Origin: Pecten maximus
Lineage: Eukaryota
Direction: 5' to 3'
NCBI RefSeq assembly: GCF_902652985.1
Contig: NC_047030.1
Coordinates: 11,842,001 to 11,906,000 of the forward strand
Length of the DNA stretch: 64,000 nt
In this document: in pieces, positions 1 to 64,000 of the stretch
Position numbering within the stretch: position 1 is the stretch's first letter
Layout of the letters: each line of letters opens with the position of its first letter
The notes under the pieces: model-generated
What the model was told of the DNA's origin: nothing
The model's input: only the letters and a program-made list of their open reading frames with translations
The model's database searches: none
Made by a program: the position numbers and the translations under genes

Positions 1-868
1 GCTTGTGGCTGACTTTGTCGAATGCTTTCGAGAAATCAAGGATGAGGGCGTCGGTACATTTATTTTTGTCAATATTTTTTGTAATGTCTTCCACAAACTC
101 TAGGAGTTGGGTTTCACAAGATCGAAATTGCCGAAAACCATGTTGGAAAGGGTATAAGATATTATGTTGGTCTGCGTGAGACATTATGCTGCTGACAATA
201 ATGTGCTCAAGGAGTTTGCTGCAAATACATGTTAGAGAAATAGGTCTATAATTTTCTGCATCATACTTTGAACCTTTTTTATATATAGGAGAAACATGTG
301 CTGTACGCCAGTCAAGAGGGACTACGCCAGTATTTAGAGACTGTTGGAAAATGTGTGCCAGTATTGGAGCTATTTCTGTTGCAAGTTCTTTCAAAAATTT
401 TGGTTTGATACCGTCTGGGCCTGGGGCCTTTGCGGGTTTAAGGTTTAGGAGGAGTTTCTTTACACCCTCTACAGTGATGGTGATGTCTTCAATGGGTGGA
501 AATGTTGGAAGGCCCAGGTTATATTTTTGTGTGAGCTGTGCATCTGAGAAGTGTTCTGATGGTGTAAACACAGACTGAAATTGTTTATTTAAGATGTCTG
601 CCTTTGTTGAGGGATCAGTTATTAGTTTCCCATCACTTTTTAAAGAGGGGACACCTGAATAGTTTGCTTTTTTGTGTTTAATGTATGTCCAGAAGCGTTT
701 CATTGGTGAGTAGTCGTTTTCGCCAGAAGAAGAAATAGGGGGGGAGACAACATCTTCAATATATTTCCAATATGACTGCCTAATGAGTTTTTGTGTGTTG
801 CTCTTTAGTAATTTGTATTTGTCTCTATCTTCTGTGCGTCCTGATTTTTTCATTTTTTTGTAAAGTCT
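1..868 (-). mobile_element. 5'-truncated non-LTR retrotransposon (CR1/L2/jockey-like group), ORF2 region leading into the reverse transcriptase domain; continues off the left edge
   Basis: The minus-strand translation appears open throughout: ...KRFWTYIKHK...KADILNKQFQSVFT...KAPGPDGI...DWRTAHVSPIYKKG...NYRPISLTCICSKLLEHII...QHGFRQFRSCETQL...LILDFSKAFDKVSH. These are canonical non-LTR RT motifs. It is missing from the ORF track because no stop occurs inside the window. Confidence 0.92.
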
Positions 869-2131
869 AAATTTGGTGCTGATCAGGCACGTTTTTGTTT
901 GTTTTAAGGAGAAAATAAGTATCGTGGGTGCATGTAAATTGTTATTTGGATATACATTTTTATTTTAAGTTAGATGAGCTGACCAAATGTGTTAAGGTCA
1001 AGAGGAGGGTGCATACATGTGCACTCCATGTGGTTTCTGAATGTACTGTAGAAACCTAGTAGGCCTACATTCATGTATGTCAATGCATGTTGTTTTACGC
1101 AAGTGACAGATCACAAATTGAGGAATCACTAAGATTATTCCAAAATAGTAACTGGTGATTCACTTTTAATAATCCTCAATGCTCTAGAATATAGGCTTAT
1201 GCCTGTCTGTCTGTGCTAATTGTAATATAGGCCTATGCTGAAGAAGGGCATTATATGACTGTTACATATTTACGTAAATACAATATCCTCGAAATGTACT
1301 GTACACAGATATCGAGGATATTATATTTACTTTGATTGTTAATGTCCAGATACAAGTGCCTATGTTTGCACCACATATTGATATACATATAGTAAGCAGG
1401 AATCTTGAACCATATTATTTATATGTTGTCCAACTTATCCTGCTAAAATGTAACAGAGTGCATGATAAATTAAATTTATTTCAATGTCAATGCTACTGAT
1501 CAAATCTTGGACCTCTTGCAGACTAGTGTTATTCTCAATTGATCAAGCTAAAGAGAAGTTCTCTCTAGCCGAGCGATATATTGCGGCTAGAATTTACCAG
1601 GGTTACAAAAATACTATTCAATTCCTGCTAACTCAGCTTTGACAGAAAGATTTCTCTTAAGCTCATTAAGAAGAGCCTTGGTCTAGTAATCCAGATTGAG
1701 ATCCCAGGTTTGGAGGCAAGTAATGATCCCTGTATCCTTAGGTTGTGTCAAAAGTCATTTAAATGAAAGCTTGATCAGGTTAGAACAGAGGAAGGAATGT
1801 CTATTTTTGAGGTCATGTTAATGTGTTCTATAAGTGGTGCTTTTCAACAGAGAAATGCCTTTTTTTCTTTCTTTAATCCGATCATATTTATTTTATGCTG
1901 GTACACATACATAATACAAGAAAAATGTAACATATTGACTCATTTATAAATGAATTAATTTTTTTTTCATAGGTTTGATATACTATGGAGAGAATGAAAA
2001 AAAAGAATGACATCCTTGTGGTGATAGAATGTATATACATCTGATTCCTATGAGAGGAATCTAGACATGAAAATGGACAGTGCAAATCCATTGTAACACC
2101 AGTAAGACGTTACAACACATTAAAAATACAA

Positions 2132-5100
2132 ATGGATGACAAAAGGGTGAGGGCTGTCCTTCGTGGATCGTTGCTAGATCTTCCCTACCGCAGTTCCAGG
2201 GTTGTGAGGATCTTCATCAGTTCAACATTCACAGGTACAGCTGTCAATTACATTAGGATCTGCATTTTGATGGATATTTTCTGTATATTTTGTCCTTTTT
2301 GCAAGGATTTTGCTATTACTCAAAGTACTAATTATGTCAGAAATGAATAAAAAAAAATTTGCCATGTACTGGTAATACTTTACATAATACAATAATGTAT
2401 ACTGTTAGAATGGTCAAGAGTACATATATCTCATCTAATTCACAGATTTTTTACACAATTTTTTATCAAAAAAAAAAGAAAAGAAAAAGAAAAATGAAGA
2501 CACTGCATAAAGTCAATATGTTTTCAATTTCTATTTATTTACTTCTTGCTGATCAAATTACATCAGCTTCATTTGTAACTGAAATTATTTTATGCTTTAT
2601 GTCATCTGTTTTATCATCTTATTTTTTATTAATGTCCAACTCACTTACTGTAATGATTGATCTTGTCATTTTGTATTTGAAACTTCATTATTATTAAATT
2701 AAATCTAGAAATGCTGAAATCAAACCAGATGATTGATATAAATTATGAAATTTGCTCTTTTTTCCCCATATTCTAATTAAATTGATTCAGATACGAGAGA
2801 GGAAAGAAATTTATTGATGGAGGAGGTTCACCCCAAACTGACATCCTACTGCAGGAAGAAATACGGACTTGAATACCAGGTAAATTGAAAATACTTCTGT
2901 GAGAACTAGCTGAAGGGTAGAAATAACCATACACTTATAATCTGACAATGTTCTACTTAACTTTGAAACATTGCAGAAACCATAGTGTGAGGCAAACAAC
3001 ATATTTTCATCTCAAAAATAATTATCTACAGTAAAATGTCATATTCAACTTCTGGCGATTTTAACTAAAGTAACATTGATTAATTAGTATGCAAATATAT
3101 TGTAATTATGTATGCTCTTCATAATTCAATGTTTTATTAAAACTAAATGTATTTGATTTCCTGATGTTAATTTGTTTTAAAAGAGGTATCCATAAGTGAT
3201 TGATGTACTGGTGAGTTTATTAATTTCCCGGTGATGTTTAATGATCTAGGTGGTTGATGTACAGGTGAGTTAATTAATTTCCCGGTGATATTTAATGATC
3301 TAGGTGGTTGATGTACAGGTGAGTTAATTAATTTCCCGGTGATGTTTAATGATCTAGGTGGTTGATGTACAGGTGAGTTAATTAATTTCCCAGTGATGTT
3401 TAATGATCTAGGTGGTTGATGTACAGGTGAGTTAATTAATTTCCCGGTCATGTTTAATGATCTAGGTGGTTGATGTACAGGTGAGTTAATTAATTTCCCG
3501 GTGATGTTTAATGATCTAGGTGGTTGATGTACAGGTGAGTTAATTAATTTCCCGGTGATGTTTAATGATCTAGGTGGTTGATGTACAGGTGAGTTAATTA
3601 ATTTCCCGGTCATGTTTAATGATCTAGGTGGTTGATGTACCGGTGAGTTTATTAATTTCCCGGTGATGTTTAATGATCTAGGTGGTTGATGTACAGGTGA
3701 GTTAATTAATTTCCCGGTGATGTTTAATGATCTAGGTGGTTGATGTACCGGTGAGTTTATTAATTTCCTGGTGATGTTTAATGATCTAGGTAGTTGACAT
3801 GCGCTGGGGAGTCCCTGATGATGCCGCTGATGACCATTTGGCCACTTCCCTTTGTCTCCAGGAAATACAGAATTGTCAGAGGCTGTCTACCGGACCAAAC
3901 TTTGTGGTAGGGATAACATGATTGTTTCTTTGTAATGAACTACCTGTAGTAATAATAGATACTCCATTGTAATTAATTACCTGTCCTGATAACCCAACCT
4001 AGTAAGGTGACCTACACTTGGTACTCTCCACTTTTACACTACTCCCTCCTTCTGATGACCAACGATGAAGACAACCACAACCCAGGTTATTTAGCTCAAA
4101 GTAGCCTCTCAATCTCATATAGCTTACACAGGATTGATCAATGGCACCAAATCTGTAATAGGAAGGAGTAGTAAAAAAACAACCTGCCCTTGCTGGGGCT
4201 TGAACTTTAGTGACCTCTTGCTCTCAAGGCAAATATCCTACTAATAGGCTAATGGGAAAATCTCGCTAGATTGTGCTAGTAAGGTGACCTATACTCTCCA
4301 TTTTTTCACTGAAGATTTAAAACTACTTTGGAGATCAAAAATTGAAGATTTCAAAAATGAATTATAATAAAAGTACTTAATATGATATAGCAGTAGTGTA
4401 GTACATTTAAGTGTGAGGTAGGGCGTTAGAATTGTACCTGCTGTCAACATAACATGATCGTAAGAGGCAACTAAATTTGGGGTCTTATCTTTTCTCTTCT
4501 TTCTGAACAACTTTCTTCTTCCTGTCTCCCTTGACAATGCCTCACTTTTGGCCTTGAGTTGAGCATTCGCCCCTGTGAAGAAGGCTTTGTCTTCTGTCCC
4601 CGGGCTGAGACATACCAGAGTCTATAAAAATGGTAGTTGCTACTCCTGCTTAGCGCTCAGCATATTAGGAGTGAGACGACCCGTTCGCCCATTGTCAGTA
4701 TAATGTGACCGGGTGGGGTGTCCTGCTGGGTGTCTTTGGCAGTATGCCTTAGTGAGGTAGCACTAAAAATCAGCAAAAGTTCCGTCCTATCACAAGAAGA
4801 CTTCAAAAAACAAATACAGAAACACCACACGCATGCATATTGCATGCACAGGAGGCCGTCCTAACCTTACCTTACCTGTTGATAGGACATTTAACAAATC
4901 AAACCAAACTAAACCAATTAAATGTACAACAGTGGAAATAATCAATGGTGAAAGAAAATTTAATGTAAATATAATCAATTAACTATAAAGTCGGTCATGA
5001 GAAACATTTGGTCCTCTTTAAATTCATCCTTGCATAAGATGGTACATGTATATTCAGAAAGTGTTCAAAACCAACACTGGTCAAAATTGTTTTAAAAAAG

Positions 5101-8100
5101 GTCAGAGGTCAAGAAATGATACTTGATTATAGTAGATCTGTATCAAAGTTTGGGGAGGGCGTATGTGTGAATCACTTGAATTACTAGTTGATTATTTGTA
5201 GCGAGGGTTTATTTGCCGAGAAATATGGTTGTGTAATAATATAGTTGTTTTATTGGTACAGACATTTCTGAACCAGAAACATGGATTCCATCACCTCCAG
5301 TCATCTATTCCCAGTAAGGAGTTTGATGAACTCATCCAGGCTTTACAGACGCTGGGTCAGGATCACAGTCTGCTGAACGTTTGGTACAAACAGGACACCA
5401 ACTGTATACCACCAGTACACATACTACAGCCAATCAGCTCTATTATAACAGAGTACAAAAACAAGGTCAGCCAATCTGCTGTATTATTACAGAGTACAAA
5501 AACAAGGTCAGCCAATCAAATGAGAGTCTTTTCAAAACTTTGCAGCCAATTACCTCCTTTTTAAATGAGTACTCTGAAAATGTCATTAAACTTTTTTTTT
5601 TTTAATACTTTTATCGTTTTATTATTTTTCACAATTTTCAGACAAATGATGCAATCAATAAATGGAATGTTGTACAACTCAGCTTGAGGCAGTTACTGAA
5701 AACAGCAAGTCAGCATTGCTATGACAACAAGAAAATGACTGCAGAAGAAAAACATAAATATTTTATGTCAGGTATGTAAAACTATTTCTGACAGCAGCAA
5801 TATGAGTATAGTAATATCTTTCCTTTCTTTTTTTCTGTTTAAAAATCACAAAAAATCTGTAACTGGACCATGATGTGGCTCTGACTATCGATCTTTTGCT
5901 CTATAACAGATATCTTTCTGTTAAATTAGAGAGAAATCCATGGCGTGGGAAGGATGTCATATTCCTCTACTTTATATATGTACATCACTCCTTCACAAAG
6001 TCTTCACACCAAAGACATACAACGTACCATAAGCAAGGTTCTTCAGCTCCAAGCTAGGAAGCCTCACAATATATTAAAAGTTCGTGGAGTGGTCACTCAC
6101 ACCAAACTAGTAATAAGAAGGGGAAATGTCCACTAAGTTAAATTGAGCTTCCAACAGTCTGAGTTAGTTAGATGACCTCTACTCTCCTCTTCTTTCAATC
6201 CAATACTACTTTAATGCTCCAAGGTCTAATGACAATCAAGGTCACAATACTACTTTTAGTTTTTAAACAAAAAGCTGCCAGTTATAAGTCCCTCTCTGGG
6301 AAATGGGGGGAACCATATTTTTGGATTGTGTCCATCCGTCCTTCCATCCGTCCTTCCATCCACCGTCTTGTCAGGGCTCTGTCTCCTATACTACCTGTCA
6401 CAGAAACTTCATACTTGGTTCACATTGGTGAGGCAGTGTGTCTGTCAAACATTCAGTAAGTAGAATCAATTTCTACACAAATTCATCTTCTTGGTATATA
6501 ATTTCCAGTAGGGGAATGAATAACACAATGAATATTCTAGAAAACACTAGTGTTCTGTTTACATGGTCCATATCAGCTTTATTAAATCTGTCTACCTTCA
6601 TTTACCAATGTGTAGCACTTACACCATATGATATGGTATGGTACACACTTGGTATGTTTGCAGTGAAAACTTTTCATCAATATTCAACCTGAGCAAATTA
6701 CAGGATGGTCGGGTGGCACAGTGGTAACACACTCGCCTTTCACCTAGGTGGCTCGGGTTCAATTCCCCGATCAGACATGAAAAGGTATGGGGTCACCTGC
6801 CCGACTTTGTGACATGGGTTTTCCCCAGGTACTCCGGTTTCCTCCCACAGTAAGACCCTTCGCATGCTTCCATCTGAGCCAACAAGAGTGAATAATATAA
6901 GTTAATATAACTTGTTTCACAATTGTTGTAAAACAAATAAAGTTTAAAAACCCGAATGAACAAACTGAAAATGTTTAATAGTGACATAAATCACAAAGCC
7001 TTATAAAGTAATACACCTAATCACATAACTAACCTGTTATCAGTGTCTTAACACACACTGCAAAAGTTGTGCTATGAACACATGTTCAATAACACTTATC
7101 AACCTGTGATTGGCTGTAAGTTTTCAGTGTTTCAATTATGATACAGCATCTAATATTAATTATACAATGTGTTGTTACCAAGGAGACAGGGATGATCCTA
7201 TGGCAATTCCTATTTCATTTTCAGTCTATAAAATTCTATTTTCATGAATGTTTATCATATCTAAGTACAAATGTACATTCTGTATTTGATTATCAGAATC
7301 TTTTATGTATTTGTTTCCATTCATTTGAATTTTATAAAACTCATCACAAATTTTTCATTTAATCTTGTTCAAAGGAAAAATTCTTAGACTAATTTTGTTG
7401 ATCTCATATATTTATATATTTTCATATGTTTTTCTATACCAAACTACAGTCACAGAAGAGGAAGTCCTACAGGGAATACTGAAAACGGCTACAAAACCGA
7501 GGAACCACTGTCTGTGTTTCATCCGTATCATTGACGATATAAAACGTCATCTGAATCACAACAAAGCTTGGCGCTTCATTGATATGGTGAACCAGGAGAA
7601 AGTAGACGAGGAGGCTCAGGAAATTCTCTCCAATTTGAGGGATAATAAAGTCTTAAACAAGATGGAAAATTCCAACATATCAAAGTAAGATTTTGAGGCT
7701 TTTGCTTCTACATTATGCTCAGTTACATTTGTATAGTAATGTTGCTATTTCTATATACATGTATACAAATGTATCAGTTCTTAAACATTTTTCATTTCAT
7801 GTTTAATTTTATGAAACAAATCTTTGAAGTTTTTATTTTTACGACCCTTGGGGAATAAAAAAATTAAAACTTGGAGATGAGTTTCATCAGAACTCATACA
7901 AAATTAAAACTTTAAGATATCTTTAATCACATAAGTAAGAAAACTTACAATTTGACAGGTTTAAAGTAAAAATATGGAGGGATTAATCAAACCCAACATC
8001 CATTTTGTGGTGCCAATTTTCAATTCATAATGTAATGTCATTGTCCATATTATGACGTCACAATCAATTTCTGACTGGTACAGAAATATGAATTACTATC

Positions 8101-11100
8101 AACTAATGATTGAGGCCACTCAAGGGCCATTTTATAGTGCTGTCACACTGAAAATGACATAGCCTGAGAATTGTAACCTGAATCGTCACATATCCACAGT
8201 TGAACAGCAAGTCCCATTTTAAATGAATTTAGTTTGTTTTGATCTCTGAAAGGAATAAAAATAAATTTCAGCATGAGAGAATACTTTAAACCCTAAAGCA
8301 AAGTACTGTCAATTAATGAGGCATTCGCGAGAAGAAAAAAAAGAAGTTTTTTGGAAGGAGAGAGATATTATAGATTCCAAATCTCACAATTGATGCAGCA
8401 GACTTACATGTTCTTTGGCTGGTTTTGTGTCTCCAACTAGAGGACTTTTTTATTGGAAGTTTTTTTTATAAATGAACAACTTGCTGTCACTTAACTTAAT
8501 TGAATGGTTATTTGTGATGCAGGAAGACAGTGAAATGGAGTGAGGAAGGAGGGATAAGTAAAGAGGAACACAGCCAATATCTGCGCGAGTTTGGGGACAT
8601 ATTCTACATTGGGGTCAAACAGCTCATAGACAAAGCTGTGCAGGATGAACTGAAATTGGCCCATGACGAATTGTACTTAGAGGTAAGGAGCTGAACAGCA
8701 AAACAAGATAAGATTTTTTTATTGGTCAATATAATTTTCACAATAAAGATATGTAAACTTGAAACTAGGGTGCCCAGAGAAAACTCAGAGGTTGGGCAGG
8801 TTAACCCATACCTTTTCATGTCCTTTCCAAGAATTAAACCTAGACCGCCTGGGTGAAAGGTAAGTGTGTAATTACCAATAACTATTCGACTAACCCTGTA
8901 AAAATATGAGAAATCCTTAGAAATTATTTGTAAAAGAGTTTGTGCCAGAGTTTTGTAGTCATTGTTTGAGATTTCATACTTGACAAAGAGTTATCCTTCA
9001 GATTAACTTCACTGACTGACCAGAATAAATTTCATTGCTTAATCCTATTTCATGATCATCAGGTGTTGCAGCATCTGACCATGGCTAAAGAAAGATGTTC
9101 CCTGTTTCATGGCCGAGAGGACATACTAGAACAAGTGGCTACCTATCTTTGTGGGAACTCGGACGAACCATTGACCGTCTACGGACCTTCTGGGAGTGGA
9201 AAAACCTCCATCATAGCTGAGGTTGCTCGACAGGTACTAGAACAAAGTAGAGACGCTGGAGAGATTAGGGATGTGTAATGATGACTGGGGAGGGGTTGAT
9301 TCATTACTATAAATAACCTAGAAAACTTACACTTCAATGATTTTATGTTGGGAAATAGATTAAGGAGAAGTATTTACATGTTAAAAGGTCTAATTGAGAT
9401 GAAAATAAAGAAATTTCAAAGGAAAAACTTTTTATCATTAGTAGATTATACAAGAAATTTGTACTTTTATAATTAGGTCCCATTTACATATATCATGAGT
9501 AGATCATACGTAATATTTTAAGCGAGAAAATAGATATGTAGCCTGATAGGTAACTATCAATAAGAAATGTTGATATTAATTTCGTAAGTCCGATTGATTT
9601 TTTCCCCAAAAGTTCAGGTAATAACAATTAACAGGTAAACATTTCAGATTTTTGAGAATTTTTACTGCGAAATTCACCCATTTTCAAAATGGCTACCCTG
9701 GAGAAAATTTGAGCTGAAGGACCCAACTTTTTTTTTTGATTAAGTATTATATCAGACCCTAAACTTTTGCTATAAACCATAATTGTCATATTGAATTCAA
9801 GAATTTGAATGAAATACTCCAAAACGTAAACACTAAAGTCTATGGGAAAACAATTGGTTGGTTGGTCTCTTTAGGTCCCCTTTACATATATCATGAGTAT
9901 ATCATACGTAATATTTTTCTTTTCAGGTCCCCTTTACATACAAGAAGGATGCCATTGTGGTTCTGCGGTTCCTTGGTACCTCACCAGCCAGTAGTAACCT
10001 GTGGCGTCTGTTGAAAAGTCTTGTCACCCAAATCTTGTCCAACATTGAAGGTGACCTCAACAGTATCCCATCGGAATTCAACAAACTCCTTGCATTCTTT
10101 CAGTCCCTCATTGAAAAGTATGATAAGCACTCTTCCAAGCCTCTAGTCATTTTACTGGACTCGCTGGACCAGCTGAGCTCCGATTTTGGGGCTCACAAAG
10201 CTCAGATGGTTACCAAAAAAGCTTGGAAAAAATGTACGAATTGTGACGTCTACATATACAGAGTCTAATGACATAATAAATTCACTCAAATCATTATTTT
10301 TGCCTGACAGTTTCATTATGGTGAAAATTCTTGGTGAGGATTTGAGTACAAAGATTCTGAAGACCTGGCTTCTCTCAAGGAACAGAACATTGAGCGATGA
10401 ACAGTTTGATTATGTACAAGAAGCTTTCAAGAAGTGCAGTCTACCTCTGTATGTGAAGTTAGTCTTTGAGGATGTTTTGACATGGAAATCGTACACACAG
10501 GTTACTATGGATACTCTGTCCTACACTGTACAGGACATCATCAACTCTCTGCTACTGAGACTAGAGACGAAACATGGGAAGATATTTGTCAGTCGAACCC
10601 TGGCTTATATCACTGCTTCTCAGTCAGGAATCAGTGAAGCGGAACTAGAGGATGTTTTGTCACTAGATGACACGCTGCTGACAAATGTGTTTCAGTACCA
10701 TGTGCCACCATTCAGAAGAATTCCATCCGTTCTCTGGGTGAGGGTGCGACATGATATCGCCAGTTATCTGGTCGACAAAGAGGTGGATGATACCCGTGTC
10801 TTTTTCTGGTATCATAGACAATTTTATGAGGCTGCTGAAAAACGGTACCTGTCTGATTCAGAATTTAGCAAAGAAGTTCACTCCTTATTGGCTGACTACT
10901 ATCTCGGAACTTGGCACAACAAACCCAAACCGTTCAAATACAGTGAATCCCAATGCAAGAAGTTGGGTCTTACTTCACTAAACAGCGAAGCAGATAGAAA
11001 AGTCGCTGATCAACCAATCAGTTTTCTTTTTACAGAGGATGAAGTAGAGGAGAAAAGATTCAATCTTCGAAAACTCAACAAGCTACCATTTCACCTCATC

Positions 11101-13731
11101 AACGCAGACAGAAATTCTGAATTGAGAAGCATATGTTTGTTCAGTTATGACTGGTTATTGGCAAAGTTAACGGCCACATCTGTCCAGCAGCTCTTGTCTG
11201 ATTTCCTTTTGTCAAAGCATAATAAAGATGGAATCCTTCAGCGAGTTCTGAAAACAGCACAATCTACACTCGCAAAATATCCCAAAACCCTTGCTATGGA
11301 AATTTCTGGCCATCTTTTACCACTGCTAGCTGATGCTAAAAACAGTGTGGAGAAATTCCTGGTCGAGGAATGTTTGGATAGGATTCGATCGGAAAAAACA
11401 ACTTTGCCATACCAAACTTGCTACAGCACTCCTAAGGAAGCCCTTCTCTTCAAGATAGAGCATCAGGGTATTCCATTTGGATCTTCTCTCGTGGCTGTTT
11501 CCAGCGACTCATCTCACCTGATAGCTTTAGCTGAAAACAATGTCTTGGTTATGTGGGACCTGACAACTGGAGAAGTGGAACAGCAGATTAAGTTACTGGA
11601 TCCAGACATTGTGAAGCTTAACATCATGACCATCTGTCACGAACAGAACATGGCCATGTTTTACTCTAGCTACCAGAAGCAGCGGAATCAAGTTGTGGTG
11701 GTGAACATGTCCACTGGCAATATAGTCAACAGTGTGGAGATGGAGAAGGCTTATCCTGGTGTCGGTTTTACGGACAGTCTGTCGTTTGACTTGACCGAAA
11801 CAAAAATCATCTGCATGTACAAAGGTCATTCGGCAGATCTTTTTGACCGGCAGACAGGAAAGCTTGTCTCTCAATTTGACATAGTAGCTGATGACATGGT
11901 TCTGCTCCCTCAACAAGATCGTATCTTGTTTCATGAGAAGCAGACACTGAAGTACAGACTATTTGACGTAAATTCTGGAGAACATCTAGCTGAAACGGAG
12001 ATTCCCCAAGCACCAATGAAAATTATACCAGTTCCCTCAGGTACAGAGGCAGTTGTCATCTTCAAAGACTCTTTAAACTTCAATGTTATTTGTCTTGATG
12101 CCAATGATAAGAAATTTGGAAATCTTCTTGGTGAGAGAAAAATCTCTCAGAAGGCACAAACACCTCTCAGTATTACCGATGCAAAGTTTTCATTGGACAA
12201 AGAAAATCTTATTTTGACAACAAGTCAAGGATTCGTTATCCATCATTACAAGTCTAATCGGGAGAAAAATGTATTTTCAATACCCAGTAATGTAAAACCT
12301 GACCACAAAGTTCTGGCTTTCGAAGGACACATGACACCCGACAGGAAATTCTTTGTTTCGGCGTACGAAGGTCATCTTATTGTTTGGGATACAGAGACCA
12401 GTAGGGTTTTACAAGCCATGGAAATAAGTCGCTCCAAAACAGTAGCAGCTGTCATGCCTGAAAATGGTGATTTTCTTGTAACAACCCACAAACGGAATAA
12501 TGTCTTGACAGTGTGGAAGGTCTCATCACTTGTGTCTAAACAGGTGTCTTTTGAACCCCTGACAATAAAAACTGCTCCACGATATCTGGACGTGTCAGAG
12601 ACTGGACAAATTGCTGTTATGCGAGGAAACATGTCAAACGAGGTGGCCATTTTGGATATTCTTGGTGGCTGTATAAAATTTTACATTTCCAAAGACTACG
12701 AGGTGATGCAGCCCGTGATAACACCTAATGGACAACATGTCGTCCTGAGGGAATACAGCTCGGAGGACGTCCTCAAGGTGTGGAGCACAGAAACTGGACA
12801 TCTTTGTAGTTCTGTTCCCTTGTCAAGTCTCTTAGTGAAGTACTATGTACTTGCTGATAACAAAATGGCAGTCTATGTCAATGATTCAGGAGTAGCTCAG
12901 GTGAGTTTCTGGAGCATTCCAGAATCAAAACATATTCGCACACAGGAGCTAGGAACTGCTTTAATTGGAGACATGTTCATGTTCTTCGATTCTACCAGTG
13001 AAAATATCATCATTTCAGAATCGGTCTCATCAGGAGAAGTTGACCTGTCAAATCTGGTTGTTTACAATATTGAAACAGGTGAAAAGCGATTAACCCTCCC
13101 CCGGGTTGTCTCAAGTTGCACTCAGAGTCTAGTAAAAGAAAAAGACTTGGTCCTACTCCAACAATGTGATGAAGGATCTGACAGCAAGTCGCTGATTGTC
13201 CTCAACGTCAGGTCTGGTGAGGTGAAGCGAAAGGGAAACGTTTGCTCATCCACCAGGCTTTTCACATGTAAGGATGGCCGCTATGGCATAGACAGAAGCA
13301 GAAAATTGTATAACCTTGAAAAAATGACTTTTGAATTTCAATATGACCCGGATGGAGACTATCCTAAAAAGCCGAGTCAACAAGCAAGTCCAAAGATAAG
13401 TAAAGATGGACATGCTGCTGTGTGGCTTAATGTGTACGCCTGCCTATTGATGATTGGCGACACCAAGACAGGAAGTACAATTAGTGTCTGTCCAATCCAT
13501 AGCATTCCGCTATCACTCACAATCACCCCATATAATCTTCTACTCATTGCTTGTGAGGATGGACGTCTCATGTTGCTGCAGCTGGTCGATGATGCACCGG
13601 AGGAAAGCAACTTTATCTCAGGGTTTTTGTCCCGACATAAAAGTCACAGTCAGAAAACGAAGGTGGTGAAGTACAAGGCAATGAACAAACCCCAGGGACA
13701 AAAGGTGTCTAAGTCATGTAATGTTTTGTGA
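2132..13731 (+). CDS. NACHT and WD40 repeat protein (NWD1/NWD2-like STAND NTPase with N-terminal DUF4062-like domain); ~1670 aa after correcting one +1 frameshift
   Basis: GT-AG exons with compatible phases: 2132-2234, 2791-2879, 3790-3906, 5262-5465, 5642-5771, 7450-7684, 8523-8682, 9063-9233, 9927-13731. Motifs: VRIFISSTFTD..ERNLL..VVDMRWGV (NWD N-terminus), Walker A GPSGSGKT, Walker B LVILLDSLDQL, LPLYVKL, GISEAELEDVLSLDD, WYHRQF, then WD40-like repeats. Frameshift at 10197-10200. Confidence 0.9.
3196..3798 (+). repeat. 54-bp tandem repeat, ~11 copies, built from the acceptor junction of NWD exon 3
   Basis: Unit GATGTTTAATGATCTAG|GTGGTTGATGTACAG|GTGAGTTAATTAATTTCCCGGT. CTAG recurs every 54 bp from 3246 to 3786, and the last copy is the real acceptor (CTAG|GTAGTTGACATG). 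Confidence 0.95.
4413..4916 (+). mobile_element. SINE copy (Meta/MESC-like central domain), same family as 30140-30661
   Basis: Colinear similarity to 30140-30661; AAAAATGGTAGTTGCTACTCCTGCTTAGCGCTCAGCAT central motif; (AAACC)n-like tail. Confidence 0.75.
5428..5518 (+). repeat. 41-bp tandem duplication spanning the NWD exon 4 donor
   Basis: CAGCCAATC.GCT.TATTAT.ACAGAGTACAAAAACAAG|GTCAGCCAATC occurs twice, with donor GT at 5466 and 5507. Confidence 0.9.
6706..6950 (+). mobile_element. tRNA-derived V-SINE-like element
   Basis: A box TGGCACAGTGG, B box GGTTCAATTCC, and V-domain-like GGGTTTTCCCCAGGTACTCCGGTTTCCTCCCAC. Degenerate antisense fragments occur near 8760-8900 and 61370-61470. Confidence 0.75.
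9471..9945 (+). repeat. Duplicated NWD exon 9 acceptor (three copies)
   Basis: AG|GTCCC(C/A)TTTACATA at 9476/7, 9874/5 and at the real site 9926/7. The first two copies continue TATCATGAGTA.ATCATACGTAATATTTT. Confidence 0.85.
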
Positions 13732-15249
13732 AGGGTCATATAGTTAGTGACTGTTACGAGATCTTTAGTGGCACTAGTAGGTGGTATAATACACAGCTTT
13801 ACCAAGTAATATTTATGACAATAGGCAATACACATTGAAATATGTGCAAGCCCTTGCATTTCAAATTTTCTTTAGGAAATTATCAAAATTTATCCTTAAA
13901 AAAGCTCATCCCCTAGTGTAAAAGTTGAGTATGTGTTAAAGTTTGGAGTGGGATTTTTGTTATTTTTGAATCACTTTCAGCTTTATTTCTATTTTAGAAT
14001 TGATGATTCTGCAAAAATGAAGTCTTCTTGGGCAGGGGCTTATTTGTGGATAAATATGACAGTCATCTAAAAGTAATTGTTTTCCCCATGTTATTTGGAG
14101 AATGGCATTATTTACTGTAAATGTGGAAATTTAAGTGAGGTGGAAATTTACACTACATACACAGCCATTTGGCTGCATGAATTTTACCCATATGCATTAT
14201 TTTGTGATGTATGTGGCATTTATGAAATGGGTGAAAAAGAAAAATTTGTGGAAATAACTCCCACACATATAATTTACCTATCAAAATGACAAAAATATGT
14301 CCTTGCAGAAATAACCACATTTACAGTTGACATTAAAATTACATTTGTATATAATGATGATAACACCTAGTATATTAACCAACATCATACTTTTAACATA
14401 CATTTTTTTTGTACATATGTATGTTAAAAACAAAATTTATTTAAAAAAAAAAATTCTAAAATTATGAGTTAATGACATGAAATTATCAGAAATCAAAGAT
14501 GTTAGTTTTTCATGTCGCATCAACACTAGTCATATTTTATACATTCATGTTGAAAGCCTTTAATTATGATTGCACTAATTAGTTTCTGTATATTGATTTC
14601 TATGGAAAATACTATAGGCACACCAATTTATCATTATGATAATCTGTTAAAATTCACCTATGTGCTTAAAATTGGCATGTGTGAAAATAGCTGTGTTTAC
14701 AGTAATGTGATATTTTGTCATTAATTACCAAATCATTTATCCTTCTGTTGATATTATTTATAATAAGATGGAGGCCCTTTTGACAACACAATAATTGTTT
14801 TCCTGTAACCTCCTCTCTCTTCCATGTCTCGTGTTATACATGTACATGTATGTACTGTGCATTACTTTAATTTCCTCAGTGATAACGTACTGTCCTCCAT
14901 GCTTGTTTATTGGGATTTGATTTTTTTTATGCATTTCTGTTCTTCAGACCCTTAAATAATCACGAGAGTTGTTTTGATATGTTTTGAAATTATGAATCAT
15001 ATTTTTACATACTGTTTATATTAACCCATGTTATCTTTCGTGTAGTTCAGTTCTGGGTTGGTAACTCTTTTACTATGAGACTAGGGCAATGATGAGCGTG
15101 GTCTGCTCTATAGTAAATTATTAAATACAATTTGACTCGTATATGTCCCAGCTCTGTGTCTAGTTGGTCTTTTTAATAAACTTTGTTTCATAGATTGGTT
15201 ATAATCATGATCGATGTTCTACGCATGTATATACATATGTATTTATCAA

Positions 15250-15540
15250 GTTTGTTTGCTAAGTTAATCTCCTTGTGAATACCCAGGGTCATTTTGAGGC
15301 GTGGTCTCCTTGTAGTAGTTGGTGACTACCTCACTGAACAACATATGGAAGGCCTGTTGCATGCCATCCACAGCAATTATGGTTAAGTGTCTTGCCAAAG
15401 GACAAAACCATGACAGCACAGACAGCCCCCTTTCTCAGCGTTCAGTAAAACACAGCCCTACATTGGTAGGGAGTGTTGAACCTCTGTGTTCAACTGAGGT
15501 TATGTGGCCAGCGCTCTTGCCAACAGACTTATCGAGAAAC
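15250..15540 (-). mobile_element. CORE-SINE-like element (family with ~7 copies in the window)
   Basis: Antisense CORE-like motif (TTAAGTGTCTTGCCAAAGGACA) and shared body GGTCTCCTTGTAGTAGTTGGTGACTACCTCACTGAACAACATATG. Similar copies lie at ~17545-17805, 25575-25820, 40470-40720, 44715-45030(+), 49570-49865 and 60305-60470(+). Confidence 0.7.
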
Positions 15541-16683
15541 CTGCATATTGATAATGAACTGAACATGTAATAAATAATTTGTCATATTTTCCTATTACTT
15601 TTTATGTGTATCTACCTCTATTTGTTGATTATGAAATGGAAAGATTGATTTTTGCTGATCTACTGTTTATTTTAAGCAAACGTTAATATTCATTACATCT
15701 TAACCAATATAATATTAGAAATATGTCAACTTGATAAAAAGTTACATTTATATAATAGTTCTGATTGTAAAAATTGTAAATAAATTATGCTTGGTTACCT
15801 CAAACACTCGGAGTATCTTCAGAAGTTTTTTCAGAACTCCATTGACTGTGATATTAGTTTGACTGTTTGTAAACTGTAAATTTTGTATATTCTATAGTTC
15901 TTAACTCTATGTACTATAAAAATTGACTGTGATATATAGATATTAACTGGACAATTATTTTGGTTTAATGTAAGAATGAACCATTGTCAAATCATCTTTG
16001 ATGCAAGTTTCTGTTCACTTGCACTTTTAACTTATGTTCTTTGTTTCATTCTGTTAGCGATAAGCTCGACAGCCAATGGGGTCGAGAATGGTACTTTTAT
16101 TGTATCAGTTGACAATTTATCATTTCACATAATTTTACTCTTTACAGGGTTATATATGTACTCAGTCAGGTGATATTAATAAGACAGTATAGGTAATAGT
16201 ACCTTGATATATTAAAATTATACTACATTGTACACGTATTAAGAGTTTTTTTATCCAGCACATCAACATATTTTAAGTAGACATATTCAGTAGAGAAAAT
16301 AGACAATGGGTTATCAACAACAATAAAGGTAAAGTGTCTTGCCTAAGGACACAATCTGACAGCAAAGAGCAGTCCGTTTCTTGGGTTCCAGAAACCTCCA
16401 ACCCCCTCTTTCTCAGCAGATTGATACATGAATGTAGGCCTCATGGAGAAAGCACACTGTGGATAATTTACAATACATCTCGAAGAAGGCCCTATAGTAT
16501 CAACCCTTAAAAATTAGTCGGCCTCGGGTGTAATAGACTCGAGCTAAGTTTCTGTTGATAACCTAGACTATAACAGAAATAATTAAACCAATAATATATG
16601 AACAATTTACTTTATTTCTCACATAAGATATTCACAGTCTCTTAGTAACTTTCACACGCACACATTCCATACATAGCGCTACC

Positions 16684-19600
16684 CTAGTTGCCAAAAGCTT
16701 GACTGCTGGCCTCGTCTGTCAGGGCCTGTCGGTATGATTTTACTGCTTCCTTCAAGTCTTGTAACTTTTGTTCACTGTAGGTGTCACAGTATTTCTGTAA
16801 AGTAAAAAGTAATGAATGTCAGAACATATATATGAATTTGTCATGTATCTCTATCATTCATATAATCAATACCTTAAATTCCTGCTGATTGCCTGCAGGC
16901 TATACAATTGAAAACATTTAGAAATGCCTGATGAAGCAGGCTATCTCCCAAAATGTTTTCCAAAAGCCATAAAAAGCAGGCTATTTAAAATTCACATAAT
17001 CTACAGGGTGTGTTGCGATGTCCATAGTACAATGCAAATATATTCCAGGGTTGGTTTGAATACATTTGATGTATTGAGAGAAAGTGAGCTGAACACAAAA
17101 CTTGGTCCAGCATATCTACAATTTCATTGGACAACAAATTCTGAATGATATTCGATCTCAGTTTGAAGGGTGTGTCCACTATGTGATCCAAGTATAAACC
17201 AAGATTGGTTAAAGCTAGACATATACTTTTTGAGCAATAGACTCAAATGCAAAACTTTAAAGTGAAATGCCAGTTAAAAGCAACACCATAGTCTTTCGTG
17301 ACATGTTGTAGACAAGACAAAAATACATAAAATTTATGTTTTTCTAAAATGTCTGTATGTCTGTGGTTTTCAAAGTAACACTACAGAGATTATTTGTTCC
17401 TTTTTCATTGCATCTTGACATCAATTGTCGAGAACCAATTACCAGGTAAGTCAAATGGATATTACCGGTAAGTCGTAAGTGATCACATGTACTAACAACT
17501 AGACTTATCCTGTTAGGGACCTTCATACCAATATCACATAGTGATCAACCAGAGTCCTTCTGAGGTGAGGATCCTTGTAGAAGCTGGTGGCTATCTCAAA
17601 CAATATATGGCCTGTCACATGCCCTCCAAAGTAATTTGAGTAAAGTGTCTTTGGGAAGGACACAACCATTACAGGGCAGGACTGTCTTTGATCTCAACAT
17701 CCCGAGGAACACAAACTGCCCAAGCACAGATTGAACCACACAACTCTGATATCAGCCAAATCAGCATTAGTCAGATGCACTACCAACTAAGCTATTGTGT
17801 CCCAAATTACTTAAGTAATACCTTGGAATAACAGTAACAAATTCAAAGAAGATACCTGAATTGCTGTTTGAATTATAAAGCTATCAAATAAACCAGATAC
17901 CATTTTAATAACCAGCCTTTGTATATATGTTGTAATCATCTTATGGTATCTTATTGTTACTTAACTCAAATATCTGTAATCTGTATACCCTGTAAAAACC
18001 TCTACAATAATCTGAGTAACTACCTTTATTATGATCCGAGTACCTACCTCTACAACAATCCAAGTACCTACCTCTACAACAATCTATAGCTACCTCTATT
18101 ATAATCCGAGTATCTACCTCTATAATGATCCAGGTACCTACCTCTATTATGATCGGAGTACCTACCTCTACAACAATCCAAGTACCTACCTCTACAACAA
18201 TCCGAGTACTTACCTCTATCATAATCAAAGTACCTACCTCTATTATTATCCGAGTATCTACCTCTATTATGATCCGAGTACCTACCTCTATCATAATCAA
18301 AGTACCTACCTCTATTATTATCCGAGTATCTACCTCTGTAATGATCCGAGTATCTACCTCTATTATGATCTGAGTACCTACCTCTATTATGATCCGAGTA
18401 TCTACCTCTATTATGATCTGAGTACCTACCTCTATAATGATCCGAGTACCTACCTCTATTGTGATCCGAGTACCTAACTCTATAATGATCCGAGTACCTA
18501 CCTCTATTATGATCTGAGTACCTACCTCTATTATGATCCGAGTATCTACCTCTATTATGATCCGTATACCTACATCAATTATGATCTGAGTACCTACCTC
18601 TATTATGATCTGAGTACCTACCTCTATTATGATCTGAGTACCTACCTCTATTATGATCTGAGTACCTACCTCTATCAATATCCGAGTACCTACCTCTATT
18701 TTGATCGGAGTAGCTACCTCTATTATGATCGGAGTACCTTCCTCTATAATGATCCAAGTACCTACCTCTATAATGATCCGAGTACCTACCTCTATCATGA
18801 TCCGAGTAGCTACTTCTATTATGATCCGAGTAGCTACCTCTATTATGATCCGAGTACCTACCTCTATAATGATCCGAGTACCTACCTCTATAATGATCCG
18901 AGTACCTACCTCTATAATGATCCGAGTACCTACATTTATTATGATCTGAGTACCTACCTCTATAATGATCCGAGTACCTACCTCTATTATGATCCGAGTA
19001 TCTACCTCTGTAATGATCCGAGTATCTACCTCTATTATGATCTGAGTACCTACCTCTATTATGATCTGAGTACCTACCTCTATTATGATCCGAGTATCTA
19101 CCTCTGTAATGATCCGAGTATCTACCTCTATAATGATCCGAGTACCTACATTATTATGATCTGAGTACCTACCTCTATTATGATCCGAGTATCTACCTCT
19201 GTAATGATCCGAGTATCTACCTCTGTAATGATCCGAGTATCTACCTCTATTATGATCTGAATACCTACCTCTATTATGATCTGAGTAGCTACCTCTATTA
19301 TGATCCGAGTAGCTACCTCTATTATGATCCGAGTACCTACCTCTATCATGATCCGAGTATCTCCCTCTATTATGATCTGAGTACCTACCTCTATTATGAT
19401 CCGAGTATCTCCCTCTATTATGATCGGAGTACCTTCCTCTATAATGATCCAAGTACCTACCTCTATCATGATCCGAGTAGCTACTTCTATTATGATCCGA
19501 GTAGCTACCTCTATTATGATCTGAGTACCTACCTCTATAATGATCCGAGTACCTACCTCTATAATGATCCGAGTACCTACCTCTATAATGATCCGAGTAC

Positions 19601-22600
19601 CTACCTCTATAATGATCCGAGTACCTACATTTATTATGATCTGAGTACCTACCTCTATAATGATCCGAGTACCTACCTCTATCATAATCAAAGTACCTAC
19701 CTCTATTATTATCCAAGTATCTACCTCTATTATGATCCGAGTACCTACCTCTATCATAATCAAAGTACCTACCTCTATTATTATCCGAGTATCTACCTCT
19801 GTAATGATCCGAGTATCTACCTCTATTATGATCTGAGTACCTACCTCTATTATGATCCGAGTATCTACCTCTATTATGATCTGAGTACCTACCTCTATAA
19901 TGATCCGAGTACCTACCTCTATTGTGATCCGAGTACCTAACTCTATAATGATCCGAGTACCTACCTCTATTATGATCTGAGTACCTACCTCTATTATGAT
20001 CCGAGTATCTACCTCTATTATGATCCGAGTACCTACATCAATTATGATCTGAGTACCTACCTCTATTATGATCTGAGTACCTACCTCTATTATGATCTGA
20101 GTACCTACCTCTATTATGATCTGAGTACCTACCTCTATCAATATCCGAGTACCTACCTCTATTTTGATCGGAGTAGCTACCTCTATTATGATCGGAGTAC
20201 CTTCCTCTATAATGATCCAAGTACCTACCTCTATAATGATCCGAGTACCTACCTCTATCATGATCCGAGTAGCTACTTCTATTATGATCCGAGTAGCTAC
20301 CTCTATTATGATCCGAGTACCTACCTCTATAATGATCCGAGTACCTACCTCTATAATGATCCGAGTACCTACCTCTATAATGATCCGAGTACCTACATTT
20401 ATTATGATCTGAGTACCTACCTCTATAATGATCCGAGTACCTACCTCTATTATGATCCGAGTATCTACCTCTGTAATGATCTGAGTATCTACCTCTATTA
20501 TGATCTGAGTACCTACCTCTATTATGATCTGAGTACCTACCTCTATTATGATCCGAGTAGCTACCTCTATTATGATCTGAGTACCTACCTCTATCATGAT
20601 CCGAGTATCTACCTCTATTATGATCTGAGTACCTACCTCGATTATGATCCGAGTATCTACCTCTATTATGATCTGAGTACCTACCTCTATAATGATCCGA
20701 GTACCTACCTCTATTGTGATCCGAGTACCTAACTCTATAATGATCCGAGTACCTACCTCTATTATGATCTGAGTACCTACCTCTATTATGATCTGAGTAC
20801 CTACCTCTATCATTATCCGAGTACCTACCTCTATTTTGATCGGAGTAGCTACCTCTATTATGATCGGAGTACCTTCCTCTATAATGATCCAAGTACCTAC
20901 CTCTATCATGATCCGAGTAGCTACTTCTATTATGATCCGAGTAGCTACCTCTTTTATGATCCGAGTACCTACCTCTATAATGATCCGAGTACCTACCTCT
21001 ATAATGATCCGAGTACCTACCTCTATAATGATCCGAGTACCTACATTTATTATGATCTGAGTACCTACCTCTATAATGATCCGAGTACCTACCTCTATTA
21101 TGATCCGAGTATCTACCTCTGTAATGATCCGAGTATCTACCTCTATTATGATCTGAGTACCTACCTCTATTATGATCTGAGTACCTACCTCTATTATGAT
21201 CCGAGTAGCTACCTCTATTATGATCCGAGTACCTACCTCTATAATGATCCGAGTACCTACCTCTATAATGATCCGAGTACCTACCTCTATAATGATCCGA
21301 GTACCTACATTTATTATGATCTGAGTACCTACCTCTATTATGATCTGAGTACCTACCTCTATTATGATCTGAGTACCTACCTCTATTATGATCTGAGTAC
21401 CTACCTCTATCATTATCCGAGTACCTACCTCTATTTTGATCGGAGTAGCTACCTCTATTATGATCGGAGTACCTTCCTCTATAATGATCCGAGTACCTAC
21501 CTCTATCATGATCCGAGTAGCTACTTCTATTATGATCCGAGTAGCTACCTCTATTATGATCCGAGTACCTACCTCTATAATGATCCGAGTACCTACCTCT
21601 ATAATGATCCGAGTACCTACCTCTATAATGATCCGAGTACCTACATTTATTATGATCCGAGTACCTACCTCTATACTGATCCGAGTACCTACCTCTATTA
21701 TGATCCGAGTATCTACCTCTATTATGATCGGAGTAGCTACCTCTATAATGCTCTAAGTACCTACCTCTATTATGATCCGAGTACCTACCTCTATTATGAT
21801 CAGAGTACCTTCCTCTATAATGATCCGAGTACCTACCTCTATAATGATCCGAGTACCTACCTCTATTATGATCTGAGTACCTGCCTCTATTATAATCTGA
21901 GTATGGTACCTATACCACTATTATGATCCGAGTACCATCCTATATTATGATCTGAGTACATACCTCTATTATGATTCATGTACCTGCCTCTATTTACCTA
22001 CCTCTATTATATCTGAGTACTATAATCCGAGTACCTACCTCTATTATAATCCGAGTATGGTACATATACCACTATTATGATCTGAGTACCTTCCTCTATT
22101 ATGATCAGAGTACCTTCCTCTATAATGATCGAAGTACCTACCTCTATTATGATCCGAGTACCATCCTATATTATGATCCGAGTACCTACCTCTATTATGA
22201 TTCATGTACCTGCCTCTATTATAATCCGAGTATGGTACATATACCACTATTATGATCTGAGTACCTAGTTTTATTATTTGAGTACCTACCTCTATTATAT
22301 CTGAGTACTATAATCCGAGTACCTACCTCTATTATATCTGAGTACTATAATCCGAGTACCTACCTCTATTATGATCCTAGTATGGTACCTATACCACTAT
22401 AATGATCCGAGTACCTAGTTTTATTATTTGAGTACCTACCTCTATTATATCTGAGTACTATAATCCGAGTACCTACCTCTATTAAGTTCAATAGGTCTTC
22501 TGTGTCTGTAGATATATCTTGTGGTACTGGTATTTTCTTGTTTTTGTGGATGTTTTCGAATAGGTGAATTAAACTGACAGCATCAAGTAACCTGGAAAAA

Positions 22601-25600
22601 TAATGGATAACGTATCAAACTAGCATTGAGTAGCCATAGTTTGTGAGGGGTTTTAGTCTGTTTACATTATTGACTGATCACAAAAGGTAATAAATTATCA
22701 AAGTCTATCAGCAGAGCCCAACACTGTGTTATAAATCAATAAATGACATGGAGTACTCCTCGGAAATTGCCCCTGTATTGGAGAATAGCGATAAAACTCC
22801 TCCATACAGATAAATGATTCAAACATGTGGATTCCCATTTGTGCAGAGGCTCAGGTTGTTGGGTAAAATTTCTTAAGATAAAATTTTGTTTTGGAAAAGA
22901 AAATTGTTTTTAATACAAACACACCAATACTTACAAATCATGTTGTATCATGTCCACAAGCAAATATTTAATGTTCTTTCTTAGAATGAAGTAGAAAGAC
23001 ATTGGTCCAAAAAATCGTGTGGATGCCAATTTGTTAAAACATCGGTTCTGCAATACGTAGTCATAAATGGTCTGTGTAACCTGTGGAATAATTCAGAACA
23101 TTACAGTATTGTTCCTAGAAACATGATCCCACAGTTAAATGATTAATTTAGAACTAGAAGTTTTGATTTTCCTGCTTACAAAGAGATTGGCAAGGACTGC
23201 AAGTTGTCATTTTAATGTAATAAATGGATGTTTAAGTTGCCATAGTTACATACTGTAGTGATGAACAACATAATAAACAAGAATTGCAAGTTGTCATGGT
23301 TATGAAATGAATATGAATTGCAAGTTGTCATGGTAACATTAAGAATGGCAATTGCAGGAATTATAAGTTTTAATGGTAAAGATTAAGAATTACATATTGC
23401 TAATTCAACTTGCTATGGTTGCCATGGCTACATAGAGAACAAGAGGCCCAATGGGCCTGTATCGCTCACCTGGCTCTACAGCAAATTTGCAGTTGATTGA
23501 GGTCATTTCTAAAGATACTATGCTGATAACAACTTTATTCAAATATCAGAGTAAGCTAGGTTTATTCCTGTCAATATATTTTTTAGTCCTTCATTCCAGC
23601 ATACTATTGGCCTAAGATCGGGTCTTGGCCCTTGGCTCTAAGCATGCTACAGAGAGGCCTAATATCAAGTCCCTGGGCCTCTTGGCTATTGAGAAGAAGT
23701 CTTTTAAAGATTTTAACCTATTTGACCTATGTAACCTTGAATGAAGGTCAAGGTCATCTATTTGAACAAACTTGGTAGCTCTTCACCCAAGCATGCTACA
23801 GGCCCAATATCAAGTCCCTGGGCCTATTGGTTATTGAGAAGAAGTTGTTTGAAGACTATAGCCTATTTGACCTATGTGACCTTGAATGAAGGTCAAGTCA
23901 TTTATTTTAACAAACTTAGTAGCCCTTCACCCAGCATGCGACAGGCCCAAAATCAAGTCCCTGGGCCTCTTGGTTATTGAGAAGAAGTCATTTGAAGATT
24001 ATAACCTATTTGACCCATGTGACCTTGAATGAAGGTCAAGGTCATTTATTTTAACAGAATTGGTAGCCCTTCACCCCAGCATGCTACAGGCTTAATATCA
24101 AGTCCCTGGACCTATTGGTTATTGAGAAGAAGTCATTTGAAGATTATAGTCTATTTGACCCATGTGACCTTGAATGAAGGTCAAGGTCAGTTATTTTAAC
24201 AAACTTGGTAGCCCTTCACCCCAGGATGCGACAGGCCCAAAATCATGTCCCTGGGCCTCTTGGTTATTGAGAAGAAGTCATTTGAAGATTATAGTCTATT
24301 TGACCCATGTGACCTTGAATGAAGGTTAAGGTCATTTATTTTAACAAACTTGGTAGCCCTTCACCCCAGCATGCTACAGGCTCAATATCAAGTACCTGGG
24401 CCTTTTGGTTATTGAGAAGAAGTCGTTTGAAAATTATAACGTATTTGACCCCTGTGACCTTGAATGAAGGTCAAAGTCATTTATTTTAACAAACTTGGTA
24501 GCCCTTCACCCCAGCATGCTACAGGCCCAATATGAAGTTCCTGGGCCTCTTGGTTATTGAGAAGAAGTTGTTTAAATGAAAAAGTTGACACCGGACGGAC
24601 GACGGACGCTGCACCATGGCATAAGCTCACTTGCCCTTTGGGCAGGTGAGCTAACAAGTATCTGGTGATGTAATAAAATGAAATCATTGCTATGATAACT
24701 AATACTACCAGGTATTAAAACTTCATAAAGACCAGTTTAAAACAAATCAGAAAGATCTCAATTCAAGATTAAACCCTGAAATGAACAGAGGGCAATAAAT
24801 CTTCAAAAAAATAAATCAATAAGCTGCTAAAAGTTGAACATGACAACATATGATTATTAAGCCGAGTATTTAAGAGGTTGGTCAAAAACTGAGAAAGGAG
24901 ATCTTCAGACAAGGGATATTGGTATAAAACTGAGAAAAGAGATCTTCAGACAAGGATCAAATACTGCAATGAAAAAAGGGCAGTAACTTTAAAGTTGAAT
25001 CAAAACACAACTACATATGATTATAAAGCCTTCTGATGTTCAACACTGACCCATACTAATATAAAGAGAAAGAATCATGTTATCTCCTGGTCACATCTAA
25101 GTATATGTATAAGATTAAGCAGGCTAGTTGGAACTCTAAATTGAGTTCCTTTCAGCCATTTAGCTAAAAAGTTTATGAAAACTATGTATGAAATAAGAAG
25201 GATTTTAGAAAATAACCTTTATTTACCTAATAGGCCCTGCCCAGTATATCACCAAATATTGTTCTGTGTTCTTACCCTGATGAAATCTGGGTCATCTGGC
25301 TCAAACTGGACACATGCTCTGTCAAGGATATAGATGATATCTGTCAATCCGTTTTCCAGCAAATGCTACAACAAAGTTAATCAAATTAATATGTTAGTTA
25401 GTTGTTGTTTTCTTTTTATCACTACTTTGACGCGAATGTCAACTACTGTGTCAAGAAAGATAAACCTTCAAATTGAAGTAATTCTTTGACAGAATTAATG
25501 TATGAAATTATTTTGCACAAATTTGAAAATATTTTTAACAATGCTTAATTAGTTTTTTTTAATAATTTCATGAATGTCATTCCTCGTGAACAGCCAGGGT

Positions 25601-28600
25601 CATTTTGAGGCTGGGTCTCATTGTAGTAGTTGGTGACTACCTCATTGAACATACAAGAATCCTGTCGCATTCCATCTAGAGCAATTAGGGTAAAGTGTCT
25701 TGCCCATGGACACAACCAAAACAGCACAGACACATGTAGGGATCGTCAAACAAAGCACCTCAGATCTTCATCCGAGGTTCTATAGCTGGTGCTCTAACCG
25801 ACTGAGTTAATGCATCCCCTTGAGTATTGAATATTCTCCCATCAAATAGGGTTTGATTTTAGACAGGTGATACTATAAGGTGACGTCTTTATTATACATA
25901 CTGCTAAATGGTCTTTCTCAAACATCTTAGGAATCCCAGCAGATACTCCTTCCCTCGGGTAGTATATATGATTAGCACGTGTTCGTTCCTCAGGATTAGC
26001 TGTCCTCAGTGTTCCATCTGTATCACGAACAACTACAACTCTATCCTGAAAAATATTCATTGTATATATTATACAGTATTCTCTTGTGTCTGATAATACA
26101 GTTACAAAGTGTCTATATTTAATGATATAAATAGTTGATTTATTTTGCATTAATGATACAATGTTCATTTGTCCCTGCAGATACACTATAATTCTATTAT
26201 GGTCTCTTCAATATTAAATATGTATAGTTCATTGCTTAGATAGTTGTCAGATATCTTCCACTTTGATTTCCAGAAATACATTTTCAGAGTATCTGTATTT
26301 GAGGGAAAATACATCACAGGACGCTTTTTGTCTCAGTATTGATAGTACACTGTACTGTTCCTTTGAAAGTTTTTTTCATGACCAATATATACTACAAAAA
26401 TTATGCCACTGTGAAGTACACCTAAATTTACATTTGATTTCCTGAAGATTATTACTAATTACAGGATAATATCCAGTTGGGATTAACCGATTGAAATAGT
26501 AATAGCAAAACCCAACCAAATTGTGGCAATGACCCTCAGCAAGTTACTAAAGTAATACTCAATTTTTCCTAAAAATGATGATTTTATTAATTATATTTAC
26601 CCTTTTTCCTTCTCCACCCGAGATGTCGGTAAACATCCATTTTGATGTCAGTGCAGGGCTAATCTCTGGATCATGACACAAAACTTTTGTGCTCTGATCT
26701 TTAGCTTTCATATATGGCGGCATTTTCAGCATTTGTATTGCCCTCTCCATTGCTGAGACTTCCATCTACATACAAAATAAGAATATATTCTAGAAGGTAG
26801 CATAAAGATTCCAAGTGGATCTTGATACCAACCATTGTGAGATTTTTATTCCTCTTAAACCTTTGCTATAAGTCATGTTGACAGTTAATACCACATGTCG
26901 ATTATACTAAGTTTTATTCAAATTCTTTTTATGTGTGATATCCGTTCTATTGTACTAGAATAATTTGAAGATTGCTAATACATCTGGATGTCACAAGACA
27001 GATTACTAATACATCTGGATGTCACAAGACAGATTGTTAATACATCTGGATGTCACAAGACAGATTACTAATACATCTGGATGTCACAAGACAGATTGTT
27101 AATACATCTGGATCGATGTCACAAGACAGATTGTTAATACATCTGGATGTCACAAGACAGATTGCTAATACATCTGGATGTCACAAGACAGATTGTTAAT
27201 ACATCTGGATGTCACAAGACAGATTGTTAATACATCTGGATGTCACAAGACAGATTGTTAATACATCTGGATGTCACAAGACAGATTGTTAATACATCTG
27301 GATGTCACAAGACAAATGGCTAATACATCTGGATGTCACAAGACAGATTGCTAATACATCTGGATGTCACAAGACAGATTGCTAATACATCTGGATGTCA
27401 CAAGACAGATTACTAATACATCTGGATGTCACAAGACAGATTGCTAATACATCAGGATGTCACAAGACAGATTGTTAATACATCTGGATGTCACAAGACA
27501 GATTGCTAATACATCTGGATGTCACAAGACAGATTACTAATACATCTGGATGTCACAAGACAGATTGCTAATACATCTGGATGTCACAAGACAGATTGTT
27601 AATACATCGATCTGGATGCCATCAATTTTGCAAAAGATATGGCCAGGTCTGTACTTTTCTGATGTAATGATGGGTCCTGCTGGCAAATTAGCACATGTAT
27701 TAATTGTGGTATCTTTATGTAACATCAACCCAGTTTCTTCTACAAGCTATATCTGCATGAATCCGACTTTTGTATCTGTTGAATAGTATGCTCTTATACA
27801 TCCAGTCAACAACGCTTCTCGGGCTTGAATATCTGTTTCTTCTGTTTGTTACATGTATATTTTAAGGCATAAACCTTGACAGACATGCAGATGTTGATAC
27901 AGACCTAGAAATCTGAAATCAATATAAAATCACCCAACAAACAACTCTGGTCCAACTGATAAACCAAAATGGTCCAGGTTTCTGCGTATGAAGTATCTGC
28001 ATTTTCATGGCCCTTTTGTGCATGTCATTGTGTATTAAATCCTTACCCATGGTAGATTATAGCTATATATAGTATTACCTACGTAAATGTATACTAACCC
28101 GTTTAAGTTCAACTTCCGACATTAATTCATAGCGAGGTTTTCGATGATGGTCTGTTTTACGGATCCTGACAGCATCTTCCATACTAAGCCGGGATATTTT
28201 TAATAATACTTCTTGCACTTTCCTCTGAAGAAATATTGGTAGGGGGTCTTGTTTAGAAAGAGGTATTTTTCGCCCACCACCTGATGTTGGAGGAGATGAA
28301 GCTGGAGGTTGATGTGTCTCATCAGATGAACCTGAGGATCCAGTGCTACCTGCAGGAAAATTGAAAGTTGTTTAATGTATGACCACATTTAAAAATAGCA
28401 CAAGAATCCCACGGAAGTGGATGTATCGCCTGCGCAGCAAGCTAGGAGAAAAACAGCTTGGATATTCATTGTATCTATGTATGATTTGCCAGATGGATTC
28501 CCATGCAATGAACGAACTCACAAATGATACAGTGCATTCCTCTTTATATCATGTTGCATTTGTCAGACAGAAACATGATATTAACAGGTATATGTGACAT

Positions 28601-31032
28601 TAAGAGAAACATGTTTTTTTCAACTAAATCTAGTGCATTCCAATCTCCATAACTAAAAGTAAGCTATTCAATAGTAACAGTGACCTTGACCTTTTAACAT
28701 CGAACCTGAAAGCAATCCAAAGCAAGCATTTCCTGTAAGAAAGCATCGTATGAAGTTTGAGCCTGATTGGCTAAGGAAAACTTGAGTAATCACATGGAAA
28801 CAAATTTTCTATTCAAAGTAACGTTAACAGTGACCTTGATCTCAAACCTGAAAAAACAATCCCAAGCAAACAGTTTTGATAAGGAAGCACTTACAAAGTT
28901 TAAGTTTGATTGGCCCAAGGGATAACTTCAGTTCCCGGACTTTGACTTTTGAACATGATCATGATGACCTATCACATATCTGAAATTCCATTGTACAATA
29001 GTCATGTTTTGTTTGTGGTATTTCCGGAATATTAGAGTGCCACAAAGTGTTCTTAAATTTAGATAATTTGGATTTGAAAGAACTCCAACAGGTAGCTTTA
29101 TAAGTCGCTAGAACGGCCATGTCAGCCATGTTGTTTACTACAAAACGTAAGCTAACATTGGTCAAGGGAGATAACTACACATTTTCAAGTATCGCCATAC
29201 AGATCAAGGATAGACGATGCATCGATGCACAACACTAGTACTGTGATCCAATACATTGATGCATCAGTGAATCGTTACACCACTAATGAATACATAATAC
29301 TGGTAGAATGCAGAGTTGATAGAACTTAAACTATTTATATAAGTTCTAATACTGACTGCATATGTACTGTATGTCATCATTACACTATTTGTCAACCCTG
29401 TCATCAGCACTAACTTGCATCTGCATCATCTGTTGCTTCATCTCTGTGCTTATGGGGCATGATAAAGGGGTATATATTAATTTCATTAAAAACTTGAAAT
29501 ATTTTATAAATAAAAATAAAAACATAAATCTTAAACATTAACAAGTACCTAACAATCTTATTAAGGACATAGAAATTGCATTTCAAAATGAAGCCCAATC
29601 TTCTATTAGCTTTCTTAATGTTTGTGAATTTGTCCACTGCAAAAATAATAAGTTTGTGGCCTCATGCAAGTCAAATGCAAGAAACTCTAGTTCTATTTGT
29701 ATTTGTTTTAACATAATGTGTCACTTCGATGTTGTATGGTAATTATTTAATTTCTTCTTGACTGTTTTGATTAGTACAAAATTAAATCATAACGGTCCTC
29801 TAGTCGTTGGTGTTATGTCAATTTACTTACTACACGCGTATGCCCCAAGTTTACAACAATAATCTCCACAGGTGTTGATTTCAGAGTCGGTTGGCCCAGC
29901 ATCTGTCATGTTTGCTGATTTACAGAAAATTTTGGGTAAATTTTAACCGTTCTGGACACAAAATCAGTTCAGTATTCGGAATAAGAGTGATCAGTATTGG
30001 GAAGTGTTTTTATTATCATAATGAAGAAGGGTCATTTCCGTATATCACCATTTTGGTTAGTATCAAGAGATCTTCGGTTTGGAGAAGGATCAGCTTTGGA
30101 AAGATTGCACTGTATTATCATTATCGTTCATTACACATTCTGCCCTGCAGGTAGGGCGTAAGAATTGTACCTGCTGCCCCCATTGCATGATCGTAAGAGG
30201 TGACTAAATTTGGGATCTTATCTTTTCTCTTCTTTCTGAACAACTTTCTTCTTCCTAATGTCTCCCTTGACAATGCCTCACTTTTGGTCTTCATTTGAGC
30301 GTTCGCCCCTGTGAGGAAGACTTTGGGTTCTGTCCCCTGGCCGAGACATACCAGAGTCATTAAAAATGGTAGTTGCTACTCCTGTTTAGCGCTCAGCATA
30401 TTAGGAGTGGGACGACTGGTTCGCCCGTTGTCAGTATACTGTGACCGGGTGGGGTACCGTTGTCCTGCTGGGTGTCTTCGACAGTATGCTTCAGTGAGGT
30501 AGAACTATAAATCGGCAAAAGTTCCGGCCTATCACAAGGAGAATAAACACACAAACGCACTCACCACACGTATGCATGTCGCACGCACGGGAGGGCGTCC
30601 TTAAATGACCTTAGCTGTTAATAGCTAGGACGTTAAACAAAACAAACCAAACCAAACCAAACATTACACATTGTGGGCTGAACATGCAGATGTCGAGAAG
30701 GTCTTGAAAATCTTTGCCTAGACTTATCCTAAAGCAACTCAAAGTCGCTAGGTCAGCCTTAATTTTAAATAGTTTAGGCGAGGTATATTCATATGGATTA
30801 TAAATTATAATATATTCTTATTGACAGAACGTCAAACTCCAGTGGAAAAAACAATTGCTGAATCCGAAATGACCTGTTCACGCCAAGGTCGATCGACATA
30901 TTTATCGTCGTATTGATATAATTTAAGCATCAAAGTAAAAGAAAACTTACTCTCTCTTGAATATGTTCGTAAGCATGTCCTTCTTATGTTATATAACCTC
31001 CGAAATAACTTCAAATGATCTAATGATGCCAT
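16684..31032 (-). CDS. MRPS22: 28S ribosomal protein S22, mitochondrial (~367 aa, 8 coding exons)
   Basis: Exons (minus): 31032-30951, 28349-28099, 26765-26601, 26045-25902, 25365-25276, 23080-22935, 22591-22477, 16794-16684; phases match. Motifs: Arg-rich transit peptide, LKMPPYM, FTDIS, DRVVVVRDTDGTLRTA..EER.R....YYPREG, ILDRACVQFEPDDPDF, L.STRFFGPM.FY. AATAAA on minus at ~16611-16616. Confidence 0.92.
17545..17805 (-). mobile_element. CORE-SINE-like copy
   Basis: Shares CCTTGTAG..GCTGGTGGCTA.CTC..ACAA and TAAAGTGTCTT..GAAGGACACAACC with the 15250 copy. Confidence 0.6.
17998..22482 (-). repeat. 24-bp minisatellite, ~180 copies (~4.5 kb), whose unit is the MRPS22 exon 7 donor junction
   Basis: Minus-strand unit ATAATAGAG|GTAGGTACTCGGATC. 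The real exon ends TTAATAGAG|GTAGGTACTCGGAT at 22477/22476 and runs straight into the array. Confidence 0.95.
23438..24654 (+). mobile_element. Non-autonomous Helentron-associated (HINE/pearl-like) element with ~145-bp internal tandem repeats
   Basis: Starts AACAAGAGGCCCAATGGGCC..GCTCACCTG; about 6.5 core repeats (GTGACCTTGAATGAAGGTCAAG-type at 23731, 23876, 24019, 24164, 24309, 24454); (GGAC)n microsatellite; terminal palindrome AGCTCACTTGCCCTTTGGGCAGGTGAGCT. Confidence 0.8.
25575..25820 (-). mobile_element. CORE-SINE-like copy with recognisable tRNA head
   Basis: Minus strand begins TTAACTCAGTCGGTTAGAGCACCAGCT (A box) and contains the CORE-like GTGTCCATGGGCAAGACACTTTACCC. Confidence 0.7.
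26969..27608. repeat. 31-bp minisatellite, ~20 copies, in an MRPS22 intron
   Basis: Unit AGATTG(C/T)TAATACATCTGGATGTCACAAGAC. Confidence 0.95.
30140..30661 (+). mobile_element. Apparently full-length SINE (Meta/MESC-like) with 11-bp target-site duplication
   Basis: TSD CATTACACATT at 30129-30139 and 30662-30672; central AAAAATGGTAGTTGCTACTCCTGTTTAGCGCTCAGCAT; tail CGTCCTTAAATGACCTTAGCTGTTAATAG..GGACGTTAAAC(AAACC)n. Confidence 0.82.
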
Positions 31033-31336
31033 TTTTTCGCTCTCAGCATGACCGGAAGTTGAATTTCTAAGCACGTAAAACAGTTCAATTGTCGTAAAAA
31101 AATAATAAATATTAATACAAACATTTCATTATATTCAATGTATTAGGAGGTGTTATGTTAAAATAAATGTTCTGTAAACGACGTTACAGCTTTATAGACA
31201 TTTAAAATCTATTTAAAACATGATCTACAACGACATGCCATAAAACTTAACACACCTAAACCCACGTGAACTTGTAAACAAACTGAACAGATGAAAAACA
31301 CTTTCAATCGGACAAAACTTTGCAAATCGTGACAAA
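31033..31336. promoter_or_regulatory. Bidirectional promoter, MRPS22 / NOL7-like
   Basis: Divergent ATGs lie ~305 bp apart; ETS/GABP-type CCGGAAGT at 31052-31059. Confidence 0.7.
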
Positions 31337-34300
31337 ATGAGCCGCAGATATTCATCAAGGAAAGTGGAAGATGACGAATTCGAAAGTGAAATATTTAAAG
31401 ATATTGAAAAGAAAACTGAAGACAAAAGTGGGACATCTGGATCAGAAAATGAGTCTGGTAAATTGTCAAATTCAAAAGATTATAAACATGCACCAGTGCA
31501 GGCATGGTGAACGTTTATATGGAATTTATGTTTAATCATGAAAATGATAATGATAATAAAGCAGTCAAAATAAGACAAATACACAAAGTCTTCACCTCCA
31601 CCGAACCCAGGTTCTTTGGCTTCAACAAAGCTTTCACCTAATCTCCTAGGCTTGGTGGTTTATAGTATATTCTAAACTATCCAATAGGATAAAGAACACA
31701 AACACAAAAGTTGTATTTCCCAGCGACATAGGCACTGACTAATTTATTGTCAAATAACAATACATGTAGTAAAAATAACATATTTCACACACACACAACT
31801 CCTACCCTAACCTAACCTATACTGTATTATATTATAATGCACCATATGAAAATTACCCTTAAAAAATTTAAAATTTACGTGTGATCTGGTATACCTGTGT
31901 CGCCTGAATGACACGTATAGGCTATACCTTACCCAATTTGCATGTGCAAATACCAGTAACGCCACCTATTGGCGTACCTCATACCGAAGAGAAAATAATT
32001 ACATCCTAATTCCTACCGTCAACCGGTTGAAATTATATGTATATTCTGTTAACGTCCTATCAATTATAACAGCTAAATATAATTAATAAGGCCATTTAAG
32101 GTGCTTCAGTACACTTGTGCCGAGTAAAATTTGAGAAATAACGGTTTGTAATCAATGATGAATCCCTCGACATATTTTGATGTGGTATTATATATTACTG
32201 AATAGTTACATAAACATTAAAAACAGATATTTCAATATAAAATTATTTAAATTATATTAAACGACCTAGTTTATAATTGGTGTACAATCAGAAACTACAG
32301 AATTCAGAGGGCAATATTATTTTAAATATTTTTTTTGTGAAACGGGTACAAATTAATAATATCGTTGTATTAGCTAGTGTTCATCTATGCCATGCCAGGC
32401 TTAATTGTTTTTGTTCAAATGATCAAAATGGTGGTGTATTTATAATTTTCATGATGAAAATGGTTATTTATATAAATGGTCTAATTTGACAAAAAAAAAG
32501 CCTGGCACGACATAGATAAACACACTAATATAATGATATTTTTGTAACTATTTCACCAAAAAAAAAACATTTTAGATAAGCTCTACACTAGGCACGGTGT
32601 CATGGACAGAGGAAACTTGGGTAAGTAGTAAAAACCCTGATCATGGCACCAAAGCTGTAAAAAGAAGAAGTAATGTAGAATATCTTGAACCAGCCAACTT
32701 TAACTCTCTAATGCAGATGGCAAGCTTAAGGCTTACTGGAGACGGTCACTCACTAGCTCATTTTCATTACTGTACTTATCCTAGAATAAGCCAATGCAAC
32801 TTACGTACTGTAAAAGTTAGTATTTAAGTTTGCAGACGGCTTATTTGTAAACCTATTATTAACTTGATATTTTTAAAATGAATGATTATATTTACCAGTT
32901 TGCAGATTTGAAGAAGGATGCTAATTTGTGGGCAGGGACTTATTTGGGGATAAATATCAACCAACCTGTTAGTGTAGTCTCATGCATCATGTATATGTGA
33001 GAGTATTACACTATGTTATACAGGTATCTGTTAAAGATTATTTAGAATTAATTTGCTATTTTTTTACTGACATTTTTATTTGGATCTTTACATTGCAGTG
33101 GAATCTGAATCTTCTGAAAACGAAAACTTATTAGTGGAAAGTGATGAGGAATATGATGGAGATATTGTTGGTGCAACAATTGAAAGGACTGGCATGGATC
33201 ACATGGAAGACAGTGATGGGGACGATGCACCAGAAACAGTTTCATTTCAGTCAGGAAAGGATAATGCTTTACAGAAAATGAAACAGGTCATGAAACAGAT
33301 CGATACAGAAAAGATAGCCCTTAAAACCAAGCGTAGACAGCTGGATCAGCAGTACAAGGAACAAAAGGTATGGAGAAGCTAAAACAAATGTCACAAGATT
33401 TCACAATTTTGAATTTTTAATGAGATTTTTTTGAAAAACATGGGTAAAAATCCCCAAATCTCTGCCCAAACTGATCCCTGAAGAATATCCACTTGGAGTT
33501 GAGTATGATTCTGTAGATATAAGTTTGATTGCAATCATAACAGTGAATGGTTGTGTTAACTTTATTGATATTAATTCATGACTTCTTTCATTTAAGGGAA
33601 GAAATAAACTGTATCCTACTAAAGAAATTTCTAGAATTTAAATCTTCTTTGTAAGAACCATGTCACATGAGAGAAATTTCTATAGAATCATTGTCTTTCA
33701 ATTGTATCTATATGGTAACAACGCTTTTCAGTGTATATACTAGAATGTATTGTTGTTCTTTTTGTCAGGTAAAGCATGCATGTGTATTGTGTGATGCTAT
33801 ACCAAACACCTCCCATGTTTATAAAATGTAAACAAGTTGGTGTGTCAGATTAGTCTTGGATGAGTTTATGAGTGTTTATGAGTCAATTTAAATATATGGT
33901 TATGTATTGATTGAAAACTGTGGCTTATGATCGAAGATGTGAAGAAAATATTAAGTAAAAACTGATGTGGCCATCATAAGCTCTCTTTAATTGTTCCATC
34001 ATTTTTTCACATTGTCACATACGATGTACATAAATGTACATATAATGTTAATTTATGTATGTTAATTATAAATTCAAAGTGATTTTATTGTGTGAGTTAA
34101 GCAATAATTATATAACCTCCTGCCTGTTTTGTTTTTTCAGAAAAGAAAGTTGGAGAAACTGTCAAAGAGTAAGCTACCAGAGGATTTCTTTAATGATTTG
34201 CCAGAAAAGTTGAGCGATGTTAAGTCCAAATCATCTTCAAAGAATAAAAGAGGTATGTACATCCACCTGTACTTTTATATCATTGCTCAACACACATGTT

Positions 34301-36794
34301 TAAGATAAGATTATTAAAGGAACTTCAGTGTTGTGAAATGTACAATATTGGTATCTGCTAACAGGGCATTTTTTGAGGGCTTTTGGGGACGTTAATGAAG
34401 CCCATTTCCTATTTAGATTTTTCATAATTTAACCAAATTCCCAAAATTTGAAGTTTACTCTTGAAAAAATCCCTCCTAATTCACCCATTTTTTTCCCAAA
34501 TGAGAAAAAAGGCACCATCCCAAACCAGTGAAAAAAAGCCTTGTCTAATTTATCCAATATTGTTTCATCAGCTTGGAGACTAGGGTGAAGGGGAACACCC
34601 ATGTGGCTGACCTCTCTATGGGAGCTTAGCTAGGCAACCCTACATGAAGATAGTGTGGCATGGCAACATTCATGTTAGGGATGAAAATTAAGGCTTTTGG
34701 GTCCCTTGAGGTTGATGATCGATATTATTTGAGCTATTTTCAAACTTGTTTGAAGTTCTTAAAGGCCCTTTTAGCTGTTGCTTGCCATATGCAGTTCCAA
34801 GATGTGACTATACATATATGAATTTATAAGTTGCTTTCCACAATAATTCGCAGAATATGTTTAATAGAGTTTTAGAATGTGTGTTGTAGACAGAAATATC
34901 TCAAACCACGGGCAAGATTTCCAAAATTTTGCACAAAGCCTTACAGAGTACTTAGCCTTAAAAATCCTATCCCGGGTCTTGAGATATCACTGTCTGTATC
35001 ACACAGGGGTGAGAGATTCCAACACTTTCCTGTCATTAGATAATGTAATTTTGTAATAATGGGCCTTATATATTACTCCTTCATCAATGGCACTTTAGAC
35101 AAAATTGATGATATTCAATAACGATATGATCAAGTTGTATAAAGTGATGGCATCAATATTTTGTGAGTCATAATGTATTAAGAATTAAGGCATATGTAAA
35201 AAAAGCTAGTCAATTTTTGTGGATATTTGATATACAACTGTACATTATTATTCATTATTCTATGTGTTTAGTGAGCAGTATTGCTGACGAAGAGGAAGGG
35301 AGTCTGGCAGATACTGAAGAAGATTTTGATGTTTCTAAAAATGATTTTATTCCTTTGGATAACAACAGGTAATTTTGTACCCTATTGACTATATGATATA
35401 TACATGTATATACAATATAATAGGGAAAAGATCAATGATCTCACACGGGGGGGGGGGGGGGGGGGGGGGGGGTTGTTGAGATTTTTTACCGGTTGAGATA
35501 TCCCTGTCCACGGAACAGACCCATATTAGGTTAATTCTATTAATCCATCTTTATTTCTTTTAACTTTTTAGGAGGCTCAAAATCCTATTTTGCTAGTTGT
35601 AGTATACTGTGATAGAAGGATACTGTGTTGTTCAAGCGAATTTCTTGGTCTACTTTCAAGGTTACAGTGGATCAGGATCAAATTTGTCAAATATTTTAAA
35701 TTAAAATTATTGTGATTGTGAATGGTATTAGGCCAGTAGTATATTGAGATGAAGGTTGAATGACCTTTAATGGATTTCATAAGGGTCAAATGTGTAAAAC
35801 TCTTTAAGGAAATTCTAATTAAACAAGACTTCTGTAGTCAGATATTGGACCTGTAGCATGCTAAGATGAAGGTTGAATGACCTTTAATGGATTTCATAAG
35901 GGTCAAATGTGTAAAACTCTTTAAGGAAACTTCTTATTAAACAAGACTTCTTTAGTCAGATATTGGACCTGTAGCATGCTTATATGAAGGTTGAATGACC
36001 TTGAACTAATTTCACAGGGGTTACATGTGTAAAATTCTTTTAAAAACTTCTAATTAAACAAGATACATTTGGTATTTCCATGGTCATAATATCGGGGCTG
36101 TATCATACTCTGATGATGGGCTATCAGTTATGTTCAGGGGAATGGCCTTGACCTACTTTCAAGGCTACTGATGCTAAATGAGCTGAAATCTTTCTGAGAT
36201 TAATATACTGTACACACTGTGTATTGCCCGCCCGTTAATTATTGGTAAAGACAGTAGTGTGATAGTACATGTTCACACCCTTGACAACTTGCATTGTTTA
36301 CTTTGTAGATTAAGTGGTATTGAAGTGTCTACAGTACAGATCCACCACCAGAAAGCAATGTCTTCCAAGTGTAGAGCTGAAGATTTCAGGACAGCTCGAC
36401 TCAGCAATGTTCCACGCCATTCAAGTAAGTTGCTGTATTTTAGAAACAGAATAGATTCTGATTCTGGAGAATTTCTCTCGTAAAGATATGAGTGTGAAAT
36501 AATAAAAGGATTAAAAAAAGGTGTTTAACTGTCTGAGGCACTTGGTATAAAATTGATTCTGAATCTAATCGATAATTAAGTCTTCTTATTTGAATGTCAG
36601 ATTTACCCGACTGATTTTTTTAAAAAAAGGTATTGTATTACTACTTGTGAAATGTAAATTGATGTTGTGTAAATAAGTGACTGTTTTCATTGACAATTAA
36701 TTTCATGTTTTTTACAGGTAAAGCCTACTTTGCAACATTGGAAAAGAAGAAAGCATTAAAGAAAGGATTACGAAAAGATTTCATGATTAAATGA
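31337..36794 (+). CDS. NOL7: Nucleolar protein 7-like (U3 snoRNA-associated NOL7), ~263 aa, 6 exons
   Basis: Exons 31337-31457, 33099-33367, 34141-34252, 35272-35368, 36309-36424, 36718-36794; phases match. Acidic N-terminus, DDAPETVSF, K..LKTKRR....YKEQKKRK....KLPED, AEDFRTARL, basic C-terminus. Confidence 0.72.
32315..32570. mobile_element. Degenerate MITE-like inverted repeat
   Basis: GTGTTCATCTATGCCATGCCAGGCTT (~32377-32402) is mirrored by AAGCCTGGCACGACATAGATAAACAC (~32498-32523), and imperfect arms extend outward. Confidence 0.5.
35570..36180 (-). mobile_element. Degraded HINE-like element with ~120-bp internal repeats
   Basis: Repeated GATATTGGACCTGTAGCATGCT..ATGAAGGTTGAATGACCTT is antisense-similar to the 145-bp core of 23438-24654. 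Confidence 0.55.
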
Positions 36795-37513
36795 TTTTAG
36801 AGAAAAGTGATTTATTATGATTATACACTGTATATGTACATTATTTAATGTATAAGTGAATACAGTGAACATTTTGTATCGTCATAACTGATTATTTCAA
36901 GGGAGATAATTAAGTTTTGCCATGTCAGAATATAGACTGTCACTCTTTAAAATAAAGAAGTTTTTTATCACAATAGTTTAGATATCGGTAATGAATTAAT
37001 TAAATTACATGTATTTGTACATGTATTTGTTTTATTCAGCCTTTCTTGCAAAATGACTTTGAAAGATGGTATAAATATGATGTCATCTATTTAGGATGTC
37101 ACAATTTTACAAATGTTTTCATATCTTTATGACATTGGCATTTTACATGACAGATTTGCTGTTTTGTGATAAATGGTTATGCATGAAAATGACTTACAGA
37201 CTAGTTATGATGCATCCAGCCATTAAATTTCATAAAAAAAAATTTGAGTTGTTACAAAGTATAGTAAATAAAACTAGAATGGATACATCCAATAAAACCT
37301 GTCCTAAATGACACCTGTATAATACAAACACCTGTCTAAAGGCAGCATGTTTAGGGTTCCAATGCTAATACATACAATTCATTGTATATTTACCTCTATG
37401 TAAAGACCATCTGCTTTTAAAAGCCACTTTTCTCACAAAAGTGGCTGTTGTTCACAAGTTTCACTGCATTTTAAATTCTTAAAGATTTAAGAATGAAAAA
37501 AGATGTATGTAAT

Positions 37514-40185
37514 TAGTGCTGAACCATGTGGTGACTTGTGTCCCACACCTAGTACTGAACCATGTGGTGACTTGTGTATCACACCTAGTACTGAACCATG
37601 TGGTGACTTGTGTCTCACACCTAGTGCTGGACTATGTGGTGACTTGTGTATCACACCTAGTGCTGGACTATGTGGTGACTTGTGTATCACACCTAGTACT
37701 GAACCATGTGGTGACTTGTGTATCACACCTAGTACTGAACCATGTGGTGACTTGTCTCACACCTAGTACTGAACCATGTGGTGACTTGTGTATCACACCT
37801 AGTACTGGACCATGTGGTGACTTGTGTATCACACCTAGTACTGAACCATGTGGTGACTTGTGTATCACACCTAGTGCTGAACCATGTGGAGACTTGTATC
37901 TCACATCTAGTACTGGACTATGTGGTGACTTGTCTCACACCTAGTACTGGACTATGTGGTGACTTGTGTATCACACCTAGTGCTGAACCATGTGGAGACT
38001 TGTATCTCACATCTAGTACTGGACTATGTGGTGACTTGTGTATCACACCTAGTACTGAACCATGTGGTGACTTGTGTCTCACACCTAGTGCTGAACCATG
38101 TGGTGACTTGTGTATCACACCTAGTACTGGACCATGTGGTGACTTGTCTCACACCTAGTACTGGACTATGTGGTGACTTGTGTATCACACCTAGTACTGG
38201 ACCATGTGGTGACTTGTCTCACATCTAGTACTGGACTATGTGGTGACTTGTGTATCACACCTAGTACTGAACCATGTGGTGACTTATATATCACACCTAG
38301 TACTGAACCATGTGGTGACTTGTGTCTCGCACCTAGTACTGAACCATGTGGTGACTTGTGTCTCGCACCTAGTACTGAACCATGTGGTGACTTGTGTATC
38401 ACACCTAGTGCTGAACCATGTGGCGACTTGTGTATCACACCTAGTACTGGACCATGTGGTGACTTGTGTCTCACACCTAGTACTGAACCATGTGGTGACT
38501 TGTGTATCACACCTAGTACTGAACCATGTGGTGACTTGTGTATCACACCTAGTACTGGACCATGTGGTGACTTGTGTATCACACCTAGTACTGAACCATG
38601 TGGTGACTTGTGTATCACACCTAGTACTGGACCATGTGGTGACTTGTGTATCACACCTAGTACTGAACCATGTGGTGACTTGTGTATCACACCTAGTACT
38701 GAACCATGTGGTGACTTGTGTATCACACCTAGTACTGAACCATGTGGTGACTTGTGTCTCACACCTAGTACTGAACCATGTGGTGACTTGTGTATCACAC
38801 CTAGTACTGGACCATGTGGTGACTTGTGTCTCGCACCTAGTACTGGACCATGTGGTGACTTGTGTATCACACCTAGTACTGAACCATGTGGTGACTTGTG
38901 TCTCACACCTAGTACTGGACTATGTGGTGACTTGTGTATCACACCTAGTACTGGACCATGTGGTGACTTGTGTCTCACACCTAGTACTGGACCATGTGGT
39001 GACTTGTGTCTCACACCTAGTACTGAACCATGTGGTGACTTGTGTATCACACCTAGTACTGAACCATGTGGTGACTTGTGTATCACACCTAGTACTGAAC
39101 CATGTGGTGACTTGTGTATCACACCTAGTACTGAACCATGTGGTGACTTGTGTCTCACACCTAGTACTGAACCATGTGGTGACTTGTGTATCACACCTAG
39201 TACTGAACCATGTGGTGACTTGTGTATCACACCTAGTACTGAACCATGTGGTGACTTGTGTATCACACCTAGTACTGAACCATGTGGTGACTTGTGTATC
39301 ACACCTAGTACTGAACCATGTGGTGACTTGTGTCTCACACCTAGTACTGAACCATGTGGTGACTTGTGTATCACACCTAGTACTGAACCATGTGGTGACT
39401 TGTGTCTCACACCTAGTACTGAACCATGTGGTGACTTGTGTCCCACACCTTGTGCTGAACCGTGTGGTGACTTGTGTCTCACACCTAGTACTGGACCATG
39501 TGGTGACTTGTGTCTCACACCTAGTACTGAACCATGTGGTGACTTGTGTCTCACACCTAGTACTGGACCATGTGGTGACTTGTGTATCACACCTAGTACT
39601 GGACCATGTGGTGACTTGTGTCCCACACCTAGTACTGAACCATGTGGTGACTTGTGTCTCACACCTAGTACTGAACCATGTGGTGACTTGTGTCTCACAC
39701 CTAGTACTGAACCATGTGGTGACTTGTGTATCACTCCTAGTACTGGACCATGTGGTGACTTGTGTCTCACACCTAGTACTGAACCATGTGGTGACTTGTG
39801 TATCACACCTAGTGCTGGACCATGTGGTGACTTGTGTATCACACCTAGTACTGGACTATGTGGTGACTTGTGTCTCACATCTAGTACTGAACCATGTGGT
39901 GACTTGTGTCCCACACCTAGTACTGAACCATGATGTGACTTGTGTCCCACACCTAGTACTGAACCATGTGGTGACTTGTGTCCCACACCTAGTACTGAAC
40001 CATGTGGTGACTTGTGTCTCACACCTAGTACTGAACCATGTGGTGACTTGTGTCTCACACCTAGTACTGGACTATGTGGTGACTTGTGTATCACACCTAG
40101 TACTGAACCATGTGGTGACTTGTGTCTCACACCTAGTACTGAACCATGTGGTGACTTGTGTCTCACACCTAGTGCTGGACTATGT
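37514..40185. repeat. 36-bp minisatellite, ~74 copies, intergenic
   Basis: Unit ACACCTAGTACTGAACCATGTGGTGACTTGTGTATC with few variants; several 34-bp units in the left part. Confidence 0.95.
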
Positions 40186-42119
40186 AGCCACTTTTGGTAA
40201 ATCACCTATCAACACGTTACTGGCCAGGGGAGATTACTGGAGTAAAGGCATTTTAAAAAGTAGCTTAATTACATACAGTGTTCTAATTGCCATGTTTGAA
40301 ACTTTACATAATCAATAAAAAAGATAAGTTTCTGCATTTTGTATGTGTTTTTTTGTACTTTAGTAATCATATTGTGTAGTCAAGGGTAAATTATACTACT
40401 ATACTGTATGTAGATTATACATGTTCTCGCCTGGGTTCATCACAGGCACCTGATTATCAAAAAGCAAATAAATTTGTTTGTTTGCTTGGTTAATCATCCT
40501 TGAAAAATCAGGGTATTTGTTAGATGGGCTTCCTTTTAGCAGCTGGTGGCTACTTCACTGAACAACATACATGAGACCTGCAGTATGATATTTAGAACAA
40601 CTGAGGTTCTGACTATGACAGCACAGGACGGCAACATGATCTTATCTTCCTAAGAATTGTTTATTACCTGAGGTGTGGCATGAACCTTTGTACATGTAAC
40701 TGAGTTATGCTCGACTGAATAACCAAATATAGCCAATGTCTAAGAGATGCTATTTGTTCTGCAGTTTTTCTGAGAATAAAAGGAAAAGATGCATCATTTT
40801 TAGATTTGTTAAATAAATTTGCTTAACCTTTCAATGTCAAAGATCACATTAAACACCTCAAGCACCTTTTGGTCCATGCAGTATGACAATGATAATTGTC
40901 TAATGCCTTGTTAGGATAAAATGTGATCAGGTGTAGTTAAATGAATCACTAGATAAATTTTCCACAGGTCACAAAGTTCGACTAAAATAATATATATTCT
41001 TTGAACAACTTTCACATATCCATAAGGTAGAAGCTGTATAGTTTAATTAGAAGGCCTGGTGGATGAGCAAGGTTCCTCATAGAATGTAGCAAAGGGTACT
41101 TAGTAACCTGATTAAAACCCAGATTTTCATTATTTTTATTATATTTTACTGTGTTTAAATACATTTAGATAAACAAAGATAAAGATATAGGTCAAAGTGA
41201 CCTACTTTTGATGCATGATCACTTATTTGAACCTATGCCCCAAGGTAAAGTTCCAATGAAAAGTACATATGTACTGTAAAACAGGGTCAAAGGTCAAAAT
41301 GAAGACCAGAGTGACTTGAAACATGGCACTGCTTCACAAATGAGAACCCATGTCCCAAGTAAAAAGTTCCAGTCACAAGTAGTGTAAGAGACAGAGCCCA
41401 GGCATACTTTTTCTTTGATGTAGGTCAAAGGCCAAAATGTAGGTCAGAGTGACCTACGTTTGATGCACAACACACCGCCTACCAAAAGCAGACCCCTGTG
41501 ACCTCATCAAGGTGAAGTTCCAGTGATGCATAGTGTGGGAGATATAAAACCCAGACAAGATAACGGAAGGACTGTTGACAAGACACAACACATGTAAAGC
41601 TATAGGGTCCCCCGCCTGACCTACCCAGTTCCTGGTGGTGGACTTATAATTATGTACATGAATATTGATCTCAAATCATAGTCCATACCACTTCTCTTTG
41701 CAGCTACCAATATACAAAAGTAGCTACTGTTGTAGTGGAAAAGCCTTTGACACTTATATATATGTTTTTTTCGCTGCAACATTAGCTATACAACCAATAT
41801 TGCTTTGAATGAATTTTGAAAAAAATGAAAAAATGAATATGTTTAAAAAAAAAAAAAATTATATATACAAAATGTATATATATGTATGACAGCTGATGCA
41901 ACTGTTTTTTTTGGTGTTTTTTGATAATGTTTGTTTCAAACAAATAACCCTGACCCACTTTCAAGGTTTGCAGACAATTCATGTGTCTTTTCTTTCAAGT
42001 GTTGATGTGGATACTGTACTGCTTTTTAAGTTAAGATTTATTCAGTGTTCCACAATATTTTCGAAAAAAAAATCGATTTCTCAACCATATACGATTCCGT
42101 ATATCCGTCTCTAAAACCG

Positions 42120-42230
42120 GCTCTAAAATTCGTAAACACCCGGAAGTAAGTTGGCGCTGTTCTATTTTGAGATTGGGAAATTCCAAGACAGAGGAAGCCT
42201 CGAACAGAAAGAAGATTAGGTTTTGGTATG
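42120..42230 (+). promoter_or_regulatory. Probable promoter and first non-coding exon of the 43027-44373 gene
   Basis: CCGGAAGT at 42140-42147, local CpG enrichment, candidate donor TTG|GTATGT at ~42226 and acceptor TTTTAG at ~42965. Confidence 0.5.
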
Positions 42231-42392
42231 TGTTGTTCGTTATATCACTCTTGTCTGTATGGTTTGATAATTACCGGTTATTTGTATGTTATGTTGAGGG
42301 TATTGATTTGTCAGAACTGCCTACAATGTGATGGGATGTGCTATACAGTCACGTTCAAATATTACTTTTCCCGAACAATGATCACAGCAGGA

Positions 42393-42583
42393 CACAGGTA
42401 CTTGTGGACATGATTATGATATTTCTAATTCAAATGTTTCATTATAGACGAGTAAATTAATTTATAAGGCCGAGGTACGATATTTTTTTCAAATTAAGCA
42501 TGCGACTGTAATACATTAATTTACTCGTCTGTAATGAAACATTTGAATTAGAAATATCATAATCATGTCCACAAGTACCTGTG
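42393..42583. mobile_element. Foldback/MITE-like element with ~68-bp near-perfect inverted arms
   Basis: CACAGGTACTTGTGGACATGATTATGATATTTCTAATTCAAATGTTTCATTATAGACGAGTAAATTAAT is followed after a ~55-bp spacer by its reverse complement with one mismatch. Confidence 0.75.
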
Positions 42584-43026
42584 ACCATGATAACAGGTGA
42601 GGTTGAACTTGAAGTTCATATAATAATATTAACCAACTACTGTAGTACGGATAATCTTGTCGGTCTTCATATTACATTGCGCCAGACAAGGTATATGTAA
42701 TTACAAGATTAACTCCTTGAATAAGAAAATCCAATGCCTATTCTCAGAGAAAAAGGAGATCATAGATCTGTATATAATTATATAGAAATCCTCATTTTAC
42801 ATTACATAAACCTATCACACAATATCATTCAATAGACAGTCACGGTAAAGTCATGTTCAAGTTCATTGGTGATAAAAGGTGCTGGTATCTTGTGTTGTGT
42901 AGCATGCTATTGTGAAATTGCTGCAAAGCGAATTATCATATAACATTGATTGATTTGTGTTTTAGACTTTACCATTCAGCGATATATTTTAAGACAACTG
43001 AAGACCCCAAATAGACTGCAGTAAAA

Positions 43027-44373
43027 ATGGTGCGAGAAACAAAAACCCTCGGTGAAGGTAAGTAGAAACATGGACATTGAAACAAGTCTGTGGTAAGAAG
43101 CTCTGATATACAATTCAATATTCGGAATGCTGACAATCTGTAATTGTGTACAAAACTATAAACTTAAATGTGATAATGTAAATTTTAATGTTAATTTACC
43201 TCCATAGTTCATACTACCAATGTATTTTAATGAAGATAAAAATAGTTGTAGAAATCTAGAGCTTGTAGACCGGCTAGTTGTATATGTAATCTGTTGCACT
43301 ACACTAGAAGTGTTGGCTGTAACGCTGTGTTAGGCACTTCGCCGACTCACCAGTTTAAGGAAAAGGACTATTAAGTATAGAATCTGATCATGATTGACTC
43401 AATGATTTGATGTCTTGTTTCCTGTTACAGGTATCCCTGCCACTGCAGATCCAACAGAATTACCTACTGTCAAAAATATAGCAAACATTGGTAAGTATCC
43501 TCATACAATCACTTACTGTCAAAAATATAGCAAACATTGGTAAGTATCCCAACACACAATAACCTAATGTCACTTATATAGCAAACAGTGGTAATTAATC
43601 CTCCTTCAGAATTACCTACCGCCAAAAGTATCTGTATAAGCCATCGTCTATTGTAAAATATGTACTGTATTGACCATTGACATTTTTTTAAAGTATCAAA
43701 AAGAAAGTTATAATAATGTTGCAAAAAATTGTCATTTTTGTTGTGATTTTACAACAAAAATATTGTGAATTGACACATTATTTCATCAGTGAAGAACGAA
43801 AAATATGTTTTCTTTTTCAGATTCCACAAGACAATTAACAGACTTAGAGATAGCAGCCATTGTAGAAAAGGTGGCTAGGCTCTCACATAGTCATTTGTTT
43901 TTCCATAAAAGTAAGTCAGCTTTTTGTCTAGGATGAGCTACAACTTCTAACAGTAGAAGTAGCAGTTTCCATTAACACAAGTACTAGTGCTTCTTGCATT
44001 CATTGATTCTTAGAAATCAAAACATTTACATTTTATAATAAAACTATTAAAACTTTGCATTTATCCCATTTTAACAAACAATAATATTTTTTAAATTGAT
44101 TTTTAACAAATTTCAGGAGCATGTGACTTTATTCCACAAAGTTTTGATTTACATTCTATTCTTTGTTCAGTGCAAAGTCTCCTAGGCCGTGATGTAGCCC
44201 ACAAAATTGACACGGAAGGAAAGAGAAAAGAAGAGCAGCGATCGAAAACCTTCTACCACATGATGATGACCTACAGGCGACGGAAACAATTCGGATTGTT
44301 GGAGGTGGGGGAGGTGGTGAAGTTGTTACATGAAATGAACATGGAGCAGGTAGCAGAGAGTGTTGAACCTTGA
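43027..44373 (+). CDS. Small uncharacterised protein (127 aa), probable stand-alone death-domain fold
   Basis: Exons 43027-43057, 43431-43490, 43821-43910, 44171-44373. All introns are phase 1 with GTAAGT donors and CAG acceptors; AATAAA at ~44597. The C-terminal 90 aa LTDLEIAAIVEKV...KIDTE...FYHMMMTYRRR...VGEVVKLLHEMNMEQVAESV resemble the six-helix death-domain pattern. Confidence 0.75.
43465..43620 (+). repeat. ~49-bp tandem duplication (2 copies + 1 degenerate) spanning an exon donor
   Basis: TACTGTCAAAAATATAGCAAACATTG|GTAAGTATCC with GT at 43491 and 43540; degenerate TATAGCAAACAGTG|GTAATT at 43591. Confidence 0.88.
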
Positions 44374-44747
44374 CACAGATCCAGGAATGTTCTTTAGTGT
44401 GTAATGAATTTCATAAACTGTATAAAACTCATCAGTGTAAACTGATCTTAGTTCTGGATTGTGTTTACCGATCATCAACCATATGTACCTTTAGATTTGA
44501 ACTGGACATCCAATCATGTTACTATGGCGACAGCTGGTCAGATTATTGTTGGTGGCAAGCAGTTTCTTTTCATGATTTATTAAGAAGTTATACAGCAATA
44601 AAATGTCTTTAAATGTGAAATTGTTTTCCAATTGTATTATGGTAGGTTATATATAGAGTGCACATATCCATAGATTGTTTTAAATATTATAACTCCGTCT
44701 TTAGATCATCAGATAGTGTAATTGTGTGAAGATCTGAGTGTTCAAAT

Positions 44748-44813
44748 CTAGCCCTCGTTTCCTCTGACCCCGACACCATGTCTGGTGTCGGGGCCAGAGG
44801 AAACTCGGGCTAG
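44748..44813. mobile_element. 66-bp palindromic mini-element inserted in a SINE head
   Basis: CTAGCCCTCGTTTCCTCTGACCCCGACACCA-TGTC-TGGTGTCGGGGCCAGAGGAAACTCGGGCTAG, flanked by TTCAAA on both sides. Confidence 0.7.
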
Positions 44814-45934
44814 TTCAAACCCTACCTGGGATGGCATGGGTTTCTTACGAAAGCTGATAATATCCCAGACTATCCAGTTTTATTGTTTTGTCCTTGAATA
44901 AGATACTCTACCACTACTGGAGAGCATGCAGCAGGCCTTAGAGTGGTTGTTAATGAGGTAGCCACCTGTTACTACACAAGGAATCTTTTCCTCATTATGA
45001 CCTAGGCTAATTCAGCAAGCAAATAAAGAACACACATTTAAGCTTTAGTTTCAATACTTGGTCTATACAGTATTAAGGATAGAACAAATCAAAAACTGTA
45101 AAATAATGACTCTTGACCTAATATATTTAGAGTTATTGCCCTTGGTTTTTGTTTGAGTTTGCCGTATATTTTCATTTCCTGACCTTGAGGCACTATAGTA
45201 TGTTCCCATATGTTACGATGGGAGAATGCTGTTCACTTTACAATGCCCTCTTATCTCATGGTTTTTAGCCCCTGATTATCAGAAGTAGGGCTATATGATT
45301 TGCCCTTCGTCTGTGAACTGCCGTCTATCCATCCAAAAACAATCCTTGTTCTAGCTTTTTCTCGAGAAGTACAGGATGGATCTTTCTTAAACTTCATATG
45401 TGGATTCTGCTGGTCTCTAGTTTCTCTAATTTAGAGTCTGATACGTAACCCAACTTGGATATTGCAGTTTGTTATCGCTCTTTCTTGAGAAGACCTGGAA
45501 TGTTTTGCTTAAACTTGATGTGGAGGTTCTTTTTTATCCGTTATTGTGCATCATTAATTTTGAGACTGATCCCATAAAGATCATTCTATAGTATTGCTAA
45601 GATCCATTTAGGATCTCTTGTTTGATCACATACAACAGTAAACAACCTGACAGAAACTCGCTGGATTTAATAGTAGAATCCAATTTTGATGAGACCTATC
45701 ACCAGATTTGTATAAAAGAAAAATAAAGAACAACTTTGGAATTAAGTACATGTATCTTTATTAGGAATGTGTTATGAACTTAAGGGCATCACTTTCCAAA
45801 ATAAGGGCAAGTACAGAAAAATATCAACAAAATAATGGACAGGATGTACTGAGGGATAATAAACATCAACAACAGACATACAAAAAGCCCATTATATTAT
45901 TGTAAATTAGTGATCATGGTACCATATCAGTGAT

Positions 45935-46585
45935 ACATTATTATCTCCCCTTCCTGTGAATTATTAATATTATTACCTCCCCTTACATTATGTTATTTTA
46001 TATTGATATGTCATTATTTCCCTTACTGTATACATGTACTGTATATATACATTAACTTATCATTTCCTTATATTGTTATAATTGGCATATAATTAATCCC
46101 CTTTACCTTTTATTAGTGATATGTAATTATCTCCCTGAACTATATACATGTATTGATATGTTGATATCTCCCCTTCCTGTATATATATATATTATATATT
46201 GACATATTTTTTCCCCCATATTGTATGTTATTATTACCTCCCCTTACTTACATTATCATACATAACCATCTCCCCTTATATATTATTTAAACGTTTTCAT
46301 CTCACCTAACCAGGTACTATTATTAATTTATATTGATATTGTATGTTACCATCCCCCTTACTGTATATGCACATTATGTCTGAATATATAGTGACAAAAT
46401 TATCTCCCCTTACTGCATGTTATTGATATGTTTTTATCTCCCCTTATTATATATTATTTGCACATAAGTATCCCCCTTAATGTATACAATTGACACATAA
46501 TTATCTCCCCTATGTTTACAATTAACACATAATTATCTCCCCTTAATGTATACAATTGACACATAATTATCTCCCCTTGCTGTAT
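45935..46585. repeat. Degenerate array of ATTATCTCCCCTTA motifs with variable AT-rich spacers
   Basis: About 15 imperfect copies at irregular ~25-80-bp spacing. Confidence 0.7.
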
Positions 46586-47781
46586 TATCACTGAAAGGAA
46601 TATTGACCATCCATATTCATGTAACCAAGAAATAAAATGTGATCAAATGATGATGTCAACAAGGATGAAAACTTACTGTTAGTCACCTTCATTTTGTATG
46701 TCAAAACACTAAAACAATACAAAATTCTTCACAAGAATTTATCAGATACATGTACATTCTTAAACAAAAACTCTTTCCATACACCATTTACAACGAATCA
46801 TAATTAACATTCTTGCTGAATAATTCAACAACACATGATAATTTTTACACAAAGCAGATGACTATTAATTGTAAAATAAAAATAACGAGACAATTTGGCA
46901 AATTGCAGCCCCCCACCAGTTATATGCCAAGAATACACAGAAGATGAATTCATGTAAGAATGTTTGACAGGTCCTTTGTATTCAATTATAGCATCAATGT
47001 AAATACATTCAGAAACATCACTAATTTCATAAGGCGAAATCAGAGGTTCAATACAATTGAACTCATGCCTTGGAAGTTCCAGTGGCAATTAAAATTTAAT
47101 GCATTATCAAATTTAATAGGAAATTAAACCTTTTTCACAGCATCTTTCATTTCCGTCTTTACATATCACGGTTCCAAAACTTTCAAAAACTAGGACTAGC
47201 TATTGGACACTAAGACTAGATTCATATCTACATAGGTATACAATAATAGATACATGCAGGAAGCAGGACATTATCATATATCTGTGATGATTTCCAGGCA
47301 CAGGGACCATTGGCAATTAGTCTAGTTAACAACAAAATAACAAATTTTAAAATGGAAACAAAATTTAGCCAAGAAAAGCTTCTTTTTTTCTTCTACCAAT
47401 CCTAAATTTTAGCACCAGCCCAAACTTTTTATGGTTACTTTCTTAATCCTACATGATTTCTAAATCTTTATTGGTACCAATTACTAGATAAGTGTAAATT
47501 GCCACTTTTTGATAGCATTATCCACATCCGTGCATTGGAATTGTTAAAACTTTTAATTAAAGATCATTCAATTTCATTATTTCAGTTTTTCACAGGCTTG
47601 GTTTTATCTTCAAGTACATATGTATTACAGGGAATTGCTAGACATTTTAAAACAAATTTCCCTGTGGTTCAGCTAATAACTTTGTTTTAAATAATAAAAA
47701 ATTGGCCCATTGTGAAATAATTCTGCAGTATGGTCAAGCTATAGCAGTGAAATCTATACGTTGTACAAATAGTTCTTATAG

Positions 47782-50700
47782 CTATAAATACTGTTTACGA
47801 GGAGAAACAATGTAGAGACTGTTGCTAACGACTTGTGGCTTAACGTCCATACCACGCTGCATGGACTGGATGTCTCGCTGAATACCACCAAAAACTATCA
47901 GTTCTCCTCGACCTTCAACCATTGAGTAGAATATTGTCTCCTCTGGAGCATTTAAGGAAATGTTTTCATTGATAGGTCGCCATGTGGCCGTCTTGGTCTT
48001 GATGACCTCACTAATGTCTAGAACATGTAAATGCATTGTCACACGATTGTCTCGAGAGTTAGCAGTATTACCTCCCCCTACAGATGATGCATTCCCTTGC
48101 CCCCTGCCAGATGACGATGATTGTCCAATGCGACTCTCTCGCAATTTTTCCTCAAACTTCCTCAGTGCCTCTAACTGTTTTTGTCTATTTTTCATAGCAT
48201 TTGGTCGCACTGAAGGCACCCCAGGCCTTAAGCTACTTGTGCCTCCGCATGCTCCTTCCTCAGATGGAAGGTCATCCCCTACCACACTGCCTGAAAAATG
48301 TCCTTGACCTTGAAGTCTATTGGGTGACAAGTGACCTCCCATTCCTCTAGAGGACTGATTCGGTTGACCTCTTGACCTTGATGACCTTAGCTGTAAATAG
48401 GAGGGATGTTTGAACTCTGGTCTCTGACCTCCCTGACCTCCAGGCATGTTATCCTCACTCTCTGCTCCAGAGCTGTCATCACTGTCGGATACATGCATAG
48501 GTCGGGCTCTATTGCGATTATCAGAGGGTGCGTCTTGTGAATTATCTCCCCTTGGAGGGACCCACACTCTATTTCCCCTAAAAGTTTGACGCATGGTGGC
48601 CTGATTTTCCCGGATATTTTCCTTGGAGGAGGACTGCAGGGGTTTGCTGGGTTTACTTAGAACCACTATCATATCACCAACCTAAAATAAATATACATAT
48701 TTGTTACAGATATATTCAATTTAAGTTCAGATGGTGTTCATGCACCATCAAATCATACAAGTGTTGTACAGATGTGTTACTACTAAAATATCTTACTTTA
48801 CTTTTGGTATATAATCTTAAACACAGTAGGAACAAGTTTAAACACAGTAGGAACAAGTGTTCTACAGTAATAAGGCCGTACCTTACAGACTAGGGTGTGA
48901 TATTATTCTTTTGCAGTAATAAGGCCGTACCTTACAAGCTGGGTGACACCAAAGTTGAGGAGCTGCATTTTCTGGATGTAATACATGAATCTCTTGCCAT
49001 TGCCAAGGTTCACAGTCAAGGGAGAGAAGCCAGACATCGCTAAAGATCTGAAAATAGCAGTACAAACAGAATAATTGTTCATCACTTATAATTTCGACCT
49101 ACTAAGGAGTATATTTGATTTCTGTTACAATTGTATGTACATTTTGTAAAATTTCAACATGCCAGACTGTCTTTGTATTTTCAGGTATACTTTTGATCAT
49201 CACTGACTATTTCTTCAATAAAATGAATTGACAATACATTTGGTTGGAATATTTTCTAGGCTTCGGTGTGTAATCTACATAATTTAAACTTGATATGAAA
49301 TAGTATCAACAGCCGCCTGCCAGCTGATTTTAATATTATGGTTTCCATGGTTACATATCGGAGAAGTTGCTACATGTGTTGTTTATTACATATTGAGTAT
49401 ATAATTTAGTACCTGATTAGGTCCACCACATCCCCCGATGATCAGAATATGTGAGTCATCTATGGTCATCTGTAAACAGATAAATCACAACAACAAAAAA
49501 ATTTTTTTTTTAAAATGCTTAGTAATATATGATGTGCCAGTAATGTTTTCATGTATATTTAACTTATTTTGTTGAGTTAATCACACCATGAACAACCAGG
49601 GTTAATTTTAGGTGGTGTCTCCTTGTAGCTGCTGGTGGCTACCTCAGATTCACTGAACAACATATGGGAGACCTGTTGCATGCCATACAGTGCAATTAGG
49701 GTAAACTGCATTGTCCAAGGACACAACCACATCAGCAAAGACTGGTCCGTTTCTCAGCTTCTCGAGAAACGCAGATCGCCATTGGTAGGGAAGTGTTGAA
49801 CCACGTACCGCAGATCTTCACCTGAGGTTGAGTGGCCTATGCTCTAACAGAAATATCACAAACCCCATTATTTTGAAAGGGCATAAATTGTTAATTCATT
49901 ACCATATATTTTCTCAAAATCACTTCAATTAACCAGTAGAACCAAAATTATACCTAAATTCAATTTTAATTGTAATATTTTGTTATTTGATAAATCATTA
50001 CCTGGCTGATTTTCATTTGTCACAGTCAAAATGTTGGACCTGTTGAATCATAGTTGTGGGTTTATGAAATAATGATGGTCCGAGGGATTTTATGTTGCTA
50101 TAATAAGACAGGTTTAAATTAAAGAAGACCTATGTTAGCATCTGCAGATCAATTGGGATTTGTGCCTAAAATTTGAATAATTAACAAACTGGTTTATCTG
50201 CATAAATGAACAGGCCACTTGATTCACAACTTTATACCTGTGTTTGGCCATATCTTGGGCTAGGTTTCTTATTTCCAATTTGCTTCTTTTTCCACAGCAT
50301 TTCAATGAAATCAAACACCCAAACATCATTGGTTCTACAAAGTTAAAACAGTTACAATATAGAATAAAGTATTTTTTGTCCATAAGTCAATCAAAACCTT
50401 TACCTTCCAGTACATATTATTGAAATTGTTAAAGGCTCCAGACCTCGATATTGTCTAGTATAATATACTGTACTTCAAAAGTGACAAAATGACAACCAAA
50501 TTTTGTCAGAGTTATTCTATATAGTCGAAAAATAAAAGTAACATGGCGAGATTAATTCTGATGTACTGGAAGAGAAAACATGAAAAATAACATTAGGTTG
50601 CATTTGGAGAACAAAGATGACTTTTATAATTCAGGAAATATAAGTAATATAGATAAAATTGTATACCCAGCTCCTGGAATATGTGAGCCTCCAAACACGA

Positions 50701-53700
50701 CCATGGTGTCCCCGACTACAGAGGCTGAGTGACCAGCTGTTGGCTTAGGACTTGTTGGGGACATGGTGGTGATGTGAAACCACCTGTTTGTCTCTGGTTT
50801 GTACATGTGTAGCTCAGAGAAAAACCGGGCAGCCTGGAGAGTAAAGGGACACTTTCAACAACACATTACACCATTACGATTATCTTCAAAATTAATTTGT
50901 TGCATTTATGTATGATCTATAAATTACCTATGATGGTGACCCTAGGACCTCATTATGACATCTTTAGATAAATGTATACTATAATAAGGATATAAATGTG
51001 ATGAAATTTGACACTGGAATGTTACATGTTTCTAGACGGCAGTGCTCCGTCAGCCTTGTCTACTCAAGCTCCAAAAACAGACAATATTGGAAGAAAAATG
51101 CTAGATGACAGAATTGTGGGAAGCATAGACTTCATGCATAGAATAGGGGTGATTTGATTTCCCTCATGTACAGATTTTTTTTTTTTGGGGGGGGGGGGGG
51201 GGGGGTGGGTCGAATATATCCCATGGCATCAGGATTTGAGATACTCAGCAATCGAAAATGGGAATATTCGAGGTGGTGGGGGTGGAGGGTTGATACAGTA
51301 ACCATGCAGAGAATGGGCCAGGGTTGTATGTCCATTATTCAGAGAATATTTGGGGAGGGGTTTTAAGTACGAGATCAGGAGTCATAAGAAACAAAGACTA
51401 TTGGGGATAGTGGTACAGACCTGATGCAGGGGATAAGGAGTAGGATGGCTCCAGCCACCAAAAAGGACTAGGCTGTCTTTGTAGACTGTCATGCTGGAAC
51501 ATGCCTTTGGTGATGGATATGTTCCTGAAATATCGAGCCTTTTTGTTTATACACATATAATTAATTTTCCATTGTTTGTACACAGAATGCGGCTTTCTGA
51601 TTGGTTGAAAAAAAATGTTCATACCACTATGAAAAAAATTAATCAGAGAATGGTGCGAAAAATGTGACGTCACAATACGACAATTGATGTTGCGTATTGA
51701 TTTGAGAAAAAGAATCCCATATAAAACCAGTAAAATTGCACATAAAACATGTTTTAAATTAGAAAATTATTTTCAAAAATTAATTATAAGCGTGGAGGTC
51801 AATTATTTTTTAGTTTTATAAGGGTATGAAATTTTTTTTTTTTCATACCCCGATGAAACAAAAAAAAATTGACATCAATGCTTAAGTAAATATATAAAGC
51901 ACCTATCTTTATGTTACACATGTATACAATCTACCAAAACATGATACATTATTAATAATATTAATTATTTATTAAAACTTATTTGATATACAAATGGTAT
52001 TAGATACGTATAAGACTAACAAATCCATTTTCAGTCATAGTAGGAATTTTCCTTTGACATATATTCCAATATGTTTTGTGATGTTATTGCATGGTACATG
52101 TTTAATCAAAATGTGAGTGCCTTTAAGTTATAGGTAGATATATTATAAATTTAATCATTGATTATAATACTCTACCGCTATGAGCCATCAGCATGACTGA
52201 AGATGTAACATACGACAATCACATACAAACCTATGGCTAGTGGTCGGACCCACTGTCTTGTTGAAAGGTCAAACCTCCAGAGGTCATTGAAGGTTGTATT
52301 TGTGGAAGTGCAGCCACCGAAGATGTAGGCAGATTTGTCATAGTAGCAAGCACAGTGAGAGTAGCGCTCTGTGATGTTGGAGCCAACCTCAGGCAGGATC
52401 TCTGTCCAGCTGATCTTACTGTCCCACAAACTATGAAGGAAGTCAAGGTAGATTTGATGCAGCACACCTGAAACATACCAATGTAATTATTACAACGTTA
52501 CATTAGAACATTAATTATAATTATGTGTAATTTATATATATAATTACATACACAGATAAAATAATGCTGTCTCCCATGATATAAATTGCCATATTTTTCT
52601 GGACAGGAGTTAAAGCTGTAGATTATAAATGCTACTGAAGGACACATTACATACATGTACATATGTATGTAGAATGAATCTAGTGTGCCTCGGTTGCTGT
52701 GATAGTGACTGCAAACTACCCTGTATGGCTGTGTGTTAGTTATCAATCAGTAGGTTTTGTTTAATCCCTCTCTCAAGATCAAATTTCATTTACATTTGTC
52801 ATAGTTTTATAGCATTGGTTGTTACATGAATAATATCCAATGATGCCTAGAGGATATTGAACAGTTTCCCGTTTAATATAACATATATTTCACGAGTATG
52901 ACAGAATATCGATATTTTCACGAGTGTGAAGCACGAGTGAAAAATATTGAAATATTCTGTCATACGAGTGAAATATATGTTATATTTAACGGAATACCAT
53001 TCAATTTTCTTTTATTGCATTTCATAAACTTAAAAACAAAATCAAAAACATCGTAAAATTGACAGTGTCAAAAAGTGCGGGAATCAGTAATGACATCATC
53101 TCTTTGTGACGTTACTCCACATCAGCTTGACGGCGCCATCTTGAAAGGACTGATCGACGAAATTTAAGCATTTTCTGCTGTTATCGGAGAGTCTGTGCAC
53201 GAATCTGGTCTGAACTACTACTAGTCTGAAAATTTCAGAAATACATCAAAATAACCAATTTATCTATCTCCGCTTCGATTGGAAAATCGACAAGTTTCAA
53301 CGAGGTGAATACAAAGGTCCGCTCTGATTTGTCAAAAACGGAAAACTGTTATTTTCACTGCAAAATCTTATATTTTCACTGCTCATTGCTGCAGTAAAAA
53401 TATAAGTTTTATTAGTTTGATAATTTTCTATATTTCACTGGCAAAAATGCAATAAAGGTTTTTTTTTCACATGTGGGATAACATTTTCTCCAAGAAATTC
53501 AATTATAGTTTGTCTTCATATAATTATATAACCTAGCTAGCAGAAAGGATATTTCAGCAAATTACTAATTGATAGTAATGTACTATCATTATCAGTATCC
53601 ATATATATATATAGCAATACATTATATCCAGAGCTGAGGGATCAGGACCCCTGGTAAGCATCACCCGGTAAGCATAGTGTCTGTGTGAATGGGGGCAGGG

Positions 53701-54492
53701 GTACGGTGTGCTCGATTATGCGTGTGGGTACAATGTCAGAGAGTGAGTGTATGTAAGTCAATTTGATATAATATGTTTATTTTTGTGTAACAGGTCTTTG
53801 TATTGTATTATATTAAAAACTGTTGAGACAGAAGAACCACGACCCTTTAATTTATTAGAAACCCGTTCGACATTATTATAAGCGTCATTATACAATAATA
53901 CATTACATCAAAATAAAACTATGAATGAAAATTAAATAACCTGAGTAAGTTATAATGATGAACCGATTCAGTGAGTACTACAGGGAGAATGTACCGGGAT
54001 ATCTAGATAATGACTCTTCTTTTTATCAATAAATAAATGTATGATTAATGACTCTCATAAAACATTTGAGGTTAAAGGATGTTCCCAACGTTAACGGTCA
54101 ACCTGATTAATATGCAGTAGTGTGTGTACATGGCATTGAAACCTTCACTAAAGGAACCAAGACAAAATACAACTTATGCATCGTTCAATTTACAAAATAT
54201 AACCCTCTTAGTTAACCAAAGTAATGTTTATATGTTCACTTGCCATTTTTTTATAATTTAAAACTAGATAAACGAAAGCCGCAGAATGAGTCATTGATGA
54301 TGTACCTTGAACAAGTCGATGCCATTGGTGGCACACCAGCATCGCCGATTTTAAATCCCGATATGGAGATAAGTATCGAAGTACATATTCTAAAATCTCC
54401 TCTGGTAGATCCCTGATATGAACAGATTGTGAATTCGAATCAACATCCATGTTAAGTCGTTCTATGATGGCTTGTGTCGGTGAAATGTCCAT
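47782..54492 (-). CDS. FBXO42: F-box only protein 42 (F-box + Kelch repeats), ~621 aa, 8 exons
   Basis: Exons (minus): 54492-54306, 52467-52231, 51524-51421, 50833-50667, 50334-50238, 49469-49413, 49047-48931, 48681-47782. F-box [29 protein letters not shown]; [16 protein letters not shown]....FNDLWR; [24 protein letters not shown]; IIGGCGGPN; [13 protein letters not shown]; [16 protein letters not shown]. Confidence 0.95.
48865..48945 (-). repeat. 49-bp-offset duplication of the FBXO42 exon 7 donor
   Basis: Minus strand TGTAAG|GTACGGCCTTATTACTG with GT at 48930 (real) and 48881 (copy). Confidence 0.85.
49570..49865 (-). mobile_element. CORE-SINE-like copy
   Basis: Colinear with the 15250 and 25575 copies, including the tRNA-like head at the right end. 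Confidence 0.7.
52850..53457. mobile_element. Non-autonomous DNA element with a ~125-bp subterminal palindrome
   Basis: Palindrome ~52869-52995 centred on CACGAGTGTGAAGCACGAGTG; further inverted pair TTTATTGCATTT (~53011) / AAATGCAATAAA (~53445). Confidence 0.6.
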
Positions 54493-54865
54493 GCTGTATG
54501 CTCATAATCAAATGTCAGCCGCCATAATGTTTAACCACCGGAAGTGAATATGCCGATATGTCGAAAAATATATATTGAAATAAGAGCGATCTAACTTTAT
54601 CCTAGTAATATATTCAAAGAGTATAATAAATATCATGCATTGCTGCAAAATATCTTGTTTTGTTATTAGCAATTAAAACTAAATATTACAATAACGACAT
54701 ATACTTTTTGGCATGATATCTAATTTATAAAACGGAGATCGGCAAAGGGGAATCAGCTGACGAAACGTCACATGGCATATTATCAATAGTTATAGTTTAT
54801 AAACAGTCTGCATGCATAGTGAGGAATAGAACTTTTTATATTTTGATACCAAAAAAGGTGTAAGT
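54493..54865. promoter_or_regulatory. Bidirectional promoter, FBXO42 / CCDC115
   Basis: YY1-like GCCGCCAT (~54518-54525), CCGGAAGT (54538-54545), CRE-like TGACGAAACGTCA (~54758-54770), candidate UTR donor GTAAGT at ~54860 and acceptor TTTTCCAG at 55700. Confidence 0.6.
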
Positions 54866-55397
54866 ATATTTTCGTATATCATTGCTTCTCAATATCTTTT
54901 TATTTGAAATATTACTGTAATCGAGTTTTCAATATTTCCGGACTTGCAGAGTACTGTAAGTACTGTATACAGTAATGTATGTGTACAGTACATTGTATAC
55001 GTAGAAGTTCTAGTCTGAGATACTCTAATGTCATCGTCAGGTTTGTCTGCTATGGGCTACCAAACAATTATATACTAACGTATGCCATTTCAATATACAG
55101 AATCAAATAGAAAATCCTAATATTGAAGTTGAGTATACATGTACTTGTAGTGTAATTGGCATATAGAATGAGAACAGTGCTCCAACTCCAAGACTTAGGG
55201 ACAATGTCTTTAGCCCCCTCATCTCGATTCAGATGTATATTGCATTAAACAAGTGTCGTATAGTGGACTATACATGACGTCTTAAGTAAAAGAAGTTTAT
55301 ACCCTTTGTACATGAGATCCACATGAATTACATGTTTAAATGTTTCATTTTCCACCATTCTTAATTAAAACCTAGAAATGTATCCAATCCTGTGTAT

Positions 55398-55608
55398 AAG
55401 GGGGCCGCGATGGCTGAGTGGTTAAGGTGTCCCGACATGTTATCACTTGCCCTCCACCTCTGGGTTGTGAGTTCGAAACCTTGTATGTTGGGCGCTAGTT
55501 GCCAGGGTTTTTCTCCGGGTACTCCGGCTTTCCTCTACCTTCAAAACCTGGCACGTCCTTAAATGACCTTGGCTGTTAATAGGACGTTAAACAAAATAAA
55601 CCAAACCA
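55398..55608 (+). mobile_element. tRNA-derived V-SINE-like element with 9-bp TSD
   Basis: A box TGGCTGAGTGG, B box AGTTCGAAACC, V-like GGTTTTTCTCCGGGTACTCCGGCTTTCCTC; TSD CCTGTGTAT at 55389-55397 and 55609-55617. Confidence 0.82.
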
Positions 55609-55715
55609 CCTGTGTATCTCCCATATCTAATTTCAAACGGATCCACATGAAAAAAATGGGCAAAGGAATCTTTCAGGTCTTTATTTGTTTCATTTTCCAG
55701 GTTTGTCTCAGCTGA

Positions 55716-56342
55716 ATGATGGATTCAAGCAAGGAAATTGAGGAGAAATTAGATGGACTTGTCCTGGAGTTCTTCAGTACGCTGGAAGACCTATACAAGG
55801 CTCAGTCATGTCTGAATGAGGAAATGAAAAATGGATTCCTACAAATGTCTCGGGCTCGTTACAACATGGGTGCTAAGGCAATTAGTCAATCACAATATGA
55901 TGAGCACAAAATGGCAGCATCTGTTAAAGTGGTTATTGATGATGACAACAAAGGAGGCAATGCATTTGTCATCAATAATGTGACTAGATCTGTCAAAAGT
56001 GAAATTCCTGAAAAAGACACTGCGGTGGAAACTGTCGGACTAAGAAAACGTAATGTACAAAAATCTGAACAAGATACCGAGGAAAAAGAACCAGCCAATC
56101 AGAAGGACAAAAATCCTGGAGAAACAAATATCAGTGTAGATAAAAAAAGGTTACCTGACCCACTGAACTGGTTTGGCGTACTTGTGCCCCAGAGTTTAAG
56201 ACAAAGCCAAGCTAGTTTTAAACAAGCAGTCGAACAGGCTGTGAACATTGCAAATCTGAAACTAAAAATTGCAGAATTGCGAAAAGATTACATAAATTGT
56301 ATGGGAATAAAGGTAAAGGAAAAACTGAATGAAGATGATTGA
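55716..56342 (+). CDS. CCDC115: Coiled-coil domain-containing protein 115 (V-ATPase assembly factor VMA22), 208 aa, single coding exon
   Basis: LDGLVLEFF..LE, MKNGFLQMSRARYNMG, GLRKR, DPLNWFGVLVPQSLRQSQASFKQAVE...IANL: the hallmark CCDC115/Vma22 motifs. Confidence 0.95.
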   Translation: MMDSSKEIEEKLDGLVLEFFSTLEDLYKAQSCLNEEMKNGFLQMSRARYNMGAKAISQSQYDEHKMAASVKVVIDDDNKGGNAFVINNVTRSVKSEIPEKDTAVETVGLRKRNVQKSEQDTEEKEPANQKDKNPGETNISVDKKRLPDPLNWFGVLVPQSLRQSQASFKQAVEQAVNIANLKLKIAELRKDYINCMGIKVKEKLNEDD

Positions 56343-57408
56343 TAAACAAAACTACTTTCATATACAAGGTACACACATCTTAAATTGTAGACTTATTACA
56401 GGGTAATTATGTGGGAATGAAGTTCAAGGAAAATTGAATGTAGGTTATGATTAATAATCGATGCAAAAATTTTATATAGTATACATAATTAAATTATAGA
56501 CTTGCTGAAAGATTATCTTAATTAATGAATAGAAATTAAGTCGGAGTGAAAATAAATTTTGGTTAGAAATAATCAATAGTAACCAAAAGAGAATGTTTAA
56601 ATGAATGCATTTATATCTAGCAAAATGAACTGTTTAGTGTTGATATGTGTAACTAATTTGTAGTCTAGTATATGACACCAGTTTGTTACTGGTATACATG
56701 TATATGTTGATTTGTTAACTGATTTGTGTATTTGGGACCTATTTAATAAAAAGAAAATCTTGATGTTCCAGTTCAAGATGAAAGAAAAGCCAGTGGCTCC
56801 GAGTTCTAATTATTTCTTTAATTTACCACCATAATTTTCTCTGTCCTGAATCCTGATTTTTAGTGCACCGGTACACTGTACAGTCAAGAGATTTTTGGAA
56901 TGTTTATGAAATTGTTTTTAAGCTCCATGAAAATTTTCCAGATGTCTTTCCATCCATCCTTATCCTGTCGGGAGCATACTTTTTGTACACAGTTGAGCAA
57001 GGGTCATGATAACTTTGGTATGCACATTATTTGATTGAATGCCCACAACCCCCTATTTACAGAGTTATTGCCCTTTGTTAATATTTTGTGTCCAGAGCAT
57101 GACTGTACATGTATTTTGAATTGGTGCTGATGAAACTTAAAGCTGACATGTACATTAAGTATCAGAATGAGTGAAATATTCCCTTACTTTCATAGCTCGG
57201 GCGTAAGTACATTTCAGACCCAAATACATGTAATATGTCAAAACATTCCTTCCTCTTCCAAACTCCATTTTAACATTTTTTACAGACATGTGTCATAAAT
57301 ATAACCTAATAGAAATTCACAGACAGGAAAAGCCCCAAATCAAGTTGTTTTGGGGAGCATTCATCAGTTCCACTGATACTTGTTATTTTAACTTCTATTG
57401 CTTAACTT

Positions 57409-58020
57409 GAACAAGAGGCCCAGGGACCTTAATGATCACCTGAGTTCTGATGTGTCCACATCTCAGCCCTGTGACCTTAAAAGTAGGTCAAGGTCATTTT
57501 TTTAACAAACTTGTTAGCCCCTTGCCCCAGCATGCTTATACTGGCCCAAAATCATGATGCTGGGTCTCTCCACACGCATCTGCTTCTGATTAGTATTTAT
57601 AGAAAAAATATTAGCCACTACTCTCCTACCTTATGCCTGTTGTCTTTCTTGATAATTGAGAAATTGTTTAAAAGATTCGAAGTCATTTGACCCTTGTGGC
57701 TGTGAAAGTAGGTAAAGGTCATTCATTTGAACAAACTTTGTTACCATTCATCCCAACATGCTACACTGGCCCAATACCATGGTCCTATGCCTCTTAGTTA
57801 TTGAGAAGATGTCATTTAAAGATTTTTAGACATTTGACCTGTGACCTTGAGAGTAGGTAAAGGTCATTCATTTTAACAGACTTGGTAGTCCTTCATCCCA
57901 ACGTACTACTGGTCCAATATCATGACTCTGGGCCTCTTGGTTATTGAAAGCCAAAAATGTAGATTGTTTACGATGGACGATGGGTGACACGATCATCCTA
58001 CTGTCACATTTGAGTAGAAT
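57409..58020 (+). mobile_element. Degraded HINE-like element, same family as 23438-24654
   Basis: Starts AACAAGAGGCCCAGGGACC..TCACCTGAG, has three core repeats GTGACCTT.A.AGTAGGT.AAGGTCATT, and ends near GACGATGG. Confidence 0.65.
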
Positions 58021-61000
58021 GAAAACTATGACTCCCTCTATAAAGTAAAGAAAATTATGTAATGGCGATCCTGAAGGTGAAGTATAACATTGTCTTTAAA
58101 CTGTTCTCCAAAGAATTGCTGGCAGGTGATAAGTCAAAATGTAAAATCTTCCCATTATTGTGTGTTGATGCTTTAGCTGTTACTTTGACATTGATTAGAT
58201 TACACCTTGACTTAGAATGTGACATTGACTTTGAACTAGTCTCCAAAGATTGAGGTCAGGTGATAGCCAAATGTAAAATCTTCCATTCATCATGTAAAGC
58301 TGATCTATACTCTTAATGACCTTGACTTAGGATTTTGTAGCCGAGATTTCAACCAATTAGTCTCCAGAGGTAAGCGTCATGAAGACCTCTAAAATTTAGG
58401 GAAATTTAGTCTAGATTTTGTCTGCCAAACGCAGGTTTATAAAAGAGGCAAAGGGCAATTTGACAGTCCCCAGGGGTAACACTAGTAAGAATTAAATTGA
58501 TACGAACATTATGGCAAAGAAATATAAACATTGTGGCAAAAAAAACACACAAACATTACAGTAAATAAAAACAATGAAGTCCTACTGATTCTTACCAGCT
58601 CACTTTATTTACCACACACAATCTGGTAAACACATGGAATGGGTTCTAGGATATTTTCATGGATACAATGCAAATCAAATATTCCACATACACATACACT
58701 GTATATACCTTTCATTACATGACATTAAGTATACGCTGTCTATCATTCTCTTCCAAATTCTCAATAATGGACACGTGAATATCAATGAAACTATTAAAAA
58801 TTAGTTAATAAAGAATTCTACAAACTACATGCTAGAAACATCTGTATAAATAAAAGAAAACCAATATATTCCACATTTCTTTTGTATTTACCGTATTGAT
58901 CCAGCAATAAGCCCATGCCCAGTAATTGCCATTCTTACTTGCGAAAAAGAATCTTGAATTTTTACCCTAAATTGGACAAAACTGTAAAATTTTCTTTGTT
59001 ACTGTATTTGTAACATCCAGTTAGTGCAGCCTAAAATATGTACCGTAGTTTTAAGGTATAATTGTCGGAAGAAGGACTACCAATGTAATAATACAATTTT
59101 CCCATGAAATTTGCTAATAAGTGCTTTTTCATTGTACTGTAACAAGCCAATTAAGTCGATGTTAAGTGTTGTCGAGGCTTATTAAAGGATTAATACAGTA
59201 ATTAAAATAAATATTTTACAGCATTTTAAAGGGTAACAATCAAGAATAATTATATGAGTTATGAAGATTTAATTTTACTTCTCTATTTGGGTACCTAAAT
59301 AAGGTTGGAACAAAATTACAAATAATTACAAACAAGTGTTTTTAAAAAATGGTTTAGCAATATTCTGGTGTTCTGTATATGAAATTGTCTCTTTTGTAAT
59401 ATTGTTTATTGGGGAGGTGTACAAAGTAATTTGAATAGTTTTGAAGGGGTTCTTACTAAATCTCAAAATCTACAAAAAGATCACTTTTATCACCCAAACA
59501 ACAGATCCAAATACATGTACATGCAAATCTCAGATTGTCTTCTGGTTGATGTTTTGTCCTGATTTCAGTTATCAACTTACAGTATGACCTAACTATATCC
59601 TAAATTTGGTTTCTGTGGAACTTTCCAAGAAAATGAAAAGAAATTTTTAATGTTAAACGCTGACAAAAAAGTAACATTTTAGTTTCTTGTGCTACTTAGT
59701 CACTGTGATACAACACAATACACTGTTACAACATACAAGTTAATTCAATTACATGACTGCCAACCTTGTAAAAAGTGGACAGACATCCGATATACAATTT
59801 CAAACATCAACAGTAGTGGTGTCATGAAATTCAAGGTTTACATTCTAGATCAGTGATCTCACAGAGATTGTACAGGAACACATTACCTCGGGAATTTTGA
59901 GGAAAGTTACATGATAATGTTTTGTCTTGTTTTAAATTATTGTATATCATATATTCAAAATATGAATACTTTAAGTGTTGAATTTTAACCTTTATATTTT
60001 CTTCTAAATACTTTTTATGTAGTTCTGATAAAACATTAAAGAGTTTTATACATCTAACCACTAATTACACAATGTATGTATCTTCTGCTGGAACTACCAA
60101 ATTTTGTTTTACCTAATCTGTGTAACTGCTGAACAAGTAATTTAGTCCCAATACATATATATGAATATCTGGTGAACAGGTCCACCACATCCCTGAAATA
60201 TACCTAGTAAGAACACTTTGAGATGATCACGTAAGTCATCTAGCTAGTTAATGAATGCAACAACAAACACGTACGAAATCATGACATTTGGTGGTTTGTG
60301 TTTCTCATGACGCTGAGAAACGGACAAGACTGACATGATTATGTCCTTGGGAAAGACAATTTACCCAAATGGCATGATACAGCATGCCAGTTGTTGTTAG
60401 TGAAGTATCACAAGCTACTACAAGGAGAACCCGCATCAAAATGGGCAATAAACCCAACAAACAAACAATCATGAAATTCAAACTCGGTGTGGACAAAAAG
60501 TAAATTTTTGACACCAAATGCTTTTTCAATTCTTGTACATGCAATCTCCTAAGCAAATGTGTAGCAAATGTGTCCTACAGTTACAGACCTGGAACTAATT
60601 TGCATCCTTACAACTATTACACACTTGCCAACACTTTCAACTGTTTTTACCCAAATCAAATCATTTTTCAGTAAAACTTTTGTTAATTCAAAAAATCTAA
60701 CTACATGAACTACTCTACTTCACAAGAAAGAAAACATGAATATTCATAAGTTAATAATTTGGCAGTCTTTAAATGTACTTCTCTGCAGGTTGAAGTTTGG
60801 TTCACATACATGAAAATCCCCCCAAAATGTTAACAGGTACGCTATCATATAGATTTCTCCACATCTATACATGTACACTCTTCACGGTATAAAATACATG
60901 CTCACTATACTTTACATATTCAAATGGAATATTTAGATTTATGTACATAGCACAGGTTTTCCAATATGGATATAACCCACCAATAATTAGATACATAAAT

Positions 61001-61888
61001 ATTTAATTACAAATACTTTTCTTGATCATTGCACTGTTTATACATGTACACCTCTTATCGTCACAATAAACATAGAGAAAAAAATCCATTTATAAAAACA
61101 AACAAATTAACACTTTTACTGCAGGACTGCAATAGACTGTTTCACTTTAACTGCGAGACTGCATTGTTGCTTTAAAGATCCCAAAAACACATGCCAGAGT
61201 CAATATATCGAACATACAATGTATGTAGTTCCATCATGAGTGTTTATCATGATGAGATGAACATTTACAGTTTTCTAGGAAATATTTATGATTTTTTATA
61301 TATTTTTACAATGAAAATAACTTATATTAACTTATATTAATAACACTTGTTGGCCTGGATTGAAGCGTATGAGAGATCATGTAGGTGACCCCGTACCTTT
61401 TATGTGAATCAAGGGAATCAAACCCCGGTCCTGTAGGTGAAATCAAGGGAATCAAACCCAGTCCTGTAGGTGTTTAAGTGTAAATGTCTATCTCAAATTT
61501 TTCAAAACCTAACATTCTTACATTTCAACACTCTCTGTGTAAATAGTTCACATTTTCAAGCTTCATAGTATTTCAAACACTGAACTACAATTTATATATA
61601 GGACAGTACAATGGCAGTGTTAATGTTCCATGTTCAAAGTAATGCCCAGCTACTTGAAAAAGGTGTTCAAACAAAAATACTTCCATGTACATGTACTCCA
61701 TTATAAATGTAAATGATTCATCATGTATATATTAAATGAATACTAGTCTTGTAATTGTAATAGTGTTTCAGATTTATAATGCATTTTCAACCAAACTCAG
61801 CCACCCCTTCCACACAAATCTACACCCATGCAATTCATCTGTAGTTAATCTTTAACCAAGGCATACCAACATTCATACAGGGCTATAG

Positions 61889-62195
61889 TTGTAATGTCAG
61901 TACAGGAAATGAAAATCTACTGACAGAGGCAGTGGATACCACAAAAAAAAACTTCAGTAAGACAAATATTGTAATGTTGGTACAGTAACTGAAAATCTAT
62001 TGACAGAGGCAGTCGATACTACAAAAAAACTTCTGTAAGACAAATATTGTAATGTCGGTACAGGAACTGAAAATCTATTTACAGAGGCAGTTGATACTAC
62101 AAAAAACTTTAGTGAGACAAATATTGTAATGTCACTACAGAAGGTGAAAATCTATTATTAAGTAAAGAGGCAGTGAGTACTATTAAAAAAAAATC
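61889..62195. repeat. ~78-bp tandem repeat x4
   Basis: TTGTAATGTC.GTACAG.AACTGAAAATCTATTGACAGAGGCAGT.GATACTACAAAAAAACTT..GTAAGACAAATA repeated. Confidence 0.85.
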
Positions 62196-62452
62196 AGTAA
62201 AGCTAACACTCGTTTATTAGACTGCCAATTATTCATCCTGGTAGATCTACCTAAACTCTACCACAGGGACTAGTATCGATAAATAAGGCATACCAATAAT
62301 ATATTTAATGTAACTAGCTCCTGTGTCTCCATATGTGTCCTAAAGCTGTGATAGTTGTGTCAGTAGTACATAGTATGACTACACTTCTTGAAAACCATTT
62401 TTAATTGTAATTTTTACAAACTATGTTAGGTGGTGAACAGAGCATGGCAGGT

Positions 62453-62762
62453 GTTTTACCTAGATCTAACAGGCCCTTTAGGGCTCTCAATACATAAATT
62501 ACAGTATATTTGTAAACTTATAGATCTCTATATGTATCCTGAAGATACATCCATCCCAGTTTTACCTAGACCTAACAGACCCTTTAGGGCTCTCAATACA
62601 TAAATTACAGTATATTTGTAAACTTATACATCTCTATATGTATCCTGAAGATACATCCATCCAACAGTTTTACCTAGACCTAATAGACCCTGAAGGGATT
62701 TTCCAATACATAAATTACAGTAGATCTGTAAACTTAAACATCTGTATGTGTATCCTTAAGAT
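62453..62762. repeat. ~106-bp tandem repeat x3
   Basis: GTTTTACCTAGA.CTAACAG.CCCTTTAGGGCTCTCAATACATAAATTACAGTA... at 62453, 62559 and 62667. Confidence 0.85.
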
Positions 62763-64000
62763 TAAACAATAAAAGAAGAACGGATTGAGATACTAGTAAA
62801 TATTTTTCTGCTGCGAGTTGTAGCTGGTTAAGTCCACAAACATACGACCCACCAAGCATACATACCTAGGTAAATGCATAAACCATTAAATAGAAAAAAA
62901 TATCACTATGAAATAGAAACACATTGAATTAATGTATTGCAAATCATTGTATACATTCAATACAGGATGCATAATCAGTAAGTGTAGCGGAGTGCATAAT
63001 CATAAGATTTCTCATATTTTTATCAGCTATTTAAAAATCAGATAAAAGGCCAATTAAACAACAGAAATCTTGAGACTACGTAGTGTAAATAGCCAACTGT
63101 GGGTATGCAACAATGGCCTGGCTGTCTTCGGGAAGATTTCCACCAAATAATTTACATCTACAAGTCTGGCTAACTTCAGACCTTGGGCCGTTCGTTTATG
63201 CCGACAAACAAGTCAGCCTGTTTCAAATGTAATATTTCAGGCATAGATCTAGGAGGATCTGCAGATGTTAATGGAGGCCTTGAAAGTCTTTTTCAAGGCT
63301 CATCTGAAAACAACATAAAATCACCAGGTCCTTCCTTATTTCATAAATTAACAACTCTGGTCCAACCGTTTGGACCGTAATAAATGGAAACGACCCTAGT
63401 TTATTAGTGAAATAAGCCCCAGGTCTACAATTCAGGTCAGCCTCAAGCCTAGTTTTCTATCTGAGTGTGAACTAATATATAATAGCATCTAAAAATAAGT
63501 GTCATTTCATATATTTTTTAAAATGAATTATGAGTCTTTTTAGTTTCAATTTTAACTTTCTTATCACATAATTCAGAAAACTTATATTTTGACAGGTTTT
63601 AAAGTGGACAAAACCAAATGGAGTCAGCAATTTCGTTGCACCATCATCAATTCATGGCGTGATGTCATTGGCCATGTTATGCCAGCACAAAAGATTACGG
63701 ACTGGCACAGCCAATTTAAAATGCTCCAGATTATATTATACTGAGCTAGTGACCTATATGTCAAAATATTACATGAGCAAATTCGATCAATAACCGCCTG
63801 ATTATGTAATAAAACCATTTAACCCCTTCTTTCTAACCTGTATCACAGATAAAATACGACTGGAAGGGTATTGTTCTGTGGTACTCAATGTCATTGTTAA
63901 ATGTCTACACCTATCAACCCTCACTTCCATGCTCGACTAAGTGCCTTTCTAGAAGCTAGTTTTTGTGTGATAAAAGTGACTAGGAACATTCCCAGCAGGA

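Follow-up and report, generated by a model that had tools for sequence, protein, structure and literature searches.

What becomes of a 5' splice site when most of the intron behind it is made up of copies of the same site? The question is raised by MRPS22 in a 64,000-nt window of the Pecten maximus genome (NC_047030.1, positions 11,842,001 to 11,906,000; positions below refer to this window, read as position 1 onward, unless a contig is named). Its last intron carries a tandem array of about 180 units, modeled on the end of the preceding exon and the donor that follows it. The sequence of the array, assembled contigs crossing its borders, the literature on comparable repeats and the distribution of similar arrays over the genome were combined, in order to evaluate which donor is used, whether the other copies have an effect, and how such a structure may have arisen.

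The host gene and the array

The gene, on the minus strand, had been named MRPS22 in an earlier note based on the sequence alone, and this identification was confirmed: four of the nine ORFs tested match the Pfam model PF10245 (MRP-S22), and exon 6 (22935..23081) matches both this model (E 2.5e-14) and PDB chains of mS22. From the sequence, the gene has eight exons. Exon 7 (115 nt, 22477..22591), taken alone, finds neither a mS22 match in the PDB nor any match in Pfam, so that its status as an exon rests on the RNA contigs, which connect it to exon 6 on one side and to exon 8 on the other, along with its translation. Exon 8 (16684..16794), the last coding exon, has 36 codons plus the stop, and is supported by RNA contigs of X6, X16 and X18. 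A coding-potential model trained on long open reading frames was dropped, as it assigned only 1.2 bits to the true exon 7. Upstream, intron 5 contains an array of its own (145-bp unit, 6.3 copies, 23655-24568), which probably represents a dispersed repeat family, because related sequences are present in other loci examined (L193). Neighboring genes detected by Pfam are Vma22/CCDC115 (55716-56339, plus strand) and a Kelch-repeat gene (52181-52486, minus strand).

Intron 7, the last intron of the gene, is 5,682 nt long in the assembly, and its donor GT is at 22476. The array occupies the first 4,479 bases, from the exon 7 donor onward, in agreement with the earlier estimate of about 4.5 kb out of 5.7 kb. 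The remaining 1,203 nt (16795..17997, minus strand), parts of which lie under low-depth contigs of X6 and X18, are non-repetitive and end in a single acceptor. By TRF and unit parsing, the array is a donor-spanning ("mirage") minisatellite with a 24-bp unit and about 180 units (17998..22484, minus strand). TRF defines the regular part between 17998 and 22308, with 178.9 copies and 87% matches; beyond 22308, irregular rows of 21, 37, 72 and 150 bp continue up to 22484. Each unit is formed by 8 exonic and about 16 intronic bases, the former being the last 8 bases of exon 7; the statement that the unit reproduces the exon 7 donor, 8 exonic bases included, thus holds in the strict sense that these bases are shared with the real end of the exon.

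The earlier description of about 180 copies of a live donor is correct as to the number of units, and has to be corrected as to their quality. The exact donor 9-mer GAG/GTAGGT is found at 103 sites, the authentic one counted in; 155 of the 168 parsed units keep the GT and 13 have lost it, and "live" is demonstrated for the first copy only. The previously listed variants are all present among the 168 parsed units: GTAGAT in 25, GTAGCT in 14 after GAG and in 5 after GAA, GAAGGT in 8. One array unit, GAG/GTAAGT, matches U1 better than the authentic donor does, a point against the view that the copies are simply ignored. The units nearest the exon are irregular, as had been noted (37, 76, 55, 51 and 79 nt, within 21900..22476, minus strand), but this is not special to the proximal end: the distal units (17998..18400, minus strand) diverge from the consensus to the same extent when bins are compared, the final two bins having 26 and 16 differences and the central ones 11-21.

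The regular 24-mer is free of stops in the frame of exon 7, and long open frames (up to 868 aa) consequently run through the array. They were rejected as protein-coding, being a by-product of the stop-free unit and skipped in the mRNA. Read-through from exon 7 in its own frame meets a stop after 35 codons, i.e. 105 nt, as previously calculated; this stop, ending 108 nt past the donor, is supplied by the proximal units.

Donor use and possible effects of the downstream copies

The authentic donor of exon 7 (22471..22479, minus strand) is the first copy of the array and the sole copy seen in use, as judged by the loose ends of contigs. On the donor side, contigs of X6, X8 and X19 run from exon 6 into exon 7 and, at 22477, break off into letters of exon 8; in the same contigs, no joint or loose end starts from copy 2. 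From the acceptor side, contigs of X6 and X16 leave 16796 with exon 7 letters, not array letters, and no downstream copy is joined to exon 8 among the contig ends listed at 16794, a set that leaves out 30 loose ends, those of X18 at the acceptor among them; contigs are a form of data that drops rare isoforms. The figures for X6 and X8 are identical and probably derive from one data set, so that the first-copy junction is found in three studies (X6/X8, X19 and X16); X19 alone is recorded as RNA, X6 and X18 having been labeled so by guess. The end of exon 7 and the acceptor at 16794 are therefore where the earlier note had placed them. At a resolution where rare forms are invisible, the main mRNA uses the authentic donor at the terminus of the array; since contigs lose such isoforms, minor use of copies 2-4 may occur alongside it.

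In X6, contigs of low depth are found at either end of intron 7, and in X18 over its 3' part; one of these contigs crosses the acceptor (depth 10.4). They may correspond to unspliced RNA or to DNA. Intron 6 has no contig cover in X6, whereas intron 7 is partly covered. As a gap in contigs proves nothing, no claim of intron retention is derived from this difference.

These contigs would suit the reading that the array is a weakly active splicing modifier, which either slows the removal of the last intron or leaks to the nearest copies, the length of each allele tuning MRPS22 output. The use of two extra downstream sites in human 6-16 and CBS (PMC1557585, introduction) points in the same direction, as do nine AATAAA hexamers within the array (18030-22425, minus strand), each lying among donor copies, two of them proximal (22425 and 22275). 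No copy, however, is joined to exon 8 among the contig ends listed, so that MRPS22 differs at contig resolution from the two human genes; no contig indicates cleavage at the array hexamers. In addition, the parts of a gene cannot be ranked by contig depth, the samples with intronic cover are those whose RNA label is guessed, and X16 has no such cover. We consider this reading improbable.

Still less credit is given to the model of the earlier note, in which the array soaks up U1 snRNP, while its irregular proximal units are kept in order to send mis-spliced RNA to nonsense-mediated decay (NMD). The 103 exact donor 9-mers are in its favor, and so is the fact that the proximal units provide a stop at +108 although the regular 24-mer has none. 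In mammals, decay according to the junction rule requires a stop that precedes the last junction by more than 50-55 nt. A transcript spliced from copy 2 (+37) would change frame and reach a stop three codons into exon 8; with copies 3 and 4 (+113 and +150), the distance between stop and last junction would be no more than 5 and 42 nt, and only copies from +187 onward are candidates. The stops produced by the nearest copies being too close to the last junction, or past it, the likeliest mis-splicing products would escape junction-dependent NMD. As the distal edge is irregular too, the irregularity of the proximal units needs no selective reason, and the proposed routing to NMD is not supported. 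The proposed U1 sponge is implausible from the numbers: U1 snRNP is present far above the ~100-150 transient sites which nascent RNA from two alleles would offer, and this site number appears negligible. Moreover, larger arrays with stronger donors are found in unrelated genes (see below). The whole model is thus very unlikely.

Equally unlikely is the reading that the array exists but has been inflated by assembly error: a 452-nt exact repeat at offset 1,463 and further long exact blocks would allow it, but the 168 parsed units fall into 49 distinct types in ordered blocks, the array contains no N letters, both its edges are present in contigs of a second, divergent DNA sample (X5), and arrays of like size are numerous in the genome. 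Over the proximal units, X6 contigs differ from the assembly in that 58 other letters replace 17.

Origin of the array and comparison with known systems

All genome matches to the exact unit pattern (10 of 10, exact matches only) fall inside this array, on the basis of which the unit appears to derive from the MRPS22 locus itself, and an origin from a dispersed satellite or transposon was rejected. The array spans a real exon-intron boundary, its unit is locus-derived and most copies keep the splice signal, all of them features of a mirage. Taken together, the data make it highly probable that this is a locus-born mirage minisatellite straddling the exon 7 donor, in which the first copy is used and the other copies are likely ignored, as neutral passengers. 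A short tandem duplication across the exon 7/intron 7 boundary may have served as seed; growth by slippage and unequal exchange would then have left the internal block duplications and the ragged edges. Two circumstances would explain why the array is tolerated: past the exon 7 acceptor, the spliceosome commits to the donor lying furthest upstream, as in human F7 (PMC1557585), and none of the array copies belongs to a separate exon bounded by an acceptor.

The F7 gene is the closest precedent for donor choice. In its intron 7, the first unit of a 37-bp VNTR spans the exon-intron boundary and identical donors follow. The most upstream functional donor is used, and the activation of an exonic cryptic site predicted by exon definition was not seen; downstream copies prove functional once the upstream ones are mutated, and copies with a perfect consensus can compete (PMC1557585). 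The MRPS22 array shares with F7 the boundary-spanning first unit, the repeated donors and the use of only the most upstream one. The F7 repeat comprises 5-9 units of 37 bp, 4 bases of each being exonic; in MRPS22, about 180 units of 24 bp carry 8 such bases each, and the 103 exact donors lie in an invertebrate last intron. The F7 copies have been proven functional by mutation (PMC1557585). The introduction of the same paper lists further human donor-spanning minisatellites, in 6-16 (25 pseudo-sites), CBS intron 13 (15-20 units), LMNB2 and PDGF.

Amphioxus provides the second group of precedents. Mirages have been described in the globin genes BflGb6 and BflGb9 and in Adh3 (PMC3087553), and in PGBD5 and troponin C (PMC3902484), as duplications of exon-intron boundaries which leave normal splicing undisturbed; they turn over block-wise, and the edges of the clusters escape homogenization (PMC3087553, PMC3902484). 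Somatic instability has been reported for the Adh3 mirage. The MRPS22 array resembles the amphioxus cases as a tandem boundary duplication in a marine invertebrate, with the main splicing undisturbed, signs of block-wise turnover and ragged cluster edges (PMC3087553); those in the globin genes and PGBD5 have 2-7 units of 60-160 bp, and MRPS22 has far more copies (PMC3087553, PMC3902484).

The suggestion that the locus is an extreme test of donor choice is accordingly to be kept in part. It is a natural test, and an extreme one against the published cases, not within its own genome, and donor choice had already been tested on F7 (PMC1557585). What MRPS22 adds is scale: an oddity so far known with tens of copies here reaches about a hundred exact decoys, among which first-donor choice still holds at contig resolution. 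Taken alone, the locus matters little; it would matter more as the marker of a genome-wide pattern.

Donor sequences in tandem arrays across the genome

The abundance of tandem arrays was evaluated in 1.4 Mb, drawn from 14 chromosome-scale contigs as 14 blocks of 100 kb. This sample contains 543 arrays, which occupy 328 kb of it; 13 of them reach or exceed 4,479 bp, and 8 reach or exceed 179 copies. The size of the MRPS22 array is therefore ordinary within this genome, and, the genome being rich in such arrays, needs no special function. The array is most likely harmless, and belongs, as a large case, to a type of repeat known from lancelet and human genes.

Other donor-associated arrays are of interest for comparison. 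The largest of these, on the minus strand, extends over 12.1 kb (G000:C18 ~12,031,356-12,043,458, from L194:1356 to L195:3458), with units of 54-61 bp and 100 perfect CAG/GTAAGT donors, and fills the intron that interrupts the P-loop motif in a gene for a DNA2-like helicase; the Pfam matches of this gene, Dna2_Rift and AAA_11, have E values of about 0.001-0.002, below the curated cut-offs. In the same gene, a second array with a unit of ~65 bp follows an upstream exon (L195, ~5430-6620). Closely comparable in size to that of MRPS22 is a 3.1-kb array of 143 copies of a 22-bp unit, on the minus strand as well, starting in the end of a likely cysteine-rich exon (L048, G000:C1 ~5,223,900-5,227,000). 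A further array, 43 bp repeated 19 times, spans the donor of a JmjC/Cupin_8 exon (L045, G000:C1 ~4,977,430-4,978,230; Pfam E 5.5e-13).

In order to look for a general bias, octamers occurring three times at a spacing of 20-48 bp were counted genome-wide, using the reversed octamer as control; these triplet counts are dominated by long arrays. Triplets of three donor octamers exceed their reversals by 2.3-11 times (10,200 vs 929; 6,036 vs 2,226; 18,054 vs 7,873), whereas acceptor octamers reach 0.5-1.25 times (437 vs 867; 4,904 vs 3,913). A depletion of acceptors, suggested by the former pair, was rejected in view of the latter. As single occurrences, the first donor octamer and its reversal are about equally frequent (59,377 vs 58,024). 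A GT-to-CT variant also gives 740 triplets vs 69, single controls scattering widely. Relative to non-array sites in the sample, the three donor octamers give 227-384 triplets per site, nine others 2-141; with Markov models of array units as reference, the frequency of two donor octamers is 2.1-5.5 times that expected, and that of six others 0.07-1.6 times.

The context of the arrays was evaluated with exons predicted rather than annotated. An exon-like stretch lies upstream of 7 of the first 11 donor-octamer arrays on C1; for isolated sites located outside repeats, the figure is 9 of 34 (p 0.035). One of the seven is doubtful, and without it p is 0.07-0.14. For the isolated sites, 40 were taken from the first 100 of the list without clusters, and 6 of these 40, located in repeats, were set aside. 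At eight donor arrays on C1, Pfam supports one of 13 candidate exon frames (JmjC/Cupin_8), short exons being mostly below its reach. A blind survey of the 14 blocks revealed no clear donor excess among 298 arrays. Donor scores of at least 6 were found in 8 of 226 units, vs 6 reversed and 4.3 shuffled (maximum 10), and a score of 7 in 2 units, vs 1 reversed and 0.2 shuffled; a donor recurs in 37 of the 298 arrays vs 34 reversed, and is accompanied by an exon-like upstream stretch in 3 vs 4. The filter used in this survey missed the DNA2-like array.

A donor bias in array seeding is thus plausible, not established. Under neutrality, the sample leads one to expect about 1% of sites in the terminal unit of a TRF array. 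The excess of donor octamers in arrays may point beyond chance seeding, and to this extent weighs against the passenger view of the MRPS22 copies. In its broad form, the proposal is that real donors are amplified into minisatellites several times more often than look-alikes or acceptors, and that hundreds to thousands of genes carry arrays of decoy donors, some with at least 100 copies; we advance it tentatively, as a serious candidate that falls somewhat short of being probable. If true, it would point to a mutational bias linked to splicing or transcription, or to a selective filter, and would provide a genome-scale natural test of first-come donor choice, in which existing RNA data on the many polymorphic arrays could be used to relate decoy use to copy number, strength and distance. 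The openly accessible literature searched yielded no genome-wide or bivalve study of donor-spanning minisatellites, and PMC10078293 and PMC12783039 contribute nothing specific; a preference for donors as minisatellite seeds would be a mechanism not described there.

Other arrays are present within the window. Two intronic ones (26969-27608, 31 bp repeated 20.5 times; 37514-40185, 36 bp repeated 74 times) have no visible link to splice sites. Three on the plus strand, assigned by sequence only, appear to have one. Donor-spanning duplications are located at likely exon ends at 5427-5518 (41 bp, 2.2 copies) and 43449-43594 (49 bp, 3 copies), and a 54-bp unit repeated 11 times (3196-3797) spans a likely acceptor in a gene for a STAND/NACHT-type ATPase. 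Most units of the latter array hold a donor-like CAG/GTGAGT 15 nt after the acceptor copy, and would thereby form a row of potential micro-exons.
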